This document shows positions 1 to 64,000 of a stretch of DNA of 64,000 nucleotides, one piece after another. The DNA is from Pelagibacteraceae bacterium AG-313-A04 (lineage in GTDB: Bacteria > Pseudomonadota > Alphaproteobacteria > Pelagibacterales > Pelagibacteraceae), in the NCBI GenBank assembly GCA_003284275.1, contig QBVU01000005.1, positions 955 through 64,954 of the forward strand, read 5' to 3'. Below the pieces are notes generated by a model. That model was not told the DNA's origin. It was given only the letters and a program-made list of their open reading frames with translations, and ran no database searches. Within the stretch, counting starts at the first letter, position 1. Each line of letters begins with the position of its first letter. Position numbers and translations under genes: made by a program.

Positions 1-392
1 GGTGTTTTTTTATAAAAGGAAATTATTTCTCTTATCATGTTTAAAAACTTAAAATTAAATAAATTTAGTTTATTAGCAAAAATACCTCCTAAGCCGCTTC
101 CGCTATATTCAACATTGCTGTTTTTGATTGATACAGAAAAAGACATGTCACTTTTTTCATAAGGAACATTTAATTCATTAAAAAATTTTACTAAATTTGG
201 ATAAGTAGTTTTATTAAAAACAATAAAACCAAGATCTACTGGAACAATTTTGTCACCCTCTTTAATATCGTAAGTGAAAGAATGACCCCCGAAATGATCT
301 TCTTTTTCGTAAAGATCAACTTTATATTTTTTTGAAAGAAAATATGCAGAGGACAACCCAGAGATACCGGAACCGATAACAGCAACTTTCAT
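1..392 (-). CDS. NAD(P)/FAD-dependent oxidoreductase (amine oxidase-like), truncated by window edge
   Basis: Manual translation from ATG at 392 gives MKVAVIGSGISGLSSAYFLSKKYKVDLYEKEDHFGGHS...VDLGFIVFN, with an N-terminal GxGxxG Rossmann motif; ORF runs off position 1. Confidence 0.8.
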   Translation of the reverse strand, partial: MKVAVIGSGISGLSSAYFLSKKYKVDLYEKEDHFGGHSFTYDIKEGDKIVPVDLGFIVFNKTTYPNLVKFFNELNVPYEKSDMSFSVSIKNSNVEYSGSGLGGIFANKLNLFNFKFLNMIREIISFYKKT

Positions 393-401
393 TAGAAAAG
401 A

Positions 402-3269
402 TTAAGCAGCTTCATCTTTATATTCATCCATTGAAGGACATGAACATACTAAATTTCTATCTCCAAAAACGTTATCAACTCTTGCGACTGGCGCCCAATA
501 TTTATTATTTTTTACATACTCAGTTGGAAAAGCTGCTTCTTCCCTTGAGTAAGCATGCCTCCACTCTGTTGAAGCTAATTCAACATAAGTATGAGGAGCA
601 TTTTTAAGTGGGTTATCCATTTTGTCAAATTTAGACGATTCAACTAAATTAATTTCTTTTTTAATTTTAATAAACGCATTACAAAATTTATCAATTTCCT
701 CTAAATTTTCACTTTCTGTTGGCTCAATCATTATTGTACCGGCAACAGGCCACGACATAGTTGGTGCGTGGTAACCAAAGTCAATTAATCTCTTTGCCAG
801 GTCTTCTTCTGAGATTCCTGAGCTTGCTTTAATTGGTCGAATATCAATTATGCATTCGTGCGCGACATTTCCATTTTTGCCAGTATAAAGAACTTTATAA
901 TCTTTAGATAATTTTTTTGAAATGTAATTTGCATTTAATATTGAAACTTGTGAAGCTTTTTTCAGCCCTTCTGCACCCATCATCTTTATGTACATCCAAG
1001 ATATTGGAAGTATGCTTGAACTACCCCAAGGAGCAGCTGAAACAGCTCCCATCCCATTCTTAGGACCAGCTTCTTTAATAACTTTATGTGTAGGTAAAAA
1101 ATCAGCTAAATGCTTAACACAAGCAATCGGACCCATTCCAGGTCCGCCCCCGCCGTGAGGTATGCAGAATGTTTTATGTAAATTAATATGACAAACATCA
1201 GGTCCAAATTTCCCTGGTTTTGCAATACCTACAAGTGCGTTTAGATTTGCTCCATCCATATAAACTTGTCCACCGTGCTTATGAATAACATCACAAATTT
1301 CAATGATTTTTTCTTCAAATACTCCGTGAGTAGAAGGATAGGTAACCATTAATGCAGCTAAATCTTTTGAATATTTTTCAGCTTTATTTTTAAGATCGCC
1401 TATGTCGACGTTTCCATCATCGTCACAATTGACCACAACCACTTTCATCCCACACATTTGAGCGCTGGCTGGATTAGTTCCATGTGCTGAATCTGGGATA
1501 AGACAAACGTTACGATTTTCTTGTTGATTGCTCTTATGGAATTTTCTTATAGTCATTAGACCTGCATACTCTCCTTGTGCGCCAGAGTTAGGTTGCAAAG
1601 AGACTGCGTCATATCCTGTGATTTCTTTTAAATCATTTATTAAATCATTAAAAAGAATCTTATAACCTTCCATTTGATTTGTGGGAACAAAGGGATGCGG
1701 AAGTGAAAACTCTTTCCAAGTAATAGGAATTAATTCAGCTGTTGCATTGAGTTTCATTGTACAAGATCCCAAAGCAATCATTGACCTATTAAGCGCAATA
1801 TCACAATCTTCGAGTTTCTTTAAGTATCTAAGCATTTCAGTCTCAGAATGATATTTGTTGAAAACTGGATGAGTTAAGTATTTTGAAGTTCTTAAAAGGT
1901 TTTTTGGAAGATTGTCTAGCTCAACCTTTACATCTTGCCTAATTGTTTTAGATATTCCAAATAATTTTAATAATAAATTAACATCATCAAGTTTTTTTGC
2001 TTCATCAAAAGCAACTGACAGATGTTCTTCATCAACTTTTCTTAAATTAATATTTTCTTTTAATGCGGCCTCATAAATAGAGTTTGTTTTTTTAGTGGTT
2101 TTAATTGTTACAGTATCAAAAAAATGATCTGATAAAATCTTGTAACCACCAGTTTTGATATTATCAGCGAAAATTTTAGCTAATTTAGAAGTTCTATTAG
2201 CTATTTTAAGTATTCCTTCTGGTCCATGATAAATTGCAAAAGCAGCAGAAATAATAGCTAATAAGGCTTGAGCAGTACAAATGTTACTAGTAGCTTTATC
2301 TCTTCTTATGTGTTGCTCCCTAGTTTGTAAAGAAAGTCTGTAAGCTTTTTTTCCTTGTCTATCTTTTGATACACCTATAATTCTTCCAGGCATTGATCGT
2401 TTAAATTCTTCCTTAGTAGCAAAAAATGCTGCGTGCGGGCCACCGTATCCCATTGGGATACCAAATCTTTGAGCACTACCTACAGCAATGTCAGCACCAA
2501 GTTCTGCCGGAGTTTTTAATCTAGCAAGCGATAATAAATCACAAACTAAAATAGCTTTTCCGTTCTTTTTATGTATTTGACTAATACTTTCACTTGGATC
2601 ACTTATCTCACCTAAAGTTCCCGGGTAAGATAAAACTCCACAAATTATATCTTCATTAATTTTTGTAAGCTCTGTTTTTTCATCACCTATGATCAGTTCT
2701 AAACCGAAAGGACTTGTTCTTGTTTTAATTAGATCAATCGTTTGGGGATTACAATTACTTGAAATAAATATTTTTTTTGAATTAGTCTTGTCTAGTCTCT
2801 GACTTAATCCTACTGCCTCAGCTGTTGCTGTTGCCTCGTCCAATAAAGAAGCATTAGCAATATCCATACCTGTTAAGTCAATTATTGATTGTTGAAAATT
2901 CAAAAGCATTTCAAGTCGACCTTGCGCTACTTCAGGCTGATAAGGTGTGTAAGAAGTGTACCATCCCGGATTTTCTAAAATATTTCTTAATATTACATTA
3001 GGTGTAATTGAGTTATAGTATCCCATTCCAATAAAATTTCTAAAGATTTTATTTTTTTTAGAAATAGATTTCAATTTTTTCAAAGCATCGTTTTCTGACA
3101 TTGGCTGGTCAATTTTAAGATCTTCTTTTAATAAGATTTTTTCAGGTACAGTATTTTCCATCAGATCTTGAAGTGACTTATATCCGATGTATTTTAACAT
3201 TTTAGATTGCTCCTCTTTAGAAGGACCAATATGTCTTTTAATAAACTCTTTTGAATTATCGTCAATCAT
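402..3269 (-). CDS. gcvP: Glycine dehydrogenase (decarboxylating), glycine cleavage P protein
   Basis: 955 aa; YTSYTPYQPEVAQG, HINLHKTFCIPHGGGGPG PLP motif, TSNICTAQALLA. Confidence 0.98.
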   Translation of the reverse strand: MIDDNSKEFIKRHIGPSKEEQSKMLKYIGYKSLQDLMENTVPEKILLKEDLKIDQPMSENDALKKLKSISKKNKIFRNFIGMGYYNSITPNVILRNILENPGWYTSYTPYQPEVAQGRLEMLLNFQQSIIDLTGMDIANASLLDEATATAEAVGLSQRLDKTNSKKIFISSNCNPQTIDLIKTRTSPFGLELIIGDEKTELTKINEDIICGVLSYPGTLGEISDPSESISQIHKKNGKAILVCDLLSLARLKTPAELGADIAVGSAQRFGIPMGYGGPHAAFFATKEEFKRSMPGRIIGVSKDRQGKKAYRLSLQTREQHIRRDKATSNICTAQALLAIISAAFAIYHGPEGILKIANRTSKLAKIFADNIKTGGYKILSDHFFDTVTIKTTKKTNSIYEAALKENINLRKVDEEHLSVAFDEAKKLDDVNLLLKLFGISKTIRQDVKVELDNLPKNLLRTSKYLTHPVFNKYHSETEMLRYLKKLEDCDIALNRSMIALGSCTMKLNATAELIPITWKEFSLPHPFVPTNQMEGYKILFNDLINDLKEITGYDAVSLQPNSGAQGEYAGLMTIRKFHKSNQQENRNVCLIPDSAHGTNPASAQMCGMKVVVVNCDDDGNVDIGDLKNKAEKYSKDLAALMVTYPSTHGVFEEKIIEICDVIHKHGGQVYMDGANLNALVGIAKPGKFGPDVCHINLHKTFCIPHGGGGPGMGPIACVKHLADFLPTHKVIKEAGPKNGMGAVSAAPWGSSSILPISWMYIKMMGAEGLKKASQVSILNANYISKKLSKDYKVLYTGKNGNVAHECIIDIRPIKASSGISEEDLAKRLIDFGYHAPTMSWPVAGTIMIEPTESENLEEIDKFCNAFIKIKKEINLVESSKFDKMDNPLKNAPHTYVELASTEWRHAYSREEAAFPTEYVKNNKYWAPVARVDNVFGDRNLVCSCPSMDEYKDEAA

Positions 3270-3649
3270 TAGCTAGGATTCTCCGCACAGAATTTATCGT
3301 AATCTGCTTTGTTCATTAATGTTTCAAACTCAGATTTATCTTTAATTTTAATTTTAAAAAACCAACTTTCCCCCTCTGGATCAGAGTTTACGTTTCCTGG
3401 GTCATCGACAATTGATTTATTTCCCTCTAAAATTTCTCCTGTGATTGGAGAATAAACATCACTAGCTGCTTTGGTTGACTCAACGACAGCAGCTTGGCCA
3501 TCCTTCTCAACTGATTTACCTGGTTCGGGAACTTCAACAAAAACAATGTCTCCTAACATTTCAGTAGCATGTTTAGTTATACCAACAGTTGCAGTGTCGC
3601 CATCAAGTGAAACCCACTCGTGTTTTTTTGAAAATTTTTTCTCACTCAT
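3269..3649 (-). CDS. gcvH: Glycine cleavage H protein
   Basis: HEWV and [14 protein letters not shown] lipoyl-lysine motif; lies between gcvT and gcvP. Confidence 0.97.
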
Positions 3650-3663
3650 CTTTTGCTCCTTTG

Positions 3664-4758
3664 TTATTTAACATAACTCTTCTTAAAAAAAGGAAGTTCA
3701 GAAACTTTACCCCCATGTTTCTTTCCTCTTACTTCCAAATGAATTTTTGTTCCAATTTCTGCATATTTTGTATTTATATAGCCCATTGCAACTGGTGCGT
3801 TTACGCTAGGACCAAAAGTTCCACTAGTTATTAAACCAATCTCTTCCCCGCTTTCAGAAAAAATTTTTGTATTTTCTCTTGCAATGACTCTTCCTTCAGG
3901 CAAAATACCCACTCTTCTTTTTTCACTACCATTCTCAATTAATTTTTTAATTTTATCCCAACCATTAAAACCACCTTCTTCTCTTCTTCTCTTAGCAATC
4001 GCCCATTTTAAATTGGCTTCAATGGGATTAATCTTTTCATTTAAATCGTGACCATATAAACATAGTCCAGCTTCAAGTCTTAATGTGTCTCTGGCTCCTA
4101 ATCCTACAGCATTTACTTTGTTTTCTTTTAAGAATGAAATGAGTTTTTCAACTTTATTGTTTGGGATGGATATTTCAAAACCATCTTCACCAGTGTATCC
4201 AGATCTAGTTATATATAAGTTTTCGTTATCAAACTTAAAATTATTTCCAGTCATAAACTTCAAACTTGAAACACCAGGCACAATTTTTTCTAGTATCTCA
4301 ACTGCTTTTGGTCCTTGTAATGCTATTAAAGATAAATCATTATTTAAAAAATACTTATGATCTTTATTTAAAAATTTTTCAATTTGTTTTACATCATTAT
4401 CTTTACATGCTGCATTTAAAATGATGCAAAATCCTTTAGAAGTTTTCGTAATAATTAAATCATCTATAATTCCTCCTTCCTTATTTAGTAAAAAGGAATA
4501 TTTAGAATGATTTAATATTAAAGATTTAAGATCTGATGGAATAATTTTTTCTAAAGAGTCAGCTAATGTTTCGTCACCTTCTAAAAAAAACTGCCCCATA
4601 TGAGAAACATCAAAGAAACCTGCGTATGATCTTGTTGAAATATGTTCTTTTACAATTCCATCTTTATATTGAATTGGCATTTCATAACCCGCAAAGGAAA
4701 CGAATTTAGCACCAAGATCTTTATGGTAATTATATAAAGCTGTTTTTTGTACTTCCAT
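3664..4758 (-). CDS. gcvT: Aminomethyltransferase, glycine cleavage T protein
   Basis: [37 protein letters not shown]. Confidence 0.97.
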
Positions 4759-4774
4759 AATAACTCTTTCCTAA

Positions 4775-4919
4775 CCCCATCTGTCTATGTACCTGAGAGA
4801 TTTAATCCTTCGGTGAGGCCAAAGCCTGCTTTCCAGAGTTATTACGGTAACGGTCCTTTTGCCTGAGAGTTTCCGGGGTGGTTGCTCCTTCGGCGCCAAA
4901 TTTTGGTCTCTCCCGTTAC
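4775..4919 (-). ncRNA. Tandem glycine riboswitch (aptamer 1 ~4847-4919, aptamer 2 ~4775-4838)
   Basis: Minus strand has two units with glycine-aptamer hallmarks, GGAGAGA..CGCCGAAGGAGCAA..AAACTCTCAGGCAAAAGGAC and CTCTGGAAAG..CACCGAAGG..TCTCTCAGGT..GACAGA, directly upstream of gcvT. Confidence 0.95.
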
Positions 4920-4963
4920 AAGTGGACTTTCATCGAAAAGACCCAAAATGTCAAATATAATTA

Positions 4964-5827
4964 TTATGATGTGACTTTATTTTTATCAAAGCTTTTTAGT
5001 ATAATTGCAGTGATTATTACACATCCTCCAATAAGCACACTCAAAGGTGGTATCTCGTTAAGGAATAGCCATACCCATATTGGGGCGAATAAAGTCTCTG
5101 TTAACATCAGAAGACCAATTGTAGCTGAGGGTGTCGTTCTTGATCCTATAGTTATACAAATAAATCCAAAAGCTAGTTGAGGAACACCAAGAAAGAAACC
5201 CATTAAAACATCATTACTAGTAAATATAAAAGACTCAGAAAGAATTAGTCCATAAATAATACTAAATATTCCTGAGTAAAAAATAGCAGGTACCATGTCT
5301 AAATTTTTATTTTTTCTAATGATCATTACTAATATTGAAAAATTTATTGGGATCGCCAATGCCACTAAATTTCCAAAAAAAGAACCAGTCGTAAGAGAGT
5401 CTCCAACCATAATGGTAATACCCCCCATTGCTAATAAGATTGAACAAAAACTTATTAACGAAACTTTTTCTTTTAAATAAAAGTAACCAAAAATTGCTAA
5501 AAACATTGTTTGAGTGCTAATAATGAACACAACATTGGCTACTGTTGTGATGCTCATCGAAACTACGAATGCAATAAAACTTAAAGACATTACTAGTCCA
5601 CCAAGTACGGCTGGATAACCTGCATTTTTTATAATCCTAATTGTATTTTTTTTGTAAGTAGCTGTTAAAAAGATCATTAATGCAATCATAAAGAAAACAG
5701 ATCTCAATAATAAAATTTGCCAAACAGTTGCTTGCTCGAAAGATCTGATAATGAAACCACCCCAACTTAAACAAAATCCTCCAAACAAAAGAAGAGTATA
5801 TCCAGGAATTTTATATAGAAATTGCAT
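4964..5827 (-). CDS. DMT/EamA family transporter
   Basis: 287 aa, about 10 hydrophobic segments, two EamA-like repeats (LKEKVS; LNEIP). Confidence 0.85.
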   Translation of the reverse strand: MQFLYKIPGYTLLLFGGFCLSWGGFIIRSFEQATVWQILLLRSVFFMIALMIFLTATYKKNTIRIIKNAGYPAVLGGLVMSLSFIAFVVSMSITTVANVVFIISTQTMFLAIFGYFYLKEKVSLISFCSILLAMGGITIMVGDSLTTGSFFGNLVALAIPINFSILVMIIRKNKNLDMVPAIFYSGIFSIIYGLILSESFIFTSNDVLMGFFLGVPQLAFGFICITIGSRTTPSATIGLLMLTETLFAPIWVWLFLNEIPPLSVLIGGCVIITAIILKSFDKNKVTS

Positions 5828-7153
5828 TTAAAACTTTCTCAAGATTTTACTAAAATAAAACTTTAATGTTAAAGATCTTAATATCATAAAGCACATAAGT
5901 GAAAACCATAATCCATGATTGCCAAAATATTTAGTCAAATAAATAGATATTATAATGAAACTTAAAACAGAAATTATCATAGCATTTCTCATTTCTTTTG
6001 TTTGTGAAGCTCCAATAAAAATACCATCAAGTTGATAACAGAACGATGCAATCGGTGGTATTATGATTACCCACAAGAAATGTTTATAAGAAATAAACCT
6101 TAATAATTCAATATCTGTAATTATATTAACTATTTGTTTGAAAAAAATTATATAAACAAATGATACAATTAGTGCAGTGATAAAACTGAGTTGAATAGAG
6201 TCTTTTACCAAAGTTAAAAAAGAATTTTTATTTTTTCTACCGATAGTAAAACCGATTACACCTTCAGTGGAAAAGGCATAAGCATCTAAAAAGAAAGCGG
6301 CAAGTATTATAAACTGTAATAAAATTGTATTAACAGCTAAATAATCTTCTCCAAGTTTTGAACCTAGATATGTGACCCATAAAAATGAAAAAGTTACGAA
6401 TAAAGTTCTTATAAAAATATCTATGTTTATATTAAATAATTTTAATAGTTTTGATTTAATGGTGAGTTTTTCAAACCTTGGTATTAATTTAAATTTTTTT
6501 ATTATAAATCTGTAAGTGAATAAGGAGAAAATAGATACTGTAATGAAGCTTGCAAATAAAGAACCAAAAGCAACACCTGTTACATTTAGATTGTAGGATA
6601 AAACTAAAATAGAACTAAAAACAATATTTAAAATAGACAAGGTTATTACCATTAAGCTAGATATTTTAGTTTTTTGTATTCCAAGATAAAATCCAATCAG
6701 AATATAGATAGTTAGCTCTGCAGGAACTGAAAAAACTCTTACATTTAAATAAGAATTAATCAATTTCTGTGTTTCTATGGAAGTATTAAAAAAATGTTGA
6801 ATTAAAGTATTTATTAAAGGTTTTAAAATTATAATAACTAATGATATAAAAATGGCAATTACAAAGTTTCTCAATAAAGTTCTTATAATTTCTCTATAAT
6901 CTCCTCTACCATAAGCTTGAGAAACAATTCCAACTGTCCCCATTCTTAAGAAACCAAAACTCCAAATTACCATGGTCATTACAGATGTAGCTATACTAGT
7001 AGCAGCTAAATATTTTGTTTCACCCAAGTTTCCCATAAGGCTTGTATCAACTATGCCCACTAAAGGTGTCGCTAAATTTGAAAAAAAGACCGGGATGGAC
7101 AGTAAAATAATTTGTTTTTTTGAAAATTTTGTTGAATATTTTATTGATTTCAT
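5828..7153 (-). CDS. MATE family efflux transporter (DinF-like)
   Basis: SNLATPLVGIVDT, FGFLRMGTVG, YQLDGIFIGA; about 12 TM. Confidence 0.88.
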   Translation of the reverse strand: MKSIKYSTKFSKKQIILLSIPVFFSNLATPLVGIVDTSLMGNLGETKYLAATSIATSVMTMVIWSFGFLRMGTVGIVSQAYGRGDYREIIRTLLRNFVIAIFISLVIIILKPLINTLIQHFFNTSIETQKLINSYLNVRVFSVPAELTIYILIGFYLGIQKTKISSLMVITLSILNIVFSSILVLSYNLNVTGVAFGSLFASFITVSIFSLFTYRFIIKKFKLIPRFEKLTIKSKLLKLFNINIDIFIRTLFVTFSFLWVTYLGSKLGEDYLAVNTILLQFIILAAFFLDAYAFSTEGVIGFTIGRKNKNSFLTLVKDSIQLSFITALIVSFVYIIFFKQIVNIITDIELLRFISYKHFLWVIIIPPIASFCYQLDGIFIGASQTKEMRNAMIISVLSFIIISIYLTKYFGNHGLWFSLMCFMILRSLTLKFYFSKILRKF

Positions 7154-7212
7154 TTTTTTCTTTAAAATTTTAAAATATGCTTATATACACTTAACATAAT
7201 AATTCTAAGAAA

Positions 7213-7833
7213 ATGTTAGAACAATTCATAATTTCTACTCAAATCTTGATTATAGATGTGGTAATGGCTGCAGATAATGTGATCATTATTAGTTTAATTG
7301 CAGCTAATTTTGCGCCCGAAAACCGAAGAAAAATCATTGCCTGGGGTGTAGCTGCAGCTTTTATTTTTAGAATAATGTTTGCAACTGGAGCGAATTTTAT
7401 TTTTGAATTTGCATGGGTTAAAATTTTAGGAGGAGTAGCGTTACTTTGGGTTATTAACAATTTAAGACAAGACTTTTTTGGTCAAAATAAAATTAGATCT
7501 CCACAATTAAAATCGAAAGAAACCAAAAGCTTCTCTACAGGAGTTTATCAGGTTCTTATAGCCGATCTAACCTTGAGTTTTGACAATGTGTTAGCTGTTG
7601 TTGCAGCCGCAAAAGGTAATTTTCATATAATGGTAATAGGTTTATTATTATCAGTGTTTTTAATAGCAACTCTTGCAAGTTATTTTGCAGACTTTATTAA
7701 AAGACATCAGTGGCTTGGGTATTTAGGTTTGTTTGTTATTCTTATAGTTGCTCTACAATTAATTATTGGTGGATTGGTAAATTACGAAGTTCTTTCTATT
7801 AATGAAAAATACGAATTCTTATTCTCTATATGA
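7213..7833 (+). CDS. TerC/YjbE family membrane protein
   Basis: IDVVMAADNV and ADLTLSFDNVLAV TerC motifs. Confidence 0.88.
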   Translation: MLEQFIISTQILIIDVVMAADNVIIISLIAANFAPENRRKIIAWGVAAAFIFRIMFATGANFIFEFAWVKILGGVALLWVINNLRQDFFGQNKIRSPQLKSKETKSFSTGVYQVLIADLTLSFDNVLAVVAAAKGNFHIMVIGLLLSVFLIATLASYFADFIKRHQWLGYLGLFVILIVALQLIIGGLVNYEVLSINEKYEFLFSI

Positions 7834-8792
7834 TAGATTTTTGTATTTTAGGGTCAGGCGTATCTGGCTCTACGATAGCAAATTTATTATCTAAAAAATA
7901 TTCTGTACATGTCTTTGACAAAGCAAGAGGCCCTGGAGGAAGGTCTTCCAATAAAAGGTTTAAAAATAATTTAAGCTTTGATCATGGCGTTCAGTATATA
8001 TCTCCAAAATCAAAAGAATTTTCAAAATTTATACAAAAGCTTCATAAAAAAAAGATACTTAAAACTTGGAATGAAAATCATTTAGATTTTACTTTTGAAA
8101 AAAAAATTTTCTCATCAAAATACATTGGAAAAAAAGCTAATAACGATTTAGCTAAATATAACCTTATAGGAATAAATAAATCATTCGCCTCACCAATAAC
8201 AAAGATTAAGTTTAATAAATATTTTTGGGAAATAACTCTTAATGATAAATCAACACATCAATTTAAATCATTAATATTAACCTGCCCGTACCCTCAATTA
8301 AAGAAGTTGGCAAAGAAGTACTTAGATAAAAAAATCCTGAATCTTAAAGTTCAAATGCAGCCAAATATTACTGTAATGGTTGCTTTTAAAAATCAAAAAA
8401 ATCTTCCAATAAGTTCGATAAAATTTAATGATGAAATGTTAGCATGGGCAGCAAATGAAAATAGCAAAAAAAGATTTAAATCGAACACTAATTTATGGAC
8501 AATTCAAGCAACATTAAATTGGTCGAAAAAAACAATTAATAAATATAAAACTGATAAATCTGTAATGGAAAAATTAATAAATCGTTTTGTTAAATTATCT
8601 GGATTTGAGAAAAAAAAGATTATTTTTAAAAAAACTCACGGCTGGAAGTATTCATATAATTACGAAAAAACACCTTATCTTAGCATTTGGAATAAAAAAT
8701 ATAATTTAGGTATTTGTGGAGATTGGTTTAGTGGACCTAAAGTTGAGAATGCCTGGTTAAGCGCGAATAATCTTGCTAAGAAAATTAAGTAA
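7830..8792 (+). CDS. Renalase-like FAD-dependent oxidoreductase
   Basis: ILGSGVSG, FDKARGPGGR, FDHGVQY, CGDW..GPKVENAWLS. Confidence 0.85.
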   Translation: MIDFCILGSGVSGSTIANLLSKKYSVHVFDKARGPGGRSSNKRFKNNLSFDHGVQYISPKSKEFSKFIQKLHKKKILKTWNENHLDFTFEKKIFSSKYIGKKANNDLAKYNLIGINKSFASPITKIKFNKYFWEITLNDKSTHQFKSLILTCPYPQLKKLAKKYLDKKILNLKVQMQPNITVMVAFKNQKNLPISSIKFNDEMLAWAANENSKKRFKSNTNLWTIQATLNWSKKTINKYKTDKSVMEKLINRFVKLSGFEKKKIIFKKTHGWKYSYNYEKTPYLSIWNKKYNLGICGDWFSGPKVENAWLSANNLAKKIK

Positions 8793-10298
8793 TTAAAAAA
8801 TTCCTTTATTACTTTTAGATTTCTTTTTTGTAATAGGATTAACCTCTACATTTAAACCTACTAAATCTCTTGCTTTTAATTTTGGAAGATTTTGAACACA
8901 CTTTAAAAATCTATCTGTCTCTTTTTTAGAAATAATTCCATCCGTTAACGTTTTAAATTTATTAATATATTCTTTGCGCGTAAAAGGTTTTTTCCCAGCT
9001 GGATGTGCATCAGCAACATTTATCTCTTCTGAGATCACTGATCCATCTTTCATTTGGATAATTACTTTTCCTCCAAAACATTTATTATTAGGATTTGGAT
9101 CGTGATATTTTTCAGTCCATTTAGAATCTTCTTTAGTAGAAATTTTATGCCAAAGTTCTACTGTGCTTTTTCTTTGAGCTCTTTGAGGTGTGTAAGATTT
9201 TACGTGATGCCAAGCACCATCTTCTAATGCTACAGCAAAAATATACATTATAGAATGATCTAAAGTTTCTCTGCTAGCTTTCGGATCCATTTTCTGAGGA
9301 TCATTTGCACCAGATCCTATTACATAATGTGTGTGGTGACTGGTCTCTATTACAATATTATCAATATCACTTATTTTTGATATCTTTTTATTTAAACTTC
9401 TAGCCAAGTCTATCAAAGCTTGGGATTGATATTCAGCAGAGTGTTCTTTTGTATAAGTTTCTAATATTGCTGTTTTAGGTTCGTTAACATTCGGAAGTGG
9501 AACTGTATACTCTTTATCTGGACCAGATAAGATATAGGCAATTACACTATCTTCACCTTCATAAATAGGAGATGGTGCACCCTCGCCTCTCATGCATCTA
9601 TCAACAGCTTCAATAGCAAGTTTTCCAGCATGAGCGGGAGCAAAAGCTTTCCAGCTCGAGATTTCTCCTTTTCTTGATTGTCTTGTTGAAACTGTAATAT
9701 GTAATGCTTGTTGAACAGATTGATAAATAACATCTGTTTTCAAATTTAATAAACTACCTAAACCTGCAGCAACACTTGGTCCTAAGTGAGCAATATGATC
9801 TACTTTATGTTCGTGTAAACAAATTCCTTTAACTAAGTTTACCTGAACTTCATAACCCGTTAAAATTCCTTTAATTAAATCTTTTCCGCTACAACCTTTT
9901 TGTTGAGCTACTGCTAAAATTGCAGGGATATTATCGCCTGGATGACTGTAATCTGCTGCTAAAAAAGTATCGTGATAATCTAATTCTCTAACTGCTGTTC
10001 CGTTTGCCCATGCAGCCCATTCACAGTCTACTTTTACCTTATGATTTAAACCAAATACCGTTGAGCCTTTTTTTCTAGAATGCGCTAAAGCCATGGCTCT
10101 AGCTGAAACAACTGGTCTTCTATTAAATGAGGCAATAGCAACTGATGCATTATCAATAATTCTATTGATAACCATATCAACTGCATCTTTATCTATTTTG
10201 GCTTTATCAGATGCTATTTCTGCTATCTTCCAGGCTAATTGATCTTCTTTTTTTAAATTTGATTTTGATGGGTGTACTTTTACTTTTATATCTCGCAT
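8793..10298 (-). CDS. prpD: 2-methylcitrate dehydratase (MmgE/PrpD family)
   Basis: [36 protein letters not shown]; adjacent to acnA. Confidence 0.9.
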
Positions 10299-12974
10299 TT
10301 AATTAGCTAACATATTTCTTAAAACATACTGGAGTATTCCGCCATTTTTATAATATACAACTTCATTTGCTGTATCAATTCTGCAAAGCATTTGAATTTT
10401 TTTACTAGTCCCATCTTTATATTTAATTTCACAAGTAACTTCTTGTCTTGGTTTTACGCCTTTATCAATATCAACAACTGAAACTAATTCTGCACCAGTT
10501 ATATTTAATTTTTTACGATCAAAACCCTCTTTAAATTGAAGAGGTAAAACTCCCATTCCAATCAAATTTGATCTATGAATTCTCTCAAAACTCTCTGCTA
10601 AAACAGCTTTAATTCCTAAAAGTTTGGTTCCTTTGGCTGCCCAATCCCTTGATGAACCTGTTCCGTATTCTTTTCCAGCTATTACAACTAAATCGTTGTT
10701 TCTTTTTTTGTATTCCATTGCAGCTTCGTAAACGCTCATAACTTTTCCATCTGGCTGTAACTTTGTAAATCCACCTTCAGTGCCTGGTGCCATTTCATTT
10801 CTTATTTTAATATTTCCAAATGTTCCTCTCATCATTACTTCATGGTTTCCTCTTCTCGCACCATATGAGTTAAAATCTTTTTGTTGTATTTGATGCTTCA
10901 TGAAATAATCACCCGTTGGACTTTCTTTTTTTATACTTCCAGCTGGTGAAATATGATCCGTTGTTACTGAATCAGCTAACAATAAAAGAATTCTTGCATC
11001 ATTAATTGGTTTAAATCCCTCTGGTTTATCAGGTAAATCATCAAAGAATGGTGGTTTTTTTACATATGTTGAATTTGTTTCCCAATTATAAATATCGCTA
11101 TCTGTTGTATTAATAGCCTGCCATTCTTTAGGTCCTTCTGAAACATTTGAATATCTTTGTTTGAACATATCTGCATTTAAAGAACTTAACATTAAATCTT
11201 CAATCTCTTTATTACTAGGCCAAATATCTTTTAAGAAAACATCTTTTCCATCTTTATCTTTTCCAAGAGCAGACTTATACATATCAAAATTCATGTTACC
11301 AGCTAGAGCATAAGCAACAACAAGCGGAGGGGAAGCTAAGTAATTAGCTTTTACATCTGGATTAATTCTTCCTTCAAAGTTTCTATTTCCAGATAAAACT
11401 GAAACAGCGTAAAGATCGTTTTTATTTATAGCATCTGATATATTTTGATTTAGAGGTCCAGAGTTACCAATACATGTAGTGCAGCCATATCCCACTAAAT
11501 TAAAACCAAGTTCATCTAAATATTTATTTAAACCAGCTTTTTCCAAATAGTCTGTTACAACTTGTGAGCCAGGAGCTAATGAAGTTTTTACCCATGGTTT
11601 AATTTTAAGTCCTTTTTCGTAGGCTTTCTTCGCTAAAAGACCTGCACCAATCATAACGCTTGGGTTAGAAGTATTTGTGCAAGATGTTATTGCCGCAATT
11701 ACTATATCACCATCTTTAACATTAAAGTCAGTGCCTTCAACTTTGGCTTCGATAGCTTTATCTCTTTTTGCATTTTCTTTATAAACTTTTGCGAACGCAG
11801 TTGAAGCCTCGGTAAGTAAAACTTTATCCTGTGGTCGTTTAGGTCCGGAAATGCTTGTTACTACACTGCTAACATCTAAAGAAAGAATATCGGTAAATAC
11901 AACATCATTGCTTGCCCAAAGCCCTTGTTCTTTTGAATATTTCTCCACCAAATCGATTGTTGCTTTATCCCTTCCAGATAATTTTAAATATTTAAGAGTT
12001 TCATCATCTACTGGAAAAAAACCACATGTAGCTCCATATTCAGGAGCCATGTTTGCAATTGTTGCTCTATCAGCTAAAGTTAAATTTTTTAAACCTTCAC
12101 CATAAAATTCTACAAATTTTCCAACCACACCTTTTTTTCTAAGCATTTCAACAATGACTAAAACTAAGTCTGTTGCAGTTGTTCCTTCTTTTAATTTTCC
12201 TTTGAGTTCAACTCCAACAACTTCTGGAATTAACATTGATATAGGTTGACCTAACATTGCGGCTTCGGCCTCTATACCGCCAACACCCCAACCTAAAACA
12301 GATAAACCATTGACCATAGTAGTATGACTATCAGTTCCAACTAAAGTATCTGGATAAGCATATAAATCATTTCCACTTTTTGATGACCAAACAACTTTAG
12401 ATAAATATTCTAAATTTACCTGGTGACAAATCCCTGTGCCAGGAGGCACAACCCTAAAATTATCAAATGCTTTTTGTCCCCACTTTAAAAAAGAGTATCG
12501 TTCACCGTTTCTTGAAAATTCTCTTTCAACATTTTGATTAAAAGATTTTCCTGAAGCATACTCGTCAACCATTACAGAATGATCTATAACTAAATCTACT
12601 GTTGATAATGGATTAATCTTATCTGGATTTTTATTTTTATTTTTTACCGCATCTCTCATTGCTGCAAGGTCTGCAATAGCAGGAATTCCTGTATAATCTT
12701 GTAATAAAGTCCTTGCTGGCCTGTAAGCTATTTCTGTGTTTGATTTTTTATTTTTAAGCCAATCTTTTAAAGCTAATATTTGTTTTTTATCAACAGTTAC
12801 ATCATCTTCATATCTAAGAAGATTTTCTAATAATACCTTTAGTGATTTAGGAAGTTTTGATATTCCTTCTAGTCCATTTTTTTCTGCTGTCTTTAAGTTG
12901 AAATATTTAAAATCTTTTCCTGATGAATTAAGAGTATCGAGTGATTGAAAAGAATTTTTACTATTAAATTTCAT
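10299..12974 (-). CDS. acnA: Aconitate hydratase A
   Basis: GTDSHTTM, ITSCTNTSNP, GYGCTTCIGNSG, YGTGSSRDWAAKG. Confidence 0.98.
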   Translation of the reverse strand: MKFNSKNSFQSLDTLNSSGKDFKYFNLKTAEKNGLEGISKLPKSLKVLLENLLRYEDDVTVDKKQILALKDWLKNKKSNTEIAYRPARTLLQDYTGIPAIADLAAMRDAVKNKNKNPDKINPLSTVDLVIDHSVMVDEYASGKSFNQNVEREFSRNGERYSFLKWGQKAFDNFRVVPPGTGICHQVNLEYLSKVVWSSKSGNDLYAYPDTLVGTDSHTTMVNGLSVLGWGVGGIEAEAAMLGQPISMLIPEVVGVELKGKLKEGTTATDLVLVIVEMLRKKGVVGKFVEFYGEGLKNLTLADRATIANMAPEYGATCGFFPVDDETLKYLKLSGRDKATIDLVEKYSKEQGLWASNDVVFTDILSLDVSSVVTSISGPKRPQDKVLLTEASTAFAKVYKENAKRDKAIEAKVEGTDFNVKDGDIVIAAITSCTNTSNPSVMIGAGLLAKKAYEKGLKIKPWVKTSLAPGSQVVTDYLEKAGLNKYLDELGFNLVGYGCTTCIGNSGPLNQNISDAINKNDLYAVSVLSGNRNFEGRINPDVKANYLASPPLVVAYALAGNMNFDMYKSALGKDKDGKDVFLKDIWPSNKEIEDLMLSSLNADMFKQRYSNVSEGPKEWQAINTTDSDIYNWETNSTYVKKPPFFDDLPDKPEGFKPINDARILLLLADSVTTDHISPAGSIKKESPTGDYFMKHQIQQKDFNSYGARRGNHEVMMRGTFGNIKIRNEMAPGTEGGFTKLQPDGKVMSVYEAAMEYKKRNNDLVVIAGKEYGTGSSRDWAAKGTKLLGIKAVLAESFERIHRSNLIGMGVLPLQFKEGFDRKKLNITGAELVSVVDIDKGVKPRQEVTCEIKYKDGTSKKIQMLCRIDTANEVVYYKNGGILQYVLRNMLAN

Positions 12975-12977
12975 GCG

Positions 12978-13571
12978 CTATACATAGAACAAAATCACAC
13001 AAACGATAAGTAAAAAAGACATTGTATAATTAAAATTCTTAATAAATTTATCACTTGTGGCGAATTTTCTCATGTATTTTCCCATCAAACACCAGCCCGT
13101 TTGACTTCCAACAGCCATTAAAAACCAAAGAATGGTTAAAACAATTGAGTCTCTTAAATAATTATTTTCCGTATCAACAAACAGAGATATCGAGGTAAGG
13201 CCAACAATAATACTTTTAGGATTTACGAATTGAAAAAAGAAAGTATTTATAAAAGTAACTGGCTTTGGATCAAGTTTTTTATCTTTAGTTTGACCGCCAA
13301 AAGATAACTTGTACGCCATGTACAAAAGATAAATTGAACCTAAAACTTTAATTATAGTTTGTATTAATTGATATTTTTGAAAAATAGAGACTGATCCAAG
13401 TTGCAATAATATTATTAAAAGTGTCCATCCGATAATGACGCCTAACATAGTAGGAATAGCTTTTCTGACACCAAAATTAAAAGCCGTGTAAGATGTCATG
13501 ATATTATTCGGTCCAGGTGAAAAGGCTGTCGCGATCCCAAAAAGGATCATGGGAAATAATTGAGATGTCAT
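12978..13571 (-). CDS. LysE/RhtB family translocator
   Basis: SPGPNN motif, GSIYLLYMAYKL, QFVNPK. Confidence 0.88.
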   Translation of the reverse strand: MTSQLFPMILFGIATAFSPGPNNIMTSYTAFNFGVRKAIPTMLGVIIGWTLLIILLQLGSVSIFQKYQLIQTIIKVLGSIYLLYMAYKLSFGGQTKDKKLDPKPVTFINTFFFQFVNPKSIIVGLTSISLFVDTENNYLRDSIVLTILWFLMAVGSQTGWCLMGKYMRKFATSDKFIKNFNYTMSFLLIVCVILFYV

Positions 13572-14012
13572 TTAATGGGGTGCTCTAAATCTATTATGAC
13601 AAGCTGAACAATTGCTCCACATTAATTTTTTTTGAATTGCACCAAGATCATCAGCTGTATCTATTGCCTTTGCAAGTTTGAGCATGTCATCTGATGCTTT
13701 TTGCATTAGAGCGTTAAATTCATCTTTATTTTCCCAAATACTAGGTAGCGCTTCTGTTTTGAAACCCTCCTTAGTATTTTCCGGAAAGTAATCTAAAAGT
13801 TTTTTATAATTATTTGAAATTTTTTTCATTAAAGGTTTGGCTTCTTCTTTTTTACCGGATCTAAGCAAAATAGAAATTTTCTTACCATTTTGATAATTTT
13901 CACTAAACATTGCTTTTCTTCCTATAATAATTTCTTCAACACTTTGAGCATAAACAAATGTTGAACCAAAAATAAAAGCAAATGTGGTAATTAGTAATTT
14001 GAATTTTTTCAT
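13572..14012 (-). CDS. Cytochrome c' / c556 (class II)
   Basis: Signal peptide, TEALPSIW, C-terminal CSACH heme motif. Confidence 0.9.
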   Translation of the reverse strand: MKKFKLLITTFAFIFGSTFVYAQSVEEIIIGRKAMFSENYQNGKKISILLRSGKKEEAKPLMKKISNNYKKLLDYFPENTKEGFKTEALPSIWENKDEFNALMQKASDDMLKLAKAIDTADDLGAIQKKLMWSNCSACHNRFRAPH

Positions 14013-14031
14013 AAATTGTTAGAATACCAGT

Positions 14032-14562
14032 ATGCAAGTTTTTAATAGTTTTGGCAAATATGGTCTATTAGCTAAATTGTTTCACTGGATTACTTTTGTT
14101 ATCCTTATACTTCAAATACCATTTGGTTTTTACTTAGTAGGCCTAGAGTTTTCAGATCGAAGGATTGACCTTGAAAATATTCATATACTTATAGGGATAA
14201 CAGTTTTTTATATTACTTTATTTAGATTAGTTTGGAAATTTTTCAACTCAAGTCCAACTGAAGGGAATAGTTTTTTTAAAGGTCAAATTTTCATTGCTAA
14301 AGTAAATCATTTTTTACTCTATTTAAGTATTTTCACTATTACTATTTCAGGAATTTTAAAAAAACTTTATATGGGAGAGAGGCTTAATTTTTTATTTTTT
14401 AAATATGGATTTAATCAAGATAATTTTACATTAGCAGATACTTTTTATGAAGTTCATATCTACGCAAACTATCTCTTAATAGCGCTAGTAACTTTACATA
14501 TCTTTGCTGTTATTATCCATCATGTTGTTTTTAAAGATAAAATTTTAAATAAAATTACTTAA
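14032..14562 (+). CDS. Cytochrome b561 family (di-heme) protein
   Basis: Y..LAKLFHW, H..G, H...A..L..LVTLHI; 4 TM; divergent from cytochrome c'. Confidence 0.85.
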   Translation: MQVFNSFGKYGLLAKLFHWITFVILILQIPFGFYLVGLEFSDRRIDLENIHILIGITVFYITLFRLVWKFFNSSPTEGNSFFKGQIFIAKVNHFLLYLSIFTITISGILKKLYMGERLNFLFFKYGFNQDNFTLADTFYEVHIYANYLLIALVTLHIFAVIIHHVVFKDKILNKIT

Positions 14563-14996
14563 TGACAAGCTTCGTTGTACTTTTTTAATCTCCAGTAATT
14601 GTAAGGCCAAGGTGTTACAAAACCAACGGCTAACATTATTGGAATTACCCGCCAAGTTAAAATTGCTCCACCTGTTAAAAAATAATCAGTAGCGTTCATT
14701 GCAATTTCCATACTCACCATCGAAATTAAACTCATACCTACAGCTGTTTTAAAAGCTTGTTTAAAAGAAAAATTCTGTCTTAATAAAATTATAGTTTCTA
14801 AAATAATACTTGTAATAATACCGTTGATAATAGCTAAAACCATTATTGCTAATACTGGAAAAGGAATTTTGGTTAATTGAAAAAATAAAATAGTCCCAAA
14901 GTCACCTATCGAACATCCAAGTAAGCACCAAAATGTATTCTTTGCACTTCTTGACCAAGTGTGTTTACAGCTCCAACTAAATGTTTTAGAACTCAT
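14559..14996 (-). CDS. DUF4396-like membrane protein
   Basis: TFWCLLGCSIGD, SMVSMEIAMN, PWPYNYWRL. Confidence 0.75.
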   Translation of the reverse strand: MSSKTFSWSCKHTWSRSAKNTFWCLLGCSIGDFGTILFFQLTKIPFPVLAIMVLAIINGIITSIILETIILLRQNFSFKQAFKTAVGMSLISMVSMEIAMNATDYFLTGGAILTWRVIPIMLAVGFVTPWPYNYWRLKKYNEACH

Positions 14997-15331
14997 TATG
15001 CAATATCTAAACCATTATCAGTTTTCTGAGATGGGTGCACTAAGACAACTTTTCCATCTTTTTCAATAGCTCCAAGCACTAAAACTTCTGATACAACGCC
15101 AGCTATATTCTTTGTTGGGAAGTTACAAACTCCTATCACTTGTTTGCCTACTAAATTTTCAGCATTGTAGTAATGGGTAATTTGAGCTGAAGATTGTTTA
15201 ATTCCAATCTCTTTTCCAAAATCAACTTTAACTACTAAAGATGGTTTCCTAGCTTTTTCATTTTTTTTTACCTCTAAAACAGTGCCAACTTTAATCTGCA
15301 CTTTCTTAAAATCATCATAAGTTATTTCCAT
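14996..15331 (-). CDS. csaA: tRNA-binding / chaperone protein CsaA (Trbp111 family)
   Basis: ITYDDF..V.IKVG, SSAQIT, CNFPTKNIAG..SEVLVLG. Confidence 0.88.
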   Translation of the reverse strand: MEITYDDFKKVQIKVGTVLEVKKNEKARKPSLVVKVDFGKEIGIKQSSAQITHYYNAENLVGKQVIGVCNFPTKNIAGVVSEVLVLGAIEKDGKVVLVHPSQKTDNGLDIA

Positions 15332-15350
15332 AATTTCCTTTCTATAAATA

Positions 15351-15375
15351 AAAAAGGGGGCCTAAGCCCCCTTTT
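15351..15375 (-). terminator. Intrinsic terminator downstream of livJ1 (A/T tracts on both sides)
   Basis: aaaaaGGGGGcctaagCCCCCtttt hairpin. Confidence 0.85.
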
Positions 15376-15395
15376 AAATTAGTTAAGCAATTGAT

Positions 15396-16499
15396 TTATA
15401 GTTCTTTGTATTTACCTTTGCTCCACTCATAAAATACATAACCTGGTAAGCTCACGTCACCTTTTCTGTCAAAGCTTAGTGAACCGATAACAGTATCAAA
15501 CTTACCTTTTTTCATTACTTTAAGCACTTTAGCAGGATCGTTTGTTCCAGCTTGCTTAGCAGCTTGTTCGAATACTTGCAACGCAGCGTATGAATAAAGA
15601 ACATAACCTTCTGGCTCAATACCAGCAGCTTTAAATTCTTTTACAACACTTGCAGCAGCAGGATTATTTCTTGGATCTGGAGAGAAAGTCATCAACGTAC
15701 CTTCACCTGCATTTCCTGTGATATCCCAATACTCAGCTGTAACTAATGCGTCACCGCTGATTAATTTAGTTTTCATACCTTGATTTCTCATTTGTCTTAC
15801 GATCAAACCACCTTCTGTGTGGTAACCACCAAGATATACTGCATCAATGTTATTTGATTTTAGTTTTGAAACTAAAGCAGAATAGTCTTTTTCACCTGCT
15901 GTATAAGCTTCGTACATAGTGTCTTTAAGGCCAGCTTTCTTCATGTTTTTTCTAGTCGCGTCTGCTAAACCTTTTCCGTAAGCAGTTTTATCATGAAGGA
16001 TAGCTACTTTTTTACCTTTGTAGTTTTCAGCTAAGAATTTACCAGCAACTTCACCTTGCTGATCATCTCGACCACAAACTCTAAAAGTATATTTACCACC
16101 TTTATCCGTTAACGCTGGATTTGTTGAAGCTGGTGAAACTTGAATAATTCCTTCTTCATTGTAAACCGCAGAAGCTGGAATTGAAGAACCAGAGCAGAAG
16201 TGACCTGCAACGTAAGCTACACCTTGACCAGCAAATTTGTTGGCTACAGCAACAGCTTGTTTAGGATCGCAAGCGTCGTCTCCGATTTCTAATTTAACTT
16301 TCTCACCATTAATTCCACCTTTTTTATTAACGTGTTTTAACCACATTTCAGCACCAGCTTTTAACTGAGCACCAAATGAAGCGTACTGACCTGACATAGG
16401 TCCAGCAGAAGCAACAACAACGTCAGCTTTAGCTGACACTGTCGCAAGCATTAATGTTCCGGCAATTAATGAAAGAAGTTTATTGAACGTTCTAAACAT
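15396..16499 (-). CDS. livJ: LIV-type ABC transporter substrate-binding protein
   Basis: Signal peptide, GPMSG, DDACDP, GHFCSGSS, CGRDDQQG, HDKTAYGKG. Confidence 0.92.
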   Translation of the reverse strand: MFRTFNKLLSLIAGTLMLATVSAKADVVVASAGPMSGQYASFGAQLKAGAEMWLKHVNKKGGINGEKVKLEIGDDACDPKQAVAVANKFAGQGVAYVAGHFCSGSSIPASAVYNEEGIIQVSPASTNPALTDKGGKYTFRVCGRDDQQGEVAGKFLAENYKGKKVAILHDKTAYGKGLADATRKNMKKAGLKDTMYEAYTAGEKDYSALVSKLKSNNIDAVYLGGYHTEGGLIVRQMRNQGMKTKLISGDALVTAEYWDITGNAGEGTLMTFSPDPRNNPAAASVVKEFKAAGIEPEGYVLYSYAALQVFEQAAKQAGTNDPAKVLKVMKKGKFDTVIGSLSFDRKGDVSLPGYVFYEWSKGKYKEL

Positions 16500-16565
16500 A
16501 TTATTTCCCTTTGTTGTTAATTAATTAATTATTGATATTGAACACCTTAATTACAATCTTGTAAA
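16500..16565 (-). promoter_or_regulatory. Putative sigma70 promoter plus conserved SBP leader (TTAATTAATTAAC) of livJ1
   Basis: TTTACA(16565-16560)-17nt-TTCAAT(16542-16537); TTAATTAATTAAC at 16528-16516; SD AAAGGGAAA. Confidence 0.55.
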
Positions 16566-16577
16566 TATGAAAAAAAC

Positions 16578-17297
16578 TTAATTTTTTGCCCCACCTTCAA
16601 GGTAAGCAGCTTGTATATCTTTATTTTTGAGCAACTCTTGACCGGAACCCTTAATGGTCACTTTGCCATTGACTAAAACGTATGCTCTGTCTGCAAGCTC
16701 CAAAGCTTTTTTAGCATTTTGTTCAACTAAAAAGATAGTAACATTTTTTTCTTTATTAATATTTTTTATTGAAACAAAAATTTGATTAACTAATTTAGGT
16801 GCTATTCCAAGTGAAGGTTCATCTAATAAAAGCACTTTGGGTTTACTCATTAGTGCTCTTCCAATAGCTAACATTTGCTGTTCTCCGCCAGAAAGTGTTC
16901 CGCCTCTTTGAGTTTTTCTATCACTTAATACAGGAAATAAATCATAAACTTCCTTAATATCATTTTCAAAAAACTTCCCTTTTTCGTTGGCATGAGCTCC
17001 TAATCTTAAATTCTCTTCAACAGTTAATCTTGAAAAAATTCTTCTTCCTTCTGGTACTTGGCAGATACCCATATCAACAATTTTGTGAGGCTGTTTATTT
17101 TCAATATTTTCACCGTTGAAAACTATATTTCCTCTTTTAGCTTTATTAACACCACTAATAGTCATTAGCAAAGTAGATTTACCTGCTCCGTTAGATCCAA
17201 TTAAAGAAACAATTTCACCATCATTCACATCAAGATCAACTCCTCTCAAAGCTTGTATCTTCCCGTAAAATGTTTCGACATTAGAAATTTTGAGCAT
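16578..17297 (-). CDS. livF: LIV-type ABC transporter ATP-binding protein
   Basis: GSNGAGKST, LSGGEQQ, LLDEPSLG, LVEQN. Confidence 0.93.
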   Translation of the reverse strand: MLKISNVETFYGKIQALRGVDLDVNDGEIVSLIGSNGAGKSTLLMTISGVNKAKRGNIVFNGENIENKQPHKIVDMGICQVPEGRRIFSRLTVEENLRLGAHANEKGKFFENDIKEVYDLFPVLSDRKTQRGGTLSGGEQQMLAIGRALMSKPKVLLLDEPSLGIAPKLVNQIFVSIKNINKEKNVTIFLVEQNAKKALELADRAYVLVNGKVTIKGSGQELLKNKDIQAAYLEGGAKN

Positions 17298-18088
17298 TAT
17301 TCATCTGCTCCTAGGTAGGCTTCGATAACCTCTTTGCTATTTTTAGTTTGATCAGCTGTTCCTTCAAATATCTTTTTGCCATAGTTTAAAACAACAACGT
17401 GATCAGAGATCCCCATTACTACGCTCATATCATGTTCAATTAATAAAATTCCTGTTTGTTTTTCTGTTTTGATAAATTTTAATAATTTATTCAATTCAGC
17501 TGACTCTTTTGGATTTAATCCTGCGGCTGGTTCATCTAAGCACAATAACCTTGGTTCAATACACATTGCCCGAACAATTTCTAATTTTCTTTGATCGCCA
17601 TAAGGCAGGTCTCCAGCATTATCATCTGCTCTATGAGTTAAGCCAATAATATCTAACCAGTATTTTGCTTTATCAACTGCTAGCTGTTCTTTATCTCTAT
17701 AGGTCTTAAGATTAAGTAAACCAAATAAAGAATAACCTGAAGCAACCATTAATTCATTATGTTGAGCAACTAACAAGTTTTCAAGAACTGACATTGCTGG
17801 AAACAGTCTAATGTTTTGAAAAGTTCTAGCTACCTTAGCTACATAAGCTATTTTAAAGTCTGTATATTTTCTCAATGAAATTTTGCTGTCCTCTTTGTGT
17901 AAGAACATTTGACCATTGGTAGGCTTATAAAATCCGGTCAAACAATTAAATACAGTAGTTTTTCCGGCACCGTTAGGTCCTATGATAGAGGTAATTTGAT
18001 TATTTTTTGCATCAAAACTTAAATCATCAATTGCAGTCAAACCACCAAACTTCATTGTCAAATTTTCTACTGATAATAAATTGTTCAT
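17297..18088 (-). CDS. livG: LIV-type ABC transporter ATP-binding protein
   Basis: GPNGAGKTT, RTFQN, LPYGDQRKLE, IEHDM. Confidence 0.93.
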   Translation of the reverse strand: MNNLLSVENLTMKFGGLTAIDDLSFDAKNNQITSIIGPNGAGKTTVFNCLTGFYKPTNGQMFLHKEDSKISLRKYTDFKIAYVAKVARTFQNIRLFPAMSVLENLLVAQHNELMVASGYSLFGLLNLKTYRDKEQLAVDKAKYWLDIIGLTHRADDNAGDLPYGDQRKLEIVRAMCIEPRLLCLDEPAAGLNPKESAELNKLLKFIKTEKQTGILLIEHDMSVVMGISDHVVVLNYGKKIFEGTADQTKNSKEVIEAYLGADE

Positions 18089-19353
18089 TTCTTATCTCCG
18101 TGCATAAGAATAGTTGGCTTTCTATTTGCTAATATTCCTTTTGGTTTAAACACCATAATTAAAACCATCGCTCCACCAAAAGCGATCATCCTATATTGCT
18201 CTAAGTCTCTAAACATCTCTGTAATTCCGATTAAGAAAATTGATGCAAGAACTACTCCGGTTTGTGAGCCCATACCACCTAATACAACTATAGCTACAAT
18301 GATTGCGGACTCAATAAATGTAAAACTTTCTGGACTTATAAATGCTTGTCGTGTCGCAAAAAATGAACCAGCGAAACCACCAAACATAGCACCGATTGCG
18401 AAAGCAGTAAGTTTTGTATTTGTAGGATTTACACCTAAAGATTTGCAAGCGATCTCGTCTTCCCTTAAAGCCTCCCAAGCTCTACCTACAGGAAGTTTTC
18501 TTATCTTTAGCGTAAAGTAATTTGTTATTAAGGCTAATACTAAAATTAAATAGTATAAAAATATTATTCGGTGCATTGTTGAATATTCAAGATTGAAAAA
18601 CAAATGAAAACTTGTTTCCCCTTCATCTGGAGATCTTTTAAAAGGTAATCCAAAAAATGATGGTCGTGGTATTCCAGTGATACCATCAGGTCCATTAGTT
18701 ACTTCATACCAATTAATTAAAATTATTCTTATAATTTCTCCAAATCCTAAAGTAACAATCGCAAGATAATCTCCTCTTAATCTTAAAACAGGGAAGCCAA
18801 GTAAAATTCCAAAAAAAGCTGCAAACACTCCTGCTAAAGGTAAACAAATCCAAAATGACCAACCAAAAGTAGTTGCAATTAAGGCATATGAATATGCACC
18901 AACTGCATAGAAGGCTACATAACCTAAATCGAGGAGACCTGCTAAACCAACTACGATATTTAAACCCCAACCAAGCATGATGTAAGTTAAAATCATTATA
19001 GCAACATCCATAAAGTATCTGTCGGTAAAAGGTAGAAATGGAAACACAACAGCAAATAAGATTGCAGTAATAGCAAAGTGTTTTGCTTTGTCTTCAGTTA
19101 TCGCTGAAAACTTAGATGTAAACTTTGAAAAAAAAGTAATTTCAGTTTTTCTAGCAGAATTTAAATTAATTAAAAATCTTCCTAAAATACAAAGTCCAAC
19201 TAATAAAAAAACTATTCCCCATTGAGGGGTGATAAATAAACCTTCTCCTTTAGATGCGGTTCTAAGACCAACTATCGGGCCGAATAAAGCTAAAGCAATT
19301 AAGCCTGTAAATAAACTATCTTTAAAAGATTGAATGATATCTTTCTTTTCCAT
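18085..19353 (-). CDS. livM: LIV-type ABC transporter permease
   Basis: GLNIVVGLAGLLDLG, LRLRGDYLAIVTLGFGE. Confidence 0.93.
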   Translation of the reverse strand: MEKKDIIQSFKDSLFTGLIALALFGPIVGLRTASKGEGLFITPQWGIVFLLVGLCILGRFLINLNSARKTEITFFSKFTSKFSAITEDKAKHFAITAILFAVVFPFLPFTDRYFMDVAIMILTYIMLGWGLNIVVGLAGLLDLGYVAFYAVGAYSYALIATTFGWSFWICLPLAGVFAAFFGILLGFPVLRLRGDYLAIVTLGFGEIIRIILINWYEVTNGPDGITGIPRPSFFGLPFKRSPDEGETSFHLFFNLEYSTMHRIIFLYYLILVLALITNYFTLKIRKLPVGRAWEALREDEIACKSLGVNPTNTKLTAFAIGAMFGGFAGSFFATRQAFISPESFTFIESAIIVAIVVLGGMGSQTGVVLASIFLIGITEMFRDLEQYRMIAFGGAMVLIMVFKPKGILANRKPTILMHGDKK

Positions 19354-20264
19354 TAAACTTTCTCGATATCAGGTTTTCCAAGAAATCCAGTTGGAAAGAA
19401 AATTAAAACTACAATTAATACGCTAAAGGCTGCAACATCTTTATATTCAAGTGAAACATATCCAGCCCAGAAGGTTTCTATAAGTCCGATTAACAAGCCA
19501 CCTAACATTGCTCCGGGCAATGATCCAATTCCTCCTAACACTGCTGCAGTAAAAGCTTTTATTCCAGCTAAGAACCCAATGTAAAAATCAATTACGCCAT
19601 AATAAAGCACGAACATCATTCCAGCTACCGATGCTAATGAGGAGCCAATTATAAATGTTATAGATATTGTTCTATCTACATTTATTCCTAACAACGCAGT
19701 CATTGTTCTGTCTTGTTCGCAAGCTCTTTGAGCTCTTCCTAGATCTGTCTTAGTAATTAAATATGTAAAAATTCCCATTAATATGATTGTTAAAACGACT
19801 ATGAAGATTTGAAGATAGCTTACTGTAACAACAAACTCGGAACCTTTAAAAAATTCTAAACCGCCAGAAATTAATGGTTGCATAGGTTTTACTCTAGCTC
19901 CTTGAGCAACTTGAACATAGTTTTGTAATACAATTGACATACCTAAAGCAGAAATAAGTGGAGCTAATCTGAAAGATCCTCTTAATGGTTTGTAAGCTAA
20001 TTTTTCAACTGTCCATCCATAACAAGCTGTGAAAAGCATAGCTATTAGTAAAACTAAAAGTAAAATTACTGGCAATGCTACTCCTGTTAAGCCGAAGATT
20101 ATGAATGAAATTAAAGCAACAAAAGCCCCGATCATAAAAATGTCACCGTGAGCAAAGTTAATCATTCCAATAATTCCATAAACCATAGTATATCCAATTG
20201 CGATGAGTCCATAGATCGAACCTAAAGTAATTCCATTAACTAATTGTTGTATAAAATATTCCAT
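19353..20264 (-). CDS. livH: LIV-type ABC transporter permease
   Basis: QQLVNGITLGSIYGLIAIGYTMVYG, INFAHG, KAFTAAVLGGIG. Confidence 0.93.
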   Translation of the reverse strand: MEYFIQQLVNGITLGSIYGLIAIGYTMVYGIIGMINFAHGDIFMIGAFVALISFIIFGLTGVALPVILLLVLLIAMLFTACYGWTVEKLAYKPLRGSFRLAPLISALGMSIVLQNYVQVAQGARVKPMQPLISGGLEFFKGSEFVVTVSYLQIFIVVLTIILMGIFTYLITKTDLGRAQRACEQDRTMTALLGINVDRTISITFIIGSSLASVAGMMFVLYYGVIDFYIGFLAGIKAFTAAVLGGIGSLPGAMLGGLLIGLIETFWAGYVSLEYKDVAAFSVLIVVLIFFPTGFLGKPDIEKV

Positions 20265-20267
20265 GAT

Positions 20268-21032
20268 TTACTTACTTACTCTTTTGTTCACGTTTTCAAG
20301 AGCTTTGGAGAACTTAGTAAAGAATTTTCCTTTTTTCAATTCATTAAGAACCTGCATATTTAAGCCTTTTGGTGTTTGTGAGTCCGCTACGAGTTTTTTA
20401 AACCCTTGAGATGATTTATTTAAAGCATCTTGACTTAAAGCTAAAAATAATTCAGCTATATACGTGTCAGCAAGTCTTTTGTTAATACCTTTTTTACTTA
20501 ACCATTTAGAACTCGTATTAAGTATCTCATAATATGTTGCCATTAAAGAAGCAGTAGACCAAAACTTATAGCTCAGTTTTTCATTTCTTACTTCTAGAAC
20601 TTGCCCTAAATGTTTAAAAATATTCTCAGCAAATTTACTTGGTGGACAAACTATAACTGGTCCTTTTTTAATTTCAATTGGAGGTAAAGGTATAACTCTT
20701 GCAATATTTTTATTCTTTGTAATTTTTTTGAGTTTATCTAAATTGATTGTCGAAATAAGACTTATTATTTTTTTATTTTTTGAAAATTTCAATTTAGGTA
20801 ATATTTTATTGCCAACATTAGGCGTCACACTCAATAATACTATTGAAGACTTATCTATTATTTCTTGATTATTGTTTAATACTTTTATTTTTCTATAACT
20901 TTTAGCTAGTTTTTTAGCTATGTTTCTATTTCTTGAAGATATATAAATTCTTTTAATTTTAAGCTTTGATTTAAAAATACCAAAAATAATTGATGATGAA
21001 ATTTTACCAGTACCTATAAATCCTAAAATCAT
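20268..21032 (-). CDS. proC: Pyrroline-5-carboxylate reductase-like protein
   Basis: GFIGTGKI Rossmann motif and C-terminal QTPKGLN resembling ProC TPGG; divergent member. Confidence 0.7.
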   Translation of the reverse strand: MILGFIGTGKISSSIIFGIFKSKLKIKRIYISSRNRNIAKKLAKSYRKIKVLNNNQEIIDKSSIVLLSVTPNVGNKILPKLKFSKNKKIISLISTINLDKLKKITKNKNIARVIPLPPIEIKKGPVIVCPPSKFAENIFKHLGQVLEVRNEKLSYKFWSTASLMATYYEILNTSSKWLSKKGINKRLADTYIAELFLALSQDALNKSSQGFKKLVADSQTPKGLNMQVLNELKKGKFFTKFSKALENVNKRVSK

Positions 21033-21034
21033 GA

Positions 21035-22114
21035 ATGATGCAGAATAACCAAGCTATTCCTTTTAATAAAGAAAATTTTAAACAGATATTTTCAATACCG
21101 TTTATATCTGTCATCATAATATCAATACCAAGTGCTATAATTGCTGAATATTTTAATATTCCTTTAGCCTGGTTCTTAGGACCAATGCTAATAACTTCTT
21201 TAGCCTCATTAATGGGTCTTAAAACTAAAATGCCAAGGTTAGTATTGTCCTCTATATTGATAATTCTTGGTCTTTATATTGGTAACTACATAGATAAAGA
21301 TTTATTCAGTCAAATGCAGGATTGGATCTGGACCTCTTTTATTATGTTAATTTACATAATTCTAAGTGTGCTAATCGTTTCAAAATATTTAGAAAAGTTT
21401 TCTAAATATGAGAAAAAAACATCTATATTTTCAGCGGCACCAGGTGCGTTAGGACCACTGATGATATTAGCTGAAGATGCAAAAACAGACTTAAGCCAAG
21501 TAGCAACTTCTCATCTAATAAGATTAATTATAATAATTACATTCTTTCCTTTTATCGTAAATAGTTTTTACGATGTAGATAGCATAAATATTTCTGAAGA
21601 GATAATTGCTAGTCAAAATTTTTATCACTTAATGATTTTGATTGTATCGTCGATAATTTTAGTTTTCTTCTTTGAAAAGATAAAAGTTCCTGCTGCTCTT
21701 TTGACAGGCACTTTAGTGGCAAGTGGTTTATTGCAAATTACAGAAGTTGCAAGTTATCAAATATCTCCTAACGTAATCGATTTTTGTTTATTAATTTTAG
21801 GGTCTTCAGTTGGGTGTAGATTTGCTGATAAAACATTTAGTGAGATTGGGAGAAATGCTTTACATAGTTTTGTAGCAACTTTCTTGTTAGTTATTTTAGG
21901 TGTTTGTGCAGCAGTGATAGCAGGATTAGTAATTGATAAAAACTTTTTTACTTTACTTTTATCATATTGCCCTGGAGGAATCTATGAAGTTGCAGTAATA
22001 GCGATTTTCTTTGATCTAGATCCTGAGTTTGTATCATTTCATCATATTATAAGATTGCTTATGATTTTATTTGTAGTTCCAGTAATATTGAAAATAATTT
22101 CCAAAAAAGCCTAA
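21035..22114 (+). CDS. AbrB family membrane protein (AbrB duplication)
   Basis: P..WFLGPM, FSAAPG, LLSYCPGG..E, FVSFHHIIR; duplicated membrane domain. Confidence 0.8.
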   Translation: MMQNNQAIPFNKENFKQIFSIPFISVIIISIPSAIIAEYFNIPLAWFLGPMLITSLASLMGLKTKMPRLVLSSILIILGLYIGNYIDKDLFSQMQDWIWTSFIMLIYIILSVLIVSKYLEKFSKYEKKTSIFSAAPGALGPLMILAEDAKTDLSQVATSHLIRLIIIITFFPFIVNSFYDVDSINISEEIIASQNFYHLMILIVSSIILVFFFEKIKVPAALLTGTLVASGLLQITEVASYQISPNVIDFCLLILGSSVGCRFADKTFSEIGRNALHSFVATFLLVILGVCAAVIAGLVIDKNFFTLLLSYCPGGIYEVAVIAIFFDLDPEFVSFHHIIRLLMILFVVPVILKIISKKA

Positions 22115-22131
22115 ATTAAACTCATCTGTTT

Positions 22132-22165
22132 TTGACTCATTTACTGCAATTAAGTACAAATTTAT
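22132..22165 (+). promoter_or_regulatory. Putative leaderless sigma70 promoter of the DoxX gene
   Basis: TTGACT-17nt-TACAAA-5nt-ATG; no SD. Confidence 0.45.
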
Positions 22166-22552
22166 ATGGCAAATCTAATTGACTTTCTTGGAAGACTTCT
22201 AATCTCCGCTTTATTTTTGATTTCAGCTTATAATAAAATCTTTAGTATCGATGGTACAATGAGCTGGATGGAAGGGTTTGGGGTACCAGGATTTTTATTA
22301 TATCCAACTATAGCTTTAGAAATTATTTTACCTTTATTTGTCATAATTGGATATCAAGCAAGAGTTTCTGCAGGTCTTCTTACAATTTTCTGTATAGCAA
22401 CTGCATTTTTATTTCACTTCGACTTTGTTGATCAAATGCAAACTACCGCATTCCTTAAAAACTTAGGATTAGCTGGTGGATTTTTATTTATCGTAGCAAA
22501 TGGAACGAAAGATTGGTCGATTGATAAAGAAAAAAAATATGTGAGACTATAA
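22166..22552 (+). CDS. DoxX family membrane protein
   Basis: GRLLISALFL, FLKNLGLAGG; 4 TM. Confidence 0.88.
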   Translation: MANLIDFLGRLLISALFLISAYNKIFSIDGTMSWMEGFGVPGFLLYPTIALEIILPLFVIIGYQARVSAGLLTIFCIATAFLFHFDFVDQMQTTAFLKNLGLAGGFLFIVANGTKDWSIDKEKKYVRL

Positions 22553-22583
22553 AAAAAACCCACCTAAGTTAGGTGGGTTTTTT
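22551..22583. terminator. Bidirectional intrinsic terminator
   Basis: aaaaaaaaCCCACCTAAgTTAGGTGGGtttttt between convergent genes. Confidence 0.9.
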
Positions 22584-22604
22584 AATTCGGTATTTTTTTA
22601 ACTT

Positions 22605-23255
22605 TTAAAATTTATATCCGACTGAAAACTTAACAGCAATGTCTTCTAATTCTGCTTCGACTTTATTTCCTGCTGTTGCAGTAGCTTCATAGTCTTCAAA
22701 ATTAGTGTACGTAGCTTCAGCTTTGTAATAAAGATTATTACCAAACGCTAAATCGCCTTTAGTTCCCAAACCGAGAGTGTACCCTAGAAGTTCTTCATCT
22801 GGATATGTTGATCCAGAGTTTAAAGATTCTAATGTAACTAATGTAACATGTTGCACACCAACTTTAGCATAGATATCATATCCACGTATAGATAGGGCTG
22901 TAGGTATATCTGCATATATCTGAACCACATCATCTAATTCTGCTTCTGCTGTATATGTTCCTGTGTCACCGCCTGAGTTTGAGTCAGAACGAGATTCACT
23001 ACCAACATCTCTAGTAGGTATGTACGAAATACCTATAGCGCCACCGTTATCATAAACAACTTCAACAAATAATTCTGGAACTGCAACCTGATCAGAGTGC
23101 GACCCTGAATTTTTTTGGTTACTTGTTCTAGTTGTTTCTGTTCCAGTTGCATCAAACATGTGAATAGCACCGGTCAATCCCATTCCGATATCAGCTTTGA
23201 CTGATTGAAATGATATAAATAGAAAAGATAACAAAATTGTTATAACTTTTTTCAT
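22605..23255 (-). CDS. Outer-membrane beta-barrel protein
   Basis: Signal peptide (..SVKA), alternating beta strands, C-terminal FSVGYKF beta-signal. Confidence 0.8.
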   Translation of the reverse strand: MKKVITILLSFLFISFQSVKADIGMGLTGAIHMFDATGTETTRTSNQKNSGSHSDQVAVPELFVEVVYDNGGAIGISYIPTRDVGSESRSDSNSGGDTGTYTAEAELDDVVQIYADIPTALSIRGYDIYAKVGVQHVTLVTLESLNSGSTYPDEELLGYTLGLGTKGDLAFGNNLYYKAEATYTNFEDYEATATAGNKVEAELEDIAVKFSVGYKF

Positions 23256-23396
23256 TATTTACCTTATTTATTAATTTATAAATTAACGTTGAGTACAATT
23301 AACATAATAGAGTGTGCCGTCAACGCAAAAAAAAACCACTTATAATCAGAAAATGCCGAAATACCTATCTTTTTAAGTGATATTTTTACCACACAT

Positions 23397-24899
23397 CTAT
23401 TTTTTAAGAGATTTATAACTACTAAAAATTTGCCAAAAAACGATTAGTAGAATCGTTATCATTATACAAATAGTTAATGGTCTATCCCAAAGAAAAGACC
23501 AAGATCCATCGCTAATTAAAAGGGACCTTCTTAAGTTTTCTTCCATTAAGCCACCTAATACAAAAGCTAAGATTAGAGGTGGCATTGGAAAATCATACAG
23601 TCTTAATATTGTAGCGACAACTGCGATACCAATCATCAAAAAAATATCAAAATTATTAAATGACATTAGATAAATTCCAGTAACTGAGAAAAATAAAATC
23701 ATAGGTATTAAGAATGTCCTTGGAACTGCAAGGATTCTTGCAATGTATGGGATTAAAGGAAGATTAAGAATTAATAGAACAACCATACCTATGTACATAG
23801 ACATAATAACTGACCAAAAAATATCTGGATTGGTTTCATATAATCTTGGCCCTGGTTGAATACCGAAACCTAATAAGGCGCCAAGCATTACCGCTGTGGT
23901 TCCACTTCCTGGAATACCCAATGTTAATAATGGCACGAAAGATCCTGAACACGCTGCATTATTTGCAGTCTCCGGTGCAGATAAACCTTGCACACTTCCT
24001 TTTCCAAATTTTTCTTTTTCCTCTCTTTTTACAAAGTTTCTTTCCATTCCATATGCCAGAAAAGATGCAATTGTTGCTCCTGCTCCAGGCAATACACCAA
24101 TAATAAATCCAAGTATAGATGAACGAGGAATAGTCGCTGCCATCTGCTTTGTCTCTTCCTTAGATACTCTTATAGACCCAAGATCTGTTAATGAAATTTG
24201 TTTTGCAGCTTTTGAAGGATCGTTTCCTTTTATGATAATAGTTAAAGCTTCACTCATCGCAAAAGTTGCCATTACTACTAAAACGAAGCTTATTCCATCT
24301 GATAAATTCATAGTATTGAATGTGAATCTTGGAATATCAGATAAAGTATCTTGACCGACCGATGCTAACATTAATCCTAAAATACACATCATCATAGCTT
24401 TCAAGAAATTTCCTTTTGAAGAAAAAGCAGCAACTGCGGTTAATCCGAGTATCATTAAACCAAAATAATCCGGCGATCTAAAAGATAAACTTACTTTTGA
24501 TAGACTTGGTGCAGCAATTAATAAAAAAATTGCTGAAATTGTTCCTCCTGCAAAAGAACTATAGGCGGCAATAGCTAGAGCTTTACCTGCTTTACCTTGT
24601 TGTGCCATAGGGTAACCATCAAATGAGGTTGCTACGGTTCCGGGGACACCAGGCGCATTAATTAAGATGGATGAAGTAGAACCACCAAATACCGCTCCAT
24701 AATAAACTCCAGCCATCAAAATTAAACCAGTAGCAGGATCAAAGCCATAAGTAATCGGTATCATAAGTGCGATTGCTGTCATTGGTCCTAAACCAGGAAG
24801 CATTCCAATAATAGTTCCAGCAAAACACCCAATCATAACCATCATTAGGTTCTGAAAAGACAAAGCAGTTTTTAGTCCAATTAATATCCCTTCGATCAT
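23397..24899 (-). CDS. tctA: Tripartite tricarboxylate transporter large permease
   Basis: GMLPGLG, YYGAVFGGS, PETANNAA, PLLTLGIPG. Confidence 0.93.
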   Translation of the reverse strand: MIEGILIGLKTALSFQNLMMVMIGCFAGTIIGMLPGLGPMTAIALMIPITYGFDPATGLILMAGVYYGAVFGGSTSSILINAPGVPGTVATSFDGYPMAQQGKAGKALAIAAYSSFAGGTISAIFLLIAAPSLSKVSLSFRSPDYFGLMILGLTAVAAFSSKGNFLKAMMMCILGLMLASVGQDTLSDIPRFTFNTMNLSDGISFVLVVMATFAMSEALTIIIKGNDPSKAAKQISLTDLGSIRVSKEETKQMAATIPRSSILGFIIGVLPGAGATIASFLAYGMERNFVKREEKEKFGKGSVQGLSAPETANNAACSGSFVPLLTLGIPGSGTTAVMLGALLGFGIQPGPRLYETNPDIFWSVIMSMYIGMVVLLILNLPLIPYIARILAVPRTFLIPMILFFSVTGIYLMSFNNFDIFLMIGIAVVATILRLYDFPMPPLILAFVLGGLMEENLRRSLLISDGSWSFLWDRPLTICIMITILLIVFWQIFSSYKSLKK

Positions 24900-25366
24900 C
24901 CCATTATTCCTATATATTTTAATAATGGATCTCTAAGGTAGACGGCTAATACCCCATGCAAGAGATACATAAATATTGCAACGAATGGAAAAGAAAAAAT
25001 AATTATGAATTTCCATCTTCTCTCTCCTAAAAAATAGTATGAAAAGACTAGAAAAAGTGAAGTTGATAAAAAGAAACCAACTTTAAGAATCGTAGCTCCA
25101 TAAACAATCATCGTAAGTACCAATAAAATTGTCTTTTTAAATTCTAAATATGTAGGATCCACCTCTATTGGCTTTTGATCTGGTAAAACAATTTTAAGAC
25201 CAGAGAAAAACATGCCTGCATAACCTAAATAAATTGGAAAGGTTTTGGCATTAAACGGCGCACCTTCATCGAAGGCAAAAACTTGTATTTGATGGGCAGT
25301 ATATAAATAAAATGCTGATAAAATAAAGAAGAGCAGCGAAATAATTTTTACTGAATTTATTTTCAC
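24896..25366 (-). CDS. tctB: Tripartite tricarboxylate transporter small permease (GTG start)
   Basis: 4 TM, FP motif, located between tctC and tctA. Confidence 0.85.
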   Translation of the reverse strand: MKINSVKIISLLFFILSAFYLYTAHQIQVFAFDEGAPFNAKTFPIYLGYAGMFFSGLKIVLPDQKPIEVDPTYLEFKKTILLVLTMIVYGATILKVGFFLSTSLFLVFSYYFLGERRWKFIIIFSFPFVAIFMYLLHGVLAVYLRDPLLKYIGIMG

Positions 25367-25389
25367 TGCTCTACCTGTAAGTTAACTAA

Positions 25390-26370
25390 CTAGATAACAC
25401 CTAGTTTTTTCATTAACTTTGTCATTTCTTTTGTTTGTTTTTTTAAGAAACTGTCAAATTTACTACCTGGATTATAAATATTTACCCAAGCGTTTCTTTT
25501 TCTAACTGTTTCCCATTCTGGAGTTTTTTGAACATCACCTAACATTTTGGCAATCTTCTTAACATCTCCACTTGGCATACTCTTAGGAGCAAAGAAACCT
25601 CTCCAGTTAACAAACTGAACATCATATCCTTGTTCTTTTAGAGTTGGAACTTCAGGAGCATCACCTACTCTTTTAGGAGCTGTAATACCAATAATTCTTA
25701 CTTGGTCTCTAGCACCCATTACTTCTCCTAAGCCAGTTGAAAGAATTTGAGTTTCTCCAGATAAAAGTCCAGCTAAAGCTTTACCGCCAGCATCGTAAGG
25801 TACATACACTACATTATTAGGGTTTGCTCCAGCTTCTTGAAATGCAAGTGCACCAATTAAATGGTCCATGCTACCTCTTACAGAACCGCCAGCCATTTTA
25901 ATTGACTTAGGATTTTTTTTGTAAGCATCCACTACATCTTTAAAGTTTTTGTATGGTGAATTTTTAGCAACTGCGATTGCGCCGTAGTCACCAATTACAC
26001 CAGCGATTGGCTTAACATCTTTATAAGATAAAACACCAGATCCTTTTACATAACCTTTATGTCTTGTGATTGATCTCAATACTAAAGGTGTTGATTGAAC
26101 TAATACTGTGCCTTCTGGCTTAGTATTAATTATGTATGATAGAGCTTTTCCTCCACCACCGCCTGACATATTTTCATATGAAGCACTTTTTAACATACCA
26201 GCTTTAGTTAAAGCTTCACCAGTTCCTCTAGCAGTTCCATCCCAACCACCACCAGCACCACCGCCGATAATGAAGTGTAACTTATCGACTGCGAAACTAG
26301 TTGTTGAGATTGAAGTTAAAAGAACAGTTGTGAAAACTAAGCTAATTAATTTTTTCAAATTATTAAACAT
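25390..26370 (-). CDS. tctC: Tripartite tricarboxylate transporter substrate-binding protein
   Basis: GAGGGWDGTAR, N.SGGGG, YVPYDAGG, VPTLKEQG, NWRG. Confidence 0.92.
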   Translation of the reverse strand: MFNNLKKLISLVFTTVLLTSISTTSFAVDKLHFIIGGGAGGGWDGTARGTGEALTKAGMLKSASYENMSGGGGGKALSYIINTKPEGTVLVQSTPLVLRSITRHKGYVKGSGVLSYKDVKPIAGVIGDYGAIAVAKNSPYKNFKDVVDAYKKNPKSIKMAGGSVRGSMDHLIGALAFQEAGANPNNVVYVPYDAGGKALAGLLSGETQILSTGLGEVMGARDQVRIIGITAPKRVGDAPEVPTLKEQGYDVQFVNWRGFFAPKSMPSGDVKKIAKMLGDVQKTPEWETVRKRNAWVNIYNPGSKFDSFLKKQTKEMTKLMKKLGVI

Positions 26371-26433
26371 ATTATTTCCCTCTGTTAATTAATTAAATTA
26401 CGTTATTAAAATAAAAATACTATTGAGAGTCAA
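26371..26433 (-). promoter_or_regulatory. Putative sigma70 promoter plus conserved SBP leader of tctC
   Basis: TTGACT(26433-26428)-17nt-TTTAAT(26410-26405); TTAATTAATTAAC at 26396-26384; SD AGAGGGAAA. Confidence 0.6.
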
Positions 26434-26460
26434 CAACATATATTTTTATAATGATTAAAA

Positions 26461-27357
26461 TTAGTGAAAAAAAGTTCCTCTAATTCTCAATAATTCTCTA
26501 GATAACCCAGAATGTTCTTTAAATGCTTTTCTACCGTGTAACCAGAAATAATTATTAGAAAAAATTGTTGATCCTACTGGTAATGGAAAACTTATTTTAT
26601 TTTTACTCTCCTCAAGTGCATCAGAAAGTTTTTGAAGGAAAAGACCTTGTTGCATATTTTTTGGCTCTGGGAATTGGTCAATATAAGAAATTATTGGTTT
26701 ACCATTCTTATCTGTTGAAAATACTGGATGTTCAACTTTATATTCAACATTCTTACTTTTTGGTGAACCCCATGTAAAATTTTGTTGTCCAATAGGATCA
26801 TTGCTTAGGTCATTTAAATGTTCCCAGTCATCTAAATGGAGAATAACACTTTCTCCCCCGCTAACATTATTTTCTTCCATTTTAGTCATTATCAACCAAT
26901 CAGTTTTCTCTTTGACATAAGTTCCATCGGTATGGAGATCTAAATTCGTATAAGCTTTTCTAAGGTAAGAGTCGCTGCTATCTTGATGCTTTACATGAAA
27001 TCGTGCATAGTATTTACCTGTCATAGAGTCAAAGTTTGGATTTCCAATTAAATAAGCAAGGCCAGTTGATAGTTTCACAAGAAAGTCTTTATTAAATTTT
27101 TTATTATTAATTTCGGGCTCTATAATGGCAGTCCCTGTTTTACGATCATTTAATATCTCGTTTAAAGTTTTGCTTAATTTGTTTTCAAAAACTTCGTCTA
27201 AACTTTTAGCCAAGCTAAATCTCGAAAAGGGTTTATACTCTAATGATAAAATAGTATGTTTTTTAAAAGGAAAAACCAACCTTTCTAAATCACTCTCTTT
27301 TAATTTAATAACACGTACTCTTTTAGAATTTTGATGATCAGATATTGCAAAATTCAT
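26461..27357 (-). CDS. csiD: Glutarate 2-hydroxylase (Fe(II)/2-oxoglutarate dioxygenase CsiD/GlaH)
   Basis: NFDSMTGKYYARF, DSYLRK, LHTDGTYV (HxD), LHLDDW, NN.FWLHGR, RELLR.RG. Confidence 0.88.
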   Translation of the reverse strand: MNFAISDHQNSKRVRVIKLKESDLERLVFPFKKHTILSLEYKPFSRFSLAKSLDEVFENKLSKTLNEILNDRKTGTAIIEPEINNKKFNKDFLVKLSTGLAYLIGNPNFDSMTGKYYARFHVKHQDSSDSYLRKAYTNLDLHTDGTYVKEKTDWLIMTKMEENNVSGGESVILHLDDWEHLNDLSNDPIGQQNFTWGSPKSKNVEYKVEHPVFSTDKNGKPIISYIDQFPEPKNMQQGLFLQKLSDALEESKNKISFPLPVGSTIFSNNYFWLHGRKAFKEHSGLSRELLRIRGTFFH

Positions 27358-27440
27358 AAATAAATTATTCTATCGTCCCAGCTATCCACAACATAATGAA
27401 TACTAATAAAATTGGTTCCATTTTAAAATTTTAACATAAT

Positions 27441-27767
27441 TTAAAAGTTAGTCAAAACTCCTAAAAGAACTGCGGAGATAATTGTTGGAATTACTAAATT
27501 TTTTTTAGTAATGATAAATAAAACGATACAGGAAATTAAAACTATCAATCTAATAGTTAAATCAGAGTCTGCAAGCACTCCAGCCGGAAATACAATCATT
27601 CTTCCTAATAAAGCTGCTAAAGTTGAGTAAGCCACACAGTTAAACCATTGAAAAATTTTAGAGTTGACGCTTACTTTTTCAGAAGTCAGTGCGCCCATAA
27701 AACGAGAGATAAAAGTAGCAACGGATGTAACTAAAATTGCAAGAATTATTAATTGACTACTTGCCAT
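27441..27767 (-). CDS. azlD: AzlD family membrane protein
   Basis: Small hydrophobic protein after AzlC; start placed at ATG 27767 (MASSQ), preceded by GGAGG. Confidence 0.75.
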   Translation of the reverse strand: MASSQLIILAILVTSVATFISRFMGALTSEKVSVNSKIFQWFNCVAYSTLAALLGRMIVFPAGVLADSDLTIRLIVLISCIVLFIITKKNLVIPTIISAVLLGVLTNF

Positions 27768-28461
27768 TTTTTCCTCCAAATAAAAAAGCAATAGTTCCCG
27801 CTATAAGACCGGAAAATAATAATGTCCATTCTGTAGAAAATAAATAAATTACTGGACCTAATACAGTTCCTCCGATAACAGCAATTGAAATACTTAAATT
27901 TTTCATTGCACCAATCATCATACAAAAGAAATAAACTGGGTTAACTATAGCAAGCCCAATTAACATTTCTTTATTGAGGTAGTCCGCAGACAGATAACCG
28001 ATCACAGTCATCAGAATTGCTGTAGACCAAGTGCCTATTCCTATTCCAATCCAAAAATCTATTCGATGTTTTTTATCTATTTTTTTATAGCCATCTTTTG
28101 CAATTAACCAAGACGTTACTGCTAAAAAATGACAAGATAAATAATATTTCCATTTTGGTTGTGACTTATGATCAAGTAATGGAAATAGAGAAACTGTCAT
28201 GGGATAAAGTCTAAAATTAACTAACCATACAGCTATAAAAATATTTATAATTGAAGCTCCAACTAAAAGCGACTCGGCCATAACTAATTGGCCAGGTAAA
28301 GCATAAGTAAATAAACTTGAAGCGGCGCTTTGTTGAATATTAAATCCAGCATCTTTTAATAAAGCTCCAAGAGCAATGAAACAAGCAGCTAGTGGGAGAG
28401 CTGGGCTTCTTGAACCTTTTAAAGATTTTAAACCTGTTAGAAATACTTTTAAATTAATCAT
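27757..28461 (-). CDS. azlC: AzlC family amino-acid exporter
   Basis: YALPGQLV, VWLVNFR..PM; multi-TM. Confidence 0.8.
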   Translation of the reverse strand: MINLKVFLTGLKSLKGSRSPALPLAACFIALGALLKDAGFNIQQSAASSLFTYALPGQLVMAESLLVGASIINIFIAVWLVNFRLYPMTVSLFPLLDHKSQPKWKYYLSCHFLAVTSWLIAKDGYKKIDKKHRIDFWIGIGIGTWSTAILMTVIGYLSADYLNKEMLIGLAIVNPVYFFCMMIGAMKNLSISIAVIGGTVLGPVIYLFSTEWTLLFSGLIAGTIAFLFGGKNGK

Positions 28462-29243
28462 CCACCTAGGAATAGTCTTCCTACGTCTGAATTTTTTAAA
28501 AGATCATCACCTTTGCCTGCGATAGCAGTTTGTCCAGAAACTAAAACGTAACCAATATCAGCAAATTCTAACCCTTTTTTTGCATTTTGCTCTACAAGTA
28601 TTATTGTTTTCTTTTCAGTTTTTTGCAGATCTTCTAAAATTTCAAAAACCATATTTATATATTTTGGTTCTAAACCAATTGACGGTTCGTCTACTAATAA
28701 TACAGAAGGTTTCATGACTAATGCCCTTGAGATTTCTAACAATCTTCTTTCACCGCCAGATAAAACTTTAGCGGGTTGGTTTCTTCTATTTCTTAATCTT
28801 TCATATTTTTGAAAAATTCTCTCAGCTTCCTCATAAGCTTCGTCTTGCTTATCTTTAATATATCCACCCATTAAAAGATTTTCTTCGACTGTCATATCTG
28901 GAAACACTGAGTTATCTTGCAAAATATAAGCGATACCAACTTTGCTTAATTTTTGAGCTGGAGTTAATTTGGTTATCTCATTTCCCTCTAATTCAATTTT
29001 TCCGTCAAATATATTTGTGAAACCATAAATCGAATGAAGTATTGTTGATTTTCCCGCGCCATTAGGTCCTATTAAACACAATGATTGTGCCTTACTAACT
29101 GTTAAATCAAAATTATGAAGTATCTCCATCTTCCCGTAGCCTGCGCTTAAACCTCTGATGGTTAAATGAACATCGTTTGGAGATAGTTTGTTTAAGTCTT
29201 CTAAACCAGGCGCTTTACCTAAAACATCATATTGATTTGCCAT
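28458..29243 (-). CDS. livF: LIV-type ABC transporter ATP-binding protein (second system)
   Basis: GPNGAGKST, LSGGERR, DEPSIGL, LVEQN. Confidence 0.88.
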   Translation of the reverse strand: MANQYDVLGKAPGLEDLNKLSPNDVHLTIRGLSAGYGKMEILHNFDLTVSKAQSLCLIGPNGAGKSTILHSIYGFTNIFDGKIELEGNEITKLTPAQKLSKVGIAYILQDNSVFPDMTVEENLLMGGYIKDKQDEAYEEAERIFQKYERLRNRRNQPAKVLSGGERRLLEISRALVMKPSVLLVDEPSIGLEPKYINMVFEILEDLQKTEKKTIILVEQNAKKGLEFADIGYVLVSGQTAIAGKGDDLLKNSDVGRLFLGG

Positions 29244-29977
29244 TATTGAGCTCCTAAATAAGCATCAACTACTCGCTTATCATTTTTAATTTGATCAGGT
29301 GATCCCTCTGCTAACATTTTTCCATGAGCTAAACAGAATATTTTTTGCGCTAAACTCATAATCACTTTCATATTGTGCTCTATAACTAATAAAGTTATTC
29401 CATACTCTTTGTTAATTGTGATCAATCTATCTATTATTCCATTGATTAAAGTTGGGTTAATTCCAGCTGTAGGCTCATCTAATAAAAGCATTTTAGGTTC
29501 ATTCATTAAAGCCATTGCTAATTCTAGTAATTTTTGTTGTCCAAATGATAGATCCCCTGCTCTTAAATTTCTTTTTTGGTAAAGACCTACAAAGTTTAAA
29601 AGAGTTTCTGCTTTCTCTGTAAGTTCAGCAGGTACTTTTGCGAAAATAAATCCAGAATCACTTGCTTTATGACTTATAAGCATATTCTCAACACAATTAA
29701 GCTTTGAATAAATTCTTGTTTGTTGAAAAGTTCTTAACAAGCCAAGTTTAGCTACTGCTGGAACAGGCATTTCTGATACCTCTGTATTATCAAAAACTAT
29801 AGATCCTTTATCTATTGGATGAGTTCCTACTATAGAATTAAATAGAGTAGTTTTACCTGAACCATTAGGTCCTATTAGACCAACAATTGATCCTTGTTCT
29901 ACCGCAACAGAAATATCTACGTTGGCTTGCACACCGCCGAAAGATTTACTTACACTTTTAACTTCTAAAATACTCAT
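29243..29977 (-). CDS. livG: LIV-type ABC transporter ATP-binding protein (second system)
   Basis: GPNGSGKTT, RTFQ, LSFGQQKLLE, IEHNM. Confidence 0.88.
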   Translation of the reverse strand: MSILEVKSVSKSFGGVQANVDISVAVEQGSIVGLIGPNGSGKTTLFNSIVGTHPIDKGSIVFDNTEVSEMPVPAVAKLGLLRTFQQTRIYSKLNCVENMLISHKASDSGFIFAKVPAELTEKAETLLNFVGLYQKRNLRAGDLSFGQQKLLELAMALMNEPKMLLLDEPTAGINPTLINGIIDRLITINKEYGITLLVIEHNMKVIMSLAQKIFCLAHGKMLAEGSPDQIKNDKRVVDAYLGAQ

Positions 29978-31029
29978 TTTATTTCCACCTGTGCTTTACG
30001 ATCTTTTTCATCAATTACTTCACCAAATCTATCAGGGTATTTTTCTCTTAACCAACCCATCAATCCTTCTGGGAAATAAACTACGATCACAACAATTAAA
30101 ACTCCAAGCGCAACATATTGCCAACCCAAAATGAAAGTCCAAAGACCTTCTTTGAAAAAATGGAATAAGGTTGCACCAATTACTGGTCCCCATAAAGTTC
30201 CTTTACCACCGAGTATTGCCATAAGAACCATGAATACTCCCATCTCTCTTCCATCAAACGCAACGTCAGTGGAGTCTATATATCCAATTAGTCCCCCCAT
30301 AATTCCACCAGCAAGACCACAGAAAAATGCAGAGCACATCCAACCAACAATTTTATATTTCATTGTTTGAATGCCCATGGCTTCTGCTTTGTCCTCGTTA
30401 TCTCTTATCGCATTTAAAATTAATCTAAATCTAGAGCCGTAAATATATTTCACAAACATAAATGCTAGAACTAATACTAAAAAACTTAAGAAATAGAAAA
30501 ATTGCCCTCTTGCTTCAGGATCAACTATTTCTGCTGGGAAAGGTGGAGTAGTGAAGCCTTGACCTGCGCCAATAATTTCTATCCCTCCAGCGATTTCACC
30601 TGCTGCAATTCCTAAACCTAAAGTACAAATCGCAAAGTAATGACCTCTTAAACCTAAAATAGCATAACCAATCGCACCAGCAACAATTGTAGGAACAATA
30701 GCTGCAACTAACAACCCGACGCCTATTCCTTGAAAATATTGCGCTGTAGTATGTACAAAAGTTTTTTCTCCACCACTTTCTGTCCATTCTGCTAACGGGA
30801 AAAACATACCTACTTGAACTGAAGCAGTAAGATACATTCCAAGACCATAGAAAAGAATGTTTCCAAAAGAGTTGTAGCCCATTTCTCCGCCTTGTAAATT
30901 CCAAGTCATCGCTAGAACGATCAAGACGCAAAGATACGTAAGCTGAACTTTAAAAGCAGAGAATAAGAAAGGTGCAGCTAAACCTAGGATAATTAGACCA
31001 GAATATAAAATTAAATCTTTTTGTTTCAT
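29974..31029 (-). CDS. livM: LIV-type ABC transporter permease (second system)
   Basis: LRGHYFAICTLG, AIRDNE, LGGKGTLWGPVIG. Confidence 0.88.
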   Translation of the reverse strand: MKQKDLILYSGLIILGLAAPFLFSAFKVQLTYLCVLIVLAMTWNLQGGEMGYNSFGNILFYGLGMYLTASVQVGMFFPLAEWTESGGEKTFVHTTAQYFQGIGVGLLVAAIVPTIVAGAIGYAILGLRGHYFAICTLGLGIAAGEIAGGIEIIGAGQGFTTPPFPAEIVDPEARGQFFYFLSFLVLVLAFMFVKYIYGSRFRLILNAIRDNEDKAEAMGIQTMKYKIVGWMCSAFFCGLAGGIMGGLIGYIDSTDVAFDGREMGVFMVLMAILGGKGTLWGPVIGATLFHFFKEGLWTFILGWQYVALGVLIVVIVVYFPEGLMGWLREKYPDRFGEVIDEKDRKAQVEIK

Positions 31030-31037
31030 TTTTAATG

Positions 31038-31901
31038 TTAACCCTCTTTAAAGTTTTTATAACGGTTATAAGTGCACCAAGTTCTTTTCTTAGATACTTT
31101 TTGTAATTTTTTATGAGAATATCTATCTCTCCATTTATAATCAGTGTTAGGCGCAATACCTCTTCCAATTTCTGCGGCCATAGCACATTTTAATTCGACA
31201 GGATTGAAAGGTGTATCTGAAGTTGGTGTTAAAAAAACCAAGTCTTTCATATCTGGGCAGGCAGGATCTCCGTGATCATATATACTACCCAATTTGTATT
31301 TATCACCACTCTCAGGTCCTCCAACGATTGTATTTCTAATATGACTACCTCCGTAATTTCCTTTGTTACACGTCCATGCAAAACCAGCTACGTGAGCTAA
31401 TTCATGCAGTGTCATAATACTTCTTTTTGCTTTTACACCAATATGTTTACTTTTTAAAAATATGTATCCATGATGAACGGATCCTTGACCACCATCTCGA
31501 TGACCAACATCAGCCCATGTAAAATAAAGTTTATTTGGATCATTAAATCCGTTTTTAGTAAGAAAAGCATCTGGATAATTCATTCCATAATTACCTTTGT
31601 ATTTTTTATCAAAACGAACAAAAGAGATATCTAGTTTTCCATCTTTTCTCATATCATATCTAAATTTTTGTTTTCCCTTTGTCATTTCAAAAAATTTTTC
31701 ATTAATTTCCATAAGCTCAGCTTCCATTTTACCATTAATATCCCACTCCCTGTCTTTACTATCTTTATTTAACAAGTATATGAAATGAACTTGAGGATCT
31801 TTTGTTACATCTGGCTGATCTTTAAAAAATCTGCCTGGTTTTTCATCAGCAAACGCATTTGAAACTATCAGCAAAGCTAAAAATAAAATAATTTTTCTCA
31901 T
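31038..31901 (-). CDS. Secreted hypothetical protein with HEXXH zinc-metallopeptidase-like motif
   Basis: Signal peptide MRKIILFLALLIVSNAFA; TLHELAHVAG motif; 287 aa. Confidence 0.7.
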   Translation of the reverse strand: MRKIILFLALLIVSNAFADEKPGRFFKDQPDVTKDPQVHFIYLLNKDSKDREWDINGKMEAELMEINEKFFEMTKGKQKFRYDMRKDGKLDISFVRFDKKYKGNYGMNYPDAFLTKNGFNDPNKLYFTWADVGHRDGGQGSVHHGYIFLKSKHIGVKAKRSIMTLHELAHVAGFAWTCNKGNYGGSHIRNTIVGGPESGDKYKLGSIYDHGDPACPDMKDLVFLTPTSDTPFNPVELKCAMAAEIGRGIAPNTDYKWRDRYSHKKLQKVSKKRTWCTYNRYKNFKEG

Positions 31902-32791
31902 TTTAAATACTCTCTTTTCTTTGAAAGTTTGAATCTTCTGTAAACTAGTATGAAAACTAGCAGCATAAATACTGCTCCAATTCTAAATTCTGTTCCTAAA
32001 ATATAATCTGCAAATTCTTCAAAAAGTCCTAATCCCATTCCAGATAATGCTACTGCTGGTAAATTTCCAAGACCTGCAACAATAACTATCATGAAAGATC
32101 TTACAGTATAAGGAAGCCCTACATAAGGATGAAGTGTAAGAGTGATAGAAATTAAGGCTCCCGCTACTCCACATAATGCAGCGTTTATGCCGAAAGTTGC
32201 AGCATAAACTTTTTCAGTATCTACGCCTAAAATTTTTGCTGCTCTTGCATTTTGCGCTGTAGCTCTTATAGCTCGTCCAAGTCTAGATCTTCTCATATAT
32301 ATAACTAAACCAATTGCATATATAACACTTATAAAAGCTGCAAATATTTTTGAATTTGGCAGAGTAACTGAATTATCAAATAACATTGTTGTTCCGTACT
32401 CCGACTGAGCCACAACTACATCAGCTCCAAAAACAAAATTCATTAATTGTTGAAATACAATTGCAATTCCGAAAGTTGCTAAAATTGAAATAAATAAATC
32501 TCGGTCTACGACTTTATTGATAACAAGTTTATATAAAGCCCAACCTACAAAATACATTATAATTGGAGAAACTATAACTCCCCAAGCTGGATGAATTCCA
32601 GCAAGATACATGGTGTAAGCAATATAGCCACCAAGAATTACTAAATCACCTTGTGCAATATTAATGATGTTCATCACTCCCCACTGAAGAGCCATGCCGT
32701 AAGCTATTAAAGCAAATAAAATTCCAAGAAGAATTCCGTCCAAAGACGCTTGGACCATCAAGATCGGAGCTTGGAAAATTAATAAATCCAT
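31898..32791 (-). CDS. livH: LIV-type ABC transporter permease (second system)
   Basis: GVMNIINIAQG, GRAIRA, GLGN; about 8 TM. Confidence 0.88.
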   Translation of the reverse strand: MDLLIFQAPILMVQASLDGILLGILFALIAYGMALQWGVMNIINIAQGDLVILGGYIAYTMYLAGIHPAWGVIVSPIIMYFVGWALYKLVINKVVDRDLFISILATFGIAIVFQQLMNFVFGADVVVAQSEYGTTMLFDNSVTLPNSKIFAAFISVIYAIGLVIYMRRSRLGRAIRATAQNARAAKILGVDTEKVYAATFGINAALCGVAGALISITLTLHPYVGLPYTVRSFMIVIVAGLGNLPAVALSGMGLGLFEEFADYILGTEFRIGAVFMLLVFILVYRRFKLSKKREYLK

Positions 32792-32808
32792 AAAAGAGAA
32801 TTTCTTAT

Positions 32809-32838
32809 AAAAGAAAAGCCCCCGGAAAACCAGGGGCT
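32809..32838 (-). terminator. Intra-operonic terminator/stabilising hairpin after livJ2
   Basis: Minus strand AGCCCCTGG-tttt-CCGGGGGCT followed by TTTCTTTT. Confidence 0.75.
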
Positions 32839-32859
32839 AATCAAATTATTCAGAAGTTA

Positions 32860-34101
32860 TTAACTTCTTTCTGACCACTTAGGTATTGGATGGTAGAACT
32901 TGTCTGAAGCCCATTTTGTTGGAGCTACAACTTTGTTCTCACAATTATCACCTTTACATCTTACTTGGAATAAGATCATTGGCTTAGCAACGTTTTGACC
33001 GCCAGGACCAAATTTAATGTTTCCATAGAAAGTTTGCATGTCAGTGTCTTTAAGAGCATCTCTTACAGCATCTCTATCAAAAGAATTCGCTCTTTCGAAC
33101 GCATCTTTAAATACTAAAAGTGCTGCTGATGATTCAGCTGATTGGTAAGGCGGTGCATAACCAAATTCTTTTTTAAAGTCTTTGTCATACTTTTTTCCAC
33201 CACCAAAAAACTTATCTTTATAGCTTAAGTTTTTATGCCACTGAGAAGCACATAATGCGTATTCTGAATTCTTTCCATGTTGTTTAGAAAGTTTTGCAGC
33301 ATCACAATGTGTCATCGCTAACATTGGTACATCAACTTTCATTTCAGATATTTGTCTGATTGCAGTTAATGCCCCTTTTGTGTGACCTGATACAACAAGT
33401 ACATCTGGCTTAGTTGCTTTAACTTTTGCCAATGTTGCTGCCATATCATTTAATTCTTTAGGTAGTTTGTCATCGATAATGATTTCAGATCCAGTTCTTT
33501 TTGCTGCATCTAAAATTCCAAGTCTCACGTCTTGTGAGAATGCATCTTGCTCAAATGCTTGCGCAATTCGTACTGGCTTTCCACCATTTTTTTCTACCGC
33601 TAGATCGATAGCTACTTCAAGGTATTGGTTAGCTGGTGATAACACCGCAAACAAATATTTGTATCCTTTTGTAAATAAAGATCTTGATGCACCGTTTGCT
33701 TCAACCATAGGAATTTTATATTTCTCGGTTACTGGTGCAATGGCTTTCGTTAAACCTGAACTGTATGGTCCAAGCATGTAATGAACGCCATCTTGCTTTA
33801 TTAGTCTTTCAGCTAACTGAGCGGCTCTCTTTGGGTTTGACTCATCATCGTAATAGATAATTTCAAACTTATATTTCTTACCTTGTACTTCTACTCCACC
33901 CATTTTGTTAATTCTCTCAACGGCCATGTTGTAACCGTTTTGAGTATGAACACCATTAGATGAGTATTTTCCTGTAAGAGATATTGCAGAACCTAACACA
34001 ATGTATTCACCATCTACTTTTGCAAAAGAAGACGTATAAGAAACAAGTGCTAATGTTATAGCTGAAATTGATGTAATAAATAGTTTTACTAATTTATTCA
34101 T
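32860..34101 (-). CDS. LivJ-family ABC substrate-binding protein (second system; ligand uncertain)
   Basis: Signal peptide, SLTGKY, YDDES, LGPYSS, TFYGNIKF. Confidence 0.88.
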   Translation of the reverse strand: MNKLVKLFITSISAITLALVSYTSSFAKVDGEYIVLGSAISLTGKYSSNGVHTQNGYNMAVERINKMGGVEVQGKKYKFEIIYYDDESNPKRAAQLAERLIKQDGVHYMLGPYSSGLTKAIAPVTEKYKIPMVEANGASRSLFTKGYKYLFAVLSPANQYLEVAIDLAVEKNGGKPVRIAQAFEQDAFSQDVRLGILDAAKRTGSEIIIDDKLPKELNDMAATLAKVKATKPDVLVVSGHTKGALTAIRQISEMKVDVPMLAMTHCDAAKLSKQHGKNSEYALCASQWHKNLSYKDKFFGGGKKYDKDFKKEFGYAPPYQSAESSAALLVFKDAFERANSFDRDAVRDALKDTDMQTFYGNIKFGPGGQNVAKPMILFQVRCKGDNCENKVVAPTKWASDKFYHPIPKWSERS

Positions 34102-34165
34102 TATTTCCCCTTTGTTAATTAATTAATTAATGAATAATTAAAACAAGAAAACGAGATAATAACAA
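34102..34165 (-). promoter_or_regulatory. Putative sigma70 promoter plus conserved SBP leader of livJ2
   Basis: TTGTTA(34165-34160)-17nt-TTTAAT(34142-34137); TTAATTAATTAAC at 34126-34114; SD AAAGGGGAAA. Confidence 0.55.
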
Positions 34166-34177
34166 CATCTAGATTTA

Positions 34178-34792
34178 TTAAAAATTCTGTGTCGCAGCCA
34201 CATAAATAGCGATTATTAGCAGTACACACGCAGAAATTGTATTAAGAATTTTTGGTTTACTTCTCAACCATACTGAAATTTTTTCTGCAGCTAATCCATA
34301 AATCATTAAAGTTGTAAAATCTAAAATTACGTAAGTGACCATTAGAATTAAAAACTGAGAAATAACATGACTATCGTAATTAATAAACGATGAAAAAATT
34401 GTTCCAAAAAATATAATTGCTTTTGGACTTAAACCTGCAACCATAAAACCATCCTTGTAAAATGAAAAAGTAGATTTTGAACTTTGCTGTTTTGAATTTA
34501 CTGAACTTATTTTTGCAGTGTAAGTATCGTAAGCTAAGTAAACAATATAGAGTATACCTGCCCATTTTAGATAATTGAGTACTTTCGGATTATCACTTAG
34601 AAAAGATCCAACAATAAAAACAACTAAAATTCCTTGAATAATATTTGCTGATATATCTCCAAATGCAGTCCATACCGATCTCTTTAATCCATAATTGAGA
34701 GTGTGCGAAACTATTACAACTCTTGGAAGTCCAGGGGTTATAAATAAAAAAAGAATAATTTGTAAAAAGATTAAAAAGTCACTTGGAAACAT
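34178..34792 (-). CDS. LysE/RhtB family translocator
   Basis: ITPG, LKWAGILYIVYL, SPKAIIFF. Confidence 0.85.
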   Translation of the reverse strand: MFPSDFLIFLQIILFLFITPGLPRVVIVSHTLNYGLKRSVWTAFGDISANIIQGILVVFIVGSFLSDNPKVLNYLKWAGILYIVYLAYDTYTAKISSVNSKQQSSKSTFSFYKDGFMVAGLSPKAIIFFGTIFSSFINYDSHVISQFLILMVTYVILDFTTLMIYGLAAEKISVWLRSKPKILNTISACVLLIIAIYVAATQNF

Positions 34793-34817
34793 GTTACTAA
34801 AGATTATATAGAATTGT

Positions 34818-35114
34818 ATGAAGAAAAAAAGTTCTTTCCCTCAAACTAAAGTAAAAAATCCTGAACCAAAAAAAAAAGACGAGAATTGGATTATCTGGGC
34901 TGCTTGGGCCGACCGAATAACATTTGAAGAAATAAAAGATAAGACAGGAAAAACTGAGTCGGATGTAATTAAGATCATGAGAAAGAACTTAAGACCTGGA
35001 TCTTTTAAACTTTGGAGAAAAAGAGTGCATAATACAAGTATTAAACACCGTAAAAAATTTAAACTTGAAAGAAAAAAATTAAGAGAAAAAGTAAAAATAA
35101 CTGATATATATTAA
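34818..35114 (+). CDS. TIGR03643-like conserved protein
   Basis: IWAAWADRITFEEI...E.DVIKIMR..L...SFKLWRKRV. Confidence 0.8.
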   Translation: MKKKSSFPQTKVKNPEPKKKDENWIIWAAWADRITFEEIKDKTGKTESDVIKIMRKNLRPGSFKLWRKRVHNTSIKHRKKFKLERKKLREKVKITDIY

Positions 35115-35116
35115 TC

Positions 35117-35371
35117 ATGAAAAAAGTAACCATGTATTCAGGTGATCCTTGTCCTTATTGCGGTGCTGCCAAAGCGCTTCTTAAAAGCAAGAATATAGAG
35201 TTTGAAGAGATTGATATTTGGAAGGATCCAGCAAAAGCAAAAGAAATGCTTCAGAGAACTAACGGTAAAAGAACGATTCCTCAAATGTTTATAGGAGATC
35301 ATTACATTGGTGGGAATGATGATTTACAAGCTTTAAATAGAAGTGGAGAATTAGATAAACTTTTAGCTTAA
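35117..35371 (+). CDS. grxC: Glutaredoxin 3
   Basis: CPYC active site, TIPQMFI, IGG.DDL. Confidence 0.93.
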   Translation: MKKVTMYSGDPCPYCGAAKALLKSKNIEFEEIDIWKDPAKAKEMLQRTNGKRTIPQMFIGDHYIGGNDDLQALNRSGELDKLLA

Positions 35372-36265
35372 GTCTTTTATAAAAGGCATTGCATCACTAG
35401 CACCTTGCTTAGTTGTTGATGCTCCAGCAACTTTGTTTGCAAATTCCAAACAATCTTTTATAGGTTTGTTTTGAGATAAACCAAAAGCTAAACCACCATT
35501 AAAAGCATCTCCTGCTCCAGTTGTGTCGACTGCTTTTGCAGAACTAGCCTTTAAATAAATTTCCTCTTTTCCATCTGAGTAAAATAATCCTTTTTCTCCA
35601 AGGGTGATTATTACTTTTTTTATTCCTAATTTAATAAATTTATCTGAAGCATGTTTTGCTTCTTTTTCATTTGTAATTTTTATACCTGTATAAAACTCTG
35701 CTTCAGTTTCATTAGGAGTAAAATAATCAATATTTTTATAAAATTCTTCTGTAATTTCTGATGCAGGCGCAGGATTTAATATTGTTAAACATCCATTTTC
35801 CTTAGCAATTTTAAGACAGTGTAAGGTAACATCTTTAGGGACTTCAAGTTGAGTTAAAAAGATCTTTGAATTCTTTATAATATCAATGTGTTTATCTATT
35901 TCAGCAACTTTTAAAGTCGAAGGCGCTCCAACGATAACATTGATTGCATTTTTTCCAGAATTCTTATCAACTAAAATTCCAGCCACGCCAGTTTGTAAAT
36001 TTTTATCTTGAATAACACTTTCAGTATTAATTTTGTTTTTTGTTAGCGTGTTTAAAGCTAATTCACCATAAGAGTCTTTTCCAATCTTGCTTATAAAATT
36101 TACTTTTGCACCTAATCTTGCAATGGCTACTGCTTGATTACATCCTTTTCCACCGGGTCCAACATTGTATTTATTTCCTAATATAGTTTCTCCAATAGCA
36201 GGAATTTTAGGTCCTGAAAAACTAATGTCAGCTACAAATATACCTAAGACAGAAATATCGCTCAT
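35363..36265 (-). CDS. rbsK: Ribokinase
   Basis: GGKGCNQA, LNPAPA, PNETE, DTTGAGDAFNG. Confidence 0.9.
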   Translation of the reverse strand: MSDISVLGIFVADISFSGPKIPAIGETILGNKYNVGPGGKGCNQAVAIARLGAKVNFISKIGKDSYGELALNTLTKNKINTESVIQDKNLQTGVAGILVDKNSGKNAINVIVGAPSTLKVAEIDKHIDIIKNSKIFLTQLEVPKDVTLHCLKIAKENGCLTILNPAPASEITEEFYKNIDYFTPNETEAEFYTGIKITNEKEAKHASDKFIKLGIKKVIITLGEKGLFYSDGKEEIYLKASSAKAVDTTGAGDAFNGGLAFGLSQNKPIKDCLEFANKVAGASTTKQGASDAMPFIKDLS

Positions 36266-36978
36266 TAACCAAGCGTAGTTAGGAAAGGAAAGATTGTCAA
36301 AATATAATAACTTATAACTTGGATTTGATTAGTAGCAATCAAAACGCCCGTAAGTAATAAAATTACTCCACCTGTTTTAGTAACTCTTCCGTAATATTTA
36401 CTAAAACCTTTTCTAGTTGTTAAAAATTTACTCATAAAATAACCAGATAAAATAAATGGAATTGCCAAACCTAAAGAGTAAAATGAAAGCAACAATACCC
36501 CAGAACTAACTGAAGCCTCTGTAGCAGATAAAGCTAGTATAGATCCTAGCACAGGCCCGATACATGGTGTCCATCCAAAAGCAAAAGCTGCACCAACTAA
36601 TAATGGAAAAGCATAGTTATTTTTATAGCCTCGGGTTTCCATTCTTTTTTCTTGATTTAAGAAACTAAAATTAAAAATACCCAACATTTGAAATGAAAAG
36701 AGAATGATTAAAATTCCTGCCGCAATTCTTAATTCATTAGATAAAAATAATAATATATTTCCTACAGCCGAAGCTGTTGCTCCTAGAACAATAAATACAA
36801 GCGAAAATCCTACGGAAAACAAAATAGTTTTAATGAGAACGCTTCGTCTATCTTGTTCAATTTCATCTAGATTTTTTCCAGTAATGTAAGAAATATAACC
36901 TGGAATAATAGGTAATACACATGGAGTTAAAAAACTTATAAATCCAGCTCCAAATGCAAAAAATAACTTAACGAACAT
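36265..36978 (-). CDS. ccdA: Cytochrome c biogenesis protein CcdA
   Basis: SFLTPCVLP and GWTPCIGP motifs. Confidence 0.92.
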   Translation of the reverse strand: MFVKLFFAFGAGFISFLTPCVLPIIPGYISYITGKNLDEIEQDRRSVLIKTILFSVGFSLVFIVLGATASAVGNILLFLSNELRIAAGILIILFSFQMLGIFNFSFLNQEKRMETRGYKNNYAFPLLVGAAFAFGWTPCIGPVLGSILALSATEASVSSGVLLLSFYSLGLAIPFILSGYFMSKFLTTRKGFSKYYGRVTKTGGVILLLTGVLIATNQIQVISYYILTIFPFLTTLG

Positions 36979-37028
36979 ACAAACTTTATATTTGCCTTTA
37001 ATCTTGACTGCAATTACATTATTAGCTC
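36979..37028. promoter_or_regulatory. Overlapping divergent leaderless-type promoters
   Basis: Minus: TTGCAG-17-TATAAA-6nt-ATG (ccdA). Plus: TTGCCT-17-TACATT-8nt-ATG (37029). Confidence 0.5.
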
Positions 37029-37373
37029 ATGATAATAAAATACCTCAGTTTTCTATTTACTCTTCTTTGGTCTTATACTTTTATCAAAACACAAAGTTTT
37101 TTTAAAAAAGGATCGGGACTTTTAATTAAATTATTTGTTTCAAACATTTCTTGGCTAACCTTTATAGCTGCTTGTTTTTACGGTTTTAAAAATTTCGAAT
37201 TTTACTACGTTTTAATAGGAATAGTTTTTATTATTGCACTTGTTCAACTAAGTTTTGGTCGAATTAGCTTATTCATCAATTTAAAGTTCGAAAACAAAGA
37301 AAACTTAATTAGAATTAAAACCGTTATTGAATATTTAATAATTATTGCAATTCTTTATTATATTTTCGTTTAA
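37029..37373 (+). CDS. Hypothetical membrane protein
   Basis: 114 aa hydrophobic ORF filling the gap between ccdA and the phosphatase. Confidence 0.6.
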   Translation: MIIKYLSFLFTLLWSYTFIKTQSFFKKGSGLLIKLFVSNISWLTFIAACFYGFKNFEFYYVLIGIVFIIALVQLSFGRISLFINLKFENKENLIRIKTVIEYLIIIAILYYIFV

Positions 37374-37930
37374 TCAGTTTGAATTGTTGCTAAAACTTTA
37401 AAATTTTTATCTGTAATAACCATTTCCCCTGAGCTTGGAACTGCAGTAGTAACAGCAGTGATAATGCTGTAATGGGTAATCAATACTAAATTTTTACCTT
37501 TACCATTCCATTTCTTCACATAATTATAAAGCTCCTTTAATTGCTTTCCCTCATTCTTATTATATGGAGACTGAAAAGTAGAGTTTAACGCAGTAAATTC
37601 TTTGTAATCATCAAAAGCATATTTGGCGGTATCTTTGCATCTACACCATTGACTGCTTAAAACTTGATCTGTGGGAACTTTATTCTTTTTAAATAATTTT
37701 CCAATTTTTTTGGATTGATTGATACCTTTTTTACTAAGATTTCTTTGAGTTTTACAATCATCAATTTTAAAGCCTACTGGATCTCCCCCGCCTGGAGCTA
37801 AAGAGTGTCTAATTAAAATAATTTTGTTTCCTTCCTGAGCTATATTCCAAGCTTGGTCTGATGCGTTTAACTGTGATGTAAAAAGAAGAAAAAAAAAACT
37901 TAGTATTAGGGAAATAATATTACTCTTCAT
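37370..37930 (-). CDS. Histidine phosphatase family protein (secreted)
   Basis: Signal peptide, LIRHS, RNLS..G, SSQWCRCKDT, LITH. Confidence 0.85.
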   Translation of the reverse strand: MKSNIISLILSFFFLLFTSQLNASDQAWNIAQEGNKIILIRHSLAPGGGDPVGFKIDDCKTQRNLSKKGINQSKKIGKLFKKNKVPTDQVLSSQWCRCKDTAKYAFDDYKEFTALNSTFQSPYNKNEGKQLKELYNYVKKWNGKGKNLVLITHYSIITAVTTAVPSSGEMVITDKNFKVLATIQTD

Positions 37931-38049
37931 GGTGGATGAAATGTTAATCTAACGAATTTATGTAGCCTTGGTCTAGAGGACATGGCAACGCATAATTTAA
38001 TTTGTTGCTAGGTTGTATTAAAACACTTAATTGGTTTGTTAATAACTAT

Positions 38050-38427
38050 TTAACTCTTAGGTTTAAAAACTAAGCACACGCCATTGTTGCAATAGCGTTT
38101 TCCAGTGGGTTTTGGGCCATCTTCAAACATGTGGCCGTGATGACCGCCACATTTTTTACAATGATATTCTGTTCTTGGGTAACCTATGTGCATGTCTGTT
38201 TTTTCCTCAAAAACATCAGGTAAAGATTTGAAAAAAGAGGGCCAACCAGATCCGCTTTCATATTTTGTGCTTGAGTCAAAAAGTTTTGTTCCACATCCTA
38301 CGCAATGATAGGATCCTTCTCTTTTTTCGTTATTTAAAGGACTGCTACCAGGAGACTCTGTTCCCTCTTGTCTTAAAACATAATTTTGTTCCGGCGTTAA
38401 ATTTGGATCCCAATCTTTATTACTCAT
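38050..38427 (-). CDS. msrB: Peptide methionine sulfoxide reductase B
   Basis: CVGC/CKKC zinc pairs, SGWPSF, GHHGHMF.DGP, RYCNNG. Confidence 0.95.
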
Positions 38428-38995
38428 CTTTAACTTTATCGTCTACGCCGTAGGGTTTAAAGTTTCCTTTATTTTCTAATTTAACCGCTTTTGCAGGTAT
38501 ACCAACCATTGTTGCGTTTTCAGGAACATTTTTTACAACAACTGCGTTAGCTGCAATCCTTGCACATTTTCCTATAATAACAGGGCCGATAATTTGTGCG
38601 CCTGAACCTATAACAACGTCATCTCTAATTGTTGGATGTCTTTTTTCATGGCGCTGTCTTTCGCTATCAATACTTGGTGAGCTTCCGCCTAAAGTTACTG
38701 CATGATAAATAGTGACATTGTCACCAATCTCAGCTGTCTCACCAATTACTACACCCATCCCATGATCAATAAATAAATTCTTACCAATTTTAGCACCTGG
38801 ATGAATTTCTATTCCCGTAAAAAATCTAGATGTTTGAGAAATAATTCTAGCAATAAGATGAAAGCCTGCGATTTGAAAAAAATTTGCAATTCTATGGAGT
38901 AAAACTGCTTTAACTCCGGGATACGTGAGAATGATACTTAGTATCGATTTCGCCGCAGGGTCTCTTTTTTGAATAGATTCTAAGTATTCGTTCAT
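38420..38995 (-). CDS. cysE: Serine O-acetyltransferase
   Basis: [32 protein letters not shown]. Confidence 0.93.
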
Positions 38996-39050
38996 AGTTC
39001 ATATATAATGTCTACTTGTAAAAATTAAAGGAGAATATATATAAAGTTTC

Positions 39051-39446
39051 ATGAGTAGTTCATTTCATTTAGCCATCCCAGCAGGGGATCTTGAAAAAGC
39101 AGAAGCTTTTTACACAAAAATATTAGGATGCAAAACAGGTAACCGAGAAAAGGGTAAATGGGTAGATGTTGATTTTTGGGGTAATGAACTCACTTTACAT
39201 CAAACATCTATGAAACTTCCTAGAGAAAGACATGATGTAGATATGGGAGATGTTCCTGTTCCTCATTTCGGAGTTCATTTAAAAAAAGAAGTATATGATA
39301 AAATTAAAGATAATATTGAGCTTAACAAAATTAAATTTATAGATAAGCCATACACAAGATTTAAAGGAACAGAATTTGAGCAAAATACATTTTTTGTTGA
39401 AGATCCTAATGGAAACGTATTAGAGTTAAAAACGTTTGAGCAATAA
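39051..39446 (+). CDS. VOC/glyoxalase family protein
   Basis: FHLAIP..DL, FY..ILGC, VPVPHFG, DPNGNVLELK. Confidence 0.88.
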   Translation: MSSSFHLAIPAGDLEKAEAFYTKILGCKTGNREKGKWVDVDFWGNELTLHQTSMKLPRERHDVDMGDVPVPHFGVHLKKEVYDKIKDNIELNKIKFIDKPYTRFKGTEFEQNTFFVEDPNGNVLELKTFEQ

Positions 39447-40779
39447 TTCAAAAGCGCCCATCGAAAATAAAAGTCAATTAATTCAATATTTCATCGACGG
39501 AGTAAAAAAAAATACCAATCAAAGAATTGGTGTCGAGCATGAAAAATTTCTTTTTAGTAAAAATAATTTAAAAAGAATTGATTACCAACAATTAAAGCAA
39601 GTTTTTGAAATTCTTAAAGATAAAGGTTGGGAACTTGAGTATGAGAAAGATAAAATAATTGGTTTAAGAAGAGAAAATCAAAAAATTACCACCGAGCCGG
39701 GTTTCCAGTATGAATTATCAGGTGCGCCTTTTAAAAACATACATTCAGTTTGTTCGGAAAATAGTTCTCATTTCAATGAACTAAAAGAAATTTTTAATTA
39801 TACCTCTGTTACCACTTCCTCTATTGCATACGATCCTTTTAATAAATTAATTGATATCCCCAAAAGTCCTAAGGAGCGTTACAAAATTATGACATCTGAA
39901 ATGCCAAAAGGTGGCAAATTAAGTTTGGATATGATGTACAAAACAGCAGGCATTCAGATTAATTATGATTACACATCTGAAGAGGATTTTGAAAAAAAAT
40001 TTAAAATTGGAAACTATTTAACGCCATTAACTATTGCTCTTTTTGCAAATTCTCCTTTTAATGAAAATAAACTTTCAGGTTTTTTATCTTATAGGGGAAA
40101 AGTTTGGCAAGAAACTAACAGAGGTGGGATCATGCCAATTACTTTTGAAAAAGTTAATTTTGAAAAATATATTGATTATGCAATCAATTACCCAATTTTA
40201 TTTCTTAAAAAAAATGGAAAATACTTCTCATCGAACGATCAAACCTTTAAAGATTTTTTAAATGGTAATTTAGATTTTTTAAAAGGAGAAAAACCAACTT
40301 TAGAAGATTTTGAAAATCACTTAGGAACTATTTTTACTGAGTTAAGATTAAAACAAGTTATAGAATTTAGATCTTTAGATACATGTAATTTTGGCTGTAT
40401 TTGTAACGGCCCCTCTTTTTTTACAGGATTAATTTATGGATCTTTAGATGAAACCTATGAAATAATTAAAAATTGGAAAAAAGAAGAGGTAATGGAAGCA
40501 TATTTAAAAGCGCCTAAACAAGGATTAAACACTTTGCTTCACAATAAAAAACTAATTGATTGGGGAAAAATATTTTTAGATCTATCTAAAAGAGGTTTAG
40601 AAAAAAGAAATGAACTTAATAAAAGCGGAAAAAATGAAACAATCTACTTAAAACATATAGAAGAGATAATTATTAATAAAAAAACTAGAGCAGAAATGCT
40701 GATTGAACAATTTAATAAAACAAAAAACTTAAACTTCTTGGTAAATCATGATGAAAATTTTAGCTATTCAGGGTTCTAA
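39436..40779 (+). CDS. gshA: Glutamate-cysteine ligase (alphaproteobacterial/plant type; TTG start)
   Basis: RIGVEHEKF, EPG.QYELSGAP, MM..TA..Q.N.D, ALFANSPF, H..TIF.E.RLK. Confidence 0.9.
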   Translation: MSNNSKAPIENKSQLIQYFIDGVKKNTNQRIGVEHEKFLFSKNNLKRIDYQQLKQVFEILKDKGWELEYEKDKIIGLRRENQKITTEPGFQYELSGAPFKNIHSVCSENSSHFNELKEIFNYTSVTTSSIAYDPFNKLIDIPKSPKERYKIMTSEMPKGGKLSLDMMYKTAGIQINYDYTSEEDFEKKFKIGNYLTPLTIALFANSPFNENKLSGFLSYRGKVWQETNRGGIMPITFEKVNFEKYIDYAINYPILFLKKNGKYFSSNDQTFKDFLNGNLDFLKGEKPTLEDFENHLGTIFTELRLKQVIEFRSLDTCNFGCICNGPSFFTGLIYGSLDETYEIIKNWKKEEVMEAYLKAPKQGLNTLLHNKKLIDWGKIFLDLSKRGLEKRNELNKSGKNETIYLKHIEEIIINKKTRAEMLIEQFNKTKNLNFLVNHDENFSYSGF

Positions 40780-41665
40780 TCTTAAAAAAGTAAAAATCAA
40801 AACAGATACGACTATTCTATTAGCCGCTGAGGCACAAAAAAGAGGTTATAAAATATATTATTTTGAACCAGAGGATTTAAGTTTTTTAAATGGGAAAGTT
40901 GTAGCTTTATGCAAACATATTAAAATCCATGATAACAAAAAGAAATTCTACTCAAAAATAAAGACCATTAGTTTAAACCTAGAAAAATCAAGGGTTATAT
41001 TAATCAGAAATGATCCACCTTTTGATAATAGATACTTATATACAACATTCTTACTTAACCATATTTCCAAAAAAGTTAAGATAGTTAACCATCCTTCTGC
41101 GGTAAGAAATGTCTCTGAAAAATTGTTTTCTATAAATTTTATGAGGTACATGCCCCCTACCTTAATCAGTGAAAATCTTAATGAAATAAGTAGCTTCTTT
41201 AAAAGACATAAAGCTGTTGTAGCTAAACCTATCAATGGCTTTAGTGGCAATAACGTTATTTTATTTAAGTCTTTTAATGAAAAAAAAATTAAGAAATTAC
41301 TAAAATCTTATAATCATTTATTTTTTCAAAAGTTTTTGCCTGGAGTTTCTAAAGGAGACAAAAGAGTTTTTATAATAAAAGGAAAGATTGTGGGTGCTAT
41401 ATCTAGAGTGCCTAAAAAAGGAAGTATTCTATCTAACATGAGTAAAGGGGCTCATGCAAAATTAACAAAACTCACAAATAAAGAAGTTAAAGCAAGCAAA
41501 GCCATCGGGAAATTACTCATCAAAAATAAGATATATTTTGCTGGTATTGATTTTGTTCAAGAAAAATTAATAGGTGATATTAATGTAACCAGCCCTACTG
41601 GATTAACAGCATATAAAGATTTGTCTGGAATAAACCTCGCTAAATTGTTCTGGAATAATATTTAA
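40751..41665 (+). CDS. gshB: Glutathione synthetase
   Basis: DTT, RNDPPFD, RNVSEK, GDKR, NVTSPTG. Confidence 0.9.
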   Translation: MKILAIQGSNLKKVKIKTDTTILLAAEAQKRGYKIYYFEPEDLSFLNGKVVALCKHIKIHDNKKKFYSKIKTISLNLEKSRVILIRNDPPFDNRYLYTTFLLNHISKKVKIVNHPSAVRNVSEKLFSINFMRYMPPTLISENLNEISSFFKRHKAVVAKPINGFSGNNVILFKSFNEKKIKKLLKSYNHLFFQKFLPGVSKGDKRVFIIKGKIVGAISRVPKKGSILSNMSKGAHAKLTKLTNKEVKASKAIGKLLIKNKIYFAGIDFVQEKLIGDINVTSPTGLTAYKDLSGINLAKLFWNNI

Positions 41666-41672
41666 TTGATAG

Positions 41673-41702
41673 TTGACAAAATCCTAAATTTCTTGCTATA
41701 TA
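41673..41702 (+). promoter_or_regulatory. Putative sigma70 promoter of the metY leader
   Basis: TTGACA (41673-78) and TGcTATATA (41694-41702) just upstream of the SAM-II aptamer. Confidence 0.6.
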
Positions 41703-41708
41703 TTGTTT

Positions 41709-41767
41709 AGCGCCGAGTTAAGACAACTTGCGGGCGCTTAATAAATCCAGCTAAAGCGTTTAAGTCT
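41709..41767 (+). ncRNA. SAM-II (SAM_alpha) riboswitch aptamer, variant
   Basis: P1 AGCGCC/GGCGCT, loop GAGTTA..TTGC, 3' AAAT..GCTAAA pseudoknot strand; upstream of metY. Confidence 0.82.
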
Positions 41768-41771
41768 CATG

Positions 41772-41800
41772 ACCACCGCTTTAGTCGGTGGTTTTTTTTT
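41772..41800 (+). terminator. Riboswitch-controlled intrinsic terminator
   Basis: ACCACCG-ctttagt-CGGTGGT plus T-tract; CGCTTTAG is complementary to the aptamer 3' end CTAAAGCG (antiterminator). Confidence 0.88.
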
Positions 41801-41820
41801 GGAATAATCTAAAAATTTAA

Positions 41821-41875
41821 CCGGGTATTTGAACCATATTGTACACCTGGCATATGCCGAAGTACTAAAAAGGAG
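41821..41875 (+). ncRNA. SAM-V riboswitch aptamer
   Basis: GGGT-ATTTGAAC..ATTGTAC-ACCT, short hairpin GGCATATGCC, AAGTACTAAAA followed by SD AGGAG. Confidence 0.85.
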
Positions 41876-41878
41876 AAG

Positions 41879-41932
41879 ATGAACAGAATTTTAATTCGTT
41901 CATTCTTCTCCAAAAAGACGGAGAGAAAATGA
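41879..41932 (+). other. Candidate uORF1 (MNRILIRSFFSKKTERK) within a long hairpin
   Basis: ATG directly after the SAM-V SD (AGGAGAAG-ATG); its stop overlaps the next ATG (ATGA). Confidence 0.45.
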
Positions 41933-41976
41933 GCGAAACAATAAGAGAAACAATAAGGGGGAAAATCAATGGCTGA
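41929..41976 (+). other. Candidate uORF2 (MSETIRETIRGKING)
   Basis: GGAGAG SD-like; 11-nt direct repeat GAAACAATAAG x2; stop overlaps the metY start (ATGGCTGA). Confidence 0.45.
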
Positions 41977-43261
41977 TTTTAAACATCCGGAAACTATTGC
42001 TTTACATGGTGGTGATTACAGAAGTGATCCTGCAACTACAGCAGTGGCAGTTCCGATTTATCAAACAACTTCATACCAATTTAAAAATGCGGAAACAGCT
42101 GCAAATTTATTTGGGTTGAAAGAATTTGGTAATATTTACACAAGAATAATGAACCCAACATGTGATGTGTTAGAAAAAAGAGTAGCAGCACTTGAAGGCG
42201 GTGTAGCAGCATGTACGGTTGGTTCAGGTCAAGCAGCAACTGCGATGTGTATTCAAAACTTAGCGCAAGCTGGGGATAATATCGTTGCTTCAACTGACTT
42301 GTACGGTGGTACAGTAAACTTATTCAAAAATACTTTAAGACAGCAAGGTATTGAAGTAAGATTTGCAGATCCTGCAGATCCAAAAAACTTTGAAAAGTTA
42401 ACTGATGATAAAACAAGAGCTTACTACGGTGAGTCTTGTCCAAATCCTTACCTTCGTGTTTTTCCAATTAAAGAAGTTGCAGATATCGGTAGACCAAAAG
42501 GTATTCCTTTAATTATCGATAACACTGCTTCACCGGTAATTTGCAAACCTTTAGCTCATGGAGCTGCAATCGTTATGCACTCGTTGACTAAATATATTGG
42601 CGGTCACGGTACTTCAATTGGCGGAATAGTTGTTGATGGTGGAAATTTTGATTGGACTAAAAATCGAAAAAGACAACCACTGCTAAATGAACCAGACCAA
42701 AGTTACGGTGGAGCTGTTTGGATTGATGCTGTTCCTCAATTAACAGGGGCTAACATTCCATTTGTAATAAGATTAAGAGTGGTTCTGTTGAGAGATACCG
42801 GAGCACCACTTGCTCCTTTTAATGCTTGGCAAATTATCCAAGGATTAGAAACTGTTGGTCTTAGAATGAAACAGCACTGCTCTAATGCAGAAAAAGTTGT
42901 TACATTTTTAGAAACCCAGAAAAAAGTTCAAAATGTAATCTATCCTACAAATCATCAGGGTGAGATTAAAGAAAGAGCTAAAAAATACATGCAGGGTGGA
43001 TATGGTTCTTTAGTTGGTATGGACGTTGGCACAAAAGAAAATGGTGCTAAGTTCATCGACAACTTAAAGATGCTTTACCACGTTGCTAATATTGGTGATG
43101 CTAGAAGTTTAGCAATTCATCCGGCTACGACAACTCATAGTCAATTAAACGAGAAGGAATTATTAGCTGCAGGTGTAACACCAGGATATGTAAGACTTTC
43201 AATTGGTATTGAGCATCCAGACGATATCATTGCTGACATTAAGCAAGCGTTAGCTGCTTAG
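41969..43261 (+). CDS. metY: O-acetylhomoserine sulfhydrylase
   Basis: PIYQTTSY, GNIYTRIMNPT, HSLTKYIGGHG PLP lysine, ANIGDARSLAIHPATTTH; SAM riboswitch leader. Confidence 0.93.
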   Translation: MADFKHPETIALHGGDYRSDPATTAVAVPIYQTTSYQFKNAETAANLFGLKEFGNIYTRIMNPTCDVLEKRVAALEGGVAACTVGSGQAATAMCIQNLAQAGDNIVASTDLYGGTVNLFKNTLRQQGIEVRFADPADPKNFEKLTDDKTRAYYGESCPNPYLRVFPIKEVADIGRPKGIPLIIDNTASPVICKPLAHGAAIVMHSLTKYIGGHGTSIGGIVVDGGNFDWTKNRKRQPLLNEPDQSYGGAVWIDAVPQLTGANIPFVIRLRVVLLRDTGAPLAPFNAWQIIQGLETVGLRMKQHCSNAEKVVTFLETQKKVQNVIYPTNHQGEIKERAKKYMQGGYGSLVGMDVGTKENGAKFIDNLKMLYHVANIGDARSLAIHPATTTHSQLNEKELLAAGVTPGYVRLSIGIEHPDDIIADIKQALAA

Positions 43262-43271
43262 TAATTGATTT

Positions 43272-43302
43272 AGTGGTCTCAATTATTTATATTGGGGCCA
43301 CT
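43272..43302 (+). promoter_or_regulatory. 12-bp stem-loop between metY and the rhodanese gene
   Basis: AGTGGTCTCAAT / ATTGGGGCCACT (two G-U pairs); no U-tract; ends 2 nt before ATG 43305. Confidence 0.6.
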
Positions 43303-43304
43303 CA

Positions 43305-43673
43305 ATGATCAAACAAATTAAATCATCAGACATAAAAGAATTTATAACTAATAATCCAAAAACTGTTTTACTTGATGTCAGGACAGAGAATGAATGGAAC
43401 ACGGTTGGCAAACCCGATACAAAAGATCTTGGCATTAAATCTTTCTTCATAACTATTTCACAAGATCCAAGTTTTCTAGACAATGTGAAACAAAATATTG
43501 ATAAAGAAGAACAAGTGTTAGTAATGTGTGCAGCCGGGGGAAGGTCAATTATTGCTGCTAATCTTTTATCCAATGAAGGCTACAATACTTTAAATGTCTC
43601 TGATGGTTTTAGTGGTAATGGTCAAGATCCTGGTTGGAAGAATTTAGGATTACCTTCTATTATAGATAGTTGA
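43305..43673 (+). CDS. Rhodanese-like sulfurtransferase domain protein
   Basis: LLDVRT..EW..VG.P, MCAAGGRS active-site loop, GW...GLP. Confidence 0.88.
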   Translation: MIKQIKSSDIKEFITNNPKTVLLDVRTENEWNTVGKPDTKDLGIKSFFITISQDPSFLDNVKQNIDKEEQVLVMCAAGGRSIIAANLLSNEGYNTLNVSDGFSGNGQDPGWKNLGLPSIIDS

Positions 43674-44078
43674 TTTTTTAGCTATATCTTCAATAAGGGA
43701 TGTTTTTTTTATTTTAGCTTTTATTGAAACAGCAATCTCTTTTGGATATTTTTTTACTGTTTCTGATGTCTTTTTCTTTAGTGCAGTATTGGTCAATGAT
43801 ATTTGTTTTTTTACAATTGTGCAAAATTCAGACTTTGTTCTTTCAATAGACGAAATACAAGTTTCTTGCTTTTTTTCAGGATTTGCACTTTCCGCATATG
43901 CAACAGCGTGCTCTAAAGGAGTTTTTCCTGTTTGTTTTTTAACTCCATAACTAACTGCTGAATTAAGAGAAGACTGTAATATTTTTCCGTTAGATGTGCT
44001 AGTGCCGAGTAATGCTAAAGATTCAGCGCATCCATTAAGTAAGAAAATCGTTGATAATAAAACCAATATTTTTTTCAT
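43650..44078 (-). CDS. Hypothetical lipoprotein (paralog A)
   Basis: MKKILVLLSTIFLLNGC lipobox (start placed at ATG 44078); clear similarity to the neighbouring ORF. Confidence 0.75.
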   Translation of the reverse strand: MKKILVLLSTIFLLNGCAESLALLGTSTSNGKILQSSLNSAVSYGVKKQTGKTPLEHAVAYAESANPEKKQETCISSIERTKSEFCTIVKKQISLTNTALKKKTSETVKKYPKEIAVSIKAKIKKTSLIEDIAKKSTIYNRR

Positions 44079-44147
44079 GTTTGAAGTTTGTTTTAATTGG
44101 TTCATATCTGCTTCATCTTTAATTAAAAGTTAATTTTAGGATAATAA

Positions 44148-44176
44148 ATTTTATTAACACAACCCATGGTTGTCAA
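44148..44176 (-). promoter_or_regulatory. Sigma70 promoter with palindromic operator-like site
   Basis: TTGACA-17nt-TAAAAT; perfect ACAACC-N3-GGTTGT at 44159-44173. Confidence 0.6.
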
Positions 44177-44214
44177 GATCTTTAGATTGGTATACTGATT
44201 TTGTTTTGGAATTG

Positions 44215-44607
44215 TTAATCTAAGTGCTTAATTTTAGATTTTTTATTTATATTAAGCTGTAGTGATGAGGTAAGGTCTTTTATAGAATTTTCTTTTGATT
44301 TCGCTAAAATTTTAAATTTAGTTGATTTTAATTGTTTTTTTAATAAAGCGCAAATTTCTGAGTTAGTTTTTTCAACAAATGATAAACAAGGTTCCTTTTT
44401 TTTCTCAGGATTTTTTTCCTCTGCGTATGCAATGGCATGTCCAATGGGAGTTTTTCCAGTTTGTTTCTTTACTCCGTAGCTAATTACTGAATTAAAAGAG
44501 GATTGAACGATCTTTCCGTTTGAGGCGCCTGTACCTAGTAAAGCAACTGACTCGGCGCAACCGTTCAATAAGAATAACGTGATCAATAGACCTAATATTT
44601 TTCTCAT
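44215..44607 (-). CDS. Hypothetical lipoprotein (paralog B)
   Basis: MRKILGLLITLFLLNGC lipobox; SD AAAGGGAG; shares CAES.ALLGT..SNGKI.QSS and SYGVKKQTGKTP..HA.AYAE with paralog A. Confidence 0.78.
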   Translation of the reverse strand: MRKILGLLITLFLLNGCAESVALLGTGASNGKIVQSSFNSVISYGVKKQTGKTPIGHAIAYAEEKNPEKKKEPCLSFVEKTNSEICALLKKQLKSTKFKILAKSKENSIKDLTSSLQLNINKKSKIKHLD

Positions 44608-44715
44608 ACTCCCTTTTGTATTTTTTAAAATTTAATCATATATTCATTTCTAATTATACGAATCGAATCACTCAAAATGAGTTTATATAATACAACTTAC
44701 AATGGAAGAGATTAC

Positions 44716-45666
44716 CTAAGAGATTATTCTTAAGGGCTTATTTTTAAGACAGCTTTCGAGGTTTTCTATCATTTGCAAATAAAATTTTGAGTAATTTTCA
44801 ACGGTTACATAACCAATATGAGGTAATAGTAAAGCATTGGGCAGGAACCTTAATCTATGATCTTGTGGTAAAGGCTCTTTATCATAAACGTCTAAACCAA
44901 CACCAGCTATTTTTTCGTCTTTAAGAGCTTCTACCAAATCATTTTCATTAATAATTGGTCCTCTAGAAGTATTTATGAGGAAAGCAGTTTTTTTCATCAT
45001 TTCTAATTCTTTTTTTGTAATTAAATTTTTATATCTTTCACCTAAAACTAAGTGAATTGATATGATATCTGAGTTTTTTAATAAATCTTCTTTACTCATA
45101 GGAAGAACATCTAGTTCATTTGCGTGAGATAAATTTAGATTTTCGCTCCATGCACATACTTCCATGCCAAAAGCTTTTGCAACTTTTGCAACTTGTGTTC
45201 CTATCTTTCCTAACCCAATCAAACCTAACATTTTTCCTTTCAGTTCAAAACCAATAGTCGTTTGCCAGTAACCTTGGAACATATTATCGATTTCCTGTTT
45301 CATATTGCGGTAAAGACCTAGAATTAAAGCCCAAGTTATTTCAGCTGCAGGGTTAGAATTAATCTCGGTTCCACAAACAATAATGCTTTTTTTCTTCGTT
45401 GCTTCTAAATCAATAGCTTTATTTCTCATGCCTGATGTCATTAAATATTTTAACTTAGGTAAGCTCTCTATTAAAGTTTTAGTTATCGAAGTTCTTTCTC
45501 TCATGATGAATAAGGCTTCGAAGTCTTCTAGTTCGACAATAGCTTCTTTTTCATCAGAAAAAGGCTCGTTAAAAACTTTAAAATTAAATTTATCTTTATA
45601 CTTATCTACCTCAACAATTTGTTGAAAAGCATTTTGATAATCATCTATAACTGCAACTTTAATCAT
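44716..45666 (-). CDS. D-2-hydroxyacid dehydrogenase family protein
   Basis: MRERT, GLIGLGKIG, INTSRG, LDVYD.EP, PHIGY. Confidence 0.9.
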   Translation of the reverse strand: MIKVAVIDDYQNAFQQIVEVDKYKDKFNFKVFNEPFSDEKEAIVELEDFEALFIMRERTSITKTLIESLPKLKYLMTSGMRNKAIDLEATKKKSIIVCGTEINSNPAAEITWALILGLYRNMKQEIDNMFQGYWQTTIGFELKGKMLGLIGLGKIGTQVAKVAKAFGMEVCAWSENLNLSHANELDVLPMSKEDLLKNSDIISIHLVLGERYKNLITKKELEMMKKTAFLINTSRGPIINENDLVEALKDEKIAGVGLDVYDKEPLPQDHRLRFLPNALLLPHIGYVTVENYSKFYLQMIENLESCLKNKPLRIIS

Positions 45667-46552
45667 TGATTTTTTTATTCGATAAATAAATACCAGATAC
45701 TATAAAAACTGCTCCGGCAAAATGATATAATTCAAATTTTTCGTTAAAAATAATTATAGCCATCACTGCGCTGAATAAAGGCATTAGCTGAATAAACATA
45801 GATGATCTATTGGGTCCTATAAGTTCTATTGCTTTCTGCCAACAATAATATGCTGCGATTGCAGGAAAGATAACTACATAAGTTAAAATAAAGATAAAAG
45901 CTTTATTTATTTTTAAATCTAGTCCTATTGATTTTTCGTATAAAAATTGTGGAAACAAAAATATTAATCCTACAGTGACCATTATTTGAATTAAAGAAAA
46001 TTGAGATAATTCAAGCTTACTTTTTTTTAGTAAAGTTGAATATAATGACCAACTTAATACACAAACTAACATCCATATATCACCAATATTAAAAGTTAAA
46101 GAAATTATTTTTTGAATGTCTGCATTTGAAATAATTGTTCCTACTCCAAATATAGATAAAATTAATCCTGAAATTTGAAACATATTCGTTTTTTCAATTT
46201 TCATAATCGATGAAAAAATTATTATCATTGGCGGGATAGCAGCTAACATTAAAACTGCATTTATTACTTGAGTATAGTTTAAAGCAAAATAAACAACTGA
46301 ATTAAAAGTACTAATTGTTAATATGCCCATAAAACTAATTACTAAAAAGTTTTCTTTAATATAGTTTCTTTTTGCTAAAATTTCTTTAATTGTGAAAGGT
46401 GTCAATATAAACCATACCATGACCCATCTTAAAAAATTTAGAGATAGTGGTGGAACCTCGAATAAAGTTGCAAATTTACCGATAATAAAATTTCCTGACC
46501 AAAATAAAGCTGCTAAAGTTAGAAAAGTATAAGCTAAATAATTTTTTGACAA
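45659..46552 (-). CDS. DMT/EamA family transporter (TTG start)
   Basis: LFWSGNF, two EamA repeats, about 10 TM. Confidence 0.87.
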   Translation of the reverse strand: MSKNYLAYTFLTLAALFWSGNFIIGKFATLFEVPPLSLNFLRWVMVWFILTPFTIKEILAKRNYIKENFLVISFMGILTISTFNSVVYFALNYTQVINAVLMLAAIPPMIIIFSSIMKIEKTNMFQISGLILSIFGVGTIISNADIQKIISLTFNIGDIWMLVCVLSWSLYSTLLKKSKLELSQFSLIQIMVTVGLIFLFPQFLYEKSIGLDLKINKAFIFILTYVVIFPAIAAYYCWQKAIELIGPNRSSMFIQLMPLFSAVMAIIIFNEKFELYHFAGAVFIVSGIYLSNKKIND

Positions 46553-46559
46553 AAATTTC

Positions 46560-47819
46560 CTAATTAAATCTCTTTGAGCTGTATGGAGTTAAATCTAAAT
46601 TTGTTTTTTCTCCTGCAACTATTTTAGAAATAATTTTGCCTGTAATAGCGCCTAATGTCCAGCCTAAATGCTGATGTCCAAAAGCATAGATAATATTTTT
46701 ATTCTTTAAAGAAGGTCCAAGAATTGGTAGAAAATCTGGAAGTGTGGGTCTAAAACCTAACCATTCATCCTCATGTTTACCAAGATCAGGCAGAAGTTCT
46801 TTTGCACATTTGATAATATAATCGATCCTTTTTTTAGATGGTGGATTATTTAAACCACCTAATTCTACAGTACCAACTGCTCTTAAACCTTGATTCATTG
46901 GTGTCATACCAAATCCCCTATCTAAGAATATTACTGGTCGACTTATCAAGCGGTCTTTTCCTTTAAAATGAACATGGTATCCTCTTTCAGTATCTAGAGG
47001 AATATTCTCTCCTAATTGATCGGTAAGCAGTTTAGAAAAAGCTCCAGATGCTATAACAGTTTTTTCAAATTTGTACTCTTCTTTTTCTGATCTTATTGCT
47101 GTTTCATTTGAATTTATTTGCTCTAGATTTTTAATATTAGTTTGTATAAACTTGCCTCCTCGATCTAAAAATAATTTAAATATTCTTTTCAGTATTCCAT
47201 GAGGATCTCTTGCATGCATTGCATTCTCGTAAATCACTCCTGCGTCAAATACAGGTTGTAAATTCGGTTCTAAATCTAAAACTTCTCTTTGTGATAAAAG
47301 TTTTTGCTCAATGCCTAATTCTTTTCGAACCTTTATCTCTAAATTTCTACTTTTTAAATTTTTATTTGTCCAAATGTAAATGATCCCTTTTCTTTCGACT
47401 AATCCAGTTGTGTCAATTTCTTGAAATATTTCTTCATAAGCATCATTTGATAAGCTTAGGATTTGATGCATATTCTTCGCGGTATGCATCATTGAATGAT
47501 GGTTGCAATTTTTAAAATAATGTAAAAACCAATTAAACATTTTTGGAATGTAATTCCATTTGAGAGCTAAGGGCCCATAAGAACTGATCAACATCTTGGG
47601 AACATCGTATAAAACATCCGGACGGTTAAACTGTAAAACTGCATAGGGAGAAAAGTGACCCGCATTTCCGTATGATGCAGCCTTAAACTCATTTGATAAA
47701 GGATCATGTCTATCAAAGATAGTTACAGGTATTCTTTTTTTAATTAATTGTAATCCAGTGCAAACACCTTGAATTCCAGATCCTATTATTCCGACAGATT
47801 TACATTTATAATTTTCCAT
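46560..47819 (-). CDS. D-amino acid dehydrogenase-like FAD oxidoreductase (DadA/DAO family)
   Basis: IIGSGIQG, ASYGNAG, ERGYH, WLGFRPTLPD, FGHQHLGWT; start placed at ATG 47819, 6 nt after TATAAT. Confidence 0.85.
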   Translation of the reverse strand: MENYKCKSVGIIGSGIQGVCTGLQLIKKRIPVTIFDRHDPLSNEFKAASYGNAGHFSPYAVLQFNRPDVLYDVPKMLISSYGPLALKWNYIPKMFNWFLHYFKNCNHHSMMHTAKNMHQILSLSNDAYEEIFQEIDTTGLVERKGIIYIWTNKNLKSRNLEIKVRKELGIEQKLLSQREVLDLEPNLQPVFDAGVIYENAMHARDPHGILKRIFKLFLDRGGKFIQTNIKNLEQINSNETAIRSEKEEYKFEKTVIASGAFSKLLTDQLGENIPLDTERGYHVHFKGKDRLISRPVIFLDRGFGMTPMNQGLRAVGTVELGGLNNPPSKKRIDYIIKCAKELLPDLGKHEDEWLGFRPTLPDFLPILGPSLKNKNIIYAFGHQHLGWTLGAITGKIISKIVAGEKTNLDLTPYSSKRFN

Positions 47820-47864
47820 AAGGAAATTATATTGCAATGTTTTTGAAAATAGTAGTGCGGTAGA

Positions 47865-48332
47865 TTAGGCGATAGCCTCTTTATTAACGACTTCTGATCT
47901 TTCCTCGGAATTATCTGAAGTTTCTTTCTTGTCTTTTTTATTAAATAAAAAGCTGTCAGCTAATTTAGATTTTGAGCTATTAGTTTTCTTGATATAACCA
48001 TCAATATCTGCACCATTTTCAGTCCTTAGATTAGTTCCAAACTCTATGTCACCTTTTACAGTTCCAGTAGCTCCTATAACTATGTTTTGAGCTATAACTT
48101 TTCCATCTAAATGACCATGTATTTCTACATCATCTGCTTCAATTGATCCTGTGATCGAACCTGTGTCTCGAACAATTAGCTCCTTTGAAAACACTGGGCC
48201 TTTAACTAAGCCAGCAACATCGATAGCGCCGGAGCTATTAATTGTACCCTCGATGCTTACTGTCTCGCTGATAAGCGATCTTTCCGAGTCTTTTATTTTT
48301 ATTTTTTTGTCACCAAACATATAATTCTTCAT
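47865..48332 (-). CDS. Bactofilin (polymer-forming cytoskeletal protein)
   Basis: Beta-helix repeats SLI....IEGTI..G...V.G.V.G, G.I.G.I.A..V.I.G...G.V.A, G.V.GDI. Confidence 0.87.
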   Translation of the reverse strand: MKNYMFGDKKIKIKDSERSLISETVSIEGTINSSGAIDVAGLVKGPVFSKELIVRDTGSITGSIEADDVEIHGHLDGKVIAQNIVIGATGTVKGDIEFGTNLRTENGADIDGYIKKTNSSKSKLADSFLFNKKDKKETSDNSEERSEVVNKEAIA

Positions 48333-48400
48333 AAATTAATCATCTTCTCTAGTTTTATGCAAGTTATTTTTTAAATTAAATTTATTCATTTTAGGTTTAA

Positions 48401-49525
48401 TTAATTTACAGGGACATCCTTATAAATTTTACACGACATGGCTATTCCAAGACCAAACATGATTGCTAACATGGAAGATCCACCATATGACATGATAGGA
48501 AGAGGCGAACCTACAATAGGTAGCAGCCCTAGAACCATCATCATATTTACTACTACATAAATAAAGAAAGCGGTAGCAAAGCTGTAACAGTATAATTTAC
48601 CAAAATTGCTCCTAGTTATATTTCCAATTCTAATTATTCTATAAATAATAAGTGCATATAATAGTAAAATGAATAATGATCCAAAAAACCCAAACTCTTC
48701 AGAAAATAAAGTAAATATAAAGTCAGTATGTTTTTCTGGCAAATAATCCAAATAACTCTGAGAGCCGTTTAAAAAACCTTTTCCAAATAGGCCACCAGAT
48801 CCTATTGCTATTTTAGATTGAATAATTTGATACCCTGCTCCAAGCGGGTCTCTTTCCGGATTTAAAAAAGTTAATATCCTTGATTTTTGATACGGTTTTA
48901 AAAAAGATATCGCTATTGGTAATAATGCAATCATTGAAATGCCTGAATAAATAAAAAATTTTGCCCTTACTCCAGCAAGCCAAGCAACAACTATCCCTCC
49001 TGCCGCAATCAAAATTGCGGTTCCAAGATCTGGCTGTGTGGCAACAAGGATTATTGGACCAATTAGAACCGTGATGGGTAAAATTAAATGCTTGAAGCTA
49101 TTTATGTTTTCAATTGAAATACGATGATAATATTTTGCTAAAAATAAAATTAAACCAATTTTCATTAATTCGGATGGTTGAAGAACCATAAAATAAAGAT
49201 CTAACCATCTTTTAGAGCCCGATGATGTTAAGCCAAAATATTTAACAGCAAGCAATAGAAGAAAAATTCCAGAATAAATTAAGTAACTCGATCCATGCCA
49301 GAATCTTATTTGTATGAAAGATATTACAAAAAACATTCCAAAAAAAACAAAGAAACGTAAAATATGACTATTTGTGTGATATTTGAACTCACCACCATCT
49401 GTAGAATACATTGCGAACATGCTAATAATACCGAGTACTAAAATCGATATTGCCAATACATAATCGATAGATAAAATTTTATCCCTAAACGTGTATGATG
49501 ATTGGATTGATCTTTGTTGCAACAT
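48401..49525 (-). CDS. rodA: Rod shape-determining SEDS glycosyltransferase RodA
   Basis: GSKRW, QPSELMK, QPDLGT, YLPEKHTDFIF, SYGGSS. Confidence 0.95.
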   Translation of the reverse strand: MLQQRSIQSSYTFRDKILSIDYVLAISILVLGIISMFAMYSTDGGEFKYHTNSHILRFFVFFGMFFVISFIQIRFWHGSSYLIYSGIFLLLLAVKYFGLTSSGSKRWLDLYFMVLQPSELMKIGLILFLAKYYHRISIENINSFKHLILPITVLIGPIILVATQPDLGTAILIAAGGIVVAWLAGVRAKFFIYSGISMIALLPIAISFLKPYQKSRILTFLNPERDPLGAGYQIIQSKIAIGSGGLFGKGFLNGSQSYLDYLPEKHTDFIFTLFSEEFGFFGSLFILLLYALIIYRIIRIGNITRSNFGKLYCYSFATAFFIYVVVNMMMVLGLLPIVGSPLPIMSYGGSSMLAIMFGLGIAMSCKIYKDVPVN

Positions 49526-51459
49526 TAAACAGGTTCTCCCTCTAAATTATTTACATTTCTTCTAAGTTCGTGTCTCTCAAGAACTTTTTTGATAACTCGC
49601 TTGGCTATTGGAGCAGCAGTTTTACCACCTGATCCCCCATGTTCTACTAAAACACTTATTGCATATTGAGGTTCTTTGTATGGAGCAAATGCCACAAATA
49701 ACGCATGATCTCTGTCTTTGTATGGCAAACTTTCTTGTTTAACTTCTGCTTCTCTCTGCTCTTCTGTAAATCTTTTTACCTGAGATGAACCTGTTTTTCC
49801 CGCGAAAGTAAATTTTGGATTTTCAAATCTATGTCTGTAAGATGTTCCTCCAGGTTCATTGGAAGATGAAAACATTGCATCTTTAATTAAATTTATATGT
49901 TCTTGATTTTTAAATAATGGTTTTAAGTTAAAATTGGAAATTAATAAATCTGTTGGAAGAGGTTGATTGGGGTTTTCATTTTTAAATTTTAAATAATCTC
50001 TTAAATCATCATTTTTACCCTCAAATATTATTCTTGGTTTAATTTCAAATCCTCCATTAGCAATTTGAGCTGTCATTAAACAAAGTTGTAATGGCGTACT
50101 TTGAAAATAACCCTGTCCAATTCCTGAGTGTAATGTTTCACCTAAATACCAGTTTTGTCCAATAAATTTTTTCTTCCATTTCGTGTTAGGTACAACACCA
50201 GATCTCTCCTCTATAAAATCGGTCAAAACTTTTTTACCCAAACCAAATCTTTTTGCAGTTTCAGATAATCGATCAACTCCTAATTTTCTTGCAACCTCGT
50301 AAAAATAAACATCACAAGATCTTTGAATACCTTTTCTAAGATTTACTATGCCGTGTCCATCTTTTTCCCAACAATGAAATTTTTCGCCGAATAATTCTAT
50401 TTTTCCTTTACATCTAAATGTATCTAAAGGTCTTATGATTTTGTTCTCTAGAGCGCTTAAAGCTACTAAGGTTTTAATTGTTGAGCCTGGAGGATATAAA
50501 CCTGATAAAGCTTTATTAGCCAGGGGCTTCTTTTCATTTTTTATCAAACTATTCCAATATTTTTTTTCTAATCCATGTACAAACTGATTAGGTTCAAAGG
50601 TTGGAGAAGAGACTAAAGACACGATATCACCATTATAAATATCCATGACACAAACTGCTGCTGCTTTATCTTTTAATAACTCAGAAGTAAATTTTTGTAC
50701 CTCATAATCTAAGGTTGTTTTAAATTCTTTCCCTGCTTGACCTTCGTCAATTTTAATTTCTCTAATTCTTTTACCATAGGCATTAACTTCATATCTTTGA
50801 TAACCACGTTTACCTATAATCTGTTCATCTAGTTTTCTCTCTAAACCAGTTTTTCCAATTGCCATACCTGGAACTGCTAAATCTTGAAGATATTCTTTTG
50901 TTTGTAAATCTTTTTCGCTTATTTGTGATACATATCCCAAAATATGAGCTGAGGAATTATCTGGATAAGTTCTTGCGACAGATACAATTGGTTCCACACC
51001 TTCAAGTTCGTGTAAAAATAAATTTATTCTTGAAAAATCAGACCATTTTAAATTTTCAGAAACTATTACCGGTTCCCAAGGTTTTTGTTTTTTTATAACT
51101 CTTTTTAAAAAAGAAACTTTTTTATCACTAATATTTAATATCGCTTTTAGTCTTACAAATAAATTGTCTAAATCTTTTGCATTTTCTGGAACTAAATGAA
51201 CTTGATAAAGTGGTTCATTTGAAGCAATTTCTGTATTAAAGTAATCTTTTATCGCTCCTCTTTCTGGAGCTAACTTCCATTCTCTAAATCGATTTTTATC
51301 TGATAAAGATTTATATTTTGTAGCTTGATTAATTTGAAGAGAGATAAGTCTTCCTACAAGCCCTACCATTACTACAGCTTTTGCAGCAGTAATTAAAAAC
51401 ATTCTTCTACTTATTAATTTTGATTTGATGACGGTATTTCCTGAACCTGGGCTAAGCAT
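49525..51459 (-). CDS. mrdA: Penicillin-binding protein 2
   Basis: YPPGSTIK (SxxK), SCD (SxD), KTG motifs. Confidence 0.95.
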   Translation of the reverse strand: MLSPGSGNTVIKSKLISRRMFLITAAKAVVMVGLVGRLISLQINQATKYKSLSDKNRFREWKLAPERGAIKDYFNTEIASNEPLYQVHLVPENAKDLDNLFVRLKAILNISDKKVSFLKRVIKKQKPWEPVIVSENLKWSDFSRINLFLHELEGVEPIVSVARTYPDNSSAHILGYVSQISEKDLQTKEYLQDLAVPGMAIGKTGLERKLDEQIIGKRGYQRYEVNAYGKRIREIKIDEGQAGKEFKTTLDYEVQKFTSELLKDKAAAVCVMDIYNGDIVSLVSSPTFEPNQFVHGLEKKYWNSLIKNEKKPLANKALSGLYPPGSTIKTLVALSALENKIIRPLDTFRCKGKIELFGEKFHCWEKDGHGIVNLRKGIQRSCDVYFYEVARKLGVDRLSETAKRFGLGKKVLTDFIEERSGVVPNTKWKKKFIGQNWYLGETLHSGIGQGYFQSTPLQLCLMTAQIANGGFEIKPRIIFEGKNDDLRDYLKFKNENPNQPLPTDLLISNFNLKPLFKNQEHINLIKDAMFSSSNEPGGTSYRHRFENPKFTFAGKTGSSQVKRFTEEQREAEVKQESLPYKDRDHALFVAFAPYKEPQYAISVLVEHGGSGGKTAAPIAKRVIKKVLERHELRRNVNNLEGEPV

Positions 51460-51964
51460 CTTGAGATCCTATAAAGCTCATTTGATAAAGATGAAATAAA
51501 AACCAAAAAACTGGGAACAAAAACAGTGTAAAGAAAGTATTATAACCAATTTTTGAGTAGGAAATTACAACTTCCGAGAAATTATTTAACAAAGAAAAGA
51601 ATATTAAATTAGCAAACAATAAAGCTATTAAGAATGTAAACCAGTCAGACGCAATTGTAGTGTTGACACTTTTGTTTCTAACGTAATTACCAACAAAACA
51701 GACCATCAAATAAGATAAAGAACTTATACCTAAAGGAAAACCCATTACTACATCGTTAATGAGTCCTACGAAAAAAATATGTCCCGTTCCCATTAAATTT
51801 GGTCGTTTTATTACCCAATAATAAATTATGATGATTTGTAAATTTAAAGAAAAAACTTCGAATAATTTTTCTAAATTTGTATCAACTTCACTAATAGACA
51901 AGTAGTAAAGCAAAAATAAAGGGCCGGCTGAGAATAATTTATTTAAAATATTTCCTTTGGCCAT
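51452..51964 (-). CDS. mreD: Rod shape-determining protein MreD
   Basis: Hydrophobic; YW...RP, GL..D...G.PLG; between mreC and mrdA. Confidence 0.85.
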   Translation of the reverse strand: MAKGNILNKLFSAGPLFLLYYLSISEVDTNLEKLFEVFSLNLQIIIIYYWVIKRPNLMGTGHIFFVGLINDVVMGFPLGISSLSYLMVCFVGNYVRNKSVNTTIASDWFTFLIALLFANLIFFSLLNNFSEVVISYSKIGYNTFFTLFLFPVFWFLFHLYQMSFIGSQDA

Positions 51965-52809
51965 TAAAAAACTTCCTTGCTTGGTTTTATTAAGTTTACT
52001 GTTACGAAAGATAATTGGTTAGGATCCACGAACAGCTCTACTTCTCCATTATCTTTTGTTTTTCCAATAGGAGTTCCTGCATTGAATATACCGTCTTTTC
52101 CAGAGGCAAAAACAGTAATATCATCCATAAATTGATAATCTTCAGGTAGATATTCCAATGTAGGTTTTCGCGTCCCTCCTCCAGTAAGTATAGCTTGTGT
52201 ACTTTTTTCATCAAATGTGACTGGGATTCTACTATTCAAATCATTTAGCAATAATACTCTTGCTGATAAGTAATTTGTTTCAACTATACGTCCAACTAAA
52301 TATTTATTTTGAGTGACAGGCATTCCCTTTACAATTCCTTCTTTGCTTCCTTTATTAATAATTATTGATTTTAAGAATGGACTATTTCTATCTACTAAAA
52401 CTTTGGCAAGAACTACATTCGAAACACTTTGTACATCCTCGGTATCAAGAACCTTTTTCAAATTTTTATTTTCATTAGATATGTACTCTAAATTAAGATC
52501 GAGTGATTTATAACGTTCTATCACTTGCCTTAATTCTTCATTCTCTTTTTTTAAATTGAAATGACTTGCTACTCCTTGATTAATTCCAGGGAATAGTCGA
52601 GTTGGAGCAGAAGCTAAATAGGTTACTCTATAAACTACATCATTAATGAAACTTCTTGCAGTTTTTACTACAGTAAAACCATAAACATCTAAGAAGAAAA
52701 CAATTAATGCAACGATAATAAGAGAAAATATTGAAAATTTTTGAGTTGCCCCTCTTTGTAAGAGGGCTGAACGAAAAGCTATACTAAAATCATCTCTACT
52801 AACTGACAT
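51964..52809 (-). CDS. mreC: Rod shape-determining protein MreC
   Basis: N-terminal TM, coiled coil (EN..L), INKG...G, LVGRI, SG.DG.F. Confidence 0.92.
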   Translation of the reverse strand: MSVSRDDFSIAFRSALLQRGATQKFSIFSLIIVALIVFFLDVYGFTVVKTARSFINDVVYRVTYLASAPTRLFPGINQGVASHFNLKKENEELRQVIERYKSLDLNLEYISNENKNLKKVLDTEDVQSVSNVVLAKVLVDRNSPFLKSIIINKGSKEGIVKGMPVTQNKYLVGRIVETNYLSARVLLLNDLNSRIPVTFDEKSTQAILTGGGTRKPTLEYLPEDYQFMDDITVFASGKDGIFNAGTPIGKTKDNGEVELFVDPNQLSFVTVNLIKPSKEVF

Positions 52810-52827
52810 TTTTTAAGTAAAGACAAA

Positions 52828-55432
<2,605 letters not shown>

Positions 55433-55533
55433 AAACTTAATTTGTTTTTACAAAAGCTCCCCATAATACAATCAAAGATAGAATTTGCAAATTATTATGT
55501 CTTCAATAAGTGCTATTCAGGAGTCAGATTGGG

Positions 55534-56556
<1,023 letters not shown>

Positions 56557-56563
56557 TTAACTC

Positions 56564-57115
56564 CTATTGTGTAAAAACTTCATCACCTTTTGTCATTGCA
56601 ACTGCACCAGTTCTAGAAACACTTATAAGTCCTAACGGTTTTAAGGCTACAACTAACTTATCAATATCCCTTCTTAAAGCAGTTACTTGTATAACAAAAG
56701 ACTTTTTTGTTTTATCTAATATAATTCCATTGTGTTTTTTACATAATTTCTTTGCTTTATCTAGTTTTTTTGAGGCGCCAACTATTTTAAGCAAAGCAAG
56801 TTCTTTGAATAAAATTTTCGGATCATTCCTAGAAAAGTCTGCTACTTTATGAACTGGAATTAATTTTCCCAGCTGTAATTTGATCTGCTGGATAACCTCA
56901 GGAGTTCCTTTGGTAACGATAGTAATCCTTGATAAGTGTTTTTTCTTATCTATCTCAGCTACTGCTAAAGACTCAATGTTATAACCTCTACCGGAAAATA
57001 ATCCAATAACTCTTGCTAAAACTCCCGATTCATTATCTACCCATACAACAATTATGTGATGATCCTCTTTTCCAAATTTTGTTGGTTGGCTGTATGCTGA
57101 TTTTGGTTTAGGCAT
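56564..57115 (-). CDS. ilvH: Acetolactate synthase small subunit
   Basis: NESGVLARV.GLFSGRGYNIESL ACT domain. Confidence 0.94.
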   Translation of the reverse strand: MPKPKSAYSQPTKFGKEDHHIIVVWVDNESGVLARVIGLFSGRGYNIESLAVAEIDKKKHLSRITIVTKGTPEVIQQIKLQLGKLIPVHKVADFSRNDPKILFKELALLKIVGASKKLDKAKKLCKKHNGIILDKTKKSFVIQVTALRRDIDKLVVALKPLGLISVSRTGAVAMTKGDEVFTQ

Positions 57116-58884
57116 TAAACTAAAGTTTTTCCTTCATCCGAAACTTCTTCTTTTTCATCTTCAGGTCCAAGAAGCATTTGATTATGGGGTTTTCCAGAAG
57201 GTATCATTGGATAACAGTTTTCTACTTTATCAACTACACAATCAAAAATAACAGGTTTATCTGTGTTAATCATCTCTTTAATCTTTTCGTCTAGTTCATC
57301 AGGAGTTTTTGCTCTGATTCCAACGGCACCATAGGCTTCGGCTAACTTAACAAAATCTGGTAAAGCTTCAGTGTAACTTTCAGAATAATTTTTATCGTGC
57401 AGCAATTCTTGCCATTGCCGAACCATTCCCATGTATTCATTATTTAAAATAAAAATCTTAACTGGTAATCTATATTGTATTGCAGTCGACATCTCTTGAA
57501 TGTTCATTAGAATTGAAGCTTCACCAGCGATATCTACTACTAGTTTTTTTGGGTGAGCTATTTGAACACCGATAGCTGCGGGTAAACCATATCCCATAGT
57601 TCCAAGACCTCCGGAAGTCATCCATCTATTAGGCCTATTAAACTTATAATGTTGTGCAGCCCACATTTGGTGCTGTCCAACTTCTGTTGTAATAAAAGTA
57701 TCCTGATCTTTAGTTAATTCGTAAAGTCTTTGTACAGCGTGCTGTGGCTTTATCGTCTCTTTGCTATTAATAAAATTTAAAGATTTCTTTTCTCTCCATT
57801 TATCAATTTGACTCCACCACTTTGCAGTTTTTTGTTTATTTGAGTCAATAAAATTTTTATTTTTTTCTTTAAATCTTTTTAAAACTGCTTGTAACAATTC
57901 TGTTACATCGCTTGTAATAGCTAAATCAACTTTTACGTTTTTTCCAATTGAAGATGGATCTATATCTATGTGAATTTTTTTTGATTTAGGTGAAAACTCA
58001 TCTATTTTTCCTGTTATTCTGTCATCAAACCTTGCTCCAATATTGATCATTAAGTCACAATCATGCATAGCATTATTAGCTTCATAAGTACCATGCATGC
58101 CAAGCATTCCTAAAAACTGAGGATCGTCACCCGGGAAAGCTCCTAAACCTTGAAGAGTAGAAGTAATAGGAAAACCAGTTAATGAAACCAGTTCTCTTAA
58201 AAGTTCGCTCGCTTTTGGGCCTGAATTTATTACTCCTCCGCCTGTATAAAAAATAGGTTTAGAAGATTTTTTTATCATCTCAATAAAATTATCTACGTCT
58301 TTTAAATTTATTTTATTAGATAGAGCGCCATTCAATTTTTTTTCTAATTTGTTTTTACTTATTTTATAAATACCTTTGTTGAATTGAATATCTTTGGGAA
58401 TATCAACTAATACTGGTCCTGGTCGACCTGTTGTTGCGATTTTAAAAGCTTGATTCATAATGTCTGCTAAATCATTTACATCTTTCACTAACCAATTATG
58501 TTTTGTACATGGTCTTGTGATACCTGTTGTGTCACATTCTTGAAATGCATCTGTTCCGATTAAATGTGTTGGGACTTGTCCTGAAATACAAACTACAGGA
58601 ATTGAGTCCATGTAAGCATCAGTCAACGCTGTAACTGCATTCGTTGCTCCTGGACCTGATGTAACTAATAAAACTCCCGGCTTACCACTTGATCTTGCAT
58701 AACCTTCCGCAGCATGACCTGCGCCTTGTTCATGTCTCGCTAAAATATGTTTAATTGATTTATGATTTTTTAATTCATCGTAAATTGGAAGCACGGCTCC
58801 CCCTGGATAACCAAAAATATATTCAACTTTTTGGTCTTCCAATGCTTTAAATACTATTTCCGCTCCACTGAATAATTTTGGCAT
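57115..58884 (-). CDS. ilvI: Acetolactate synthase large subunit
   Basis: FGYPGGAV, RHEQ, TSGPGATN, SGGLGTMGYG, GMVRQWQ. Confidence 0.95.
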   Translation of the reverse strand: MPKLFSGAEIVFKALEDQKVEYIFGYPGGAVLPIYDELKNHKSIKHILARHEQGAGHAAEGYARSSGKPGVLLVTSGPGATNAVTALTDAYMDSIPVVCISGQVPTHLIGTDAFQECDTTGITRPCTKHNWLVKDVNDLADIMNQAFKIATTGRPGPVLVDIPKDIQFNKGIYKISKNKLEKKLNGALSNKINLKDVDNFIEMIKKSSKPIFYTGGGVINSGPKASELLRELVSLTGFPITSTLQGLGAFPGDDPQFLGMLGMHGTYEANNAMHDCDLMINIGARFDDRITGKIDEFSPKSKKIHIDIDPSSIGKNVKVDLAITSDVTELLQAVLKRFKEKNKNFIDSNKQKTAKWWSQIDKWREKKSLNFINSKETIKPQHAVQRLYELTKDQDTFITTEVGQHQMWAAQHYKFNRPNRWMTSGGLGTMGYGLPAAIGVQIAHPKKLVVDIAGEASILMNIQEMSTAIQYRLPVKIFILNNEYMGMVRQWQELLHDKNYSESYTEALPDFVKLAEAYGAVGIRAKTPDELDEKIKEMINTDKPVIFDCVVDKVENCYPMIPSGKPHNQMLLGPEDEKEEVSDEGKTLV

Positions 58885-58918
58885 TCATACAATCTAGCCT
58901 AGAAATACCAACCGTCAA
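58885..58918 (-). promoter_or_regulatory. Putative leaderless promoter of ilvIHC
   Basis: TTGACG-16nt-TAGATT-6nt-ATG; no SD and no room for an attenuator. Confidence 0.5.
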
Positions 58919-58921
58919 GTT

Positions 58922-59839
58922 TTAGCTGATGACTTTTAATGTTTTTTTTAAAAGAATTGAGAAATTTTTGAAATATAGCTTGTTCCAATTCTTCATATGT
59001 CCCCGAGCCCATGTATTTTGTCTTTTAGCGTACTGTCTTGTCTTTATATTGATAAGTTCTTTACATTCGTCTAATGAGATACTGCCTTTAATAAATTGAT
59101 TAATTTCTTGAACTCCTATCAATTTATTGGCTGATAAGCTTTTATTTAGCCTCATTGTGTTAAATCTTTTAACCTCTTTTAAACAATTTTCTTTAAACAT
59201 AAGCTCTGTTCTTTTTGAAATATTAAGAAGTAGGTCTATCCTTGGGATATCTATAAAAACTTTTCTTAAATCGAAATCCAAAAAATCTGATTTAGTTTTA
59301 GCAAACCAGTCAAATAAAGACTTTTTCGTTTTAAGTTTTACTTCATAAGCTCTTTGTATCCTTTGGGAGTCTTTTGGATTAATTCTATTTTTAACTTTAG
59401 GGTCTAGCTCTAAAAGTTTCTCATAAAACTTTTTTGATCCAAGTTTTTTAAATAAAAATCTCACATTATTTCTCGTTTTGGTGTCTATATCTGGAATTTT
59501 ACTTATTCCTTTCGTAATAGTGTTAAAATATAGACCAGTGCCTCCAACAATGATTGGAATTTTTTTCTTCTTTAAACATAAGTGAACTCTCTTTTTTACT
59601 TCCTTGAGCCAGTCACCCGCGGAGAAATATTTTTTAACAGAAACTATGCCGTACAAATAATGTTTAATTTTTTTTGTTTCAGAACTTCTCGGCCTTGAGG
59701 ATAAAATAGAAAACTCTTTATAGATTTGCATACTATCAGCATTTATGATTTCCCCATTTATTTTTTTTGCTAAATGAATTGCTAATTTTGATTTTCCTGA
59801 AGCTGTGGGTCCTGCTAAGAGAATAATTTTTTTTGACAA
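58922..59839 (-). CDS. miaA: tRNA dimethylallyltransferase (TTG start)
   Basis: GPTASGKS, NADSMQIY, VGGTGLY, TRQYAKRQ.TW. Confidence 0.95.
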   Translation of the reverse strand: MSKKIILLAGPTASGKSKLAIHLAKKINGEIINADSMQIYKEFSILSSRPRSSETKKIKHYLYGIVSVKKYFSAGDWLKEVKKRVHLCLKKKKIPIIVGGTGLYFNTITKGISKIPDIDTKTRNNVRFLFKKLGSKKFYEKLLELDPKVKNRINPKDSQRIQRAYEVKLKTKKSLFDWFAKTKSDFLDFDLRKVFIDIPRIDLLLNISKRTELMFKENCLKEVKRFNTMRLNKSLSANKLIGVQEINQFIKGSISLDECKELINIKTRQYAKRQNTWARGHMKNWNKLYFKNFSILLKKTLKVIS

Positions 59840-59841
59840 AA

Positions 59842-61245
59842 TTAATTTATTTTTACACCAAGATATCTTCTTCTATTATTGTTATTAATTATTGTTAACA
59901 ATAAAGTCTTCTCACCTTTTTTAAAAATTCCATCAACTATTTTATTCAAATCATTAGAATTTTTCACCGAATTTTTTTGTACTTCAATTATTATATCATT
60001 TTCGCTTAAGAGATTGGCTAAAGGGCTTCGATTAGAAATTTCAGTTATCACAACTCCTTTAGTTTTTTTGTTTAAATTTCTCTTTTTAATATCTTCGTCA
60101 TTTAAATCTCTTACTGCAATTTTTAAACTTTGGATATCTACATCTTTTTTAACAATTTTTGGTTTTGTTTCTTTAAACTCCTCTGATGTTTCGAGTCTTC
60201 CTAAAGTTAGTCTTTTTGAGATTAATTTTTTATTTCTCCAAATTTTAAGCTCGACACTTTTTCCAACTTCAGTGCTCGCAACGACATTTGGAAGTTTTTT
60301 CATTGTATTTATTTTTTTTCCATCAAACTCTAAAATAATATCACCTGCTTTAATTCCAGCTTTTTCTGCTGGACTACCTTGTCCAACACTTGCCACGAGA
60401 GCTCCCTCTGGTTTTTTTAATTTTTCAACGTCTGCTATTTCTTTTGTTACCTCTTGAATTCTTACACCTAACCATCCTCTTTTTGTTTCACCAAATTTAA
60501 TTAGTTGATCAATTACATTAGAAGCTGCATTGGCTGGAATTGCAAAACCGATTCCAATTGATCCAGATTGGCCTGGGGCTATGATTGCGGTGTTAACTCC
60601 GATTACTTCCCCTTTAAGATTAAATAGTGGTCCACCAGAGTTACCTTGGTTTATTGATGCATCAGTTTGAATAAAATCCTCATATCGCGTTAAACCAATT
60701 TGCCTGTTTCTTGCTGAGATTATTCCAGACGTTACTGTTCCACCTAGACCAAAAGGGTTACCAATAGCAACAACCCAGTCACCTACTCTTGCTTTATTTG
60801 AGTCTCCAAAACTTACAGGTTTAAATTTATCTTTCGTTTTCATTTTTAAAACTGCAAGATCCATATAAGGATCTGCACCTATGACCTCTGCATTATATTC
60901 TTTGTCACCAACTCTTATTAAAATATCCTCAGCATTGGCGATAACATGGTTGTTCGTAATGACGATACCTTCTTCTTTAATTATAAAACCAGAACCTAAA
61001 GATGAAGCTTTTCTCTCCGTTGGTCTTTCAAAATCTTTAAACATTTCACCAAAAGGTGAACCTGGAGGAAACTGAAAAGGGAATTGATTTGTTGATGTTT
61101 TTACAGTTTGTGTAGTTGAAATATTAACAACAGATGGCATCAATTTCTCCGCTAAATCAGCAAAAGAATTTGGAACAGCTTTAGCTTGAACAAACGAAAG
61201 ATTAAGAAGTACTATTAAGAAAAATAATTTTTTAAAATAACTCAT
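59842..61245 (-). CDS. degP: HtrA/DegP family periplasmic serine protease
   Basis: TNNHV, DLAVLK, TDASINQGNSGG, two PDZ domains. Confidence 0.9.
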   Translation of the reverse strand: MSYFKKLFFLIVLLNLSFVQAKAVPNSFADLAEKLMPSVVNISTTQTVKTSTNQFPFQFPPGSPFGEMFKDFERPTERKASSLGSGFIIKEEGIVITNNHVIANAEDILIRVGDKEYNAEVIGADPYMDLAVLKMKTKDKFKPVSFGDSNKARVGDWVVAIGNPFGLGGTVTSGIISARNRQIGLTRYEDFIQTDASINQGNSGGPLFNLKGEVIGVNTAIIAPGQSGSIGIGFAIPANAASNVIDQLIKFGETKRGWLGVRIQEVTKEIADVEKLKKPEGALVASVGQGSPAEKAGIKAGDIILEFDGKKINTMKKLPNVVASTEVGKSVELKIWRNKKLISKRLTLGRLETSEEFKETKPKIVKKDVDIQSLKIAVRDLNDEDIKKRNLNKKTKGVVITEISNRSPLANLLSENDIIIEVQKNSVKNSNDLNKIVDGIFKKGEKTLLLTIINNNNRRRYLGVKIN

Positions 61246-61431
61246 CTAATTTTTTATATACCAAATTATTAAAAAGCCGATAATCAAAAAAAACAATCCA
61301 AACGATCTTAGTTTATTTTCTGGTGTATTCTTGATTAACTCTAACATATTTTTAATTCTTGACGGGAAAATGGCAAGGAAAAGCCCTTCAATAAAAAAAA
61401 GCAAACCGATTGCAGTAATTAGCTCTTTCAC
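61246..61431 (-). CDS. DUF2065 (YjeT-like) small membrane protein
   Basis: AIGL.F.IEGL...FP...LR..G; typical position after hflC. Confidence 0.85.
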   Translation of the reverse strand: MKELITAIGLLFFIEGLFLAIFPSRIKNMLELIKNTPENKLRSFGLFFLIIGFLIIWYIKN

Positions 61432-61443
61432 AAAGTTATTTAT

Positions 61444-62319
61444 TTATCTTTTTATATTTGGTTTAGCTGACTTGCCAAAAAATTTAAAGAACTCGCTATC
61501 AGGAGATAGTACTAGTGAAGTTTCTCCACCAATTAAAGCTTTTTCATAAGCTTGCATTGCTCTATAAAACGCAAAAAACTGGGGATCCCTTCCGAAAGCA
61601 TTAGCGAAGATTTTATTTCTTTCTCCGTCCCCCTCACCTTTCATAATTTCAGATTTTTTGTTAGCTTGAGCTAAAATTACAGTCACATCTTTATCTGCTG
61701 TTGATCTAATTTTCTGTGCAATTTCTGCTCCTTGCGCTCTAAACTCTTTTGCCTCTCTTTCCCGCTCAGTCTGCATTCTTTTATAAATGGCTTCACTGTT
61801 GGCAGGAGGTAAGTCAGCTCGTTTAATCCTTACATCAACTATTTGAATTCCGAAATTTTGAGCTTCTTGGTTAACTTGAGACTGAATAATTTGCATCTGT
61901 CTAGCTCTATCAGTTGATAATAAAGTAGCTAATTCTTGTGTACCCAAAACACCTCTTATTCTAGAGTTTATGATAGTAGAAAGTCTTGATCTTGCTACTC
62001 TTTCATTTCCAACCGAAATATAAAATTTTAGCGGATCTACAATTTTAAATCTTGCAAAAGCATCAACAATTAATCTTTTCTGGTCTGCAGCAATTACTTC
62101 TTCTGGATCGTTATCTAAGTTTAAAATTCTTTTATCTAGATAAACAACGTTTTGAATAAATGGTAATTTAAAGTTTAATCCTGCTTTAGTTACAATTTTT
62201 TTCGGATCACCAAATTGAAGAACTATCGCTTGACTAATTTCTTGAACGATAAATAGAGATTGAAACACAACAACGGCAATCAAAACAACAGCAGGAACTA
62301 TGAGTTTAACGCCTCTCAT
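61444..62319 (-). CDS. hflC: FtsH modulator HflC
   Basis: SPFH domain; VDVRIKRADLP, RMQTERE, FFAFYR. Confidence 0.95.
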   Translation of the reverse strand: MRGVKLIVPAVVLIAVVVFQSLFIVQEISQAIVLQFGDPKKIVTKAGLNFKLPFIQNVVYLDKRILNLDNDPEEVIAADQKRLIVDAFARFKIVDPLKFYISVGNERVARSRLSTIINSRIRGVLGTQELATLLSTDRARQMQIIQSQVNQEAQNFGIQIVDVRIKRADLPPANSEAIYKRMQTEREREAKEFRAQGAEIAQKIRSTADKDVTVILAQANKKSEIMKGEGDGERNKIFANAFGRDPQFFAFYRAMQAYEKALIGGETSLVLSPDSEFFKFFGKSAKPNIKR

Positions 62320-63434
62320 TAACTATTCCCTCCTGATTTCTTCAGTTCTGGTAAAGGTAAATAAGGCACCACGCCTGAACCTGACTCTTTATCTATGATT
62401 ACTTTGTCAATATCAGCTAAAACTTTTTCCATTGTTTCTAAATACATTCTCTCTTGTGTAACCTGTTTTGCATTTTTATATTCATTATAAATTGCTAAAA
62501 ATCTACTAGCTTCCCCTTCCGCTTTGGCTACAACTTCTTTTTTGTAAGCCTCTGCTTGTTGAAGGACTTGCTCAGCTTCTCCTCGCGCTCTTGGAATAAC
62601 ATCATTAGCATAAGCTTCTGCTTCATTTTTTGACCTTTCCCTATCAGCTCTTGCAGCCTGAACATCTCTAAAAGCATCGATAACTTGTTCTGGTGGATCT
62701 GCTTGTTGAGTTTGAACCTGCGTAACTTGTATGCCTGAGCCATACTCATCTAAAATTATCTGCGTGATTTCCTGCACTTCAACTTCAATTTTTGATCTAC
62801 CTTCTGTTAAAATATTTTGAATTCTGTTTTTAGCGATAACTTCTCTCATAGCTGTTTCAGATGCTGCTTTGACTGTTTCAATTGGGCTTTGAATATTAAA
62901 TAAAAATTTTTGTGCGTCTTTAATAACCCAAAAAACTGAATAGTTAATATCTACAATATTTTCGTCACCGGTTAGCATTAAGCTTTCTTCAGGAACATTT
63001 CCTACACCAGAAGATCTTCCAGTATCACTTGCAGGTCTAAAACCTACATCAACTCTATTAACTTTGGTGACCTTAGGGGTTAATACTCTCTCGAAAGGTG
63101 TTGGAAAGTGATAATGTAATCCAGGTTGAGTAGTGTGAACATATTTTCCAAATCTTAAAACGACACCTTGCTCATCGGGTAAAACTCTGTAAAGACCGCT
63201 AGCAACATAAAGCAAAGCTATAACTAATAGTCCGATGATTATTGGACGTGAACCACCTGATTTTCCACCAGAAAATTTATTAATCGTTTTTTGAATATTT
63301 CTAATAATATCATCAAGACTAGGAGGATCCTGCCTTGAACCTGAGCCATTTCCACCTGGTGCACGTCCGCCGTCGCCTGGAGGGGGAGCACCCCAAGGTG
63401 ATTGATTTTTTAAGATTTTGTCTTTGAAACTCAT
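62319..63434 (-). CDS. hflK: FtsH modulator HflK
   Basis: PWG N-terminus, MLTGDENIVD, AF.DV..A, RMYLETME. Confidence 0.95.
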   Translation of the reverse strand: MSFKDKILKNQSPWGAPPPGDGGRAPGGNGSGSRQDPPSLDDIIRNIQKTINKFSGGKSGGSRPIIIGLLVIALLYVASGLYRVLPDEQGVVLRFGKYVHTTQPGLHYHFPTPFERVLTPKVTKVNRVDVGFRPASDTGRSSGVGNVPEESLMLTGDENIVDINYSVFWVIKDAQKFLFNIQSPIETVKAASETAMREVIAKNRIQNILTEGRSKIEVEVQEITQIILDEYGSGIQVTQVQTQQADPPEQVIDAFRDVQAARADRERSKNEAEAYANDVIPRARGEAEQVLQQAEAYKKEVVAKAEGEASRFLAIYNEYKNAKQVTQERMYLETMEKVLADIDKVIIDKESGSGVVPYLPLPELKKSGGNS

Positions 63435-63470
63435 GACACTTTATATAGTGACTTTTGCTGTAAAAACAAG
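63435..63470 (-). promoter_or_regulatory. Putative RpoH-type (heat-shock) promoter of hflKC-degP
   Basis: CTTG (63470-67) and CTATAT (63448-43), 8 nt before ATG; resembles the alphaproteobacterial CTTG...CYTATNT consensus. Confidence 0.45.
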
Positions 63471-63517
63471 TTATGTAAGAGCGATATTATGTCTAAATTG
63501 TTCAATAAAGTAAAAAG

Positions 63518-64000
63518 ATGAGCCAAAAACCGCCGCCAAAACAATTTGTCAAAACTCCAATTAAAGGGACTAAGTCTGTAATATTAGTTTCAAGTGCTAA
63601 AGGTGGTGTTGGAAAATCCACTGTCGCTATTAATCTTGCTTTTGCATTACAAAATTTGGGATTAAAAATTGGAATTCTTGATGCAGATGTCTACGGTCCA
63701 TCACTCCCAAAATTAATTAATTTAAATAAGAAACCGGACAGTGCAGATGGTAAGGAAATTGTTCCATTAGAAAAATATAACGCTCAATGTATGTCTATGG
63801 GATTTTTGGTAGATGAGCAAACACCAATGATTTGGAGAGGTCCCATGGTAATCAGTGCTATAAAAACGATGACACAAAAAGTTTTGTGGAAAGATCGTGA
63901 TGTCATTGTAATTGATATGCCTCCAGGAACAGGTGATACTCAATTAACTTTTGCACAAGAGGTAAAAGTTGATGGAGCAATTATTGTTTCAACTCCGCAA
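63518..64000 (+). CDS. mrp: Mrp/ApbC (NBP35) Fe-S cluster carrier ATPase, truncated by window edge
   Basis: Manual translation gives MSQKPPPK...SSAKGGVGKSTVA, LDADVYGPS, MIWRGPMV, IDMPPGTGD. Confidence 0.92.
   Translation, partial: MSQKPPPKQFVKTPIKGTKSVILVSSAKGGVGKSTVAINLAFALQNLGLKIGILDADVYGPSLPKLINLNKKPDSADGKEIVPLEKYNAQCMSMGFLVDEQTPMIWRGPMVISAIKTMTQKVLWKDRDVIVIDMPPGTGDTQLTFAQEVKVDGAIIVSTPQ

Follow-up and report, generated by a model that had tools for sequence, protein, structure and literature searches.

SAM binding by SAM-V aptamers forms a two-base-pair helix, P2a, with the purines at their 3′ end, according to the model in the relevant passages of PMC6061858; that paper demonstrates selective SAM binding for two SAM-V representatives other than the one considered here. 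Parts of PMC2704228, PMC6061858, PMC11508383 and PMC9481103 describe the class as directly occluding the Shine-Dalgarno (SD) sequence of its gene. The published alignment ends just past the purine tail (PMC2704228, supplement), and the 52-nt SAM-V RNA of bhmT is published (supplement, Table S1). The anti-SD/anti-anti-SD logic of the thiM riboswitch is established (passages of PMC2018614), and a partly masked SD of the downstream gene is the usual setting for translational coupling (passages of PMC8601185).

We analysed a window of 64,000 nucleotides of DNA from SAR11 (Pelagibacteraceae), marine bacteria that are abundant, in which a tandem of SAM-II-like aptamer, terminator and SAM-V precedes metY. 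The SAM-V element is a true member of its class within a real, conserved architecture, and the platform behind it has the predicted form of a thiM-like anti-SD/anti-anti-SD arrangement, likely joined to a coupling cistron. On computational evidence we hold it probable that SAM-V controls metY in two steps: a swap of one strand between a decoy and the ribosome-binding site (RBS) at SD2/AUG2, then translation of a mini-ORF and re-initiation at metY.

Table 1 Features of the metY leader, in window coordinates
Feature	Position	Strand	Basis or remark
SAM-II-like aptamer, the leading one of the tandem	41700..41775	+	Rfam SAM_alpha, 20.1 bits, E 0.031, cut-off 36
Intrinsic terminator-like hairpin and U run, between the two aptamers	41771..41801	+	Terminator scan
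SAM-V aptamer	41814..41878	+	RF01826, 71.8 bits, gathering cut-off 41
Decoy arm GGAGAAGAUGAAC (SD1 and AUG1 of the preliminary description), 5′ strand of the ON hairpin	41872..41884	+	Folds; AUG and frame unconserved
Anti-RBS strand GUUCAU-U-CUUCUCC	41895..41911	+	Two partners: decoy arm (ON) or SD2/AUG2 (OFF)
uORF1, 17 codons, judged a by-product of the decoy arm	41879..41932	+	Comparison of start and frame
SD2 GGAGAG and AUG2, predicted switch target; opens the bhmT or metE-like gene in relatives	41920..41931	+	
uORF2, 15-codon mini-ORF MSETIRETIRGKING, likely coupling cistron with the metY SD inside	41929..41976	+	Stop within the metY start
metY initiation region: SD3 AAGGGGG (41955-61), weak hairpin AAAAUCA (41962-68)/UGAUUUU (41974-80)	41955..41985	+	
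metY, O-acetylhomoserine aminocarboxypropyltransferase, 430 aa	41969..43261	+	TIGR01326, 562 bits, cut-off 495

The SAM-II-like aptamer scores below the Rfam cut-off. It is homologous, in pattern and position, to the unit found 5′ of the bhmT SAM-V at four loci of relatives (L158, L159, L162 and L169). The terminator scan gives two overlapping sites between the aptamers, against 0.2 ± 0.5 in shuffled sequences. Both elements were missing from the preliminary description of this DNA, as was the alternative fold discussed below. The complementarity of RF01826 that makes P2a (nt 14-15 against the 3′ purines) is present as CC 41834-35 and GG 41872-73; following the model in passages of PMC6061858, P2a would thus join C41834-C41835 to G41872-G41873. 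The folds and the switch of this leader are model predictions, and SAM binding by the window RNA is putative. Genes downstream of SAM-V are methionine or sulfur genes: metY in the window, and bhmT, metE-like, metF-like or osmC genes in relatives. No Rfam family exceeds its cut-off in the relay, the segment between SAM-V and metY.

A promoter scan of the leader passed no site; TTGACA followed by TG-n-TATATA occurs at 41673-41704, just 5′ of the SAM-II-like aptamer, and RNA contigs start near 41704. In four RNA runs contigs cover the leader from about that position, one of them spanning 41720-41972, and attest to presence rather than to ends, strand or level. Part of the window stretch is present in 18 of the 19 listed sequencing runs. 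Elsewhere in the window lie a glycine riboswitch aptamer (4841-4925, minus strand, 69.4 bits) and, at 43650-44607 on the minus strand, two adjacent similar ORFs, one of 151 and one of 130 aa, whose N-termini (LLNGCAES) look like those of lipoproteins and which probably arose by tandem duplication.

The AGGAG closing SAM-V (41871-75) lies 94 nt 5′ of the metY ATG at 41969. Direct occlusion supposes a start within about 10 nt, and the view of the preliminary description that SAM-V is too distant to act on metY's own RBS is supported. It also placed two small frames correctly: ATG 41879 opens 17 codons up to a TGA (41930-32) overlapping ATG 41929, which in turn opens 15 codons up to a TGA (41974-76) inside the metY start (ATGGCTGA, 8-nt overlap). 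SD2, the predicted real ribosome site, sits 48 bases 3′ of its proposed decoy copy.

For comparison, we searched 61 genomes of relatives, 55 of which had a match, and took 30 loci. Pattern scans added at least 120 further loci from genome contigs (about 180 estimated), and 30 of 38 places from 401 genomes. The pooled 179 sites reduce to 136 unique leaders, classed by distance to the first gene and not by fold: 28 are direct, a gene starting no more than 40 nt away, and 108 are long, a ratio that is not a frequency because the scan patterns demanded five A's before GGAG. The long leaders precede bhmT (54), metY in the window type (46), a metE-like (3) or a metF-like gene (1), or had no gene found (4); direct SAM-V on metY makes up 25 of the 136. 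A held-out metagenome set of 118 sites, less 9 too short and 17 duplicates, supplied 92 new leaders, 57 long and 35 direct, two of the "long" ones looking direct by eye. Among the relatives three layouts recur: SAM-V directly on metY, the window layout, and the window leader followed by a gene for a 352-aa homocysteine S-methyltransferase and then metY. We take this gene to be bhmT by its sequence similarity to the genes behind the published aptamer; it scores below the NCBIfam cut-offs. The named relatives belong to Pelagibacteraceae. One contig of a bin labelled Bdellovibrionales (L069) carries a leader and metY near-identical to SAR11 locus L013, likely a binning error. At five loci (L063, L083, L131, L142 and L180) SAM-V and the hairpin stand without a recognisable same-strand gene, apparently as orphaned switches.

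Long leaders share one order of elements: a GGAG arm, a stem, a loop, a pyrimidine strand ending in CUCC, 6-11 nt, another GGAG and an AUG. Judged from sequence, the conserved feature is a three-strand RNA unit, made of the SAM-V GGAG arm as decoy, the pyrimidine anti-RBS strand and the real SD2/AUG2. In the window, the hairpin at 41872-41911 is very stable (−19.8 kcal/mol, z = −6.7, with none of 200 shuffles as stable). The preliminary description had recognised this hairpin; its inner stem is GAAU/AUUC with a 4-nt loop, and not the longer pairing proposed. In the alternative fold at 41895-41937, its 3′ strand is predicted to pair with GGAGAG..AAAUGAGC and to bury SD2 and AUG2 (−18.7 kcal/mol). 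The two folds are predicted to be near-equal, at −19.6 (ON) against −18.7 kcal/mol (OFF).

Without SAM, the decoy arm at 41872-84 would pair with 41898-41911 and SD2 would be open. With SAM, the CC:GG pairs of P2a would capture two G's of the tail and free the anti-RBS strand, which would swap to 41920-41937 and bury SD2 and AUG2. Ribosomes starting at AUG2 would translate the 15-codon mini-ORF, melt the weak hairpin over the metY start and likely re-initiate at metY. The earlier suggestion that the hairpin is an extra switch element gains support from these predicted alternative folds and from covariation.

The balance between the folds is general. Over the long leaders the energy difference, OFF minus ON, has a mean of 0.00 kcal/mol (sd 1.67), with ON energies ranging from −13.4 to −28.4 kcal/mol. 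We grouped 97 leaders in 23 clusters, leaving out 4 without SD2, 1 without a gene and 6 with an extra stem. The two folds lie within 2 kcal/mol in 78% of the 23 cluster representatives, but in two sets of 506 chimeras the shares are 40% and 36%. The native SD2/AUG region pairs better than a foreign one in 18 of the 23 clusters, and better than shuffled tails in 20.

The pseudoknot is beyond ViennaRNA, so a folding constraint stood in for bound SAM. When the tail is blocked through the GG, the median predicted access of SD2 falls from 0.44 to 0.0005 in 104 long leaders (the 108 less 4 without a second GGAG), and at least 10-fold in 94 of them, as read with the caveat that any block of the decoy arm would favour the OFF fold. 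Blocking the A-tract only changes nothing (0.44 to 0.43). In the 48 held-out leaders with SD2 the predicted median drops from 0.69 to 0.005, and at least 10-fold in 41. In 24 of the 104, SD2 is predicted to be less than 10% open even without SAM. When the leader of the window is folded at greater length, including the metY start, a long-range helix is added, freeing the GG costs 4.8 kcal/mol and SD2 is predicted to be only 23% open; this cost is an outlier among the 46 leaders of the window type, whose median is 0.8 kcal/mol.

Outside GGAG, the anti-RBS strand covaries with both partners over the 23 clusters: with SD2, 95 of 138 pairs are Watson-Crick (83.8 ± 3.3 when permuted, p 0.0006), and with SD1, 87 are (72.2 permuted, p 0.0001), p-values that overstate the effect because the clusters are related. 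Leader L042 is an example, with GGAGAUA/UAUCUCC/GGAGAUA. By predicted folds and covariation, the unit has the form of an anti-SD/anti-anti-SD pair: one strand with two exclusive partners, in the aptamer and at the RBS. The P2a partner also separates the classes, being CC in 108/108 long leaders (56/57 held-out) versus CU in 26/28 direct ones (33/35 held-out).

The unit is not universal: a second GGAG is missing from 4 of the 108 long leaders and from 9 of the 57 held-out ones (among these 9 are the two that look direct by eye), metF- and osmC-linked leaders included. The hairpin follows SAM-V with no second GGAG before metF-like, osmC or metE-like starts in L093/L153, L227, L281 and L204. Six leaders (L037, L054, L130, L170, L173 and L174) have a second stem of about 70 nt, begun by another GGAG, which separates the anti strand from the bhmT SD. 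The predicted switch survives in all six; we rejected a two-step domino relay for them, as the extra stem loops out and the original anti strand reaches the distant SD. A C-rich loop motif (CCCUC-like, resembling an anti-SD) occurs in 18 of the 23 relay clusters, for instance in L158, L012 and L016, is absent from the short loop of the window and has no consistent partner in predicted folds. A second relay-like match in the window's own genome (G000:C1:73723-73746) was dismissed as a chance match within a coding region.

The second step concerns uORF2. An open frame with a stop on the metY start is common to all 50 unique variants (38 after a relay, 12 after a bhmT or metE-like gene), 46 stopping via AUGNCUGA and 4 via UAAUG; so do 10/10 held-out ones, 6 via UAAUG, giving 60/60 in total. 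The mini-ORF is 37-47 nt long, always ends on the metY start, and its frame-changing lengths always bring a UAAUG stop. A TGA at +5 of metY or a TAATG is found in 57/57 mini-ORF starts versus 2/27 direct starts; because MetY codons partly fix the +5 stop, what is informative is that lengths keep the frame, that UAAUG stops compensate where they do not, and that 25/27 direct starts lack the stop. The pair AAATCA..TGATTT at the metY start is present in 45/57 mini-ORF starts versus 0/27 direct ones. This short hairpin is predicted to mask metY's own SD in part, with a median of 0.39 free versus 0.69 in direct leaders; that metY keeps an SD masked no further than this counts against the two-step reading.

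The same mini-ORF is found between a bhmT or metE-like gene and metY. There it has its own SD, which behind bhmT overlaps the bhmT stop; one locus (L021) has bhmT then metY with no mini-ORF. Altogether, uORF2 has the features of a leader cistron: its own SD and start, an open frame and a conserved stop overlapping the next start. Its peptide is under weak selection at most, with 10 synonymous and 15 non-synonymous alleles versus 5/19 and 5/20 in the other frames; an ET(I/V/T)R repeat is loosely kept, and past the start there are no Met or Cys codons. From its sequence features, uORF2 is likely a natural coupling cistron for metY, and we infer that it is translated and coupled to it.

The home of the relay is in methyltransferase gene cassettes, with bhmT or a metE-like gene. 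At four loci the aptamer is identical to the published 52-nt bhmT RNA; all four have the decoy/anti/SD2 unit, and the bhmT AUG lies 72 nt after GGAG. At two loci (L061 and L152) the relay drives a gene for a 362-aa cobalamin-independent methionine synthase-like protein, below NCBIfam cut-offs, which replaces bhmT. The window mini-ORF matches the bhmT-metY spacer ORF from the third codon onward, and the window relay is nearer to metE-like leaders (0.74) than to bhmT leaders (0.57 at best). Most likely, the window form lost its cassette gene and AUG2 became fused to the mini-ORF preceding metY, the direction of this change being conjectural. In the window's own genome, which is 87% complete, neither tblastn nor PF01717 finds a bhmT or metE-like gene; there is one other PF02574 gene. 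This second member of the homocysteine S-methyltransferase family lies at G000:C8:24563-25420 on the minus strand (308-aa frame), with no SAM-V match nearby in the scans. A tree of 330 nt of metY gives no order of events because bhmT-bearing and gene-less leaders interleave in it, forcing at least 4 changes.

A longer chain, after the preliminary description, would have SAM-V gate SD1/AUG1, and translation of uORF1 melt the hairpin and couple to uORF2, then to metY. Its last link survives in uORF2, which resembles a real coupling cistron; the uORF1 link does not. An AUG or GUG follows SD1 in 46/46 window-type leaders, with the AUGA overlap in 30, and ribosomes might load co-transcriptionally before the 3′ strand is made. 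Yet 37 of the 108 long leaders have no AUG or GUG within 3-12 nt of SD1, and the fates of the others are mixed: 36 AUGA overlaps, 23 frames running past AUG2, 7 in-frame fusions, 4 early stops and 1 without AUG2. The 30 window-type overlaps among those 36 come from closely related leaders, 16 of the 46 window-type leaders break the overlap, and only 1 of 10 held-out ones retains it. Frame-shifting indels are tolerated and two leaders stop after 2 codons; in an alignment of 41 rows of the window clade, indels are confined to the loops and the stems are near-invariant, too conserved for covariation. The leader comparison that had been proposed as a check divides: conserved stop/start overlap for uORF2 and covariation in the hairpin, no conservation of the uORF1 start or frame. 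In the long fold without SAM, the predicted openness of SD1 and AUG1 is about 0-1%. According to the predictions, a free SD2 always goes with a paired SD1, and bound SAM takes the GG of SD1 into P2a. AUG1 is accounted for as a part of the decoy, because GUUCAU can pair both with the AUGAAC that follows SD1 and with the AUGAGC of AUG2. With start, frame and stop all unconserved in long and held-out leaders, we rejected uORF1 as a conserved peptide or coupler, and regard the full chain as unlikely. There is little probability, too, in a standby site after the manner of S. meliloti metA, where the riboswitch SD recruits the 30S subunit without SAM, a distant AUG2 initiates and the hairpin serves only to juxtapose them. 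Reporters demonstrated this for a SAM-II switch whose AUG2 lies 74 nt downstream (passages of PMC9373788), and it could account for the long leaders lacking a second GGAG. Here, however, SD1 is a strand of the hairpin stem, AUG2 mostly has a strong SD of its own and the anti strand covaries with SD2; mutation of SD1 is predicted to lower expression under the standby and decoy models alike.

The segment may instead be an inert scar, its upstream gene lost, SAM-V controlling nothing and metY using its own SD under the SAM-II terminator alone. The preliminary description had allowed for such a remnant, and this is partly borne out: relatives carry a bhmT or metE-like gene at this place, and the segment derives from a cassette junction; metY's own SD is also about half open in predictions. 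Nevertheless, 46 + 10 distinct gene-less leaders, with hairpins of several types, retain the aptamer, the stems, SD2 and the frame of the mini-ORF, and variation is limited to loops in genomes that are streamlined, which makes a mere scar quite improbable. We judge it very improbable that the hairpin serves as a stability element or as a site for a nuclease, with SAM-dependent access. The stem is long and stable, SAM-II binding stabilised the mRNA in S. meliloti (PMC9373788), and in run X8 the depth of contigs drops across the relay, a dip that strain divergence explains equally; but stem length and loop are unconserved, the covariation of SD2 and the energy balance go unexplained, and contigs cannot show RNA ends. 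Finally, the second step could rely on RNA only, free SD2/AUG2 pairing with the metY start region and opening SD3 with no need for mini-ORF translation. In the long fold of the window, predicted access to SD3 goes from 0.93 to 0.53 once the GG is blocked, but over the 46 leaders this is unconserved (medians 0.63 versus 0.54) and the compensating stop codons go unexplained: we give this variant very little credence.

We thus retain strand exchange at SD2/AUG2 followed by coupling through the mini-ORF as the reading of the window. Our wider proposal, for which we would claim slightly better than an even chance, is that the SAM-V "Shine-Dalgarno" is a decoy of the true site in many leaders of SAR11, among them the model bhmT tandem. 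Evolution would hold the helices about 1-2 kcal/mol apart at most, and a ligand-induced helix of 2 bp would then suffice to flip an exchange of strands over 15 bp; the module would be portable across bhmT, metE-like and osmC genes, and the bicistronic mini-ORF would retain control of metY after loss of the first gene. If this is true, the accepted mechanism of the bhmT SAM-V, a minimal switch hiding the gene's own ribosome site, needs revising: the best-studied tandem and many SAR11 leaders would use a separate, energy-balanced platform absent from the published constructs as their source describes them in part. Affinities of the bare aptamer may then not reflect the real mRNA, because those constructs omit the platform. 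Streamlined genomes would keep a regulator wired to its operon through replacement or loss of the first gene, and the unit would be a compact natural part for ligand-gated strand exchange. A hairpin or second SD after SAM-V is undescribed in the passages considered of PMC6061858, PMC11508383, PMC5069961, PMC2704228, PMC9373788, PMC9481103, PMC2018614 and PMC8601185. Our literature search for SAM-V with an anti-Shine-Dalgarno gave no match, within a scope that excludes most subscription papers; the defining paper, Poiata et al. 2009, may mention the hairpin.

Among the known systems near to the window locus is the bhmT tandem of Pelagibacter ubique, which shares the SAM-II-like aptamer, the terminator, SAM-V with a CC:GG P2a and, at the loci of identical aptamer, the decoy/anti/SD2 unit. 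As published, in the parts considered, it acts by direct SD occlusion, whereas in the window and at the bhmT loci the occluded GGAG is not beside the gene start; the constructs used for published binding work stop at GGA and so leave out the relay. The window has the mini-ORF as its first cistron and metY as the target. Direct SAM-V on metY (passages of PMC6061858) has the same aptamer class and target gene, but its start lies within about 10 nt, with no hairpin, mostly CU at P2a and no mini-ORF.

In the TPP riboswitch of E. coli thiM the ligand likewise captures part of the anti-anti-SD, and the freed anti-SD masks the SD (passages of PMC2018614). The aptamer differs, and in SAR11 the aptamer's former SD serves as anti-anti-SD and nearly copies the real RBS, often with the AUG; there, by prediction, the 2-bp helix alone tips the balance. 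The SAM-II switch of S. meliloti metA resembles the window in that its SD/AUG1 is not the start and a hairpin separates AUG1 from the used AUG2 about 70 nt downstream. As described in the same passages of PMC9373788, that hairpin is a validated terminator, AUG2 has no SD that works, and a standby site is the role proposed for the SD; the window stem, in contrast, includes SD1, lacks a U run and has a 3′ strand matching SD2. As for the mini-ORF, its counterpart is the engineered leader cistron of bicistronic designs, a short ORF that holds the second SD and ends on the target start (passages of PMC8601185): the version in the window is natural, A-rich and under riboswitch control, with likely coupling to metY.
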